DNA from: a virus
Taxonomy: Duplodnaviria; Caudoviricetes
Virus record (IMG/VR): IMGVR_UViG_3300020045_013107
Coordinates: 1 to 36,092 of that record
Strand: one strand, 5' to 3'
Length of the DNA stretch: 36,092 bases
Below the pieces are notes generated by a model. That model had not been told where the DNA came from. It saw only the letters and a program-made list of their open reading frames with translations, and searched no databases. The translations under genes were made by a program, and so were the position numbers. Below, in pieces: positions 1 through 36,092 of the stretch (the stretch's first letter is position 1; each line of letters begins with the position of its first letter).

Positions 1-121
1 TACATTCATGTTCCATCTTAAAAATTTCCTCCGATTTATTGTAAAATTTTTCGGAATGTTATATATTCATATTACACTTTAGTATTATCCGATTTAATTC
101 TAAAGTAGTGGGAATAGAAAA
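1..121. repeat. Terminal direct repeat, left copy (circular contig overlap)
   Basis: nt 1-121 are identical to 35972-36092 and the repeat cuts through the 35700-35987 ORF start region. Confidence 0.97.
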
Positions 122-141
122 CTATTAATTTTCTATTCCCA
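109..141. terminator. 13-bp perfect inverted repeat (hairpin/terminator-like)
   Basis: TGGGAATAGAAAA-ctattaa-TTTTCTATTCCCA, intergenic between ORF 267-524 and the holin-like genes across the circle junction. Confidence 0.55.
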
Positions 142-266
142 AGTAAAAAAATATGATATAATAATTTTGACATTAATATATTAATGATGACTTTATCTTT
201 TCGAAAAAAGTTGCATATCATGCCCATTGACATCTATTATATTGAGGTGTTTTTTATTTCTATTCT

Positions 267-524
267 TTAATTTATAGGTAACAAAATATTATTCTTTGAT
301 TTTAATTTTGCGGCTGCTGTAATTTCAATTTGTTTTGCCAGTACTTGATTTATTTCAGTAGATATAAACGATGATAATATTTCCAACAATTCAACCGAGT
401 CAACATTGTTTCTTTCTATGAAACTTTTCAAATATGTGTGCATCTTAATTTTTAATTGATCCAGTCTTTCATTTTTTTCTTTTACTAATCTTTCGCATTC
501 TGATTTAAAACCTAAGTCAATCAT
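267..524 (-). CDS. Hypothetical protein (85 aa)
   Basis: ORF with RBS-like AAAGGGTG upstream; follows the portal gene on the same strand. Confidence 0.7.
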   Translation of the reverse strand: MIDLGFKSECERLVKEKNERLDQLKIKMHTYLKSFIERNNVDSVELLEILSSFISTEINQVLAKQIEITAAAKLKSKNNILLPIN

Positions 525-607
525 AACTCACACCCTTTATATTTTTTTGAATAATTCAAATATATTATTATTTCCAATCATCACATTTTTCTATCTTTCA
601 TTTAAAA

Positions 608-2014
608 TCATTCCTTTAAAATTTCGCTATTATCACCTGTGTTAAAACCATTATCTTCTTCTGAAATGTTAATTTCTTCATCTTCTACATCATTAACATC
701 TGGATGAATTTTAAGCAATGTTTTATTTGATATTCTACCGCCTTGTTTAACAAAATCATCTATCGTTTGGGATTTATTAAATATTATATTTCTATTGCAT
801 GTTATGTCAATTTCATTTAAATTATCTTGTTGTAAGTTTTTCATCAATAAATACTGATTGACAAACCAACATAATTTTAATAATGAATCTTCAATCATTG
901 CTTCTAATTCATCACATTTCAAATCAAGATCCGCATACCTTGATTTTATAACAACATTAGTTGTATTCCCATCTGCGACCCTTCGGGTGTCTACTGCTTG
1001 ACCAAATTCAAATATATTATCACGAATAATTTCTAAAAATGCTTTCCTGTGTTCTATAGGCAAATTCAAGGTTAAAAAGGAAGCGTTGCCATTTTCGTCA
1101 ACTTCAATAATTTTCTTTTCCTTTAATTTATTCCAAAAATCGTCATATTCTGTTTTTGAATCTCCTATTGTCCTATTTACTAATATTAATAATGCATCTT
1201 GTATTTGATCAAGGTTATTAGCCCAATCACTTTCTATAATGTCGTATAGGTCAACATGTTCTTTTATTGCTTCCAAATCATTAATACGATCGTCATTATT
1301 CCACACAGGGACAAACGGGACCCTTCCCCATCCATTAACTTTAGTTTCAATTACTGTATTCCCAATTGAAGTATTCAAACTAATATAATATATAGGGTTT
1401 ATTTCAATTGTAGTATCTAAGTAAAAATCATTTTTGTTATCTTGCATATAATATGTTATCTTTTCATCATCATATACTTCGACTTTATATCTTTCTATTT
1501 TCTTATTATCTTTTATTACAAATACTTTGTAATATCTTATCATTTGCTTTAATTCTGTTTCGTATTCTGTATCCCATATTGGAATACATTCTAATCCTGA
1601 AATTGTTAATACTTGAAATATACCATCTTTATCTATATAAGGATGTAACCATTCAACACCTTTTTTTGCTGCTTCTTTTGCTGCTTTTTTAATGAATCGA
1701 TTAACATTGATTATTTTGTTAATATTATCCGCATTGTTTATAATTAGTTTCTTTCCCAACAAATAATTAACTTTTTGATCAACTATTTTCTTAAAAAATC
1801 CATTTGCTATTTTATGATTGAATTTTGTCAAAAAGTTTTCGGTGTCTCTGGATTTAATATAAGTGTTTTTTGATCTATAATATTTAACACCTTCATATGC
1901 TGACAATTTATATATACTTGAAATATCGTCATTTATCTGTTCTTTAATTATTGCACCATCTGTAATTATATTTTCTTCTGTAATATGCTTATAACTAAAA
2001 TAATTGTCACCCAA
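608..2014 (-). CDS. Phage portal protein, SPP1 Gp6-like
   Basis: Motifs YYRSKN, NGFFKKIVDQKVNYLLGK, NGWGRVPFVPVWNND and IKSRYADLDLKC; immediately downstream of terL. Confidence 0.93.
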   Translation of the reverse strand: MGDNYFSYKHITEENIITDGAIIKEQINDDISSIYKLSAYEGVKYYRSKNTYIKSRDTENFLTKFNHKIANGFFKKIVDQKVNYLLGKKLIINNADNINKIINVNRFIKKAAKEAAKKGVEWLHPYIDKDGIFQVLTISGLECIPIWDTEYETELKQMIRYYKVFVIKDNKKIERYKVEVYDDEKITYYMQDNKNDFYLDTTIEINPIYYISLNTSIGNTVIETKVNGWGRVPFVPVWNNDDRINDLEAIKEHVDLYDIIESDWANNLDQIQDALLILVNRTIGDSKTEYDDFWNKLKEKKIIEVDENGNASFLTLNLPIEHRKAFLEIIRDNIFEFGQAVDTRRVADGNTTNVVIKSRYADLDLKCDELEAMIEDSLLKLCWFVNQYLLMKNLQQDNLNEIDITCNRNIIFNKSQTIDDFVKQGGRISNKTLLKIHPDVNDVEDEEINISEEDNGFNTGDNSEILKE

Positions 2015-2030
2015 TAATTACACCACCTTA

Positions 2031-3287
2031 CTATACTAAATGTTGTTTATATCTCATGTCTCTTTCCATTGCATATCGTGTCATGTCAATACTGTGATCA
2101 TCGCCATCTAATTCATTACATAAATTACCGTCTTTGTCTGTTTTATAATCTATTGATTCATATTCTTTAGCAGTTTCCGGTGTTCTTGTTGGGTCAATAT
2201 AAATAGCGGTTAAAGTATCTAGCCATTCAAGACCATATTCAACGCTTCCAGGTCCTTTTTTGGCTGCCTGTACTAATAGTCCATAACTTTTTAATTCTGC
2301 AATACTTCGTGAATCTTCATTATCTGCTGTGACTCTAAAGTCATTATAACCCTTTTGAACAATCCTATTATATAAAACGCTATTTCTTAATTTAACGTCT
2401 CTTATTTCATCAAATATATATATAGAATCTTTTTTTCTATCATAATGTATTCTTCCAAAATGGGTCGGGTCTATCTTCCAGCCAAAATCAAGCCCTTGTC
2501 TTATATTATCAAAAGATTTAATTTGATCGTTTGTTATAGGTCCAAAATTTAAATTACTAAATGGTACTATACCGCCACCAATTGGCATCCCTAAATATAT
2601 CCAGTTATATCTTTGCTCATTTTGTTTTTTTACTTCTTCGGCTTCTTCAATAAAAGCTTCTGATATATAAGGGTTATCTAAATAACAACTATTATGCACA
2701 AATACGTTTTTTGGCAAAAATTGAGTTTCGTATAATTTGTTTGTCCAATGTGTTTTCCTCTTGGGTTGATTATATGAAAAATCTATACTATATTTTAAAC
2801 CCTTTGAAAGTTTAGCTCTTAGTATAGAATTTGTAATTACTTTAACTTCTTCTTCTGTCTTAAATTCTGCCAGTTCTTCAATCCATAATTTTGTTAATGG
2901 AAATTTAGAAGTTTTAATTGATTTAATCTTTGTTGGATCGTCTGCGCCTCTAAATAAAATTTCTTGCCCTGTTGGTTTATATACAATCCTTAATGGGCTT
3001 TTGTAATCTTTGAAATAATGATCCACGTTTAAAAGTTGTGTAGCTTCCATTAAATTCTCATAACATGATTTTGATAATGTATTTCCAACTTTACGAACGA
3101 CTAACCCATTGATAGGATATTTAATAAAATCCCTTATCCATCTAATAGGTATATGTGTAGATTTTGCACCGCCACGCCCACCTTTACATACTTTATATAA
3201 ATAATCTTCATAAGCTAACCACCAATCATAAAATGACGGGAGTACAATATCAGCAAAATCTATTTTATTTATATCAATTGCTTTCAT
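2031..3287 (-). CDS. terL: Terminase large subunit, PBSX family
   Basis: Walker A GGRGGAKS, Walker B LWIEELAE, FRGADDP, nuclease motifs GLDFGW.IDP and DDHSIDMTRYA. Confidence 0.95.
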   Translation of the reverse strand: MKAIDINKIDFADIVLPSFYDWWLAYEDYLYKVCKGGRGGAKSTHIPIRWIRDFIKYPINGLVVRKVGNTLSKSCYENLMEATQLLNVDHYFKDYKSPLRIVYKPTGQEILFRGADDPTKIKSIKTSKFPLTKLWIEELAEFKTEEEVKVITNSILRAKLSKGLKYSIDFSYNQPKRKTHWTNKLYETQFLPKNVFVHNSCYLDNPYISEAFIEEAEEVKKQNEQRYNWIYLGMPIGGGIVPFSNLNFGPITNDQIKSFDNIRQGLDFGWKIDPTHFGRIHYDRKKDSIYIFDEIRDVKLRNSVLYNRIVQKGYNDFRVTADNEDSRSIAELKSYGLLVQAAKKGPGSVEYGLEWLDTLTAIYIDPTRTPETAKEYESIDYKTDKDGNLCNELDGDDHSIDMTRYAMERDMRYKQHLV

Positions 3288-3948
3288 TGTCTTTTTTATC
3301 CTTCATTATTTTAAATCGTTCTTCTATTGAATCAATAAGTATTGGGCGGTCGTCTGACTCTATTTCATTATCTTTATTCATTAATTTTAATTTTTCTTCT
3401 TCGATTTTTCGTTTCCATTTTTCAGGGAACAAATCAAAGAATTTAATCAAATAATCTAAAGCATATTTCTTATCAACTAATTTAATTTTAAATCCGTCTT
3501 TCCCCTGTGATATCTCAGATATAATTGATGGATCTAAAACATTATTATCTTTAGCCTTTACATAATTTTTAATATATGTTAAATTTTCTTTTGTTTCTGA
3601 ATCTTTTAATGTATTCCCGTACATATCCCGTTGGTTCTCAACTGTATGTCCCCATTCTATATAATCACTTATATCTGAAAAACCAATCTTAACCATTAAA
3701 TTAAATACATCTTTAGCTTCTATAAATGTATTATCACTTACATTCTTTTTGAGTCTTTTGATTTCTTTCATTATATTAGGGTTTCTAAGGGCTTTAGACC
3801 CTTCAACCATAGATGTATTATACTTAGCTTTAAATGCGTTAATATATGCCTGTGTGGCATTGAAATTTTTTATATAATACTTACAAAACAATTGTTGTTT
3901 AGGCGTTAATCCATAAGGGTTATCTTCATTTATTGCTTTTTTAGCCAT
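3274..3948 (-). CDS. terS: Terminase small subunit
   Basis: LTPKQQLFCKYYIKNFNATQAYINA, typical of Terminase_2 proteins, plus ISEISQGKDGFKIKLVDKKYALDYL; overlaps terL. Confidence 0.92.
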   Translation of the reverse strand: MAKKAINEDNPYGLTPKQQLFCKYYIKNFNATQAYINAFKAKYNTSMVEGSKALRNPNIMKEIKRLKKNVSDNTFIEAKDVFNLMVKIGFSDISDYIEWGHTVENQRDMYGNTLKDSETKENLTYIKNYVKAKDNNVLDPSIISEISQGKDGFKIKLVDKKYALDYLIKFFDLFPEKWKRKIEEEKLKLMNKDNEIESDDRPILIDSIEERFKIMKDKKDNESN

Positions 3949-4104
3949 AACATCAAACCCCTTTAATTTTTCCCATTAAATAATTATAACTTTATATAAA
4001 TCTAATAAAATTAATAAAACTTTTTAAAACATTTGAAAATTTATAATAGTTTCAAATTTAATATATCCTGTTCCCATGACATACCCCTAACTATATTTAA
4101 TTTG

Positions 4105-4200
4105 TGGTGGATTACAAGAATCGAACTTATTCCATTTTGTAATAATACGTCTATTATTACTATTGTACACAAGGCACAAAAGGCCACCATGAACCCACCA
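4105..4200 (-). ncRNA. tRNA-like RNA or degenerate tRNA
   Basis: TGGTGGGTT pairs with AATCCACCA; canonical T-arm ATAAG-TTCGATT-CTTGT; internal 9-bp hairpin GTAATAATA-GACG-TATTATTAC; no canonical D or anticodon arm. Confidence 0.5.
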
Positions 4201-4276
4201 TATAATATATAATAAATCCAACTAATCAATTAATATAAAATATTTGTTCACCAAGTAATATTTTTATTTTTTGTTA

Positions 4277-4477
4277 TTAGTTGGATAGTTTATTAATTAA
4301 CCATCCACACATTTTATCAATCTTCAATACTTTTATAACTTCATCAAATAACAATTTAAATTGATTTCTTATCTGTTTACATTGTCCGTCTAATGTTCTA
4401 TTGTATATTCTTTTATATTCATCTTCTTCTGCTTCTGTTGCTTCATCATTAAATGGAGTTAAATATTTTTTTATCAC
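4277..4477 (-). CDS. Hypothetical protein (66 aa)
   Basis: GTG start with GAAAGGAAG RBS; sigma-A-like promoter upstream. Confidence 0.65.
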   Translation of the reverse strand: MIKKYLTPFNDEATEAEEDEYKRIYNRTLDGQCKQIRNQFKLLFDEVIKVLKIDKMCGWLINKLSN

Positions 4478-4542
4478 AATAGACTTCCTTTCATAAAAGA
4501 TAATTAAAATTTGTGGCTTTTTCTCAATTTTATATTAACACG

Positions 4543-4571
4543 ATATATAATTCTTCTGCAAGGATTGTCAA
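4543..4571 (-). promoter_or_regulatory. Putative sigma-A promoter toward the packaging genes
   Basis: TTGACA-N16/17-TATATA/ATATAT on the minus strand. Confidence 0.45.
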
Positions 4572-4968
4572 AGGAATTAAAAAGTAAAACAAAGTAATTA
4601 AAAAGGATGCTTTAGAGACTAACAAGACTTTTAGACTTAAAATTTCAAGGTTAACCATAACAAACAACAAGTTATGAACAACGTCAACAAATAATCAAAA
4701 TTAAGCACATTAAACGACAAAAATATATAAAATAACATAAAGTTACTATTAAAATTTTATATGCTTTACGGTGGCGAATTTCAATCGATAACGTATATAT
4801 TCCATAGATAAATATTACATAGAAAAGTATTGAATAAATAAAGCAAAAAACGCTTCTAATTAAAGAAACGTTTTAAGGAACTCCTTTTGCAACTAGCAAC
4901 TGAGCTAAGTTAATTATATATCTCTGACTTTATAAAGTCACTAAAATAATTCATTGGTAATGCTTATA

Positions 4969-6390
4969 TTAAATTAATGATAATGCTTTTTCTTTGTTTA
5001 CTAATAATGAGCTTTTTTTCCGTTCTTCCATGAATAAAATTCCTTTTGATTTTAATTCTAAATTCATTCCATTAAATTCATTTTGAGTTATGAATAAATC
5101 TTTTATAGCTTTTCCCCTTGAAGGTATTTTATTATTATTACTATTATCATAAATATAATTAATATATTTTAAAATTAGGTCCCTTGATATCTTAGTCGTG
5201 TCTATCTCCTGTTTAAATCCAATAGTATTTTTACTTTTTATTCCTTCCGTTATTTCTTCATCATATGCTGTAAAGTCTGTATATCCTTTTACAAGATCCG
5301 CTTTTATTGTATCTTTTTTATTTTCAATATTAAAATCCGCAGTACATGTTGCTATATTTCCAGACGAATTAATATTTATGTCTTTGTTTTTTGAATTATT
5401 AAAAGTTTTAATATTACTTTTTACATTTTCCATTATTTCAGTAGATAATGTTATTTCTGGATTAACAATTTTTAAATAAATTGCTGCCGCTTCTGAAAAT
5501 AAACCAATAAAAACCAAAAACCATGTTATAAACTTTTTTAAATTGTTTTTGCCTACTATATCACTAATTGTTGAGCTATATCCTTTTGTGGTATCTATTT
5601 CATTTAAAATTGAATCTTTATTTATATTTGTATTGCTTTTTTCATTGCTGTCTGCTGCAATAATTTCTGTTATTTTATTAATACTTTCGTCTGAAATAGA
5701 ATTATCTTTTTTATTTACAATTTCGTCCTTAACTGTTTTGAATACATCATTATACTTTTTTACTTTATCTTCATATGAAAATTTAAATTTTAATTGATAT
5801 GATTTACTGCAATTATTTAGAATCTTTTGCTGTTCTTTTACTCTAGGATCTTTTAAAACAATATTATTTATTTCTGTTTCCGATAACTGTTTTTTATTGC
5901 TTTTTTTTGTTATAGTATCACTAAGAGTTTTTATCAAATTAGTTTTTGAAGCTTCATTATTTAATGTTGCTTCTTCTTTTTTTAATTCTATTTTATAACC
6001 TGAACTATTTAAAATTGATTCATTTTCGATTTTATTTGTCTGGTTCTTTAAATATGCCGTTGAAGCAAAAATTGACAATGAAAATGATGGAATAAAGAAT
6101 ATTATTGCAATAAATGCCTTTAATTTTTTCTTTCTCATTATAGAATTTATAGCAATTTTTGAAGTCCTTAATTCAAAAAATACAATAACATTTCCTATTA
6201 TTAACATAGCTGCCATTGAAAAGAAATTACTACTTGCAAGATCCAAAAATAACATACTTGAAAAAAATAAACTTACAAAAATCAAAAGACTTGACAATAT
6301 ATTCTGCTTTAATTTATCGATCCTATATTCCTCAAATCCCATTAAATCATTTACATAATTTACAAAAACGTTTTTAATCTTATCTTTCAT
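4969..6390 (-). CDS. Multi-pass membrane protein with coiled-coil region and C-terminal winged-helix-like domain
   Basis: Three N-terminal hydrophobic helices, a long K/N/E-rich region, a fourth TM (FITWFLVFIGLFSEAAAIYL) and a C-terminal helical segment (IPSRGKAIKDLFITQNEFNGMNLELKSKGIL). Start moved to ATG 6390 based on the RBS. Confidence 0.7.
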   Translation of the reverse strand: MKDKIKNVFVNYVNDLMGFEEYRIDKLKQNILSSLLIFVSLFFSSMLFLDLASSNFFSMAAMLIIGNVIVFFELRTSKIAINSIMRKKKLKAFIAIIFFIPSFSLSIFASTAYLKNQTNKIENESILNSSGYKIELKKEEATLNNEASKTNLIKTLSDTITKKSNKKQLSETEINNIVLKDPRVKEQQKILNNCSKSYQLKFKFSYEDKVKKYNDVFKTVKDEIVNKKDNSISDESINKITEIIAADSNEKSNTNINKDSILNEIDTTKGYSSTISDIVGKNNLKKFITWFLVFIGLFSEAAAIYLKIVNPEITLSTEIMENVKSNIKTFNNSKNKDININSSGNIATCTADFNIENKKDTIKADLVKGYTDFTAYDEEITEGIKSKNTIGFKQEIDTTKISRDLILKYINYIYDNSNNNKIPSRGKAIKDLFITQNEFNGMNLELKSKGILFMEERKKSSLLVNKEKALSLI

Positions 6391-6407
6391 AATCAAACCC
6401 AACCTCT

Positions 6408-6875
6408 CTATATTTTTTTTGATAAAGTAACTTTTACATATCCTTCTTTTTTGTCTGTCCATCTTTTAAACGTATGACTTTCAACAATGTATGAATCGTC
6501 TTTGTATGCCTTGCCATTGATACTATCTGTAATAATTTTTTCTATGTTATCAAAATCAGGTTTTTTTGTCGGATATATTTCATGCAGTAAACATTGATTT
6601 ATTTTCTTTTTGCTGTAACTATCAGGAATTTTAAAAAATGCTTCTATAGTAATATTAATAGGTCCTTCGATATAGTTGCCCTTAGATTGATAATACATTA
6701 TTTTTACTAAATTTTCATATAACACTGTTTTTTCTGGTGTATACGTTCCATTCCTTGTAACTCTCGCCCTTGCTTTTCCTGCTGGTTCTCCTGGGATTAT
6801 AAAACTAATCTTGTGATTTTCAGTAGTTTTTGCTTGTAGTTTTTTTATTTCTTTATTACAAAAATTACATTTCAT
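6408..6875 (-). CDS. rusA: RusA-family Holliday junction resolvase
   Basis: IPGEPAGKARAR, TYTPEKT and KKPDFDNIEKIITDSINGKAYKDDS. Start at ATG 6875 after GAAAGGGGT. Confidence 0.9.
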   Translation of the reverse strand: MKCNFCNKEIKKLQAKTTENHKISFIIPGEPAGKARARVTRNGTYTPEKTVLYENLVKIMYYQSKGNYIEGPINITIEAFFKIPDSYSKKKINQCLLHEIYPTKKPDFDNIEKIITDSINGKAYKDDSYIVESHTFKRWTDKKEGYVKVTLSKKI

Positions 6876-7038
6876 ATGATACCCCTTTCGGTGGCTTTCG
6901 CCCCACATAATAATAAATATGTTTTAAAATATAAAGACACAGAATCGCCTTCAATTATACCTGTAACCGTTCTACTATTCATTAACTTTTGTTCTAGGCA
7001 ATTCCTTTTATTTTATTAGGGGCTTTTACACCCCTTTA

Positions 7039-7920
7039 TTATCCTGCTTTCTTTTTTGCTGCTGCTTCAATATCTTTTTTAACTTTTTCTGCAATATCTG
7101 TGTATTCCTTTTTCAATTTGCCGTAAGTTGTTTGCAATCTTTTCAATGTTATTTTTTCTAAACTTGTATCATTTCCAAACCCTTTTATTTTTTTCCCATC
7201 CCATTCATATGAAGATTTTTCTTCCAATAGTTCCATTGATTTTTTCTTGTTGTGATCTGCCACTTCCCATAAAATCAATTTTATTCTTTTCATGTAATCA
7301 GCTTTTTTTAATCCTTCATCAACTGGATTTTCTGTTTCTGGTTTTGGTTTTGCTGTTTCTGGTTCTTGTTCTTGTTCTGGTTTTGTTGTTTCTGCTACTT
7401 CGTCATTAGATGTTGGTGGCTCACATGATTGTAAATCATATTTTGTCCTATCCTTTTCAAAATAGACATCTGCGGCAATGCCTAACATTTTACAACAAAC
7501 ACTTAATGCATCCGTTTTTGCCATTTTTAAAGCTTCGTCATTAGTTGTTAATATTTTTTCATTTCTTAAAAACTTTTTATTTTCCCAGATAGCCTTGTTT
7601 TGCCATACAGTAAACATTGACCCCCCATCACCTTCAATTGCTTCTGACCAGACACCGTCATTTTTTATATATAATTCAATACTTACAAAACAAGCGATTT
7701 CATGAGTTTCTGTGTTTTCCTTGTATTCTTCTTTAACTGTTTTTATTTTCCATCCAATACCTATTGGACCAAACATTTCAGTCATTCTTTTAATTCTCCA
7801 CATAGGGTTTATATTTGTATAATTTTTTAATATTCCGGCTTCTATTTTGCTTTTTGCTTCTTCCGGAACTCCTTTTCCTTCTATGTAAAACTTTAAATTT
7901 TCATTATTTGTTATTCCCAT
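7039..7920 (-). CDS. Rad52/Sak-like single-strand annealing protein
   Basis: NINPMWRIKRMTEMFGPIGIGW and DEALKMAKTDALSVCCKMLGIAADVY. Start at ATG 7920 after GAAAGGGGT. Confidence 0.7.
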   Translation of the reverse strand: MGITNNENLKFYIEGKGVPEEAKSKIEAGILKNYTNINPMWRIKRMTEMFGPIGIGWKIKTVKEEYKENTETHEIACFVSIELYIKNDGVWSEAIEGDGGSMFTVWQNKAIWENKKFLRNEKILTTNDEALKMAKTDALSVCCKMLGIAADVYFEKDRTKYDLQSCEPPTSNDEVAETTKPEQEQEPETAKPKPETENPVDEGLKKADYMKRIKLILWEVADHNKKKSMELLEEKSSYEWDGKKIKGFGNDTSLEKITLKRLQTTYGKLKKEYTDIAEKVKKDIEAAAKKKAG

Positions 7921-7987
7921 TTTAAACCCCTTTCGGGGCTTTCGCCCCACTAAAATTATTTTTATTATTTCGTTTAATCAAATAAAA

Positions 7988-8371
7988 TTAATATATTCTT
8001 GCTACTTCCCAAAATTCTTCTATTTTTCTATTTAAATATAACTTTCCTGCTATTCTATATAATGTAAATGAATCGCCATCTGCTAATATTTGCTTGTGTT
8101 TATAATTGATAAATCCTTGATACCTTTCCTTTGTTAATCTAATGAAATTATTTTCTTCTATTGCTTTACTAATTTTGGCGATTATTGTGTAGAAAAAATT
8201 ATGACTTCCATTTAAATTTTTAATTCTTTCATTGAATGTTATATTATAGTCAAATTCTAAAGTATTTTGAAAAGAACATATATTCATTAACCCCTGCATA
8301 ACATCAACCCTTTCTATTTTTATTTCACCGAATTTTAAACTGCTTTTTTGTTTTTCTTGAAATCTCGCCAA
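7988..8371 (-). CDS. Hypothetical protein
   Basis: 127-aa ORF in the early operon; start codon uncertain. Confidence 0.6.
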   Translation of the reverse strand: MARFQEKQKSSLKFGEIKIERVDVMQGLMNICSFQNTLEFDYNITFNERIKNLNGSHNFFYTIIAKISKAIEENNFIRLTKERYQGFINYKHKQILADGDSFTLYRIAGKLYLNRKIEEFWEVARIY

Positions 8372-8643
8372 CTTTCAAGCCAAATCTCAATATCTTTTCT
8401 TTTTAATTCTGTTGGTAGTTCTATAACGTCAATTGCTTCTAAGTCATTAAATGTAATTTTTGATCTTTCTAATTCACTACAGCTATTACCTAATTCAGTT
8501 ACTAAATTTTTATATCTTTCTGATTCTTTTTCTTTTGTTTTTTCTGAAATTGATTTATCTTGAAACCATAGACCCCCTTTAATGACTTTTACTAATAATT
8601 CATTATGGTTCATAGCTTTTTCAATTATGTCAATAACCCTCAT
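8335..8643 (-). CDS. Hypothetical protein
   Basis: 102-aa ORF with AAGGCGGTG RBS. Confidence 0.7.
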   Translation of the reverse strand: MRVIDIIEKAMNHNELLVKVIKGGLWFQDKSISEKTKEKESERYKNLVTELGNSCSELERSKITFNDLEAIDVIELPTELKRKDIEIWLESWRDFKKNKKAV

Positions 8644-8645
8644 AT

Positions 8646-8789
8646 TTACACCGCCTTTTTAATGCTAGAATCATCAACTATTTCATAAAATCCCAACAAC
8701 ACCGCTTTCATTAATTTACATTTATCACTACTTGAAAGATTTGCTAAGTTTGATAAGTAAAATGTTTTTTTGATCTTTCTTCTATTCAT
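8646..8789 (-). CDS. Small protein (47 aa, not in ORF track), possible DNA-binding regulator
   Basis: GAGGTG RBS, then MNRRKIKKTFYLSNLANLSSSDKCKLMKAVLLGFYEIVDDSSIKKAV; first gene after a consensus promoter. Confidence 0.65.
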   Translation of the reverse strand: MNRRKIKKTFYLSNLANLSSSDKCKLMKAVLLGFYEIVDDSSIKKAV

Positions 8790-8830
8790 GTTCTCACCTC
8801 GAATATTGAATTTATTTTCTATCTATAAAT

Positions 8831-8859
8831 AGTATACTATACATACTGTAGTATGTCAA
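8831..8859 (-). promoter_or_regulatory. Sigma-A promoter with overlapping palindromic operator
   Basis: TTGACA-N17-TATACT; operator ACATACT-GT-AGTATGT at 8841-8856. Confidence 0.8.
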
Positions 8860-8888
8860 TAGTTATGTAATTATTTTGTAGTGTTTTT

Positions 8889-10787
8889 TCAAAATGGAAC
8901 TTCATTAAATACTGGCAATGTTTGCTGCTGTGGTAAAAATCTTTCCCAATCTATCGCCTTTCTTACTATCTCGTTATTTTTCAATTCTTCTAATAAAGAA
9001 GATTCATCATTATATGTTGTATCAATTTTAAGTAATTTACCGTATCCACGATTTTTTAATATCTCAATATGCCCATCAATATTAATATTCTTCTGTTCTT
9101 CGTCGTATTCTCTAGATACATTCATTATAGTATCAACTTTATTTGGTATATCTGAACTTCCAGATATTTGATAATAATCAACGTCTGTTTGTCCTTTCTG
9201 TTGTGTTTTATTAGGATGTACAACAAGTATAATGTGCAAATTATAATTTACCGCTAAGTCATGGCATGTTTGAACAAATTCGGCTTGTTTCTCATTTTTC
9301 TCCAAACTATTAGCAGTTAACAATGACATAAGATTATCTAATATAATAAGATCTATCTTTTCAACATTAACTATATATTTAATTTTCTCAAACAATTCTT
9401 CGGTTGTTTTAATTTTTGCATCTGACTTTGTATATAAATACAACTTTTTATAATGCCATTTTTGAAGGGCTTCCAATACATGTTTTTTTGGTTCCATTAT
9501 ATATTTCCTTCCAAATCTTTCTAATGTATAATATTTGGAACAATGAGCAATTAATTTTTTATAAGTATTATTCAAAATGTTTTCAGTATGATGTTCCCCG
9601 TCAACTCTAGCGACTGAATAACCTTTATCAATTGCATTATTTTGTATTTGTTCAATAAATGTTGTTTTTCCTTCTCCTGGTCTTCCAGAAATAAGCGTTA
9701 CCCGCCTTGATTCTAATTCATTTATACAGTCGTCAATGCTTTCGATTCCTGTTGGTATAAACTTAGTACCTGCATTTATTAACCCCTTATATGGCATTGC
9801 TGTAACGTCCCTGTAACCATCAAATTTAATGCATGCAGAATTAACAAGTTTTTCAATAGCTGCTGCACCTTTTTTAAAATATTCTTCGTTTATATCTTTT
9901 CCATCCATCAATGACTTATCTATTAGTTTTACTTTTTCACCTAATTTATCAATAAAAAATTTATCCATGTCATGCCCTGCCTGGTCATTATCAGATAAAA
10001 CAATTATGCTTTTATACTGTTTAAGGTAATCAATTTCCCTATCAATAACTTTTGCGGCTTGTCCTGCTCCATCTGGAATTGATATTGCATTATTAAAACC
10101 ACATTGTACTAAACAAATACAATCAAACTCACCTTCTGTAATATATAGAATATCTTTGTTTTCAAAATTAGTTTGATTCCAAAAATTTTTATCTTTACTT
10201 CCTGGAACCGCTGTAAATCTTTTCCCTTTTTCAATCTTCCCTGGATGTCTTAATTTAACCCCCACAATGTTATTATCTTTTTTATAAACAAATGCAATTT
10301 TACCTTTATAACTTTTAATTTCAAAAGAATTCAAATTATTTATATCTATTTTTCTGGTTTTTATATAATTCAACTGGTTTTCATCTAGTTCTTTTAACTG
10401 GCTTTCATCTATGATATCTATTGGTTTTGATTCTTTTAACTGGTTTTTATATTGGGTTCTTTCTGGTTTTTTTTTGTTTTCTTTACTTACTGGATCTATC
10501 AAACCAAATTCGCTCATAATATGCATAAAACTTTTACATTCTATCTCAGTATGGTAATTATAAATATCTAATATATAGCCACAAGTAAAGCAATAGAATT
10601 GATTTAAATCATAATCCCATGACATAGATGGGTTTTTATCCCCATTCTTATGTTTACTAATATTGATACATTTATAATTAGATCCTTTCTGTTCTAATCC
10701 ATAAGCATTGATAATAATATCTTTCGCTGCTGGTCCTATCTTGTTTTTTAATTCTATAATTAGATCCTTTTGTGATTTGTCAAACAT
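8889..10787 (-). CDS. Bifunctional primase-helicase (Zn finger, TOPRIM, SF4/DnaB-like; T7 gp4/Twinkle type)
   Basis: C..SKH...CFTC zinc finger, ITEGEFD and DNDQAG TOPRIM motifs, Walker A GRPGEGKT, IILDNL, VVHPNK, ISGSSDI and LKNR. Confidence 0.92.
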   Translation of the reverse strand: MFDKSQKDLIIELKNKIGPAAKDIIINAYGLEQKGSNYKCINISKHKNGDKNPSMSWDYDLNQFYCFTCGYILDIYNYHTEIECKSFMHIMSEFGLIDPVSKENKKKPERTQYKNQLKESKPIDIIDESQLKELDENQLNYIKTRKIDINNLNSFEIKSYKGKIAFVYKKDNNIVGVKLRHPGKIEKGKRFTAVPGSKDKNFWNQTNFENKDILYITEGEFDCICLVQCGFNNAISIPDGAGQAAKVIDREIDYLKQYKSIIVLSDNDQAGHDMDKFFIDKLGEKVKLIDKSLMDGKDINEEYFKKGAAAIEKLVNSACIKFDGYRDVTAMPYKGLINAGTKFIPTGIESIDDCINELESRRVTLISGRPGEGKTTFIEQIQNNAIDKGYSVARVDGEHHTENILNNTYKKLIAHCSKYYTLERFGRKYIMEPKKHVLEALQKWHYKKLYLYTKSDAKIKTTEELFEKIKYIVNVEKIDLIILDNLMSLLTANSLEKNEKQAEFVQTCHDLAVNYNLHIILVVHPNKTQQKGQTDVDYYQISGSSDIPNKVDTIMNVSREYDEEQKNINIDGHIEILKNRGYGKLLKIDTTYNDESSLLEELKNNEIVRKAIDWERFLPQQQTLPVFNEVPF

Positions 10788-10820
10788 ATTAAAACCCCTT
10801 TCAAAACATAATATATATTA

Positions 10821-10849
10821 ATAATATATTACATACTTTAGTATGTCAA
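10821..10849 (-). promoter_or_regulatory. Sigma-A promoter with the same palindromic operator
   Basis: TTGACA-N17-TATTAT; operator ACATACT-TT-AGTATGT at 10831-10846. Confidence 0.75.
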
Positions 10850-10857
10850 CATTTCTT

Positions 10858-11661
10858 TTATTTATACATTCTAACTTTTGGCTTTTCCTTTTTAACTGTT
10901 GACTTCTGGATTTCTGGTTTGTAACCAGATTTAATAATTAGATTAGAAAATTTTGCTCTTAGTTTTTGCCCTGATAAAATATTCTTTTTCCAAAAACTAT
11001 CATTGTTTACCCATTTAATAACCGCGGCAACTTCTTCTGCTGTTCTTCCATCCACTTCGATTAATAATTTAATTTCGTTAGCCCACGAAATTATGGATTT
11101 TTCTGTTATATTGCATTTTCTGTCAAGTGTTTTTATATTGTTAACCAATTGCATACAAATTTTATAATATGGGGAATCTTCATCAATGGATGGTTTTATT
11201 TTAGGATTCTTTGTTTGTTTTTGGTTTCTGTTATCTTCCATCTTTATAACTTTTAAATCTGGTTTTTGGTTTACTTCTGGTTCTTGGTTTTCTTCTGGTT
11301 CTTTAATTTGGCTTGTATGATAGATTTCATACTCCGGATAGTATTCTTTTAAAAAATCTTTATCTAATGAGTACCATTGCGTTTTATCATATTTGAATTT
11401 ATTATAATTCCCTATAAATAAAACATTTTCCGCTTCAAGTTTATCGATAACATTTCTTATCTTTTTAACACTTAGCACCTTTATATTATTGCTTAATTCT
11501 TGATACGTGTTATATGTCCAATAAAAACCATCTATATAATTATTATTTTTAGCTTTGTTCCCACTGAGACATAAAACCAGATAATTTATAAATATTGATT
11601 CATTCAATCCATATTTTAAAGAAATATTTACTTTTCCCATGAAAAAACTATATTCACCCAT
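10858..11661 (-). CDS. Phage replication initiator / replisome organiser
   Basis: N-terminal wHTH-like region (DGFYWTYNTY...GNYNKFKYDKTQWY) and lambda-O-like C-terminus (WANEIKLLIEVDGRT...DSFWKKNILSGQKLRAKF). ATG 11661 lies 7 nt after GGAGG. Confidence 0.8.
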   Translation of the reverse strand: MGEYSFFMGKVNISLKYGLNESIFINYLVLCLSGNKAKNNNYIDGFYWTYNTYQELSNNIKVLSVKKIRNVIDKLEAENVLFIGNYNKFKYDKTQWYSLDKDFLKEYYPEYEIYHTSQIKEPEENQEPEVNQKPDLKVIKMEDNRNQKQTKNPKIKPSIDEDSPYYKICMQLVNNIKTLDRKCNITEKSIISWANEIKLLIEVDGRTAEEVAAVIKWVNNDSFWKKNILSGQKLRAKFSNLIIKSGYKPEIQKSTVKKEKPKVRMYK

Positions 11662-11700
11662 TTTCAATCCTCCATATTATTATTAATTATGTTTTTCCCA

Positions 11701-11729
11701 TTGACTGATATTACAAAAAATGTTATGAT
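11701..11729 (+). promoter_or_regulatory. Promoter for the antisense RNA
   Basis: TTGACT-N17-TATGAT with an extended -10 TG. Confidence 0.65.
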
Positions 11730-11735
11730 ATTCAT

Positions 11736-11868
11736 ATAGTGATAGCAAATAAATCTCAATATCCACATTAAGATTTATTAATATCTTTCTATTGTCACTA
11801 TAAACCGAATATTGAAAAATTGTTTTTTAGTTTTGTTTAATCGGGTCCGAGATAAGGACCCTATTTTT
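11736..11868 (+). ncRNA. Putative counter-transcribed (antisense) RNA of about 130 nt
   Basis: Has its own promoter, a long interrupted hairpin (11736-11801) and an intrinsic terminator GGGTCC-N7-GGACCC-TATTTTT; antisense to the initiator leader. Confidence 0.6.
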
Positions 11869-11876
11869 ATTTATAA

Positions 11877-12068
11877 TTATCCTATCTTCTTAACTTTATT
11901 TTTATTTTTTTCAATAAAATCATTTACATTTTTTTCTGTAAATCTCAAATGTTTTCCAAACCTATAAAATTCTAATTCCCTTTTATATACATGCTTTCTA
12001 ATTGTAGATACTGTTAATTTTAATGTTTTTGATATTTCTTCTATAGTATAAAATTTATCATCCATCAT
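11877..12068 (-). CDS. Excisionase-family (HTH_17) DNA-binding protein
   Basis: FYTIEEISKTLKLTVSTIRKHVYKRELEFYRFGKHLRF. Confidence 0.88.
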   Translation of the reverse strand: MMDDKFYTIEEISKTLKLTVSTIRKHVYKRELEFYRFGKHLRFTEKNVNDFIEKNKNKVKKIG

Positions 12069-12103
12069 ATATCCCCCCTTTTTTTTTACTGTTACTATCC
12101 ATT

Positions 12104-12132
12104 ATTATATGTTATTTAATTTTTTATGTCAA
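12104..12132 (-). promoter_or_regulatory. Consensus sigma-A promoter of the leftward replication operon
   Basis: TTGACA-N17-TATAAT. Confidence 0.85.
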
Positions 12133-12167
12133 TTAAAATATTAATATTGGTATGCTTCACTAATAGC

Positions 12168-12231
12168 CCCATTTGCCCTTTGGGCATTTCCCATTTGCCC
12201 TTTGGGCATTTCCCATTTGCCCTTTGGGCAT
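12168..12231. repeat. Three tandem 22-bp iterons (origin A)
   Basis: CCCATTTGCCCTTTGGGCATTT x3 (third copy 20 bp), followed by AT-rich 12-bp repeats CAATAATATAAA. Confidence 0.85.
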
Positions 12232-12429
12232 AACGATACCAATAATATAAACAATAATATAAACAATAAAGAGATATAGAACAATTATTATATTTGCTTT
12301 TATTTTAAAAATTACATCCTTTTTAGAATCTTACTAGCATTTAAATTTCAAGGTTTTTTGTTGTTTTAAAAATATGCAAAACCCCACATGACCTTTTACT
12401 TATTTTTAATAAAAGCAAAAAAGATCTTT

Positions 12430-12493
12430 TATAAATCTGGTTTTATAGTTGGTCACCAGCTATAACAGGCATGAAATATAAATCTGGTTTTAT
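12430..12493. repeat. 17-bp direct repeats flanking a near-palindrome
   Basis: TATAAATCTGGTTTTAT at 12430 and 12477; TATAGTTGG-tca-CCAGCTATA at 12444-12464. Confidence 0.7.
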
Positions 12494-12517
12494 TCCTGGT
12501 TTGTATGTCAATTAGTG

Positions 12518-12546
12518 TTTACAAATTACATACCAAATGGTATAAT
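12518..12546 (+). promoter_or_regulatory. Sigma-A promoter of the rightward operon
   Basis: TTTACA-N17-TATAAT with an extended -10; palindrome ATACCA-AA-TGGTAT overlaps it. Confidence 0.8.
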
Positions 12547-12571
12547 GTTAATATAATAAAAAAATGGAGGT

Positions 12572-12838
12572 TTGAAAAAAATGAAATATATTAGGAAGAA
12601 TTTTAAATTTAACCCAACTAAAGATAGGAAAATATTAGATATATTAGAAAACCAAGGATATGGAGGACAAACCGACTGTATAAGGCTTTCAATAGATATA
12701 CTAGTTGTATTGTTTGGTGATAATGTAAATATTGACGAAATAAATAAACAGATAAAAATAAATGGTCTTATAAATGTAATAGATTCAAATATAAGAAACG
12801 TTAAAAATTTAAACCATATAGAGGTGATAAAAACATGA
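12572..12838 (+). CDS. Putative ribbon-helix-helix DNA-binding protein
   Basis: GGAGG RBS; alternating strand RKNFKFN followed by two helices (DRKILDILE, QTDCIRLSIDIL). Confidence 0.55.
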   Translation: MKKMKYIRKNFKFNPTKDRKILDILENQGYGGQTDCIRLSIDILVVLFGDNVNIDEINKQIKINGLINVIDSNIRNVKNLNHIEVIKT

Positions 12839-13200
12839 AGAATGAAATTGAACTTACAAAAAAAGAAAATTCAATAAGTAAAGAGAGGAATAATAATATT
12901 TTTAGTTGTCTATTGTGTAAATCAGATAATATTGTTATATCTAAAGATATTAGGATATTAGTAAATCCATGTGATTCTATAAATATTAACAAAGGTACTT
13001 TTAATAAAAAAACTACCAGAATATATTCAGTACTTGATAATGGTTATTTTTTAATTAAATGCAATGATTGCAAATTCGAAAAAGAAATAGACACAAAAAC
13101 CAATTATAATATAGCGGCAGGCAGTAATTCAAACAAAGAAAAGTTATACGAAAGTGTTCAAAATAACCCCAAAAATGGCACATATTTAAAAAACCGATAA
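12835..13200 (+). CDS. Hypothetical zinc-ribbon protein
   Basis: Two CxxC pairs (CLLC, CNDC); ATGA overlap with the previous gene. Confidence 0.7.
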   Translation: MKNEIELTKKENSISKERNNNIFSCLLCKSDNIVISKDIRILVNPCDSININKGTFNKKTTRIYSVLDNGYFLIKCNDCKFEKEIDTKTNYNIAAGSNSNKEKLYESVQNNPKNGTYLKNR

Positions 13201-13211
13201 CTAAAAAGGAG

Positions 13212-13685
13212 ATGAAAAAAATGTTGAGTCGAACTCATGTAAGTATTGGCATATTAACAGCACTAAGCTTTTTAATATTTAAAACAGATCAACCTATTAA
13301 TTTAAGGGAATTTATTCCGGGGGCGGTATTAGGATCAATAATTCCTGACATTGATACTGCTAGAAGTTGGGCGGCTCAAACAATACCATTTATTGATGAT
13401 CTTTTAAGAAAGTTGGGTGTATTATCGCATAGAGGATTGGCACACGGGAATGAAAAAATAATAGGAATATTCATTATTTCATCACTATTATATTGGATAT
13501 ACTTCAAGTATTACACTAATGATTTAATGTTAGGTTTAAGCATAGGGTATATAAGTCACATAATAGCAGACTACATTGCAAAACATATTAAATTAACTTG
13601 TAAAAAACATGATGGATGTATATTTAAATTAGCATGGATGATAAATATATTACTTTTAATAAAAATTAATAAGGGAGGTGTTTAA
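13212..13685 (+). CDS. Membrane-bound metal-dependent hydrolase (YdjM family)
   Basis: RTH, GSIIPDIDT, HRGLAH and GYISHIIAD motifs with TM segments. Confidence 0.88.
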   Translation: MKKMLSRTHVSIGILTALSFLIFKTDQPINLREFIPGAVLGSIIPDIDTARSWAAQTIPFIDDLLRKLGVLSHRGLAHGNEKIIGIFIISSLLYWIYFKYYTNDLMLGLSIGYISHIIADYIAKHIKLTCKKHDGCIFKLAWMINILLLIKINKGGV

Positions 13686-13686
13686 T

Positions 13687-13788
13687 GTGAGTGTAATTAT
13701 TATCTTAATAATGGTTAAATGGGCATTGATGATAAAAACATTGATGAATATGTTACTTATAATAAAAATTAATAAAGGAAGTATTTAA
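13687..13788 (+). CDS. 33-aa hydrophobic peptide created by a local tandem duplication (not in ORF track)
   Basis: GGAGGT RBS and GTG start: MSVIIILIMVKWALMIKTLMNMLLIIKINKGSI. Confidence 0.5.
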   Translation: MSVIIILIMVKWALMIKTLMNMLLIIKINKGSI

Positions 13789-13789
13789 T

Positions 13790-14749
13790 ATGTATGTAAT
13801 TGTTATTTTAATAATAGTTGGTTTGATAATTTTGTCATATATTTTAGATGGAATTATTAAATCCAAAAATAATTATAATGAAATAATATTTTGTTTATCT
13901 AATTTTGGTCTATACGATACTGATTTTAATAATAATCAAATAATTCATAATGACCCAGTAAATAAAAATAATGATTCTAAGTTTTTAGATTTAATAAAAA
14001 AAGTAGATACAAATAATTTTAAATTACCTTGGGTTGTTGGACTTGATACAAATGGCAATATAATATTAAAGGATATTTCGGAGGCACCACATATTTTAAT
14101 AGCTGGATGTACTGGATCCGGAAAATCAGTAGCATTAAACACATTAATCTGCAGTTTGATATTATCAACATCATCTGCAGATGTTGAATTAATTTTAATA
14201 GATCCCAAAATGATTGAGTTAAATTTTTATTCATCCATACCACACTTAAGAACAAACATAATAACAGAAATAAATGAAGCTTCTAGTATATTGGACACAA
14301 TAATTAAAGATATGAACAATAGATATAAATTATTAGCAGATGTAAAAGTTAAAAGTTTAGAAGCTTTGTATCAAAAAACTAAAATAAAATTAAAAAGGTT
14401 AGTCATTTGCTTTGATGAATTTGCAGATTTTACACTACAAGATAAAAGTATACAAAATAAAATTACTTTAATTGCTCAAAAATCAAGGGCTTGCGGTATA
14501 CATTTAGTAATAGCAACACAAAAACCAATTAAGGAAATAATTGATACTAAAATTAAAGCAAACATTCCTGTCGTTATTGCTTTAAGGACTACAAATAAAA
14601 ATGAATCAAGGGTTATATTAGACATGAACGGTTGCGAGATATTAAAAGGTAAAGGCGATATGCAAATAAAAGATATTAATGGAATGACTAGGGTACAAGG
14701 TTCATTTATATCAGATGATGATATCGAAAATATATGTAATAAATTCTAA
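13790..14749 (+). CDS. FtsK/SpoIIIE-family DNA translocase motor with a single N-terminal TM and no gamma domain
   Basis: PHILIAGCTGSGKS, LILIDPKMIEL, ICFDEFAD, RACGIHLVIATQKP, SRVILD..G.E.LKGKGDM and RVQGSFISD. Confidence 0.92.
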   Translation: MYVIVILIIVGLIILSYILDGIIKSKNNYNEIIFCLSNFGLYDTDFNNNQIIHNDPVNKNNDSKFLDLIKKVDTNNFKLPWVVGLDTNGNIILKDISEAPHILIAGCTGSGKSVALNTLICSLILSTSSADVELILIDPKMIELNFYSSIPHLRTNIITEINEASSILDTIIKDMNNRYKLLADVKVKSLEALYQKTKIKLKRLVICFDEFADFTLQDKSIQNKITLIAQKSRACGIHLVIATQKPIKEIIDTKIKANIPVVIALRTTNKNESRVILDMNGCEILKGKGDMQIKDINGMTRVQGSFISDDDIENICNKF

Positions 14750-14764
14750 ACAGGATGTGATAAT

Positions 14765-15139
14765 ATGAGTATTACAAATTTAGGCATACAAGGTGAAAAA
14801 AAAGCCCGTGAACTTATATTAAAAAAAATACGCCCCGAAATGTTAACACAGATTGATTGGCTTGCAAAAATTAAAAATAAATGGGTTTCTTTTGAGGTGA
14901 AAAATAAAGAACGTTTTAAAGCTCCACCATTTGACGGTCATGGTCTACCAGTAAAACAAAAAAATTATAGAATAGAATTATATAATGATACTGGTATACG
15001 ATGCGTTTTTCTAGTAATAGAACCTGATACTGATATTATTTATTACCAATGGCTTGATGTTCTTGAAAAAAACAAAAATTTTTTTGATACAAAACAAAAT
15101 ATCAGAATTTATAATATAACTGAATTTAAAAGGATGTGA
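14765..15139 (+). CDS. Putative PD-(D/E)XK nuclease
   Basis: G.QGEK.A helix, then IDWL and SFEVK motifs. Confidence 0.6.
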   Translation: MSITNLGIQGEKKARELILKKIRPEMLTQIDWLAKIKNKWVSFEVKNKERFKAPPFDGHGLPVKQKNYRIELYNDTGIRCVFLVIEPDTDIIYYQWLDVLEKNKNFFDTKQNIRIYNITEFKRM

Positions 15140-15143
15140 TGGA

Positions 15144-15596
15144 TTGTATATAAGAAAAGAAGCAATCAAAATATATTTATATAATATTGATTGCTTAATA
15201 GCAGAAATAGATTTATTAAAAAAAGAAATTGAAATATTTGAAAATGAAGAATATATTTTACATCCTTTAAAATCTTCTCAATTATCATACATGCCAAAAT
15301 CAGGAATTAATGGAGCATCACCAGTTGAATCATTTGCATTTAAACAAAACCAATATTTGCAAAGCTTAATTGATAAGGAATTACATTTAAGGGCTTTACA
15401 TATATCAATAAAAATTGTTTTAAATAGGTTGAAGCCTTTCGAAAAAGATGTATATGATTGTAGAAAAAATAATTTAACATATGAATCTATATCTGATGAA
15501 TTAAAAAAATCAGATAGATATATAAAAATAGTTTCAAAAAGAATAATAGATAATATTTATGATAATTACAAAGAATATTCAAAGGCTTTAACCTGA
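15144..15596 (+). CDS. RinA/ArpU-like late transcriptional activator
   Basis: SYMPKSG...SPVE motif and C-terminal sigma-r4-like HTH (TYESISDELKKSDRYI). Confidence 0.7.
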   Translation: MYIRKEAIKIYLYNIDCLIAEIDLLKKEIEIFENEEYILHPLKSSQLSYMPKSGINGASPVESFAFKQNQYLQSLIDKELHLRALHISIKIVLNRLKPFEKDVYDCRKNNLTYESISDELKKSDRYIKIVSKRIIDNIYDNYKEYSKALT

Positions 15597-15622
15597 AAAA
15601 CATATTAGGAGGTTAACGCATA

Positions 15623-15925
15623 ATGTCAATATATAATATAATTTATAATAGGATAATAGTTGATATTAAAAGATCTAAAATCTTGTTAAATAAATTAGCT
15701 AATAGTAGAAAAAATAATACTAATAAAATACTAAAAATAAGAGAAAATATATTAAATAAACAAGCTTTGTTACTATTCATTGAAAATATAAATACTCAGG
15801 AAGATTATTTATTAAATATGGACACTGGTAACAAATACTATATAAATACAGATAATGAAAGTGATGATAATTTACTTGATTTCATAGTAAAAGAAGTTAT
15901 AACCGTATTAAGCGCAGTAAATTAA
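15623..15925 (+). CDS. Hypothetical protein
   Basis: AGGAGG RBS, 100 aa. Confidence 0.7.
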   Translation: MSIYNIIYNRIIVDIKRSKILLNKLANSRKNNTNKILKIRENILNKQALLLFIENINTQEDYLLNMDTGNKYYINTDNESDDNLLDFIVKEVITVLSAVN

Positions 15926-15992
15926 TTAAAAGCAGTATGTATTGTATAATGTGGTCATATCAAAGCAACATACAAATACATACTGCTTTTAA
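15926..15992. terminator. Long inverted repeat between convergent operons (bidirectional terminator)
   Basis: 18-bp perfect arms TTAAAAGCAGTATGTATT / AATACATACTGCTTTTAA. Confidence 0.7.
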
Positions 15993-15998
15993 ATTTGA

Positions 15999-16079
15999 TT
16001 ATAGATAAATCAATATACACATAATGCTTCCAACTAAACTTTTTGAAATGAAAATAAATGCTTTTGACTTCAAATCCAT
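15999..16079 (-). CDS. Possible 26-aa hydrophobic peptide (not in ORF track)
   Basis: AAGGTTGTG upstream of ATG: MDLKSKAFIFISKSLVGSIMCILIYL. Confidence 0.35.
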   Translation of the reverse strand: MDLKSKAFIFISKSLVGSIMCILIYL

Positions 16080-16093
16080 CACAACCTTATTTG

Positions 16094-16468
16094 TTATATA
16101 TTTTTTTTATCATTAGCTGGATCTTTTCCATTCTGAGTTAATTTCTCAACATTTTCAGCTTGTGTTAAATCATTAGGATCAACTAATTTTAATTTTACTT
16201 CTTTAACTTTACATTTTAAATTATTGAAAGATATTTCAACCATTTTCATTCTTTTCTTTTCATTATTAGCCATGTTTTGATTTTCTTTTACAATTTGTTT
16301 TGATTCTTCATCATTTAATTTTTCATATTCTTTTATTATTAGCTCATAACTTTCTAAATTAATTTTCATGTCGAGATATCTAATTTGAAATTGTTCCATT
16401 CTTTTTAAAATGATTTTATTTTCAATATCTTCTGGTAAATCATTTATTGTCATTTCTTTAATATCCAT
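16094..16468 (-). CDS. Hypothetical coiled-coil protein at the end of the tail operon
   Basis: AAGGTGG RBS before ATG 16468. Confidence 0.7.
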   Translation of the reverse strand: MDIKEMTINDLPEDIENKIILKRMEQFQIRYLDMKINLESYELIIKEYEKLNDEESKQIVKENQNMANNEKKRMKMVEISFNNLKCKVKEVKLKLVDPNDLTQAENVEKLTQNGKDPANDKKNI

Positions 16469-16491
16469 GATATATACCACCTTTTTTTATT

Positions 16492-18048
16492 TTATACACC
16501 ATCTATTTGATGATAATGCGAACCGCTAGCCGCCCAAGTAACATAGCCTCCACCATCAACCGCCAATTTTGTGCCTGAGCTTATTCCGTGGTTGTGGTTG
16601 TCGCTTCCAGAATATGTAGTGCTTACAGTTTCCAGGTTATTGATGTTGCAGTTTGAAAAGTCCCAAGTATTATCCGGGTAAATAGTTCCTGAACCATAGC
16701 CGAAAAAGATATTATAGCCTGCAAATTCTAATGAAAGAGTTCCCATATTATAGCCAATTCTTGCATATTGTGACCCATCATAATATAAATTTAAGTCACT
16801 TGAATATGATGTAAAATCCATTACTATGCCATGTTTATTCCCGCTTTTATATTGTATTAATCCATCATCATTAATTGTTATATAATAAGTATCGCCAGTT
16901 GAATATGTAGTAAAATCACCTGCTGAAATTGAACCGCCGGATATTGTAGATCCTGTTATAGTACCGCCCGAAATACTACTTCCTGAAACACTTCCCCCTG
17001 AAATACTTGATGCTGATATGCTACCGCTAAAATTTCCGCTTGTTGCGTTTATTGTACCATTAAATGTAAAGTTTTCAGTTATGGGATCAAAATATACTTT
17101 ATCTGTATAGTTTCCGGATCCGTCCCCTTTTTGCATCTTAAATTCATCTGAATTAAAAATTGCTCTTGATGTTTGGTCGCTTGCTTCAACTTCAAAACCT
17201 GTATCTGGTCCAATTTTAACCCCAAAATATCGCCTTTCAGCGGTTAATTTTGATGTAGTAATTCTATATAAACTATCTGACAAAGATAAAACTTTATTAG
17301 ACAAATGTATTATAAAATCCAAGTTATCAATAACACTATATTCTATTTTTACAATTCTTACTTCTTCTGATATATCCAAATCTGAATGATATAATAATAT
17401 GTTATCGCCCAATGATAAACTATCATTAGGTATATTTATAGATTCACAAGCATATGAAGTTATTGGTCCATCTTCTGCCCTTCCATCATATATTTTTTTT
17501 AATACTTTTATATTTTTACCTTTTGTAAATATCTTTCCTGATTGATCACCCATCTTTAAATCTATTGAAATTTTAAACTTTTCAAAAACAACTTCCCCAC
17601 CGAGTAAAGAAGCCAATTCAAAAATCATTAATCTTTTTGTCTTTTCTTCTGTAATAGAATAAGTTAAAAATGTTGAAAAATGTCCAGCATCTATTGGTGT
17701 AAAACCAGAACCAAATAACATAAGATATAACAAAGTATATGGTGATTCATAATATGTAAATGTTGTAAAAGTTTCATCGTTAAGGCGATAACTAACATGC
17801 TCACATTGGACGGTCATTGTTAAAGATCCATCTTCATTATCTGCAGATTCATAATAAATTATATCAAAATAATCATTATCTGCTTCTATAATATAATTCT
17901 CATTAATATAAGTATTTACCTTATCGTCAATTATTGCTGTAAAATTAAATGTATAAGCCCCATTTATTTCATTAACTAATTTATCATCGATTACATTATT
18001 TAATATGGCAACTGTTTTCAAACTTGAATTTAATACTTTTATTGACAT
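16492..18048 (-). CDS. Tail spike / Tal-like baseplate hub protein
   Basis: Prophage-tail-type N-terminus (EINGAYTFNF, CEHVSYRL), 5-aa G/S/I repeats and C-terminal HxH pairs; follows the Dit gene. Confidence 0.8.
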   Translation of the reverse strand: MSIKVLNSSLKTVAILNNVIDDKLVNEINGAYTFNFTAIIDDKVNTYINENYIIEADNDYFDIIYYESADNEDGSLTMTVQCEHVSYRLNDETFTTFTYYESPYTLLYLMLFGSGFTPIDAGHFSTFLTYSITEEKTKRLMIFELASLLGGEVVFEKFKISIDLKMGDQSGKIFTKGKNIKVLKKIYDGRAEDGPITSYACESINIPNDSLSLGDNILLYHSDLDISEEVRIVKIEYSVIDNLDFIIHLSNKVLSLSDSLYRITTSKLTAERRYFGVKIGPDTGFEVEASDQTSRAIFNSDEFKMQKGDGSGNYTDKVYFDPITENFTFNGTINATSGNFSGSISASSISGGSVSGSSISGGTITGSTISGGSISAGDFTTYSTGDTYYITINDDGLIQYKSGNKHGIVMDFTSYSSDLNLYYDGSQYARIGYNMGTLSLEFAGYNIFFGYGSGTIYPDNTWDFSNCNINNLETVSTTYSGSDNHNHGISSGTKLAVDGGGYVTWAASGSHYHQIDGV

Positions 18049-18052
18049 CGAA

Positions 18053-18829
18053 TCACTTCCATTCTGGTCTAAAAACTATTTCAATACTTAATGATAACCC
18101 AGTTCCACTAATTGCCAAAATATTAGTACGGGGTATTATTGGTAAAAAAGTATCAAAAGCACCTGAAAATTGAGTTAAAATATTAACGCCACCTTTTTCA
18201 ATAGTTAAATCAATATTGTCAATTTCTAATGTTTCCCCAACTAATGACCCTGTATGTGTTAATGTATACCCATTTAAAGACACAACAAGATTAGTTGAAT
18301 ACCCAAGTATTCTAAATGTAGAATATGCACCAGGAGAAGAATATAATGAAATATTTTTATTACCAGGATTGTAAAAACTTATATTTTGAGGCGTTGTAAT
18401 TAAGCCAAATGTATAATCTGAATTATTGGCTGTTGTTTCTGCAGAAAATGCCCACGGTTGACAAGTGAAATTAATTTTAAAAGATCCGATTGCTGTCGCT
18501 TCTTCAAAATTAATCATATGATATACACGGGCTAAATAATACTTGTCATGTTCATCTGTAAAAAATAATTCTTTCTGTTCTGATGTATATAACCATTCTG
18601 CAATGGATCTTAACGATTCTTTTATTAGTGAATAGTTTTTGATTTTAAAACTAAAATCAATTGTTATTATTCTTTCTTTGAATGTATTACCCTCATAGTC
18701 ATAAAAGCCATCCTTTGATGAAATATCTTTCTTTCTTTCATTCATTACAGGTAATATTGATCTATTTGTATACTTAGGAACTAAATTTAAACTACTTGCT
18801 AAAATTCCATTAAAAGAAATGTCAAGCAT
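18053..18829 (-). CDS. Distal tail protein (Dit)
   Basis: ISFNGI.ASSLNL, IAEWL, LFFTDEHDKYYLAR and INFTCQPWAFS; follows the TMP gene. Confidence 0.88.
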   Translation of the reverse strand: MLDISFNGILASSLNLVPKYTNRSILPVMNERKKDISSKDGFYDYEGNTFKERIITIDFSFKIKNYSLIKESLRSIAEWLYTSEQKELFFTDEHDKYYLARVYHMINFEEATAIGSFKINFTCQPWAFSAETTANNSDYTFGLITTPQNISFYNPGNKNISLYSSPGAYSTFRILGYSTNLVVSLNGYTLTHTGSLVGETLEIDNIDLTIEKGGVNILTQFSGAFDTFLPIIPRTNILAISGTGLSLSIEIVFRPEWK

Positions 18830-18831
18830 AA

Positions 18832-21570
18832 TTATATAGTCGCCCCCAAACTTCTAAATTTACTATTATTATCATTGTATTGATATCTCGATGTATTTTC
18901 AGAAACTTTTCTACCATCGAGATTTATAATATTTTCTATTATTATTTCTTTGGTTACTTGTTGAACTTCTGCATTCCTAAAATTGTCTATAGTTGAATTA
19001 TTAGGAGTTCCAATCATAGACATAGATTCTTTGTTTGGAATAACCTGCGCCCCATAAGGTAATTTTACGATTTCGGGACCTTCTTCACCAACAAGGGTAA
19101 ACGGTTCCCTAACTATACCACCTGTTGCCATACCTGGTACAAATTCACCGACTTTACTTGGAATGCTTCCAATTTTACTAATTAAACTACTAATATTATC
19201 TTTTAAACTGTTAGCCCATCCGGCAACACTATCAAATATACTTTTTAAACCATTTAATTTGCTTGTAATAGTTGATACCATGCTTGAAATAGCAGTCGCT
19301 ACCCCAGACTTTAATGAATTAAAGGCATTTATAGCTGTTGATTTGATACTATTTACTATATTTGTGATTGAGCTTTTTATACTATTCCATATGCTTGTAA
19401 CTGTTGATTTAATAGAAGTAAAAACACTTGATACTGTTGATTTAATGCTATTAAATACACTTGATACTGTTGATTTTATAGAATTTATTATAGTTGTTAT
19501 ATTTGTTTTTATATTGTTCCATGTATTACTGGCAACTGTTTTTATTTCATTAAAAACTGTAGTAACTGTTGTCTTTATATTATTTAATTTTTCTGAAATG
19601 CTAGTTTTTATACTGGTCCATATTTCGATAATTTTACTTTTAATATTTGTTACAACTTCAATTGCTTTATCTTTTGCACTGGTCCATATTTCAACAATTT
19701 TATCTTTTATATTAGTTACCAACCCGATAGCTTTATCTTTCATATCTGTAAATAATTTAATTATTGCGTTGACCATGTCGGGAATAATTGAATGACCAAC
19801 AAGGGTATCATATAAGCCTTGAAATACTGTTATTACACCAGTGCCAAAACCCTTAACAAAATTTACAACAATCATTATTGTATTTTCAAATATACTTTTT
19901 ATAGCTTCCCATAAGTTAGTTACTGATTCTAATATTTTGCTGCCGTCGCCAGAAAAAACCCCAATTATCAATCCCATTACACTCGCGAATACTGTATATA
20001 AACTGTATATATTACTATAAACATTTGGAATTACAGATATAATACCATTTAATAAACCGACCACAAGACTAAAGGCAGTAACCAATATCCCCCCGATTAA
20101 TACGCCAAGAGCTTCAATTGCTGGCTGTAAAGGCTTTAAAGCTTCTATAAATTTACTATAACTTTCTAATATAATTGAAAAGTCTAGTTTTGAAAATGTT
20201 TCTTTAAACATTTCGCCAACTGGACGTAATATTTCCCCTAGTGCAATTAATCCATTTCTAAGTTTTTCATAAAAACCGACTACTAGTTCTATACCTCCAC
20301 TTAATTCAGGAGGTAACATACTTTTGAACTTTTCTTTGATAGTGTCGAAGTCGCCCGTCACAAATAAATCAACTAAAGTTTTAAATTTAGAAGTAAATGT
20401 ATTTATCTTTTCAATTAATACTGGAATGTTTGAACTGAACCAATTCGCAAATGTATTTAAAACTGGTAAAATCTTTTCACCTAAAGGAATTAATAACGCC
20501 ACTTCTAATTGTCTCCCTATACCTGTCAACGCTTCACCAAACGAATCATATTTTATATTATTTATCTCATCCATTGTATTTTTTGACATGTCGGCTTTAT
20601 CTGTAATATTGACAATTGCACTAATACCTTTTGTTTCCAAATCTTCGTACATCGTCCCCCACAAGGCAACCCCGATTTGATTTCTTTTTACTGGATCTTC
20701 GGTTTTCAATAATGCTTCATTTACTTTCATAAAAGAATCATGAGCGGTTTTTCCACCCTTAGCAAAATCGGAAGTCATTTTTTCGGCATTAAATCCTAGC
20801 TCTTTAAAGGCTTCCATGCTTGCTTTGCTTCCATCTTTGGACCTGATGGTAAATTCTTTCATGGCATCGCCAACTTTGTCAATTGAAAATGCTCCACCTT
20901 CGGCACCACTAATTAACGTATCTGTAAATTCATTTGCAGTGAATCCCATTGCGGAAAATTGCGGGGAATATTCATTTAATATATCCAGTAAATCGCCGTT
21001 TTTGTTTGCGCCATTTTGCGCCCCTTGTGCTATTAAATTATAAGCTTCGTTAGATGTTATACCAAATTGAGAAACCATTGAACTAGCTGCTTTGACACTT
21101 TCGGTAACATCCATTTCAAAGGCATCTCGTAATATTAAAGCGTTTTTAGTTGTGTTTGTTATATCTTTTTCTGTTTGAATACCTAAAGCTTCACTTTGTT
21201 GTTTTACAATTGCCATGCTTTTAGCTATATCATCAAAAGATTCGCCAAAATTTTGACCATATAATTCAAGCATTCCATCTTTTAATTTTGACATTTCTTG
21301 ATCTGTGCTACCTGTTTGAGTTTGTAACGTATTTAAGGACTTTTTTAAATCATCCGCTGCCATTACTGCCTTTACACCAATTGCAATTGCTGCTGCCGCT
21401 GCCGCTGCTCCAACTGCGACAATTGCAGTTCCTGCGACGGCTGCCAAACTGGATAATTTGCTAAATGAACCGCCTAACCCTTGAGCGTTTGTATTTGTTT
21501 CATTAATGTTATCATTTGCATCTTCATTTTCAACAAATATATTCCCAACCAATCTAAACAGTTCCACCAA
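18832..21570 (-). CDS. Tail tape measure protein
   Basis: 912 aa with a TMP core (DKVGDAMKEF), 11/22-aa W/F-spaced repeats and C-terminal ATGG...VGEEGPE. Confidence 0.93.
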   Translation of the reverse strand: MVELFRLVGNIFVENEDANDNINETNTNAQGLGGSFSKLSSLAAVAGTAIVAVGAAAAAAAIAIGVKAVMAADDLKKSLNTLQTQTGSTDQEMSKLKDGMLELYGQNFGESFDDIAKSMAIVKQQSEALGIQTEKDITNTTKNALILRDAFEMDVTESVKAASSMVSQFGITSNEAYNLIAQGAQNGANKNGDLLDILNEYSPQFSAMGFTANEFTDTLISGAEGGAFSIDKVGDAMKEFTIRSKDGSKASMEAFKELGFNAEKMTSDFAKGGKTAHDSFMKVNEALLKTEDPVKRNQIGVALWGTMYEDLETKGISAIVNITDKADMSKNTMDEINNIKYDSFGEALTGIGRQLEVALLIPLGEKILPVLNTFANWFSSNIPVLIEKINTFTSKFKTLVDLFVTGDFDTIKEKFKSMLPPELSGGIELVVGFYEKLRNGLIALGEILRPVGEMFKETFSKLDFSIILESYSKFIEALKPLQPAIEALGVLIGGILVTAFSLVVGLLNGIISVIPNVYSNIYSLYTVFASVMGLIIGVFSGDGSKILESVTNLWEAIKSIFENTIMIVVNFVKGFGTGVITVFQGLYDTLVGHSIIPDMVNAIIKLFTDMKDKAIGLVTNIKDKIVEIWTSAKDKAIEVVTNIKSKIIEIWTSIKTSISEKLNNIKTTVTTVFNEIKTVASNTWNNIKTNITTIINSIKSTVSSVFNSIKSTVSSVFTSIKSTVTSIWNSIKSSITNIVNSIKSTAINAFNSLKSGVATAISSMVSTITSKLNGLKSIFDSVAGWANSLKDNISSLISKIGSIPSKVGEFVPGMATGGIVREPFTLVGEEGPEIVKLPYGAQVIPNKESMSMIGTPNNSTIDNFRNAEVQQVTKEIIIENIINLDGRKVSENTSRYQYNDNNSKFRSLGATI

Positions 21571-21585
21571 ATCACCCCTTGTATT

Positions 21586-21870
21586 TTAATCAAACATTGA
21601 TTCCCTTTGAGATAGAAGCAACCCCTTTTTATCTAGTTCTATTAATTTATTTGCTTCTGTTTCTAAATCTTCTAATGTTTTCTTTTTTTCTTTTTTATTA
21701 TTATTTTTTTCCATTTGTTTTAATTTTGAATTTTTCTTGTATTGTTCAAAATCAATATAATTATGCTTATCCATGCTTTGAAGTTCAACCAACCATAATT
21801 TATATAATTTATCTTCTGCTATTTCATTTCTAGCAATTTTCAATACCTTATTAGATAATGAAAGGTCCAT
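21586..21870 (-). CDS. Tail assembly chaperone, C-terminal (frameshifted) part
   Basis: Its frame is open from the slippery site at 21951-21957 down to the stop codon. Confidence 0.7.
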   Translation of the reverse strand: MDLSLSNKVLKIARNEIAEDKLYKLWLVELQSMDKHNYIDFEQYKKNSKLKQMEKNNNKKEKKKTLEDLETEANKLIELDKKGLLLSQRESMFD

Positions 21871-21926
21871 TTCTAATATAATATCTAAATTGCCATATCT
21901 GCATAAAATAAAGTCTATTTCTTTGG

Positions 21927-22298
21927 CTAAATCGAGTTCAAAGCCTTGTTGAAAAAACGTTTTAATGTGTTATCTTTTAATAAATCTTCCCATAAATCAA
22001 TATATTCTCCTGCTTCCATTTCTTCAATTTCTGATAAATCAATTTTTGTAATATCGGATAATAATTTATTGCTTGTATTTTCTACTTTGTACAAATTTTT
22101 TAAAACATTTTGAATTAACAAGACACCAATCTGGGTTTGTGCTTGTTTTTGGTCATTGCTTAAATTGTCAATATCTATCTTTATTCCCATTTCATCATAC
22201 ATTGATGATAATTTAAACAAATGTTTCCTTTTGATTTTGTATTTATTTTTTTGTGATTCCTGTGCTTCGATTGTTAAACTACTTTTATATTCGCTCAT
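21927..22298 (-). CDS. Tail assembly chaperone
   Basis: Lies before the TMP gene and ends with slippery T-TTT-TTC. Confidence 0.75.
   Translation of the reverse strand: MSEYKSSLTIEAQESQKNKYKIKRKHLFKLSSMYDEMGIKIDIDNLSNDQKQAQTQIGVLLIQNVLKNLYKVENTSNKLLSDITKIDLSEIEEMEAGEYIDLWEDLLKDNTLKRFFNKALNSI
21951..21957 (-). other. Programmed -1 ribosomal frameshift site
   Basis: CGT TTT TTC gives the heptamer T TTT TTC; the -1 frame reads FQQGFELDLAKEIDFILCRYGNLDIILE into MDLSLS with no stop. Confidence 0.75.
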
Positions 22299-22315
22299 GA
22301 TATGACCCCTTTTCC

Positions 22316-22690
22316 TTATTGGTTATAGGCATTAAATTCTGCCTGTATTTGCCTTCTATTTAAATTTTCTTCTTGTGTATCAATATCCTGTGTTAAATTC
22401 TCATAAGCGTGAAATACAATTGTTTCATCATCATATGACAAAAAATTAATTCCAGCTGCAATAATATCTGTTAATCTTTCAAGTTCTATTGTATTTGGTT
22501 TGTTATCCCAGATATCAATTGTAACTATATATATATATCCTGGTGTTTTTGGTATTCGCTTTACTTTATAAACTATAAATGGGTATGTCGGGTTATTATC
22601 ATCATCGTTTAATGGTAATGTATTAAAAATATTATTTTCTGATATATATTTTTTTAATACATTAATTAACGCAACTTTGAAAGTATACAT
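22316..22690 (-). CDS. Tail terminator / tail completion protein
   Basis: YPFIVY, TIDIWD and LNRRQI motifs; position in the neck block. Start at ATG 22690. Confidence 0.7.
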   Translation of the reverse strand: MYTFKVALINVLKKYISENNIFNTLPLNDDDNNPTYPFIVYKVKRIPKTPGYIYIVTIDIWDNKPNTIELERLTDIIAAGINFLSYDDETIVFHAYENLTQDIDTQEENLNRRQIQAEFNAYNQ

Positions 22691-22691
22691 G

Positions 22692-23039
22692 TTATGACAT
22701 CCCCCTTTGTAATTCTTCTTCGCCAATTCTTTTTATATTATTAATTTCTTCGAATCCTGTATCTTTTAAAAATGGTCGACTCCTCATTCTTCTAGTTCCT
22801 TCATGTACAAAAATAGCGTATTCGCAATTTGTACCAATCGAAACACTTTTATTATCCATATCAACCTTATTATCTACACTATTACGCAAATATCCCGTAT
22901 CAACGGCATCAAGATCTGTTATTTTTAATTTTACTTTTCCTTCAACATATAAACCTATTTTAGTTAACATCCTATCAATCGATTCTGCCATTGCATTATT
23001 AACATTGCTCAAATTACTTCTAAATTCAAATTCTGCCAT
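22692..23039 (-). CDS. HK97 gp10-like neck protein
   Basis: VDTGYLRNS, IGTNCEYAIFVHEGT and RPFL. Confidence 0.85.
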   Translation of the reverse strand: MAEFEFRSNLSNVNNAMAESIDRMLTKIGLYVEGKVKLKITDLDAVDTGYLRNSVDNKVDMDNKSVSIGTNCEYAIFVHEGTRRMRSRPFLKDTGFEEINNIKRIGEEELQRGMS

Positions 23040-23056
23040 AAAATCACAACCTAACT

Positions 23057-23407
23057 TTAATTGCTTTCATTATCTTCTTCATGGTATGTTAATTCCAGTT
23101 TATAGTGATGGTCCATATTCATTGTATTTTTTGGCGTTCCTTTTAATCTATATACTTTATTATCTGAATCTTTTATCCTTGCATTATTTGTCAAGTTATT
23201 CGTGGAATTTGTTGTTACTTCTGTAAAACCTTTATATATTGACTGTTCTATTGATTTGCCTTGAATAACTTTATTTTGCGCGCTTTGGTTTATGCATCCT
23301 TGAATAGTTGTTATTGTTTCCCATGTTCTTATTTTCCCACCAATGCCATTATTGGCGTCTGTTTTTTTTATTATTGTTAATGTTCTATAAAAATCCTCAA
23401 TAGCCAT
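23057..23407 (-). CDS. Head closure / head-tail joining protein
   Basis: NNGIGG.IRTW and PKNTMNMDHH. Start at ATG 23407. Confidence 0.7.
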   Translation of the reverse strand: MAIEDFYRTLTIIKKTDANNGIGGKIRTWETITTIQGCINQSAQNKVIQGKSIEQSIYKGFTEVTTNSTNNLTNNARIKDSDNKVYRLKGTPKNTMNMDHHYKLELTYHEEDNESN

Positions 23408-23431
23408 ATAAACCCACCTTTTTAAAAGTAA

Positions 23432-23450
23432 AAAGGGCATAAAGCCCTTT
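23432..23450 (-). terminator. Intrinsic terminator after the major tail gene
   Basis: AAAGGGC-N5-GCCCTTT followed by a T-run on the minus strand. Confidence 0.6.
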
Positions 23451-23485
23451 AAATACTTTTAATATAAATATGTTAACATTTAAAA

Positions 23486-24025
23486 TTAAGCTACATTGTA
23501 TCTTAATTCATATGGTGGAATTGTTGGGGTGCTTCTGTCATAATGTGCTGTAAGCAATGTATTAACAACAACATCATTTTTTGTTTTGAATGCCATGTTT
23601 ATAGCTCCATCACCCAAGACATTTTCCATTATAATTATGATAGCTTTCCCGTCTGAACGTTGTCCGACAAAAGCCATATTTGTCCAATAATCGTCATCTG
23701 CAATATCAACACTTTCTTTTAATTCATAATATGTTGTTTTGTCTGTTTTTCTAATGCCTTGATATAAATGAGTAAAGTTTATTGGTGATAATTCTAATAA
23801 TGCAATATTCATTGTTGGTTGAACTTTTGTTTTGACCTTTAATCCTTCTGTGTCTCCATATGATCCATTATATTCTTGAACCCTAAATTGCCTGGCAACA
23901 GCAAAAACAGAATCACCTCGGACGGCACCAATGGTTAATTGTGTAGCTAGTAAATAATCTTTATATAAAACACCATCACCAAGGACAATATTTGTTTTAG
24001 TTGGTACGCTTGGAGTTACTGCCAT
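23486..24025 (-). CDS. Major tail (tube) protein
   Basis: IVLGDGVLY, IGAVRG, IADDDYWTNMAFVG and TAHYD; followed by a terminator. Start at ATG 24025. Confidence 0.75.
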   Translation of the reverse strand: MAVTPSVPTKTNIVLGDGVLYKDYLLATQLTIGAVRGDSVFAVARQFRVQEYNGSYGDTEGLKVKTKVQPTMNIALLELSPINFTHLYQGIRKTDKTTYYELKESVDIADDDYWTNMAFVGQRSDGKAIIIIMENVLGDGAINMAFKTKNDVVVNTLLTAHYDRSTPTIPPYELRYNVA

Positions 24026-24057
24026 AATAAAACCCACCTTTCTATTATATTTTTATA

Positions 24058-24393
24058 TTACCTTGTTTTAACCGCTGCAATAGTAAGGGCTGTTACTAAA
24101 CTATAAGTAATATTTACACGTCCATTATCGTCATTAAATCGCCCCTGATCAAATGGTCCTATCATTCTTTCCTCACCTGCTGTAATTACAACAGCAATAT
24201 CATGTGATGATCCTTGACTGCATTGAGTAGGTGAATCAATTGTAAGCGTAATATCTGCGCTATGTCCGTTAATTACATGTAAAAAAGTATTACCATCATT
24301 AGTGAAGTAATTGCCGTCTACATTTGCGCTTGCATAGGTCGCTTCTAATCCTGTATTAATCATACTTTGTACTGTTATTGCACTAGCTGCCAT
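24058..24393 (-). CDS. Small beta-rich virion structural protein
   Basis: FTNDG.TFLHV.NG and AGEERMIGPF; lies in the structural operon. Confidence 0.65.
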   Translation of the reverse strand: MAASAITVQSMINTGLEATYASANVDGNYFTNDGNTFLHVINGHSADITLTIDSPTQCSQGSSHDIAVVITAGEERMIGPFDQGRFNDDNGRVNITYSLVTALTIAAVKTR

Positions 24394-24408
24394 GTTTTAA
24401 CGCCCCTT

Positions 24409-24993
24409 TCAATATTCTTTTTTAAATAATTTGGTATATCTGTTTAACGCTTTTATAATATGGCCAGGATAATCAAGACTATTAGAAGTGTCATAACTTG
24501 CTGAATAATCATCAAATGATTCACTTGCAACACCTTCTTTGTTTTTGAGTTTCCACTTTATCATATCGGCCATTATTAGTTTTAATTCTTTTGGATACAA
24601 CACCCGATATATTTTTATGTTTCTGTTACTATCTTCTGATTCATCCACAATTTCCAAATCAGAATTAACTATAATATAAGAACCATCTTCTGAAACTTGC
24701 ATTACTTGACAAATGCCATCGTTGTCTTTGCTACCGAATATTTTTATATTTTGTTTTGTTTTAAAGTCTGTAAAACCGTTTCCACTATCTATTATTTTGT
24801 TATTTTCAGAATCAAAAGATAATGTTGATGAATTTAAATATATTGTTTCATCTGCTTTTATAAAATGATTCTTGCAGTGATTATGTATTCCACTTTCTAT
24901 TATTGGAAGTAACATATTAATTTTGTCATCATTTGTTATGTCATTACTTGATATGTTGCATAATGTTTTAATTTCTTTCAAGGTTGCTATCAT
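24409..24993 (-). CDS. Head-tail connector (SPP1 gp15/HK97 gp6-like) with an inserted beta domain
   Basis: IATLKEIK, HNHCKNHF and GVASESFDDYSASY...YP..I..ALNRY. Confidence 0.78.
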   Translation of the reverse strand: MIATLKEIKTLCNISSNDITNDDKINMLLPIIESGIHNHCKNHFIKADETIYLNSSTLSFDSENNKIIDSGNGFTDFKTKQNIKIFGSKDNDGICQVMQVSEDGSYIIVNSDLEIVDESEDSNRNIKIYRVLYPKELKLIMADMIKWKLKNKEGVASESFDDYSASYDTSNSLDYPGHIIKALNRYTKLFKKEY

Positions 24994-24998
24994 ATGTT

Positions 24999-25292
24999 TT
25001 ACACCTCCCTAACCCGCATTAAAACATCCTTTTCAAATATATTACTATCAGTCGTTACAATAATTATTGTTATCTTATAATCAAGGCCATTAACACCATT
25101 GAAAGGTTTTATATATATAATTTTCCCTTCATTATCTTGTGAATGGTCAAATACAACTGCTGATGTAATATCATTATCATTTAAATATGCTGTTACTGTA
25201 TAAGTTGATATTGTTTCATCTGTTGATAAATTATTTGAAAAGTCTATCGAAATACTAAATTTCTCACTTGGCTGTTTCTCGAAAGAATCCAT
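24999..25292 (-). CDS. Fibre adaptor-like small protein
   Basis: EKQPSE...SIDFS..L...ETI and GVNGLDYKIT..TT pattern; directly follows the long fibre gene. Confidence 0.6.
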   Translation of the reverse strand: MDSFEKQPSEKFSISIDFSNNLSTDETISTYTVTAYLNDNDITSAVVFDHSQDNEGKIIYIKPFNGVNGLDYKITIIIVTTDSNIFEKDVLMRVREV

Positions 25293-25304
25293 GATATCAC
25301 CCCA

Positions 25305-28025
25305 TTAATAATTGTTTGATGTAAAACTTATGTTTTTACTATTTGATAAAAATGTTTTTATTGGAATAAATTTTTCAACATTTAATGAAATGTTATATAT
25401 TGCTAAAATTACAGGAATTATATTTACAAATATAATTATGTCTGTATTAATTGATAGGTCCTTTATTTCACATGAAATATTAATTATATTTTGAGATATA
25501 TTTACACTAGTACTCATTAATATTTCATTGATACATACAAATATATTTATGATTTCTATTGAAAGTATACTATTCGCATGTATTACGCTATTATTAATAT
25601 TACTATCTATATTAATTACATCTATATTTATATTTGTTTCTGTTAAAAGTTCGCAATTAATTATTGAAACTAAACAATTTGTTCTTGGCATTCCTATAAT
25701 TGTTATTATTTCAAGTGAAGAATTATTAATATTACAATCAGTATTATTTAATGGGATATTCATAAAACTATTTGCAATTAACAAACAATCATTAATGTTA
25801 GCATCTACATCAATTACATCAATAGACATATTAACAACAACTATCAATGTTATATCTTTAATATCAATAGATACTTCTATTATGTTTATTAAAATATTGC
25901 AATTTATTATAATGCTCAAATTTTCAATATTAATATTACCATCAATTGATGGTATATCTATTATTGAATTTGTTTGTATTCCATTAATTAATATTGACGT
26001 ATTTATATTAATTAATGGAATTGATATTTCTACATTTGTTGTTATTTCTGTATTCCTTAATATTGTATTAACATTAATAGTTTGTAAACTTACAATATTA
26101 ACTGATGAATTAAGGGTAATATCATCAAAGCTAAGAGATGTATTAATTATTGGTATATTGATAACATAATCGTTTTTAAAGCTTATACTATAAGTTTCTA
26201 TCGTTACATTGATAACATTTATAGAAGCATAGTAATTAATAGATACTTCTGGATTATTTATTAATATCGATACATCCACAATATCAATATTAATATTTGC
26301 TTCGGTTATTATTGAACTATCTAAAATATCTATACTAGCATTTAAAACTGGAATAGCAATAAAAACATAAATAAATGTTTTTACTTCTGGAATATATGTA
26401 TTTAATGCAATATCAATAAATGGAATATTTACTATTTTTGGTATTGATATTGCATTGCTAATAATATTAATATTACAATTATTAACTGGAATTAATAAAC
26501 TATTATTGGTAATTAATTCAACATTGTTAATATTTACTGCAGAATTAACTAAAACTATATCAATATTAACGCCTGATGAAATACTATTACTATTAATAAT
26601 TGTACTTATATTTATTAAATCAACTAAAGCTTCAACATCTATATTTAAGTTAGTTTCATTAACTACAATGCCTATATTTATTAATGGTATTGATAAAATA
26701 CTATTGGTTGCAATACTTGAGTTTCCAATACTTACATCTGCATTGTTTACTAGTGCTGAAATATTTATTGAAGTAATTATTGATAAATTAATAATGGTTA
26801 CTTCAATATTTGTAATTGGTATAGTTATAATACTATTTGTTTCTATCTCCGAATTACTAATTACACATGATATATCATTAACGGGTATTGTCACAATTGA
26901 TTTTGTTATAATTCCAGGATTATTAATTAATAATCCTGGAATTATAACTGGACCTAAAATATTAACAGATCCAGTTATGTTCAAATTATAAAGACTAATT
27001 TCAACATCAATTAATGGTGTGTTTATTATTTTTGGTAATGATACAATTGAATTATTAATAATTATGGAAATATTAGTGAGTAGTATTCCGATATTGGCTT
27101 CTGTAATTATTGAAAGATTTATGATTGATAAGTCAATATTTATTGATGGCACGTCTATATTTACGCTTGTTTCAATGCTACTATTTAAAATTGTTGTATC
27201 AATATTTATAACTTGTATTGAATTATTAATATTAATAATTACATCTGTATTACTAATTGCAATACTACAATCAGTCAATGGAATGTCAATATCAAACCCA
27301 ATAGCAATAATTGAATTATCAATTGATGTACTTATATTTATAACAGGTATTGTTATAATATTGTTTGTTTCTATACCGCCATCATTAACCAATGTACTTA
27401 TATCTGTCTTTTGAATATTCGCATTACACCCAATAGCAATAATTGAATTATTAACCGCAGTATTGCAATTAATTAATGGTACTGCAATATTTTTTGATAT
27501 AGTATATGTTATTACTAATTTAGGCCTTTGTGAAGATGTCGCATGATCTGACGTACTAGCATTAAATCCTTTAAATTGGTTTGTTGTTGATGCTGAAAAT
27601 CCATAATTTACATAAGTTTCATCACATAAAGATTGAACTAATGAAGTAATATCAAAATCTTTATTTCCTGTAAAGGAACCAGCAATTGATATTGATCCGT
27701 GTTTTGTTGCATTAATTGTTGGTTTACTATTCCAAGTAACCGTTGATTCTGTCCAATCACTTGTAATTCTATTGATTCCGTATGTATCGGTGGCACTAGT
27801 ATAAGTTATATATAAACTTAATATTGCACTTGTTATTGCTGCACCATATATTGATGATAAATCAAATTGTAATAATGGATACTTATTAAGGTCGAAGTAT
27901 CCATCCGGACCTTGATAACTAAGTTGCATTTCGTTACTAGTTCCGTAATTAGTTGTTTTTGCCGCTTCATTTACCCAACTATCCTTGCCTGCTGTTCCGT
28001 CTGGTTGTAAAGTTAAACTAGCCAT
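25305..28025 (-). CDS. Long fibre-like protein: N-terminal DNRLRE-like beta-sandwich plus Ile/Asn-rich ~21-aa repeats
   Basis: LTLQP...GKDSWV...TNYG...LLQFDLS...ITSAILSLY...WTESTVTWN..P...RPKLVITY, then about 700 aa of 21-aa periodic repeats. Confidence 0.75.
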   Translation of the reverse strand: MASLTLQPDGTAGKDSWVNEAAKTTNYGTSNEMQLSYQGPDGYFDLNKYPLLQFDLSSIYGAAITSAILSLYITYTSATDTYGINRITSDWTESTVTWNSKPTINATKHGSISIAGSFTGNKDFDITSLVQSLCDETYVNYGFSASTTNQFKGFNASTSDHATSSQRPKLVITYTISKNIAVPLINCNTAVNNSIIAIGCNANIQKTDISTLVNDGGIETNNIITIPVINISTSIDNSIIAIGFDIDIPLTDCSIAISNTDVIININNSIQVINIDTTILNSSIETSVNIDVPSINIDLSIINLSIITEANIGILLTNISIIINNSIVSLPKIINTPLIDVEISLYNLNITGSVNILGPVIIPGLLINNPGIITKSIVTIPVNDISCVISNSEIETNSIITIPITNIEVTIINLSIITSINISALVNNADVSIGNSSIATNSILSIPLINIGIVVNETNLNIDVEALVDLINISTIINSNSISSGVNIDIVLVNSAVNINNVELITNNSLLIPVNNCNINIISNAISIPKIVNIPFIDIALNTYIPEVKTFIYVFIAIPVLNASIDILDSSIITEANINIDIVDVSILINNPEVSINYYASINVINVTIETYSISFKNDYVINIPIINTSLSFDDITLNSSVNIVSLQTINVNTILRNTEITTNVEISIPLININTSILINGIQTNSIIDIPSIDGNINIENLSIIINCNILINIIEVSIDIKDITLIVVVNMSIDVIDVDANINDCLLIANSFMNIPLNNTDCNINNSSLEIITIIGMPRTNCLVSIINCELLTETNINIDVINIDSNINNSVIHANSILSIEIINIFVCINEILMSTSVNISQNIINISCEIKDLSINTDIIIFVNIIPVILAIYNISLNVEKFIPIKTFLSNSKNISFTSNNY

Positions 28026-28055
28026 AATTTAAACGCCACCTTTCCGTGATGGTGT

Positions 28056-28493
28056 TTATGCGACGGCTGGAACTGTAAATGTAATTATTCCGCTTGCATT
28101 ATATGTCAATGTAAAGTCACCATCTGAACTAGATTTATTTTCCACAAAATCAATATATCCTATTAATGGGCTTGTTGAATCTGTTCCGGTACTTTTATAT
28201 ATAACCGCATATCTAGCAGTTATAGTTGAATTTGACCAAGTTGTATTCGCTGCATCTAATGTTGTCACATTGCTGGCAACTGTATCTGTTTTACTTCCTA
28301 ACGTTGCACCACCTGCTGTATATCCTGTCCCTGTAACTTCATTATCAACGTCGCTTTTATAACCATGTGTGTTTTGTGCTGGTGTATATGAAGAAGTGCA
28401 AAGCATGACTTTAATTGTATCATCTGCGAAATCAATTTCGGCCCTCATTGCTTTTTGTGGAAAAGTTGAATATAAATAACTAGTTACTGCCAT
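28056..28493 (-). CDS. Virion structural protein (fibre-associated)
   Basis: IDF..DTIKVML, EVTGTGYTAGG.TL, ITARYAVIY and LIGYIDF. Start at ATG 28493. Confidence 0.7.
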   Translation of the reverse strand: MAVTSYLYSTFPQKAMRAEIDFADDTIKVMLCTSSYTPAQNTHGYKSDVDNEVTGTGYTAGGATLGSKTDTVASNVTTLDAANTTWSNSTITARYAVIYKSTGTDSTSPLIGYIDFVENKSSSDGDFTLTYNASGIITFTVPAVA

Positions 28494-28516
28494 GATAAAA
28501 CCCACCTTTCAATATT

Positions 28517-28548
28517 TAAAAGTACCATAAAGTTTTATGGTACTTTTA
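28517..28548 (-). terminator. Inverted repeat / terminator
   Basis: TAAAAGTACCATAAA-gt-TTTATGGTACTTTTA. Confidence 0.65.
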
Positions 28549-28572
28549 TATTAATTATATTTGTTTATTTTT

Positions 28573-29769
28573 TTAATAAGCCGTTCCCAACGAAATTCTT
28601 CGCCAATTTTTACCCGTTGAATCGTTTGTTGCAATACAAAGGTAAAAATATCCTGTATCAACTTTTGATTGCCATTGAGTCCCCACTGTTCCGTCAACGC
28701 CGCCTGTTAATGTTCCATGTGCAAACGTAGCATTTGCCATTGTTTCAGTTGTTGAAATGCTATTTCCCACAATACCATTTACATCAAAGGTAATATCAAC
28801 AACGTCATTTGTGCCGTCTACCGCTGAATAAGTACCGTCACCGCTATTTGTGATTGCTGCAACTATAGCTGTGACTGCATTTGCTGCTGTGCAATCGGCT
28901 CCGGCTGTTGTAACTCCGATTGCTTCGGTAAATATGTTTGTTCCTTCTGTAAATGTTTCTGTACTTGCAATATTGTTTCCTGCTGTTCCACCAATCAAGG
29001 CAGTAATAACACTATTATTATTGCTAAAAGCCGCTGCACTAACTTGGGTATGTGCTAAATTGTAACCATCACTTCCGTTTATTGCTGCAACAATATTTGT
29101 TTTTGCTGTTGCTAGTCCTGTACCTATTGATATTTCCCCGTTGGCGTTTGCTGTCCCATTAGGAACAAATGTAAATGTTTTAGACCCTAATGTCATTGTA
29201 TCGCCTGCTGTTGGTTGTGTATCAACTGTTAATGTACCCTGTGCTTTTGTAGCATATGAGGTGATGTCAATCGCTATTTTGCCACTTGCAACACTTTGTG
29301 CTGTATCTGCTGCAAATTCATAATCATCTGTTCCTATGGTTATTAATTCCCCATCAATAACAACTCCTGTTAATGTCAATGCACCCGTTGCCGCTGCTGC
29401 ATTTACTGGTGTTCCATTAACAAATGTCATGTTTTGAAGTGCTGTGTTTGCTAATCCTAAACTAGCAATAACCGCTGCCGTCATGTCTGTTGATGGTATT
29501 CCTTCCGCCGGCTTTGTATATTTTGCGCCTGCTGCACTTACTGCTGAGTCTGCGTGTGAATCTATTTCATTTAAAGCCCCAACTATAGAATTTTTTTCTG
29601 TAGTTGTAAGGGTTGCCAAACTTCCAATTTTAACATCTGTTGCAAGTTTCGCATTTGTAACTGCGCCATTTTCAAGACCAAAACTAGAAAAATACGATAA
29701 TAATTCATCATAAAAATCGCCAAATGAATTTGGTTGAGGTCTATTATTAAAACTAGTTGGTAATGCCAT
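28573..29769 (-). CDS. Head decoration / head fibre protein
   Basis: Directly after the capsid gene; A/T/G-rich, with a GAVTNAKLA fibre motif and C-terminal YFYLCIATN...WRR. Confidence 0.65.
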   Translation of the reverse strand: MALPTSFNNRPQPNSFGDFYDELLSYFSSFGLENGAVTNAKLATDVKIGSLATLTTTEKNSIVGALNEIDSHADSAVSAAGAKYTKPAEGIPSTDMTAAVIASLGLANTALQNMTFVNGTPVNAAAATGALTLTGVVIDGELITIGTDDYEFAADTAQSVASGKIAIDITSYATKAQGTLTVDTQPTAGDTMTLGSKTFTFVPNGTANANGEISIGTGLATAKTNIVAAINGSDGYNLAHTQVSAAAFSNNNSVITALIGGTAGNNIASTETFTEGTNIFTEAIGVTTAGADCTAANAVTAIVAAITNSGDGTYSAVDGTNDVVDITFDVNGIVGNSISTTETMANATFAHGTLTGGVDGTVGTQWQSKVDTGYFYLCIATNDSTGKNWRRISLGTAY

Positions 29770-29801
29770 TATAAAACCCCTTTCTGGATGCTTAAACTAA
29801 T

Positions 29802-30803
29802 TTATCCATTTGTTATTAATTTAGCTATTCTAATATTTTTCTTTTCATAAACCCTATCCCAATTTGCAGCCAGAGCAAGGTTTGCATTTGTTGGCGTGTC
29901 TTTACTTACTGTATTCGAAGTAAATTTAATCCCCCTTGGATGTAAGATAAAATGTCTCCTATGTACTAAATAGGTTTCACCGCCGCCTGTTAATGCACTT
30001 CTTTCTAATTCGCTGGGAACTTCAGGAGATCCTTCACCAAGTCCTATTGCACCATTCCCAAAAAAGTATGTTGTGTATTTTGTGCCGCTTGTTGTTCCTG
30101 CTGCTGTTGGCATACTATCGTTAACAATTAAAGTCTTTCCAAGATAAGTACCAAAACCGATATTTTGGGTGTTAGTTGGTTCGAAATCAATTAAATTAAG
30201 TTTCTGTAACCTAGCATAAGGAACTGAATGGATCATTATAGCTGTTATTTTATTAAAGGCATCCCCCAATAAAAATATCGTATCAATTACGGCTCCTGAA
30301 CTTATTAAATTAGTAGGAAGTGAACCATCCCCAACAAAATCTTCTGTACTTATATTTTTAATTAAATCGCCTGAATCATTCGCTGCATTATCTGCAAAAA
30401 CTCCATCTAATACATTTATTAATATTGTTTGTTCGTCCCTATTCCACCATTCAGCTATTAAAGTACTTATCGCTGACATTGGATCGCTGCCTGCTAATGC
30501 ACTAACTAAATCTTTGGCCCCGAATGATTTACCCCTACATAGTAACGCCGCAATATCTTTTCCAGTAGTAATATTATTTACTGTTAAATCATCATCATCA
30601 TCTAAAACTTCACTATTGCCTGTTAAGTCATTGAAAAAAGGCATATTTATTAATTTACCGCCTTGTTTTGCTAACACATCAAGTCGTGGATCGCTTGCTA
30701 CAATTCCGCTAGTCCTCAATGTACTTAGTGCTGCTGTTTGCTGTATGATATAAGGGTTCCATATTTCAGGAATATAAATATCACTTAATTTTGTTGCTGC
30801 CAT
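29802..30803 (-). CDS. Major capsid protein
   Basis: TKLSDIYIPEIWNPY, GG..INMPFFNDL, LAGSDPM, RRHFILHPRGI and NWDRVYEKKNI. Confidence 0.92.
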   Translation of the reverse strand: MAATKLSDIYIPEIWNPYIIQQTAALSTLRTSGIVASDPRLDVLAKQGGKLINMPFFNDLTGNSEVLDDDDDLTVNNITTGKDIAALLCRGKSFGAKDLVSALAGSDPMSAISTLIAEWWNRDEQTILINVLDGVFADNAANDSGDLIKNISTEDFVGDGSLPTNLISSGAVIDTIFLLGDAFNKITAIMIHSVPYARLQKLNLIDFEPTNTQNIGFGTYLGKTLIVNDSMPTAAGTTSGTKYTTYFFGNGAIGLGEGSPEVPSELERSALTGGGETYLVHRRHFILHPRGIKFTSNTVSKDTPTNANLALAANWDRVYEKKNIRIAKLITNG

Positions 30804-30832
30804 ATAATGACAACCCCTTTCTAATTTATATT

Positions 30833-31468
30833 TTAGCTATTTTGTTTTAATTTATTATATAAATCTGGATTAGATTTGAATAGATTAATTTGATCTGTCA
30901 TGTTAAAATGTTCTTTGCTAAATGGATTTTTAAAAGAATTATCACTAGATAACCCATTATTATTATTACCGCCTGGTTTTTGCCCTTCAATATTTACTTC
31001 TTTAAACATGTGTTTATAAGAATCTTTCAAAGGTTTGATTAATGTATCAAATTCTTTTATTTTTCCATCTGTGTTTAATTCTAAACTATCTAAATCAAAC
31101 TTGTTAATTAATAAATCTTCACCAACTGCCCCTGACTCTCTAAGCTGAGTCATTAAAACATGTTTTTTATTAATATTTGAAATTTCCTTATCCTTTGAAG
31201 CTATTCCATTATCAAAATCTGTTTTAATTTTTTCATACTTAGCTTTTAAATCTGTATTTTCATTTATTAATGTTTCTGTTTCTACTGAATTTTTTTCATA
31301 ATCTTGTAGCTTTGTTTTAATTATTTTTAATTCTTCAAGTTTAGTATCGAATTTTTCTTTTGGAATATAAGATCCATCATTTATTATTGCAATTTTTGAA
31401 TCTTTTAATTTTTCTGATACTTGTTTTGATAATTCTTCACCTAATAAAATTTTTAATTTATCATCCAT
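30833..31468 (-). CDS. Capsid scaffolding protein
   Basis: DGSYIPKEKF, a coiled coil and KNPFSKEHFNMTDQ; precedes the MCP gene. Start at ATG 31468. Confidence 0.88.
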   Translation of the reverse strand: MDDKLKILLGEELSKQVSEKLKDSKIAIINDGSYIPKEKFDTKLEELKIIKTKLQDYEKNSVETETLINENTDLKAKYEKIKTDFDNGIASKDKEISNINKKHVLMTQLRESGAVGEDLLINKFDLDSLELNTDGKIKEFDTLIKPLKDSYKHMFKEVNIEGQKPGGNNNNGLSSDNSFKNPFSKEHFNMTDQINLFKSNPDLYNKLKQNS

Positions 31469-31644
31469 AAAATAACCCATCCTTCTAATTTTTTTAGTTT
31501 TTTTAATGTGTAACCCACCACACGCATTAGATACTTTTTTTAGGGAACTTTTAACCCCGTTAAAACATAAAAAGAACCACTAATATTATTAGCAGCTCTA
31601 TCTATATAATCAATCATTTAGTTAAAAATGATTGTAAATAACGA

Positions 31645-32079
31645 TTAATTATTTTTTTTATATTGTTCCATCAATTTAAAGAAATTTACTTTCAAATCCT
31701 TTTTATATTCTTTTTCATATTCGCCATTTTTGTCAATGCTTGTATAATATAAATTACCTTTTCTTATTTCAAAGATAAAAGCAGTATTTGAAGCATTTTC
31801 AATCATTGTTATTTTTTCTTTGTTGTAATTTGAAATTTCTAGCTTAAAATTATTTATTTCTTTTGTTTCTTTTGTATAGGCTGCAATATCTGCTGTATTA
31901 TTTTCTAAGTCTATATTAAGTAAATTCAATGTTGTTTCACCATCTGAAATGTAACATCCATTTAAATTATTATCTTTAGTAATAAAAAAAATAGTTGAGG
32001 CTATTACTACTGCAGTAATTATTACAATTATTAAGACATTAACTTTTTTACCAAATATCACAAAATACCCTTCTTTCAA
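31645..32079 (-). CDS. Membrane-anchored / exported hypothetical protein
   Basis: N-terminal TM (VLIIVIITAVVIASTIFFI). Confidence 0.6.
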   Translation of the reverse strand: MKEGYFVIFGKKVNVLIIVIITAVVIASTIFFITKDNNLNGCYISDGETTLNLLNIDLENNTADIAAYTKETKEINNFKLEISNYNKEKITMIENASNTAFIFEIRKGNLYYTSIDKNGEYEKEYKKDLKVNFFKLMEQYKKNN

Positions 32080-32124
32080 GTTTGCTTTTAATCTCTAATT
32101 ATACAAAATAAATCTTTTGTATAA

Positions 32125-32673
32125 TTAAATCACCTTTATTTTATCGTTTCTTGTATTATATTCAAGCTCATAAGACAAAGTCAACATATTTTCAATATTA
32201 AGATCTATAATGTAGAAACTTTTTTCTATTTCCTGATTATTTTCTTTATATATTTCAAAATAATAATTAGCTAATTGGAAATTATTTAAGTTTTCTATTA
32301 TTTCATTTAATACAGTTTTATGTATATGTAAAAATTTGTCTTTGTTTTGACCTTCTTTTATAATTCCAACATTTTCAAAATCGACATAAAATTCTTTTTC
32401 ATCTTCTGATAATTTTATTTTTTGATTGTTTTTAACTTGAAATACATCCTTTTTATAATTAAAATAATCTACTGTATTCTTATTTTTAAAATAAATAGAA
32501 TATCTTTCAGTTTCGATATCTTCTACTTTCTTTTTTATTTCCCTTACTGTTATTTCAATATGTGCTGTTTTAAATTTTATTATTTTCCCAGTAATTTCAG
32601 TATATATATCTTCTTCCAATAATAACGCTTTACCTTTTAGACTTCCTTTATCTATAATTCCTAATTGAACCAC
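32125..32673 (-). CDS. Hypothetical protein
   Basis: GAGGTG RBS, GTG start, 182 aa. Confidence 0.7.
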   Translation of the reverse strand: MVQLGIIDKGSLKGKALLLEEDIYTEITGKIIKFKTAHIEITVREIKKKVEDIETERYSIYFKNKNTVDYFNYKKDVFQVKNNQKIKLSEDEKEFYVDFENVGIIKEGQNKDKFLHIHKTVLNEIIENLNNFQLANYYFEIYKENNQEIEKSFYIIDLNIENMLTLSYELEYNTRNDKIKVI

Positions 32674-32724
32674 ATTAACACCTCATAACATGTTTATAAC
32701 TTCCTAACTATAATATGCATATGA

Positions 32725-32934
32725 TTATTTATTTCCTTTGCTTGTCTTGGTATCTTCTACTGTAGCAATTGCAGCAACTTCTTCAATTATAAATGTAACA
32801 TTATTAATAGAATCATACCATAGCTTTTTGTATGATCTTATTTTTGCAAAAAAATCCTTTGCATTTAATTTTGAATCTTCTTCATTTGCAACAATGTCAA
32901 TAACTGCTCCACCTTTTAAATATATCTTAAACAT
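32725..32934 (-). CDS. Hypothetical protein
   Basis: AAAGGGG RBS. Confidence 0.7.
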   Translation of the reverse strand: MFKIYLKGGAVIDIVANEEDSKLNAKDFFAKIRSYKKLWYDSINNVTFIIEEVAAIATVEDTKTSKGNK

Positions 32935-32970
32935 TTTGTTGTATCCCCTTTCTTTGAAATATTTTAACCT

Positions 32971-33177
32971 TTAATTTCTTTTCTTTATGCCTAATGTAAT
33001 AACTTTTCCATCTGGTTGCCTTAATTGAAATAACATCATTTGTATTTTGTTTTCAATTAATTGTTTTAATGCTTCCGGATCTGCTTCTAATGTAATATCA
33101 ATGTTGATTCCATTATTTTCCTTTTTACTAGTCATTACTGCGGACATTGTCGGGGCTTCAATTTCACAATTTTTCAT
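32971..33177 (-). CDS. Hypothetical protein
   Basis: AAGGAG RBS. Confidence 0.7.
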   Translation of the reverse strand: MKNCEIEAPTMSAVMTSKKENNGINIDITLEADPEALKQLIENKIQMMLFQLRQPDGKVITLGIKKRN

Positions 33178-33189
33178 TTTTAGATCTCC

Positions 33190-33414
33190 TTAAATATAGT
33201 TTTTTATATTTTCCTCATTTATTGGAAATAAATTATTTTTTGACCTAATTAAATTAAGACTTTTAATATCAATGTCAAACCTTTTTATTTTGTGATCCCA
33301 TTTTGATATATCATTATATTTAATGCAACATTCTTCACTACATAAAAAATGATTTGTACTTTTTGTTTCTTTTATTTCTTCAAATTCTTTATCGCATATT
33401 ATACAGTTAACCAT
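33190..33414 (-). CDS. Small zinc-finger protein (TRASH/MYM-like)
   Basis: CIICDKEF...FLCSEEC. Confidence 0.65.
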   Translation of the reverse strand: MVNCIICDKEFEEIKETKSTNHFLCSEECCIKYNDISKWDHKIKRFDIDIKSLNLIRSKNNLFPINEENIKNYI

Positions 33415-33417
33415 GAA

Positions 33418-34092
33418 TTAACCCGCCTTTTTAACATCTTCTTTTATTGTTATTTCTATATGTGTAACTGTTTTACCTTTTTTATATTCCTTTACTTCTA
33501 ACATAAATCTAGTATTATGATTAACTTCTGGAATAGCTTTATTTAGTACTTTTTGATTTATATTTTTTATTTGATAAGTATTTGGAATATTGAAATATTT
33601 TTTAAATGTATCTAATTTCATTTTTATTTTTCCTGAATATCTACAGGCGAACTCATACATTCTGATACTGTAATCTGATTTCATAGAATATAATTCATCT
33701 AGAATTATTTTACTGAACTTTCCATCATCAATATTAAAATATTTTAAAGCTTCTTCATTGAAATTGAAAATTATTTCTTTTTCCTTATCATCAATTACAT
33801 ACTTAGTAAACATTGAAATACTAATTATTTTACCATTGCTTTTAAATGTTATTTCTTTAGGTATCTTTAGTATTATCATTATCATTTCGTTAAAGGTTTT
33901 ATTACCTTTAAATACATTTTTCATTTGTGAGTAATTAACAACTACACTTGAATTGATTTCACTTCCAATTTGTTTTAATGCCTTTTCCCTTAATGCTGTG
34001 TAAAATATAAACTTTGCACTTTTGGGCATCTCCATTTTCGGCATATCAATAACCTCATTTCTTATTAGAAATTCAGTATCCACATTATCCAC
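33418..34092 (-). CDS. Plasmid-type replication initiator (Rep_3/RepB family)
   Basis: LIRNEVI, FNEEALKYF, MKSDYSIRMYE, FKKYFNIPNTY, NQKVLNKAIPEVN and KKGKTVTHI, matching the two winged-helix Rep_3 pattern. Confidence 0.88.
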   Translation of the reverse strand: MDNVDTEFLIRNEVIDMPKMEMPKSAKFIFYTALREKALKQIGSEINSSVVVNYSQMKNVFKGNKTFNEMIMIILKIPKEITFKSNGKIISISMFTKYVIDDKEKEIIFNFNEEALKYFNIDDGKFSKIILDELYSMKSDYSIRMYEFACRYSGKIKMKLDTFKKYFNIPNTYQIKNINQKVLNKAIPEVNHNTRFMLEVKEYKKGKTVTHIEITIKEDVKKAG

Positions 34093-34119
34093 ATTATCAA
34101 CACCTTTCTATTATCTACA
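34076..34119 (+). promoter_or_regulatory. Cluster of DnaA boxes
   Basis: GTATCCACA, TTATCCACA (perfect) and TTATCAACA in tandem at 34076-34102, plus TTATCTACA at 34111. Confidence 0.75.
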
Positions 34120-34271
34120 TTATATCATAAGGTAACATTTTATTTAAAAAGTTTTTTTATAAGTTTTTATAAAGATAAAAGCAAGATTATTTTTTGTCTA
34201 TATCTTATCTTATAATCTTTTATCTTATACAAAACCACCAATGATAGTAATGATAATAGATGTATGGTTCT

Positions 34272-34313
34272 ATCGGTAACCAAAAAGGGAGCCATCGGTA
34301 ACCAAAAAGGGAG
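34272..34313. repeat. Iterons of the Rep_3 origin (origin B)
   Basis: ATCGGTAACCAAAAAGGGAG x2 at a 22-bp period, next to an AT-rich tract. Confidence 0.75.
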
Positions 34314-34378
34314 TGACTTTTTAAAAATTAAACAATATAAAATGTTGTAATCGTTAGTATTACTACATCACAACCCTG

Positions 34379-34556
34379 TGCCGAAAGGGCAAATGATACG
34401 AATAAAGAAGTACAACGTTTTTTTTATACATAAATACACTTCAACCCTTTTAATAGTACCATTTGCCCTTTCGGCATAGCCTATTAAATATTAATTATTA
34501 AAATTTGTTTTTTGCTTATATTACTGCATTATAGCCCTGTGCCTTTTGGGCAAATG
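34379..34556. repeat. Three dispersed CATTTGCCC-N4-GGCA sites in alternating orientation
   Basis: 34379-34395 (-), 34460-34476 (+) and 34540-34556 (-), spaced 81 and 80 bp. Confidence 0.8.
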
Positions 34557-34566
34557 GTATAAATAG

Positions 34567-34592
34567 TAAAGGACGTATTTAAACGTCCTTTA
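34567..34592 (-). terminator. Hairpin downstream of the minor head gene
   Basis: TAAAGGACGT-atttaa-ACGTCCTTTA. Confidence 0.55.
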
Positions 34593-34657
34593 TAATTAAA
34601 AAAATATTAGTAGGTAAATTGTTTTTATGGTAAAATTTATATTAATTTAAAAATATT

Positions 34658-35458
34658 CTAATCAAAAACCGCTATTGTTGTACATCTACATCTACAATCC
34701 ATTTCAGGGAATCCAAAATCCCCCGGATGTTTAGCTTTGTATTTACCAATGGTATAATAGCCCTCATTGTTTTTATATGTTCTGTCCAATTTATGATGTA
34801 ATTCCCTGGTCCTATCTCCTTTTGTAGCGAGCCACATTTCTTTAAATTCAAGCCCTTTATTCCTAGCTTCTTTATAAGCTTCATTTTTAGATTTGTTGAA
34901 TATCCTTGTTGTTTCTGTCCTGGAAATGTTCAAACTTTTATTTAAATCACCTTCATACATTCCCTTTAATTGTTTTGCTATTTTTGCAACACCTTGACCC
35001 AATACCAAATTACTACTAATAACTTTTATAGTATCTTTTATTAAAATCTTTCTATTTCTTTCTAACCTATCAGACAATGTAATTTTTTTTATTTTATGGT
35101 CAATTGCAGTTTGAATTAATTCATCATTTAAAAAAATCCCACCTAGATATATATTTCCCTGTCCCTGCATAAATGCCAATGTATCATAAAAACCAGTTTC
35201 GAATTTATCTATTAAATCAGTTATTATCATAGTCTGTGAGTCTTTATGTTTTAATGTAATTTTTGTTTCAATTTCTTCCTTTAACATTGTCAATCTTCTA
35301 TATTTATTCAAATCAGATATTTTAATATTTCCATCGCTATCACCGTATTTAATGCCCAATTGAATTAATTCGGCCTCTATCTCTCCATAAAGGTTTTTGT
35401 ATAAAGTTGCCAAATTACTTTTGATTTTTTCATCTTTTTTAATTACTTTATTATCCAT
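34658..35458 (-). CDS. Minor head protein (Mu gpF / SPP1 gp7-like)
   Basis: LSDRL, ISRTETTR, W.ATKGDRTRELHHKLD and HPGD...CRCRCT. Start at ATG 35458 after GGTGG. Confidence 0.88.
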   Translation of the reverse strand: MDNKVIKKDEKIKSNLATLYKNLYGEIEAELIQLGIKYGDSDGNIKISDLNKYRRLTMLKEEIETKITLKHKDSQTMIITDLIDKFETGFYDTLAFMQGQGNIYLGGIFLNDELIQTAIDHKIKKITLSDRLERNRKILIKDTIKVISSNLVLGQGVAKIAKQLKGMYEGDLNKSLNISRTETTRIFNKSKNEAYKEARNKGLEFKEMWLATKGDRTRELHHKLDRTYKNNEGYYTIGKYKAKHPGDFGFPEMDCRCRCTTIAVFD

Positions 35459-35546
35459 GTAACCCACCAACATTTTTATATTTATTGTAATTTGCATGTA
35501 CTGATATAAATTCGTTATGTCCAGCCTCAATAAAAATATTATTCAT
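35451..35546 (-). pseudogene. Relic of an N-acetylmuramoyl-L-alanine amidase (Amidase_3) endolysin
   Basis: MNNIFIEAGHN-EFISVHANYNKYKNVGGLHG*: the IxIDAGH and FISxHAN zinc-ligand motifs are fused; lies directly after the holin-like genes. Confidence 0.75.
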
Positions 35547-35703
35547 TTTTATTTCCCCCATTTGGATTTATATATCCAGCAACATATCCCAAGACAGTCA
35601 AGACTATTGTTATAACTGTGTTCTCGCTTATTTTATCCAAGCACGCCATCACTGCAATTGCAATTATACATATACCAAAAATTATAGATTGTGCTTTAGT
35701 CAT
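35539..35703 (-). CDS. Putative holin, 2 TM, 54 aa (not in ORF track)
   Basis: GGAGG RBS and ATGA overlap: MTKAQSIIFGICIIAIAVMACLDKISENTVITIVLTVLGYVAGYINPNGGNKNE. Confidence 0.7.
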   Translation of the reverse strand: MTKAQSIIFGICIIAIAVMACLDKISENTVITIVLTVLGYVAGYINPNGGNKNE

Positions 35704-35987
35704 CTTGTACCTCCAGAAGCTATAAAAAATATTAAGTATCCAGCACTAGACAATATTAAAAATAAAATTGATACCAAATTAGTTATCAATAAATTATTAA
35801 ATTTACCCATTTTGCTATCTAAAGATTCAACTTTTTTTTCAATATTTATTATACTATTACCTTGTAACTCTGTTTTAGTGCCAATTATTCGCAAATTTTC
35901 CTCCACTTTATCTATTCTTGATTCAAATTTTTTAAGTTTTTCATCAAGAAAATTAATTCGATCCGTTTTGTTACATTCATGTTCCAT
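35700..35987 (-). CDS. XhlA-like lysis-cassette membrane protein
   Basis: Coiled coil (RIDKVEE...IINIEKKVESL) plus a C-terminal TM; GGAGG RBS. Confidence 0.72.
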   Translation of the reverse strand: MEHECNKTDRINFLDEKLKKFESRIDKVEENLRIIGTKTELQGNSIINIEKKVESLDSKMGKFNNLLITNLVSILFLILSSAGYLIFFIASGGTR

Positions 35988-36092
35988 CTTAAAAATTTCC
36001 TCCGATTTATTGTAAAATTTTTCGGAATGTTATATATTCATATTACACTTTAGTATTATCCGATTTAATTCTAAAGTAGTGGGAATAGAAAA
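35972..36092. repeat. Terminal direct repeat, right copy
   Basis: Identical to nt 1-121. Confidence 0.97.

Follow-up and report, generated by a model that had tools for sequence, protein, structure and literature searches.

FtsK-like genes are common in phages, and their role has seldom been demonstrated. The closest described systems are phage operons in which an FtsK-like ATPase gene is followed by a PD-(D/E)XK-type gene of the Replic_Relax family. These operons (PMC3357382, PMC11526630) occur in 0305phi8-36, SPO1, Gamma/Wbeta-like phages, Page, DLc1 and RBClin15, as accessory blocks of Firmicutes-type phages that lie close to the tail/lysis end and are non-essential or untested there, and deletion of such an operon from 0305phi8-36 had no effect on growth (PMC3357382). 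For the FtsK/SpoIIIE translocases, the alpha domain is described as part of every characterised motor ring (PMC7321959). In Streptomyces, the reports on TraB and the Spd proteins (SpdB2, SpdA2/sps; PMC4447253, PMC4170104) describe an FtsK-like motor working with the four-TM, DNA-binding protein SpdB2 (PMC4447253) and with small TM proteins, as well as a DNA-binding protein and palindromic sites that affect plasmid stability. Finally, the pCW3 tcp locus (TcpA, an FtsK-like coupling protein, and TcpI) is a case of a mobile element that carries a YdjM-type gene as well as an FtsK-like ATPase.

In this study we analysed a window of 36,092 nucleotides, the whole of a viral record, which corresponds to a circular siphophage of 36 kb and 28% GC. 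Its sole plus-strand block (12572-15925) comprises seven ORFs, each preceded by a purine-rich, RBS-like stretch, and the region from 12 to 16 kb is the only one in the genome with a clearly positive GC skew. The initial annotation had described this block as the only plus-strand operon, driven by a near-consensus promoter and lying where integrase and repressor usually stand; its sole place on the plus strand and the near-consensus promoter-like site were borne out. A sigma-70/sigma-A-type promoter-like site on the plus strand (12518-12546; TTTACA-17-TATAAT with TG) matches the consensus at 11/12 positions, and the palindrome ATACCAAATGGTAT over its -10 element (12530-12543) may serve as an operator. 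A leftward promoter-like site (12132-12104, minus strand; 12/12) points away from it. Genome-wide, promoter-like sites are near chance level, with 56 copies versus 49.3 +/- 5.5 in shuffled sequences. Where the operons converge (15926..15992), an 18-nt inverted repeat without mismatches is a possible terminator. No tyrosine or serine recombinase and no Amidase_3 were detected in the window, and the 49 scanned ORFs include no CI-type repressor, no ParA, ParM or other actin-like ATPase, and no endolysin, in agreement with the absences noted earlier; CheckV estimates the record at 66%.

The plasmid state of the prophage may be proposed because a Rep_3 plasmid-type initiator is encoded (33418-34092, minus strand; Rep3_N/C in Pfam). 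A gene at 10858-11667 is also taken for an initiator. Two 20-nt iteron-like repeats lie near rep_3, at 34272 and 34294, and resemble 22-nt repeats upstream of the Rep_3 homologue of a related phage, G052. The genome also contains six copies of a GC-rich palindrome, CATTTGCCC-N4-GGCA, versus 0.02 expected: three in tandem upstream of the leftward promoter (12170..12230) and three upstream of rep_3 (34379..34556). These palindromes were rejected as Rep_3 iterons, since it is the other repeats that match those of G052, and as a conserved cis site, since they are missing from the related phages G001, G003 and G045. Par-less phage-plasmids need some inheritance route.

The fourth gene of the block encodes the FtsK-like ATPase (13790-14749, plus strand; 319 aa; PF01580, E 3.5e-44), made of one N-terminal TM segment, a linker and a RecA-like beta domain whose best Foldseek match is 6t8b (E 5.5e-20). 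This beta domain is 37-46% identical to those of FtsK/SpoIIIE translocases and has the same fold, with the catalytic residues K112 (Walker A), D209/E210 (Walker B) and R233 (arginine finger). Taking as reference P. aeruginosa FtsK R620, R632, K643, K657 and R661 (PMC7321959), the equivalents are R233, K245, K256, K270 and R274, and all four DNA-contact basic residues are retained. The differences from these translocases are a TQKP motif instead of TQRP, one TM segment instead of a multi-TM domain, and a lack of both the alpha and the gamma domains: just 74 residues, TM included, precede the beta domain, the linker is predicted with a pLDDT <50, and the chain terminates at the beta domain, with no C-terminal gamma or winged helix. 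The intact Walker motifs, single TM and missing gamma domain of the initial annotation hold, but the ATPase is not a complete FtsK motor; no match to the alpha domain (PF17854) was found in the proteins P0001-P0003. Orthologues with 58-60% identity display the same truncated architecture and retain the catalytic residues. None of the catalytic or loop II residues varies among the four sequences. Those of loop I are not conserved in the orthologues, and at the position of R661 the three orthologues have N, N and K, where 19/20 gamma-bearing FtsKs have R. Such a naturally minimal motor offers a way to ask if DNA pumping requires the alpha domain of FtsK.

The labels given earlier to the neighbouring genes fared unequally. 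The third gene (13212-13685, plus strand) indeed encodes a putative metal-dependent hydrolase of a small YdjM subfamily (PF04307, E 5e-18; 65.6 bits versus a cut-off of 29), with H9, D46, D48, H73, R74 and H78 invariant in 13 aligned sequences; a scan of the genome collection with the YdjM alignment returned distant YdjMs only, mostly cyanobacterial. The proposed nuclease (14765-15139, plus strand; 124 aa) is a small, putative PD-(D/E)XK-type member of a widespread phage family. Of the 56 homologues found, 47 were aligned, and all of these have E11, D31, E44 and K46, but neither Pfam nor the PDB gave a match that identifies the fold, and the single-sequence prediction is too poor for use (pLDDT 45). 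The remaining labels are weakly supported. The first gene (12572-12838, plus strand; 88 aa) is RHH-like by pattern and position, with no Pfam RHH or PDB match; a likeness to pSK41 ParR was not confirmed, with zero PDB matches. Its product is weakly similar to those of the genes opening the same operon in the sister phages G045 and G052, and in a leave-out profile test both sister proteins ranked 1 and the window protein ranked 2 (E 0.23). The second gene (12835-13200, plus strand) encodes a 121-aa protein whose two CxxC pairs may form a Zn ribbon (Zn_ribbon_Elf1, E 0.07), with no relative in any tested locus. A 150-aa transcriptional-regulator-like protein (15144-15596, plus strand; PHROG 36, E 8e-5; sigma70-ECF, E 0.015) is presumably RinA/ArpU-like, and the seventh ORF (15623..15925, plus strand; 100 aa) has no family match.

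The nuclease family does not follow the ATPase or the hydrolase. It occurs with FtsK in 1/38 records, about 8 kb off and on the opposite strand, with YdjM in 0/38, and often near the terminase (23/151 loci). The neighbourhood suggested earlier (YdjM, FtsK and nuclease) does not generally recur, and the idea of six genes forming a conserved unit was rejected on these counts; the block is, for the most part, better read as a patchwork accessory block, judging from gene content, which varies among all five phages compared. The nuclease, Zn-ribbon and regulator genes and the last ORF are likely passengers, and YdjM appears to be a frequent companion. Scans of viral contigs with the window FtsK and nuclease found zero close relatives, and a search with the FtsK alignment turned up two loci, both distant and neither with other operon genes. 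Two identities were rejected for the nuclease: Replic_Relax, the hhalign probability against five such proteins being a non-significant 0.4%, and RecU, matched by only 1/47 members (E 0.009). Like the phage FtsK operons, the window has a PD-(D/E)XK-type gene immediately after ftsK, in an accessory block towards the tail/lysis region of what looks like a Firmicutes-type phage. It departs from them in that the gene after ftsK is not Replic_Relax (PF13814; no Pfam match), in its 319-aa ATPase, which lies outside that clade, and in the divergent orientation of the block.

A gene in another operon, 7 kb from ftsK, encodes a predicted four-TM winged-helix protein (4969-6462, minus strand; 473-497 aa), with three N-terminal TMs, a long soluble segment, a fourth TM and a winged-helix-like C-terminus (residues ~432-476). 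A word search gave no homologue of this protein, and its Atlas look-alikes are mostly viral clusters without names. A counterpart exists in 4/4 comparison phages, so that a multi-TM version is present in all five compared; moreover, the 3/3 records found in the YdjM-subfamily search carry the gene. In leave-one-out profiles against 11,860 background frames, the winged helices of the window protein (E 1e-7) and of the G003 FtsK (E 2e-5) each ranked 1, and the G052 protein, which was no member of the profile, scores E 6.5e-9; scores are weak for the held-out G045 ORF after FtsK (rank 9) and the G045 TM protein (E 0.16). In G045 and G052 (portal identity 55-56%), both of the close structural sisters with the operon region sequenced, a divergent operon occupies the same position and starts with an RHH-like gene followed by the multi-TM winged-helix gene. 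In G045 the operon continues with small TM proteins and then a 451-aa two-TM FtsK. In G003, which is complete (G002 being a similar fragment), the multi-TM winged-helix gene overlaps ydjM. No integrase-family match was found in G000, G001 or G003, and the only recombinase of G045 is a 199-aa tyrosine recombinase beside the terminase. FtsK was not found in G001 and G052, two incomplete records in which the winged-helix protein is present, nor in 23 searched portal relatives, mostly distant. In a tree with long branches and unresolved branching, the window FtsK is separate from those of G003 and G045; the motor has therefore likely been swapped.

Taken at a probability of about 0.4, our preferred reading, based on sequence and analogy, is that a membrane tether and a stripped motor help to segregate the plasmid-like prophage. 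The RHH-like gene would regulate the operon, and the winged-helix protein would tether phage DNA to the membrane, providing in trans the DNA-recognition domain that TraB and FtsK carry in cis. The ATPase would form a membrane-anchored ring pulling double-stranded DNA clear of, or across, the closing septum; together with the separately encoded four-TM protein, it would hold and move prophage DNA at the membrane and so secure inheritance by daughter cells. The sister operons, the shared winged helix, the conserved ATPase residues and the TraB/SpdB2 analogy argue for this reading; the missing alpha domain, the variable R661 equivalent, the patchy presence of FtsK among relatives and the distance between the two genes argue against it. 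On this reading, it would be a further form of the 'DNA translocation operon' of phages. The earlier proposal of a membrane DNA-pumping module survives as membrane DNA handling for a non-integrating prophage, and the sisters have a related divergent operon, but such a module is not undescribed, since phage FtsK operons are already in the literature (PMC3357382, PMC11526630). This genome and the sister phages draw attention to a recurring partner that had been overlooked, the multi-TM winged-helix protein behind the RHH-like gene. A bolder form, in which non-integrating low-GC phages perform Par-less partition with a split FtsK/TraB machine, its tether being a membrane-embedded winged-helix protein and its motor a ring of beta-only ATPases that lack the alpha domain and perhaps load at the six GC-rich palindromes, seems to us rather doubtful.

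The suggestion that the module fits the loss of the endolysin has to be abandoned. Both G003 and G045 carry FtsK and amidase, and lysin loss is unlinked to FtsK because related phages keep the amidase beside it; likewise, FtsK comes with an endolysin in all five Bacillus phages viewed, three of which also have an integrase.

The genes of the block may instead share no function and form just an accessory patchwork, the beta-only ATPase working by itself (for example in recombination or lytic DNA handling) or being left over from a fuller, G045-like module. We consider this unlikely, yet a serious contender. The independence of the nuclease family and the unlike operons fit it, as do the stand-alone soluble beta-only FtsKs of the unrelated phages L003 and G006, the missing endolysin at a 66% CheckV estimate, and a scar ahead of ftsK, where the end of ydjM and the start of ftsK are tandemly duplicated (13639..13819, plus strand; 78-nt copies, 85% identical, 103 nt apart), giving rise to a 33-36-aa hydrophobic ORF (13678-13788, plus strand). 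Against it stand the catalytic and loop II residues, which remain invariant in four sequences at 58-60% identity, the retained TM anchor, and the RHH-like and winged-helix pair that recurs in both sisters.

A minimal TraB/Spd-like system for virion-free transfer of double-stranded phage DNA between touching cells appears improbable. Points of resemblance are an FtsK-like motor, a four-TM membrane protein that may be its DNA-binding partner, small TM proteins and palindromes; the G003 FtsK (658 aa) has a TraB-like architecture of two TMs, motor and related C-terminal winged helix, one of the small G045 TM genes is weakly TcpD-like (E 0.02), and SpdB2 homologues are reported on actinophages (PMC4447253). 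On C. perfringens plasmids, the matches to the YdjM protein (27% identity, E 5e-4) occupy the place of tcpI, flanked by tcpH and tcpJ. However, identity to the pCW3 tcp locus is only 25-27%, and neither relaxase, VirB4, TcpH channel nor wall hydrolase genes were found in the window. The four-TM protein resembles the Spd proteins in architecture, whereas Pfam and Atlas families give no link to them, and the window motor, in a low-GC phage rather than an actinomycete plasmid, has one TM and no winged helix of its own. The window contains a full set of virion genes, and relatives retain holin and amidase.

Even less probable is that the prophage expresses the ATPase and nuclease as a pair for superinfection exclusion or for defence against phages, the latter being the alternative put forward earlier. 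The genes are adjacent downstream of a strong vegetative-type promoter, and the longest contig is 8,745 nt both for an FtsK orthologue and for a 70%-identical nuclease, which are therefore likely neighbours there too. The PADLOC SspH and MAD8 models match the ATPase domain, but as a generic FtsK domain of far larger or multi-gene systems; the nuclease has no PADLOC match, and among PADLOC nuclease-ATPase systems none had all components matched. Defence has little support, since this nuclease family is for the most part found apart from the ATPase and often near the terminase.

Dedicated pumping of phage DNA into the forespore, suggested earlier by analogy with SpoIIIE and recalling virospore formation through segregation genes acquired by phage (PMC12991052), is highly improbable, as nothing found points to spores: the promoter, from a scan for sigma-70/sigma-A-type sites, is sigma-A-like and the sole exact 0A box (20343) lies within the tape-measure gene.

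The seventh ORF, the duplication-made hydrophobic ORF, the absence of the alpha domain and the four-TM winged-helix gene had all been overlooked in the initial annotation.

The plus-strand operon (12572-15925) and its promoter are as the initial annotation described them, and the block comprises seven ORFs together with a small hydrophobic ORF arising from a 103-nt duplication. The YdjM and FtsK labels are solid, whereas those of RHH, Zn ribbon and RinA are tentative. For the putative PD-(D/E)XK nuclease, residues E11, D31, E44 and K46 are invariant across 47 aligned homologues, but no family match was found. The operon is real and its gene content is mosaic; as a conserved unit it mostly does not travel. 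The nuclease family was followed through 151 loci (71 viral and the best 80 of 175 metagenomic, duplicates included), with at least 1 kb of upstream sequence present in 126, and no other operon gene was found near it except at one locus (L007), where FtsK lies about 8 kb from the nuclease-family gene on the opposite strand. In the 38 longest of the 71 viral records, scanned whole, FtsK scored above cut-off once (1/9 among those at least 90% complete) and YdjM never, so that the neighbourhood search did not bear out a general YdjM, FtsK and nuclease co-occurrence. A local link between operon genes is nevertheless favoured by longest contigs of equal length, 8,745 nt both for an FtsK orthologue and for a nuclease at 70% identity, and 38,765 nt both for a nuclease at 59% identity and for a YdjM, which makes both pairs candidate neighbours.

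The FtsK-like ATPase (319 residues, 13790-14749) aligns with solved FtsK from residue 71 onward only, corresponding to the beta domain, ahead of which there are only 74 residues. Pfam finds neither alpha nor gamma domain in it or in its two closest orthologues, in agreement with the gamma-less protein first noted. In P. aeruginosa FtsK, according to PMC7321959, the alpha domain forms the exit ring, R620 is the arginine finger and R632, K643, K657 and R661 grip DNA; the window equivalents are R233, K245, K256, K270 and R274, respectively. Three orthologues keep loop II and have N, N and K at the R661 position, which is R in 19 of 20 gamma-bearing FtsKs. In a 39-row tree, the window ATPase groups with its three orthologues in a single clade (100/100) that lies outside the gamma-bearing FtsKs and is separate from those of Bacillus phages; the FtsKs of G003, a record reached through YdjM, and G045, a structural sister, are long branches whose placement is not settled. 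The window ATPase is therefore a conserved if incomplete motor that is probably active, and this incompleteness sets it apart from canonical FtsK translocases. Unrelated phages also carry genes for soluble beta-only FtsK ATPases that stand alone (L003 6002-6838; L179 1438-2232).

The YdjM subfamily search reached three viral records. In G003, complete at 56.9 kb, a 387-aa four-TM protein gene overlaps ydjM, a 658-aa two-TM FtsK lies 6.6 kb from this pair, an amidase is present and integrase had no match; G002 is a fragment resembling it. In G001 (55.9 kb, linear), where FtsK was not found, a 437-aa multi-TM protein and ydjM share one divergent operon, and an amidase is present. This phage also carries a sugar-modification-like block ahead of terminase (L168 14399-18084, L169 3609-9578) with Maf-type transferase, aminotransferase-like and epimerase-like ORFs. 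Two long sisters were reached by scanning with capsid and portal. The G045 operon, between replication genes and amidase, encodes an RHH-like protein, a multi-TM protein, small TM proteins, a 451-aa FtsK and a 152-aa ORF, with YdjM and nuclease absent; G052 has an RHH-like gene, then a 454-aa four-TM protein, as well as a Rep_3 homologue, and no FtsK was found in the 31 kb covered. FtsK was found in one of five capsid relatives searched (of 11); for portal relatives (26 given, of 80), it was found in none of the 23 that were searched, the majority of which are distant or fragmentary.

The window counterpart of the multi-TM protein is encoded at 4969-6462 (minus strand). When six C-terminal domains were each tested by leave-one-out profiles against 11,860 background frames, five ranked first (E 1e-7 for the window, 2e-5 for the G003 FtsK, 1e-4 for the G003 TM protein, 0.011 for G001 and 0.16 for the G045 TM protein), and the G045 ORF after FtsK ranked ninth. 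The G052 protein, a true outsider to the profile, scored E 6.5e-9 and shows a modest pairwise match to the window protein over most of its length. Pfam matches of these multi-TM protein and FtsK C-terminal domains are to winged-helix families and stay below cut-off, as hints. Among five distinct phages, a non-random sample in which three were reached through ydjM or chosen as sisters, the multi-TM winged-helix gene is present in all, as against three for FtsK and three for YdjM, which points to it as the steady part.

The window record (28% GC; CheckV completeness 66%) has a 121-nt terminal repeat and is therefore a circular assembly. It encodes an SPP1-type portal, terminase, capsid and tail, together with a primase-helicase, an O/DnaD-like initiator and a Rep_3 initiator. 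Neither a tyrosine or serine recombinase nor Amidase_3 was found in the window, and none of its 49 ORFs matched a CI-type repressor, an endolysin, ParA or ParM, the last two as originally stated. We infer that the host is a low-GC Gram-positive bacterium and that the prophage is plasmid-like. The operon can be said to replace the lysogeny module with respect to position only. Its proposed fit with endolysin loss is not supported, since FtsK and amidase are both present in G003 and G045; moreover, in all five Bacillus phages inspected an endolysin accompanies FtsK and a replication-relaxation-type gene, with an integrase also in three. The two holin-like ORFs (35539-35987) lie between portal and minor-head genes, with a recognisable endolysin nowhere in the genome; in sister fragment L205 an amidase immediately precedes the small terminase gene. 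Sister phages have short tyrosine-recombinase-like genes of 185-199 aa, one or two each, directly ahead of terminase (L201 3947-4543 and 5513-6097; L204 7488-8042; L199 1286-1882), and the window has none. Between capsid and head-tail connectors (25305-29769) lie large genes, which encode a protein of 906 aa bearing a CBM96 domain at its N-terminus and another of 398 aa; sisters likewise have long insertions there.

Our preferred reading (probability roughly 0.4) is that the four-TM protein would be a tether at the membrane and the ATPase a stripped motor, together aiding segregation of the plasmid-like prophage, each functional step being one that we infer. The kind of module is not undescribed, as had been proposed: two reports already describe phage FtsK operons, one deleted by Pathria et al. 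with no growth effect (PMC3357382) and one beside parABS in RBClin15 (PMC11526630). The window operon belongs to this known, so far unexplained kind, as a variant not previously described; our literature search found no account of a beta-only phage FtsK with a YdjM or multi-TM winged-helix partner, the latter not specifically queried. That the genes are a patchwork without joint function is a possible, somewhat unlikely explanation. A partner of TraB is SpdB2, a four-TM DNA-binding protein with homologues in some actinophages (PMC4447253), the plasmid pIJ101 is stabilised with the help of SpdA2 and palindromic sites (PMC4170104), and tcpI lies between tcpH and tcpJ (PMC3506638); a TraB/Spd-like cell-to-cell transfer by the window proteins is doubtful. 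Defence, which would join a nuclease and an ATPase whose families rarely share a record, is improbable, and forespore entry is very improbable.

The palindromic CATTTGCCC-N4-GGCA occurs six times in the window genome against 0.02 expected, with three copies at 12170-12230, ahead of the early leftward promoter, and three at 34379-34556, ahead of rep_3; G001, G003 and G045 contain none. These copies are likeliest candidate initiator binding sites, because the G052 initiator gene contains three other GC-rich palindromes; operators or tether sites are the alternatives, and the copies may couple the two replication modes. An insertion comprising Rep_3 (33418-34092, minus strand) and five small ORFs separates minor-head from scaffold genes (31645-34600), a region with only two iteron-like repeats as against four in G052. 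Two copies of TATAAATCTGGTTTTAT, possible operators, lie upstream of the rightward promoter (12430-12500).

Follow-up and report, generated by a model that had tools for sequence, protein, structure and literature searches.

Tailed phages of walled bacteria are commonly treated as obliged to encode both a holin and an endolysin. Bacillota phages carry XhlA-holin-Amidase_3 cassettes, and the xhlA-xhlB-xlyA genes of PBSX are of the same type. Amidase_3 enzymes have a zinc-ligand Glu between the two His residues and a catalytic Glu in the C-terminal half.

The toxin locus of Clostridioides difficile already offers an example of a holin gene paired with a short endolysin remnant (PMC6200909). According to the accessible parts of the reports on the PaLoc genes tcdE and tcdL, behind the intact holin gene comes a short stretch of endolysin that has a ribosome-binding site (RBS) and appears to be translatable; this fragment of 53 aa is of frameshift origin, the pair belongs to a toxin locus on the chromosome, and it has been proposed that a hydrolase is encoded at another site (PMC6200909, PMC12485765, PMC9527704). 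For pneumococcal phage SV1, the available text describes a host autolysin, LytA, that is triggered by the holin and contributes to progeny release; SV1 naturally keeps its lysin Svl, however, and its lysin-less state is an engineered mutant (PMC6116005, PMC3004956). P1-derived plasmids of enterobacteria are described, in the portion of the source at hand, as phage-plasmid derivatives that have lost lysis functions, persist by a plasmid replicon and are often without many tail or regulatory genes (PMC10879196).

Here we analyse a viral stretch of 36,092 nt (the window) in which two holin-like genes precede a 31-codon Amidase_3 remnant. The locus shares gene order, coupling and enzyme family with the Bacillota cassettes (for example in locus L152), but its enzyme is cut to 31 codons and the cassette lies between the portal gene and the minor head gene F, not after the tail genes. 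The XhlA-like proteins of the window and L152 give no significant alignment (E 0.34). In L152, from prophage record G030, what appears by eye to be an IS200-like transposase gene (L152:617-1489) separates holin and Amidase_3. The likeness to tcdE/tcdL is an intact holin gene with a short, translatable-looking fragment behind it; the window, in contrast, is a whole phage genome with a lesion of apparent deletion origin and no toxin or cargo seen. SV1 resembles the release mechanism proposed below, and the P1-derived plasmids resemble this element in their phage-plasmid origin, lost lysis function and plasmid replicon, except that here only the lysin is visibly broken. In the literature consulted, mostly titles and the opening lines of abstracts with few subscription papers, we found no natural whole tailed-phage genome with such a remnant, and to that extent the phage-genome setting is new.

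Gene order of the lysis region

The genome closes by a 121-nt terminal overlap, has 27.7% GC and is classed as a virus contig with direct terminal repeats. The genes around the cassette are as follows.

35700-35987, minus strand: XhlA-like membrane protein, 95 aa, coiled coil and one C-terminal helix; holin-like by weak match
35539-35703, minus strand: putative holin, 54 aa, two hydrophobic segments; from position and hydropathy
35451-35546, minus strand: Amidase_3 endolysin remnant, 31 codons; from profile alignment
34658-35458, minus strand: minor head protein F (SPP1 gp7-like), 266 aa, full length; Pfam Phage_Mu_F
267-524, minus strand: 85-aa ORF after the portal, likely left edge of an inserted block; homologue in genomes G443 and G444
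608-2014, minus strand: portal; directly adjoins F in relative L227

The three small ORFs lie where the initial annotation had placed them. Their stop and start codons overlap, and each start is preceded by a purine-rich RBS-like site. The start of F (35458) and its RBS-like site, GGTGGG, lie inside the 31-codon frame, whose stop overlaps the F start by 8 nt. Between the 85-aa ORF and the XhlA-like gene lies a 250-nt spacer that spans the circular junction. Four homologues of F measure 255-267 aa at 50-64% identity. Just 3' of F, a terminator-like hairpin (34567-34592, minus strand) would part the packaging/lysis transcript from the origin region.

The 95-aa ORF matches Pfam XhlA (PF10779) over positions 3-64 of 67 with E 0.0054 and 17.3 bits against a cut-off of 34.7, and PHROG entries for hemolysin (2.9e-5) and holin (0.008); its hydrophobic stretch spans residues 71-89. 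The 54-aa ORF matched no described holin family in Pfam, PHROGs or NCBIfam, and a homologue search retrieved only the ORF itself. It is small, has 17-residue hydropathy peaks of 2.88 and 2.01 that suggest transmembrane segments, and stands immediately upstream of the endolysin remnant; on position and hydropathy alone it is a putative holin. Neither the XhlA-like protein nor F retrieved a locus as a single query, and a promoter scan around the cassette found sites no more numerous than in shuffles.

An Amidase_3 remnant of 31 codons

In the 31-codon frame a first His motif is fused to a second His motif and its following loop, without some 60 or more internal codons and without the C-terminal catalytic half. 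The peptide matched no Pfam, PHROG or NCBIfam family and no PDB entry at E<=10, and phmmer over 1.84 billion representative proteins returned only the peptide itself. That standard libraries miss it is to be expected of a peptide of 31 residues with a large internal gap. Two profiles were used with filters off. One, independent of the peptide, was built from 28 Bacillota Amidase_3 domains (28 of 32 loci passed a motif filter); the other comprised 50 members of an EAGH-motif subfamily, found via the peptide's own motif and so circular for the first motif. This subfamily of about 200 aa (L002/L154, P0008-P0057), in which EAGH replaces DxGH, consists mostly of unnamed proteins.

With the Bacillota profile, remnant residues 8-29 align to the SxHxN motif and the following Gly at a single-sequence E of 9e-5; with the EAGH profile, residues 1-15 align to the first His motif at E 6e-5. 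Residues 1-10, holding the N-terminal strand and first zinc-ligand His motif, align to both. The string IFIEAGH is common to the remnant and natural PF01520 proteins, a set found through the motif and hence circular on this point. When two collinear segments were chained with a free deletion between them, the remnant scored 36.5 (Bacillota) and 37.8 (EAGH) and ranked first of 1629 six-frame window pieces with both profiles, the next pieces reaching 30.7 and 28.2. None of 5000 residue shuffles (maximum 29.7) and none of 25 order-3 Markov genomes (maximum 31.9) attained the remnant's score. Across 5.9 million translated residues from partly redundant loci, a motif pattern devised with the peptide already in view had this site as its sole match. 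The amidase family was likewise picked after the fact; the position directly behind holin-like genes is the expected one for an endolysin. We conclude from these alignments that the ORF is a true Amidase_3 remnant, as first proposed, and the HMM check that accompanied that proposal came out negative with a standard Pfam search and positive with purpose-built profiles.

The two missing stretches that the initial annotation had described are also borne out. The His-His spacing is 7 in the remnant against 67-82 in the 28 Bacillota domains and 76-89 in the 44 of 50 EAGH-subfamily proteins where both motifs were matched. The frame ends 14 codons past the second His, and no other window piece scores near the remnant as a candidate for the absent C-terminal half. 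Past the second His, the loop is similar to the one in the amidase of relative G440, so amidase-derived sequence probably extends to the Gly codons that form the RBS of F. A test for a functional Amidase_3 (PF01520) endolysin gave no domain match above the Pfam cut-off, and the remnant cannot be an enzyme, since the segment with the zinc-ligand Glu and the half with the catalytic Glu are absent. No relative of the parent gene was found by tblastn on 50,697 phage records or by two exact codon patterns in viral contigs; a looser pattern matched two loci, one a full amidase. Against 401 genomes the peptide hit 33 at E<=1, the best (0.065) at chance level.

It had been suggested that the short frame is kept for translational coupling to F. 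This is a weak reason, as F opens with ATG GAT AA, where any upstream frame in that register will terminate, the portal of L227 ends in the same 8-nt overlap with F, and an in-frame first deletion followed by 12 open codons has a chance of about 12% at this composition. The overlap is probably incidental; selection for coupling is possible but not needed.

Search for another lysin

No second lysin was recognised among the 51 called ORFs with Pfam and PHROGs (30 of them also with NCBIfam), among 105 of 383 alternative frames with Pfam (the remaining 278 being short and inside genes), or in six-frame searches for Amidase_3 and Amidase_2, which agrees with the original reading of the genome. Neither the tape measure nor Tal showed a recognisable hydrolase domain. 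Some 15 ORFs belong to no Pfam, PHROG or NCBIfam family, and two ORFs had been singled out as possible lysins.

31645-32079, minus strand: membrane-anchored small beta-barrel, 144 aa; from a structure model
32125-32673, minus strand: 182-aa ORF, candidate lysin; no family

Neither showed signs of a lysin. The 144-aa model (pLDDT 70.6) is an 8-stranded beta-barrel without a Foldseek match at E<=0.001 and without a hydrolase catalytic domain in the best 50 rows of a structural comparison. Its neighbours are unspecific (best Z 7.7), with lipocalin, avidin and PliC/MliC-like barrels tied, and its Atlas lead, DUF5640/lipocalin, scored below 0.9. The tied PliC/MliC neighbours are lysozyme inhibitors (Z 6.8-7.0, again unspecific). 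For the 182-aa ORF we found no family, Atlas or PDB match and no homologue across 314 loci, and its model (pLDDT 28.6) is unusable.

Relatives and the apparently inserted block

A portal scan yielded matches listed from 42 of 64 parts. Among the matches listed, L227 has the closest packaging module (portal 61%, terminase 55%, F 47%), and no near-identical genome was found. A further relative, L038, has 48-74% identity in structural genes, its record beginning inside F and so lacking the upstream side; a tail-tube alignment search retrieved no locus. The portal gene joins F directly in L227, L064, L067 and L068, one short ORF intervenes in L065 and L066, and other relatives have short ORFs there, none recognised as lysis genes. 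By this comparison the block of 85-aa ORF, spacer, XhlA-like gene, holin-like gene and remnant looks inserted. Downstream of the tail genes, where lysis genes normally stand, Pfam recognises none in the window. In G443/G444, a homologue of the 85-aa ORF (27%) is placed two genes ahead of an intact Amidase_3; in G443, this homologue and the amidase are upstream of the terminase, an arrangement suggesting that the lysis block may have moved as a unit.

The comparison with related genomes called for at the outset found an intact amidase in all four near-complete relatives (Amidase_2 in G003 and G446, Amidase_3 in G440 and G443), which makes the loss particular to this genome. G440 and G446 also carry a phage holin. 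In G442, 54% complete with its tail end missing, neither an Amidase_3 search nor inspection of ORFs found an amidase. The lysins of this lineage differ in type and position. The lysis genes of G443 and G446 (L310:6182-6898; L314:3419-3781, 6136-6885) stand upstream of the terminase and not after the tail genes.

Phage-plasmid features

Beside its virion and packaging gene set (Pfam, PHROGs), the genome has a plasmid replication initiator and origin-like repeats, the two sides of a phage-plasmid.

33418-34092, minus strand: Rep_3 plasmid replication initiator; Pfam Rep3_N and Rep3_C above cut-off
34076-34479, no strand: origin-like region; DnaA-box-like 9-mers, AT-rich stretch, repeats
12168-12231, no strand: three exact direct repeats at 22-bp spacing, iteron- or operator-like; core shared with the inverted repeat upstream of rep

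At the 5' end of rep the origin-like region holds four DnaA-box-like 9-mers in 44 nt (34076-34119), scored against the DnaA-box consensus; genome-wide, the count of such 9-mers equals chance. The region also has an AT-rich stretch, a 22-bp tandem repeat (34272-34313) and an inverted repeat (34376-34479), whose core has five matches, a number reached by none of 100 shuffles. Rep_3 domains occur in relatives L038, at the same position after F, and G442. Both the window and L038 (L038:156-803) have the Rep_3 gene within the head module, with F on one side and the scaffold gene on the other. A DnaD-like initiator, a primase-helicase and RusA form a separate lytic replication set. With Pfam and PHROGs we recognised no integrase, no CI-like repressor and no ParA, ParB or ParM; an 88-aa ORF and FtsK are mere candidates for partition. 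Judging from Rep_3, the DnaA boxes, the 22-bp repeats and the lack of a recognised integrase, the element looks like a phage-plasmid. Such a lifestyle would let a lysis-dead genome persist without particles, a point that the initial annotation had not raised. A host hunt with half of the genome against 401 genomes gave no close match; a weak match over the holin/remnant junction belonged to an unrelated chromosome.

Several further features were seen. A 497-aa protein (4969-6462, minus strand) has three to four hydrophobic segments, a coiled coil and a helix-turn-helix-like C-terminal end; look-alikes at 15-30% identity (L308:7514-8878, L314:4413-5807, L306:9939-10937, L155:13321-14439) lie near FtsK and/or YdjM genes in some relatives, a combination that may be reminiscent of the FtsK/Spd-type DNA transfer modules of Streptomyces. 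At 13639-13819, a 78-nt duplication (85% identity) covers the end of YdjM and the start of FtsK, RBS included. A module at 24999-28505 (minus strand), between capsid and connector genes, encodes a 149-aa protein with about 58-62% to Gordonia phage and MiniFlayer proteins, a 906-aa protein with DNRLRE/CBM96 and Ile/Asn-rich repeats, and a gp77-like adaptor; it is possibly a head or neck fibre. The head-neck module of several relatives includes a protein of about 347 aa that looks by eye like a glycosyltransferase (L038:5179-6228, L066:5724-6767, L067:3814-4857, L068:13714-14757) and is absent from this genome.

Explanations for the broken lysin

We favour, tentatively and without calling it probable, a reading in which particle production continues and lysis depends on a borrowed hydrolase. 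In a circular tailed-phage genome with plasmid-type replication signals and a presumed Bacillota host, two losses would have reduced an Amidase_3 gene to 31 codons. Particles would still be built and the predicted holins would open the membrane; a borrowed wall hydrolase, be it an endolysin from a prophage induced alongside or an autolysin of the host triggered by membrane depolarisation, would then complete lysis. Plasmid replication would tide the element over until the next supply of hydrolase, and selection on its own lysin would thereby be relaxed. Precedents appear in the available text of earlier studies: holin-activated host LytA helps to release SV1 (PMC6116005), an engineered endolysin-null staphylococcal phage multiplied with endolysin supplied in trans, with no unaided host lysis (PMC3224134), and holins of a B. 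thuringiensis phage passed the foreign T7 lysozyme in E. coli (PMC9327680). A stricter form, in which a transmissible Bacillota phage-plasmid without endolysin exits by holins using host autolysins (or from a wall-less host) and needs no helper phage, is unlikely.

The virion genes are unbroken, as initially claimed: frames are open in 22 virion and packaging ORFs (19.2 kb; 18 have a homologue for comparison and four have none against which to check length), in four replication ORFs (4.1 kb) and in both holin-like genes. Were the entire element subject to neutral decay, an independent second lesion would fall in the same gene of about 0.7 kb with a chance of about 3%, and two junctions there with the rest intact favour continued selection on particles with a hydrolase in trans. 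Against this, a single event could plausibly give both junctions, the 3' break being the right edge of the inserted block, and the 3% argument would fail if the cassette arrived already truncated, as it perhaps did. That the small holin genes were spared is not significant (0.32-0.44 by chance), the allele is known in one copy from a single assembly, and rare coincidences are expected when many windows are scanned. Whole-gene losses leave no trace, and a CI-like repressor, ParA and integrase were not recognised; CheckV completeness is 66%, with 63-64% for two other circular relatives. As all four near-complete relatives keep a lysin, the lysin-less state is not an established strategy of the lineage.

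The main rival is a recently disabled phage-plasmid that has lost its lysin and survives only as a Rep_3 plasmid, its virion genes not yet decayed. We regard this as possible but rather unlikely. Rep_3 and the origin-like signals offer persistence independent of the phage, and the allele is a singleton in a lineage that otherwise keeps its lysin; yet two lesions fall in one small gene with none visible in some 23 kb of other lytic genes, and no obvious host-benefit cargo or partition system was seen. Selection at host level against induction should, moreover, eliminate the lethal holin and not the lysin. There is a parallel among P1-related plasmids, 7 of 38 of which are without lysis genes and are read, in the part of the source available, as defective phage-plasmids (PMC10879196).

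That the amidase was replaced by an unrecognised lysin among the unexplained ORFs (such as 32125-32673, 16094-16480 or the C-terminal part of Tal) is improbable. The roughly 15 ORFs without family, among them the 182-aa ORF with no homologue in 314 loci and an unusable model, leave room for one in a lineage whose lysins vary in type and position, but no match to any hydrolase family or solved structure was obtained, the 144-aa candidate is a small beta-barrel, and relatives with an amidase of their own also encode look-alikes of the 497-aa membrane protein. An assembly artefact, or a minority deletion variant picked by the assembler, is still less probable: the record is a single metagenomic one, but the site is untouched by the 20 largest repeat families, two separate junctions would be required, and both flanking genes are whole and in frame. 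We give very little credence to a move to a wall-less or weak-walled, Mollicutes-like Bacillota host in which holins alone suffice. Kept holins with a lost lysin, 27.7% GC and the lack of a recognised virion-associated hydrolase domain in tape measure or Tal would fit, whereas the nearest cultured portal matches include Clostridium phages (about 33%) and relatives of similar GC keep amidases. Equally remote is release tied to sporulation, with particles maturing in the mother cell and leaving when host enzymes lyse it: an FtsK/SpoIIIE-family gene is present and a Clostridia-type host seems likely, but FtsK also occurs in G440, which keeps holin and amidase, no sporulation regulator was recognised, and intact holins would be unneeded.

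Implications

Lysin-less phage genomes are usually blamed on annotation failure, and the remnant described here shows that the usual enzyme was present and then lost, with the remainder of the lytic programme apparently whole. Such remnants slip past standard HMM scans and can be detected by a two-segment profile test. If particles are still released by way of a borrowed hydrolase, the element would exemplify, in nature, a phage that leaves lysis to its host or to a co-resident phage. If they are not released, it would show with unusual clarity how a phage-plasmid begins to turn into a plasmid.
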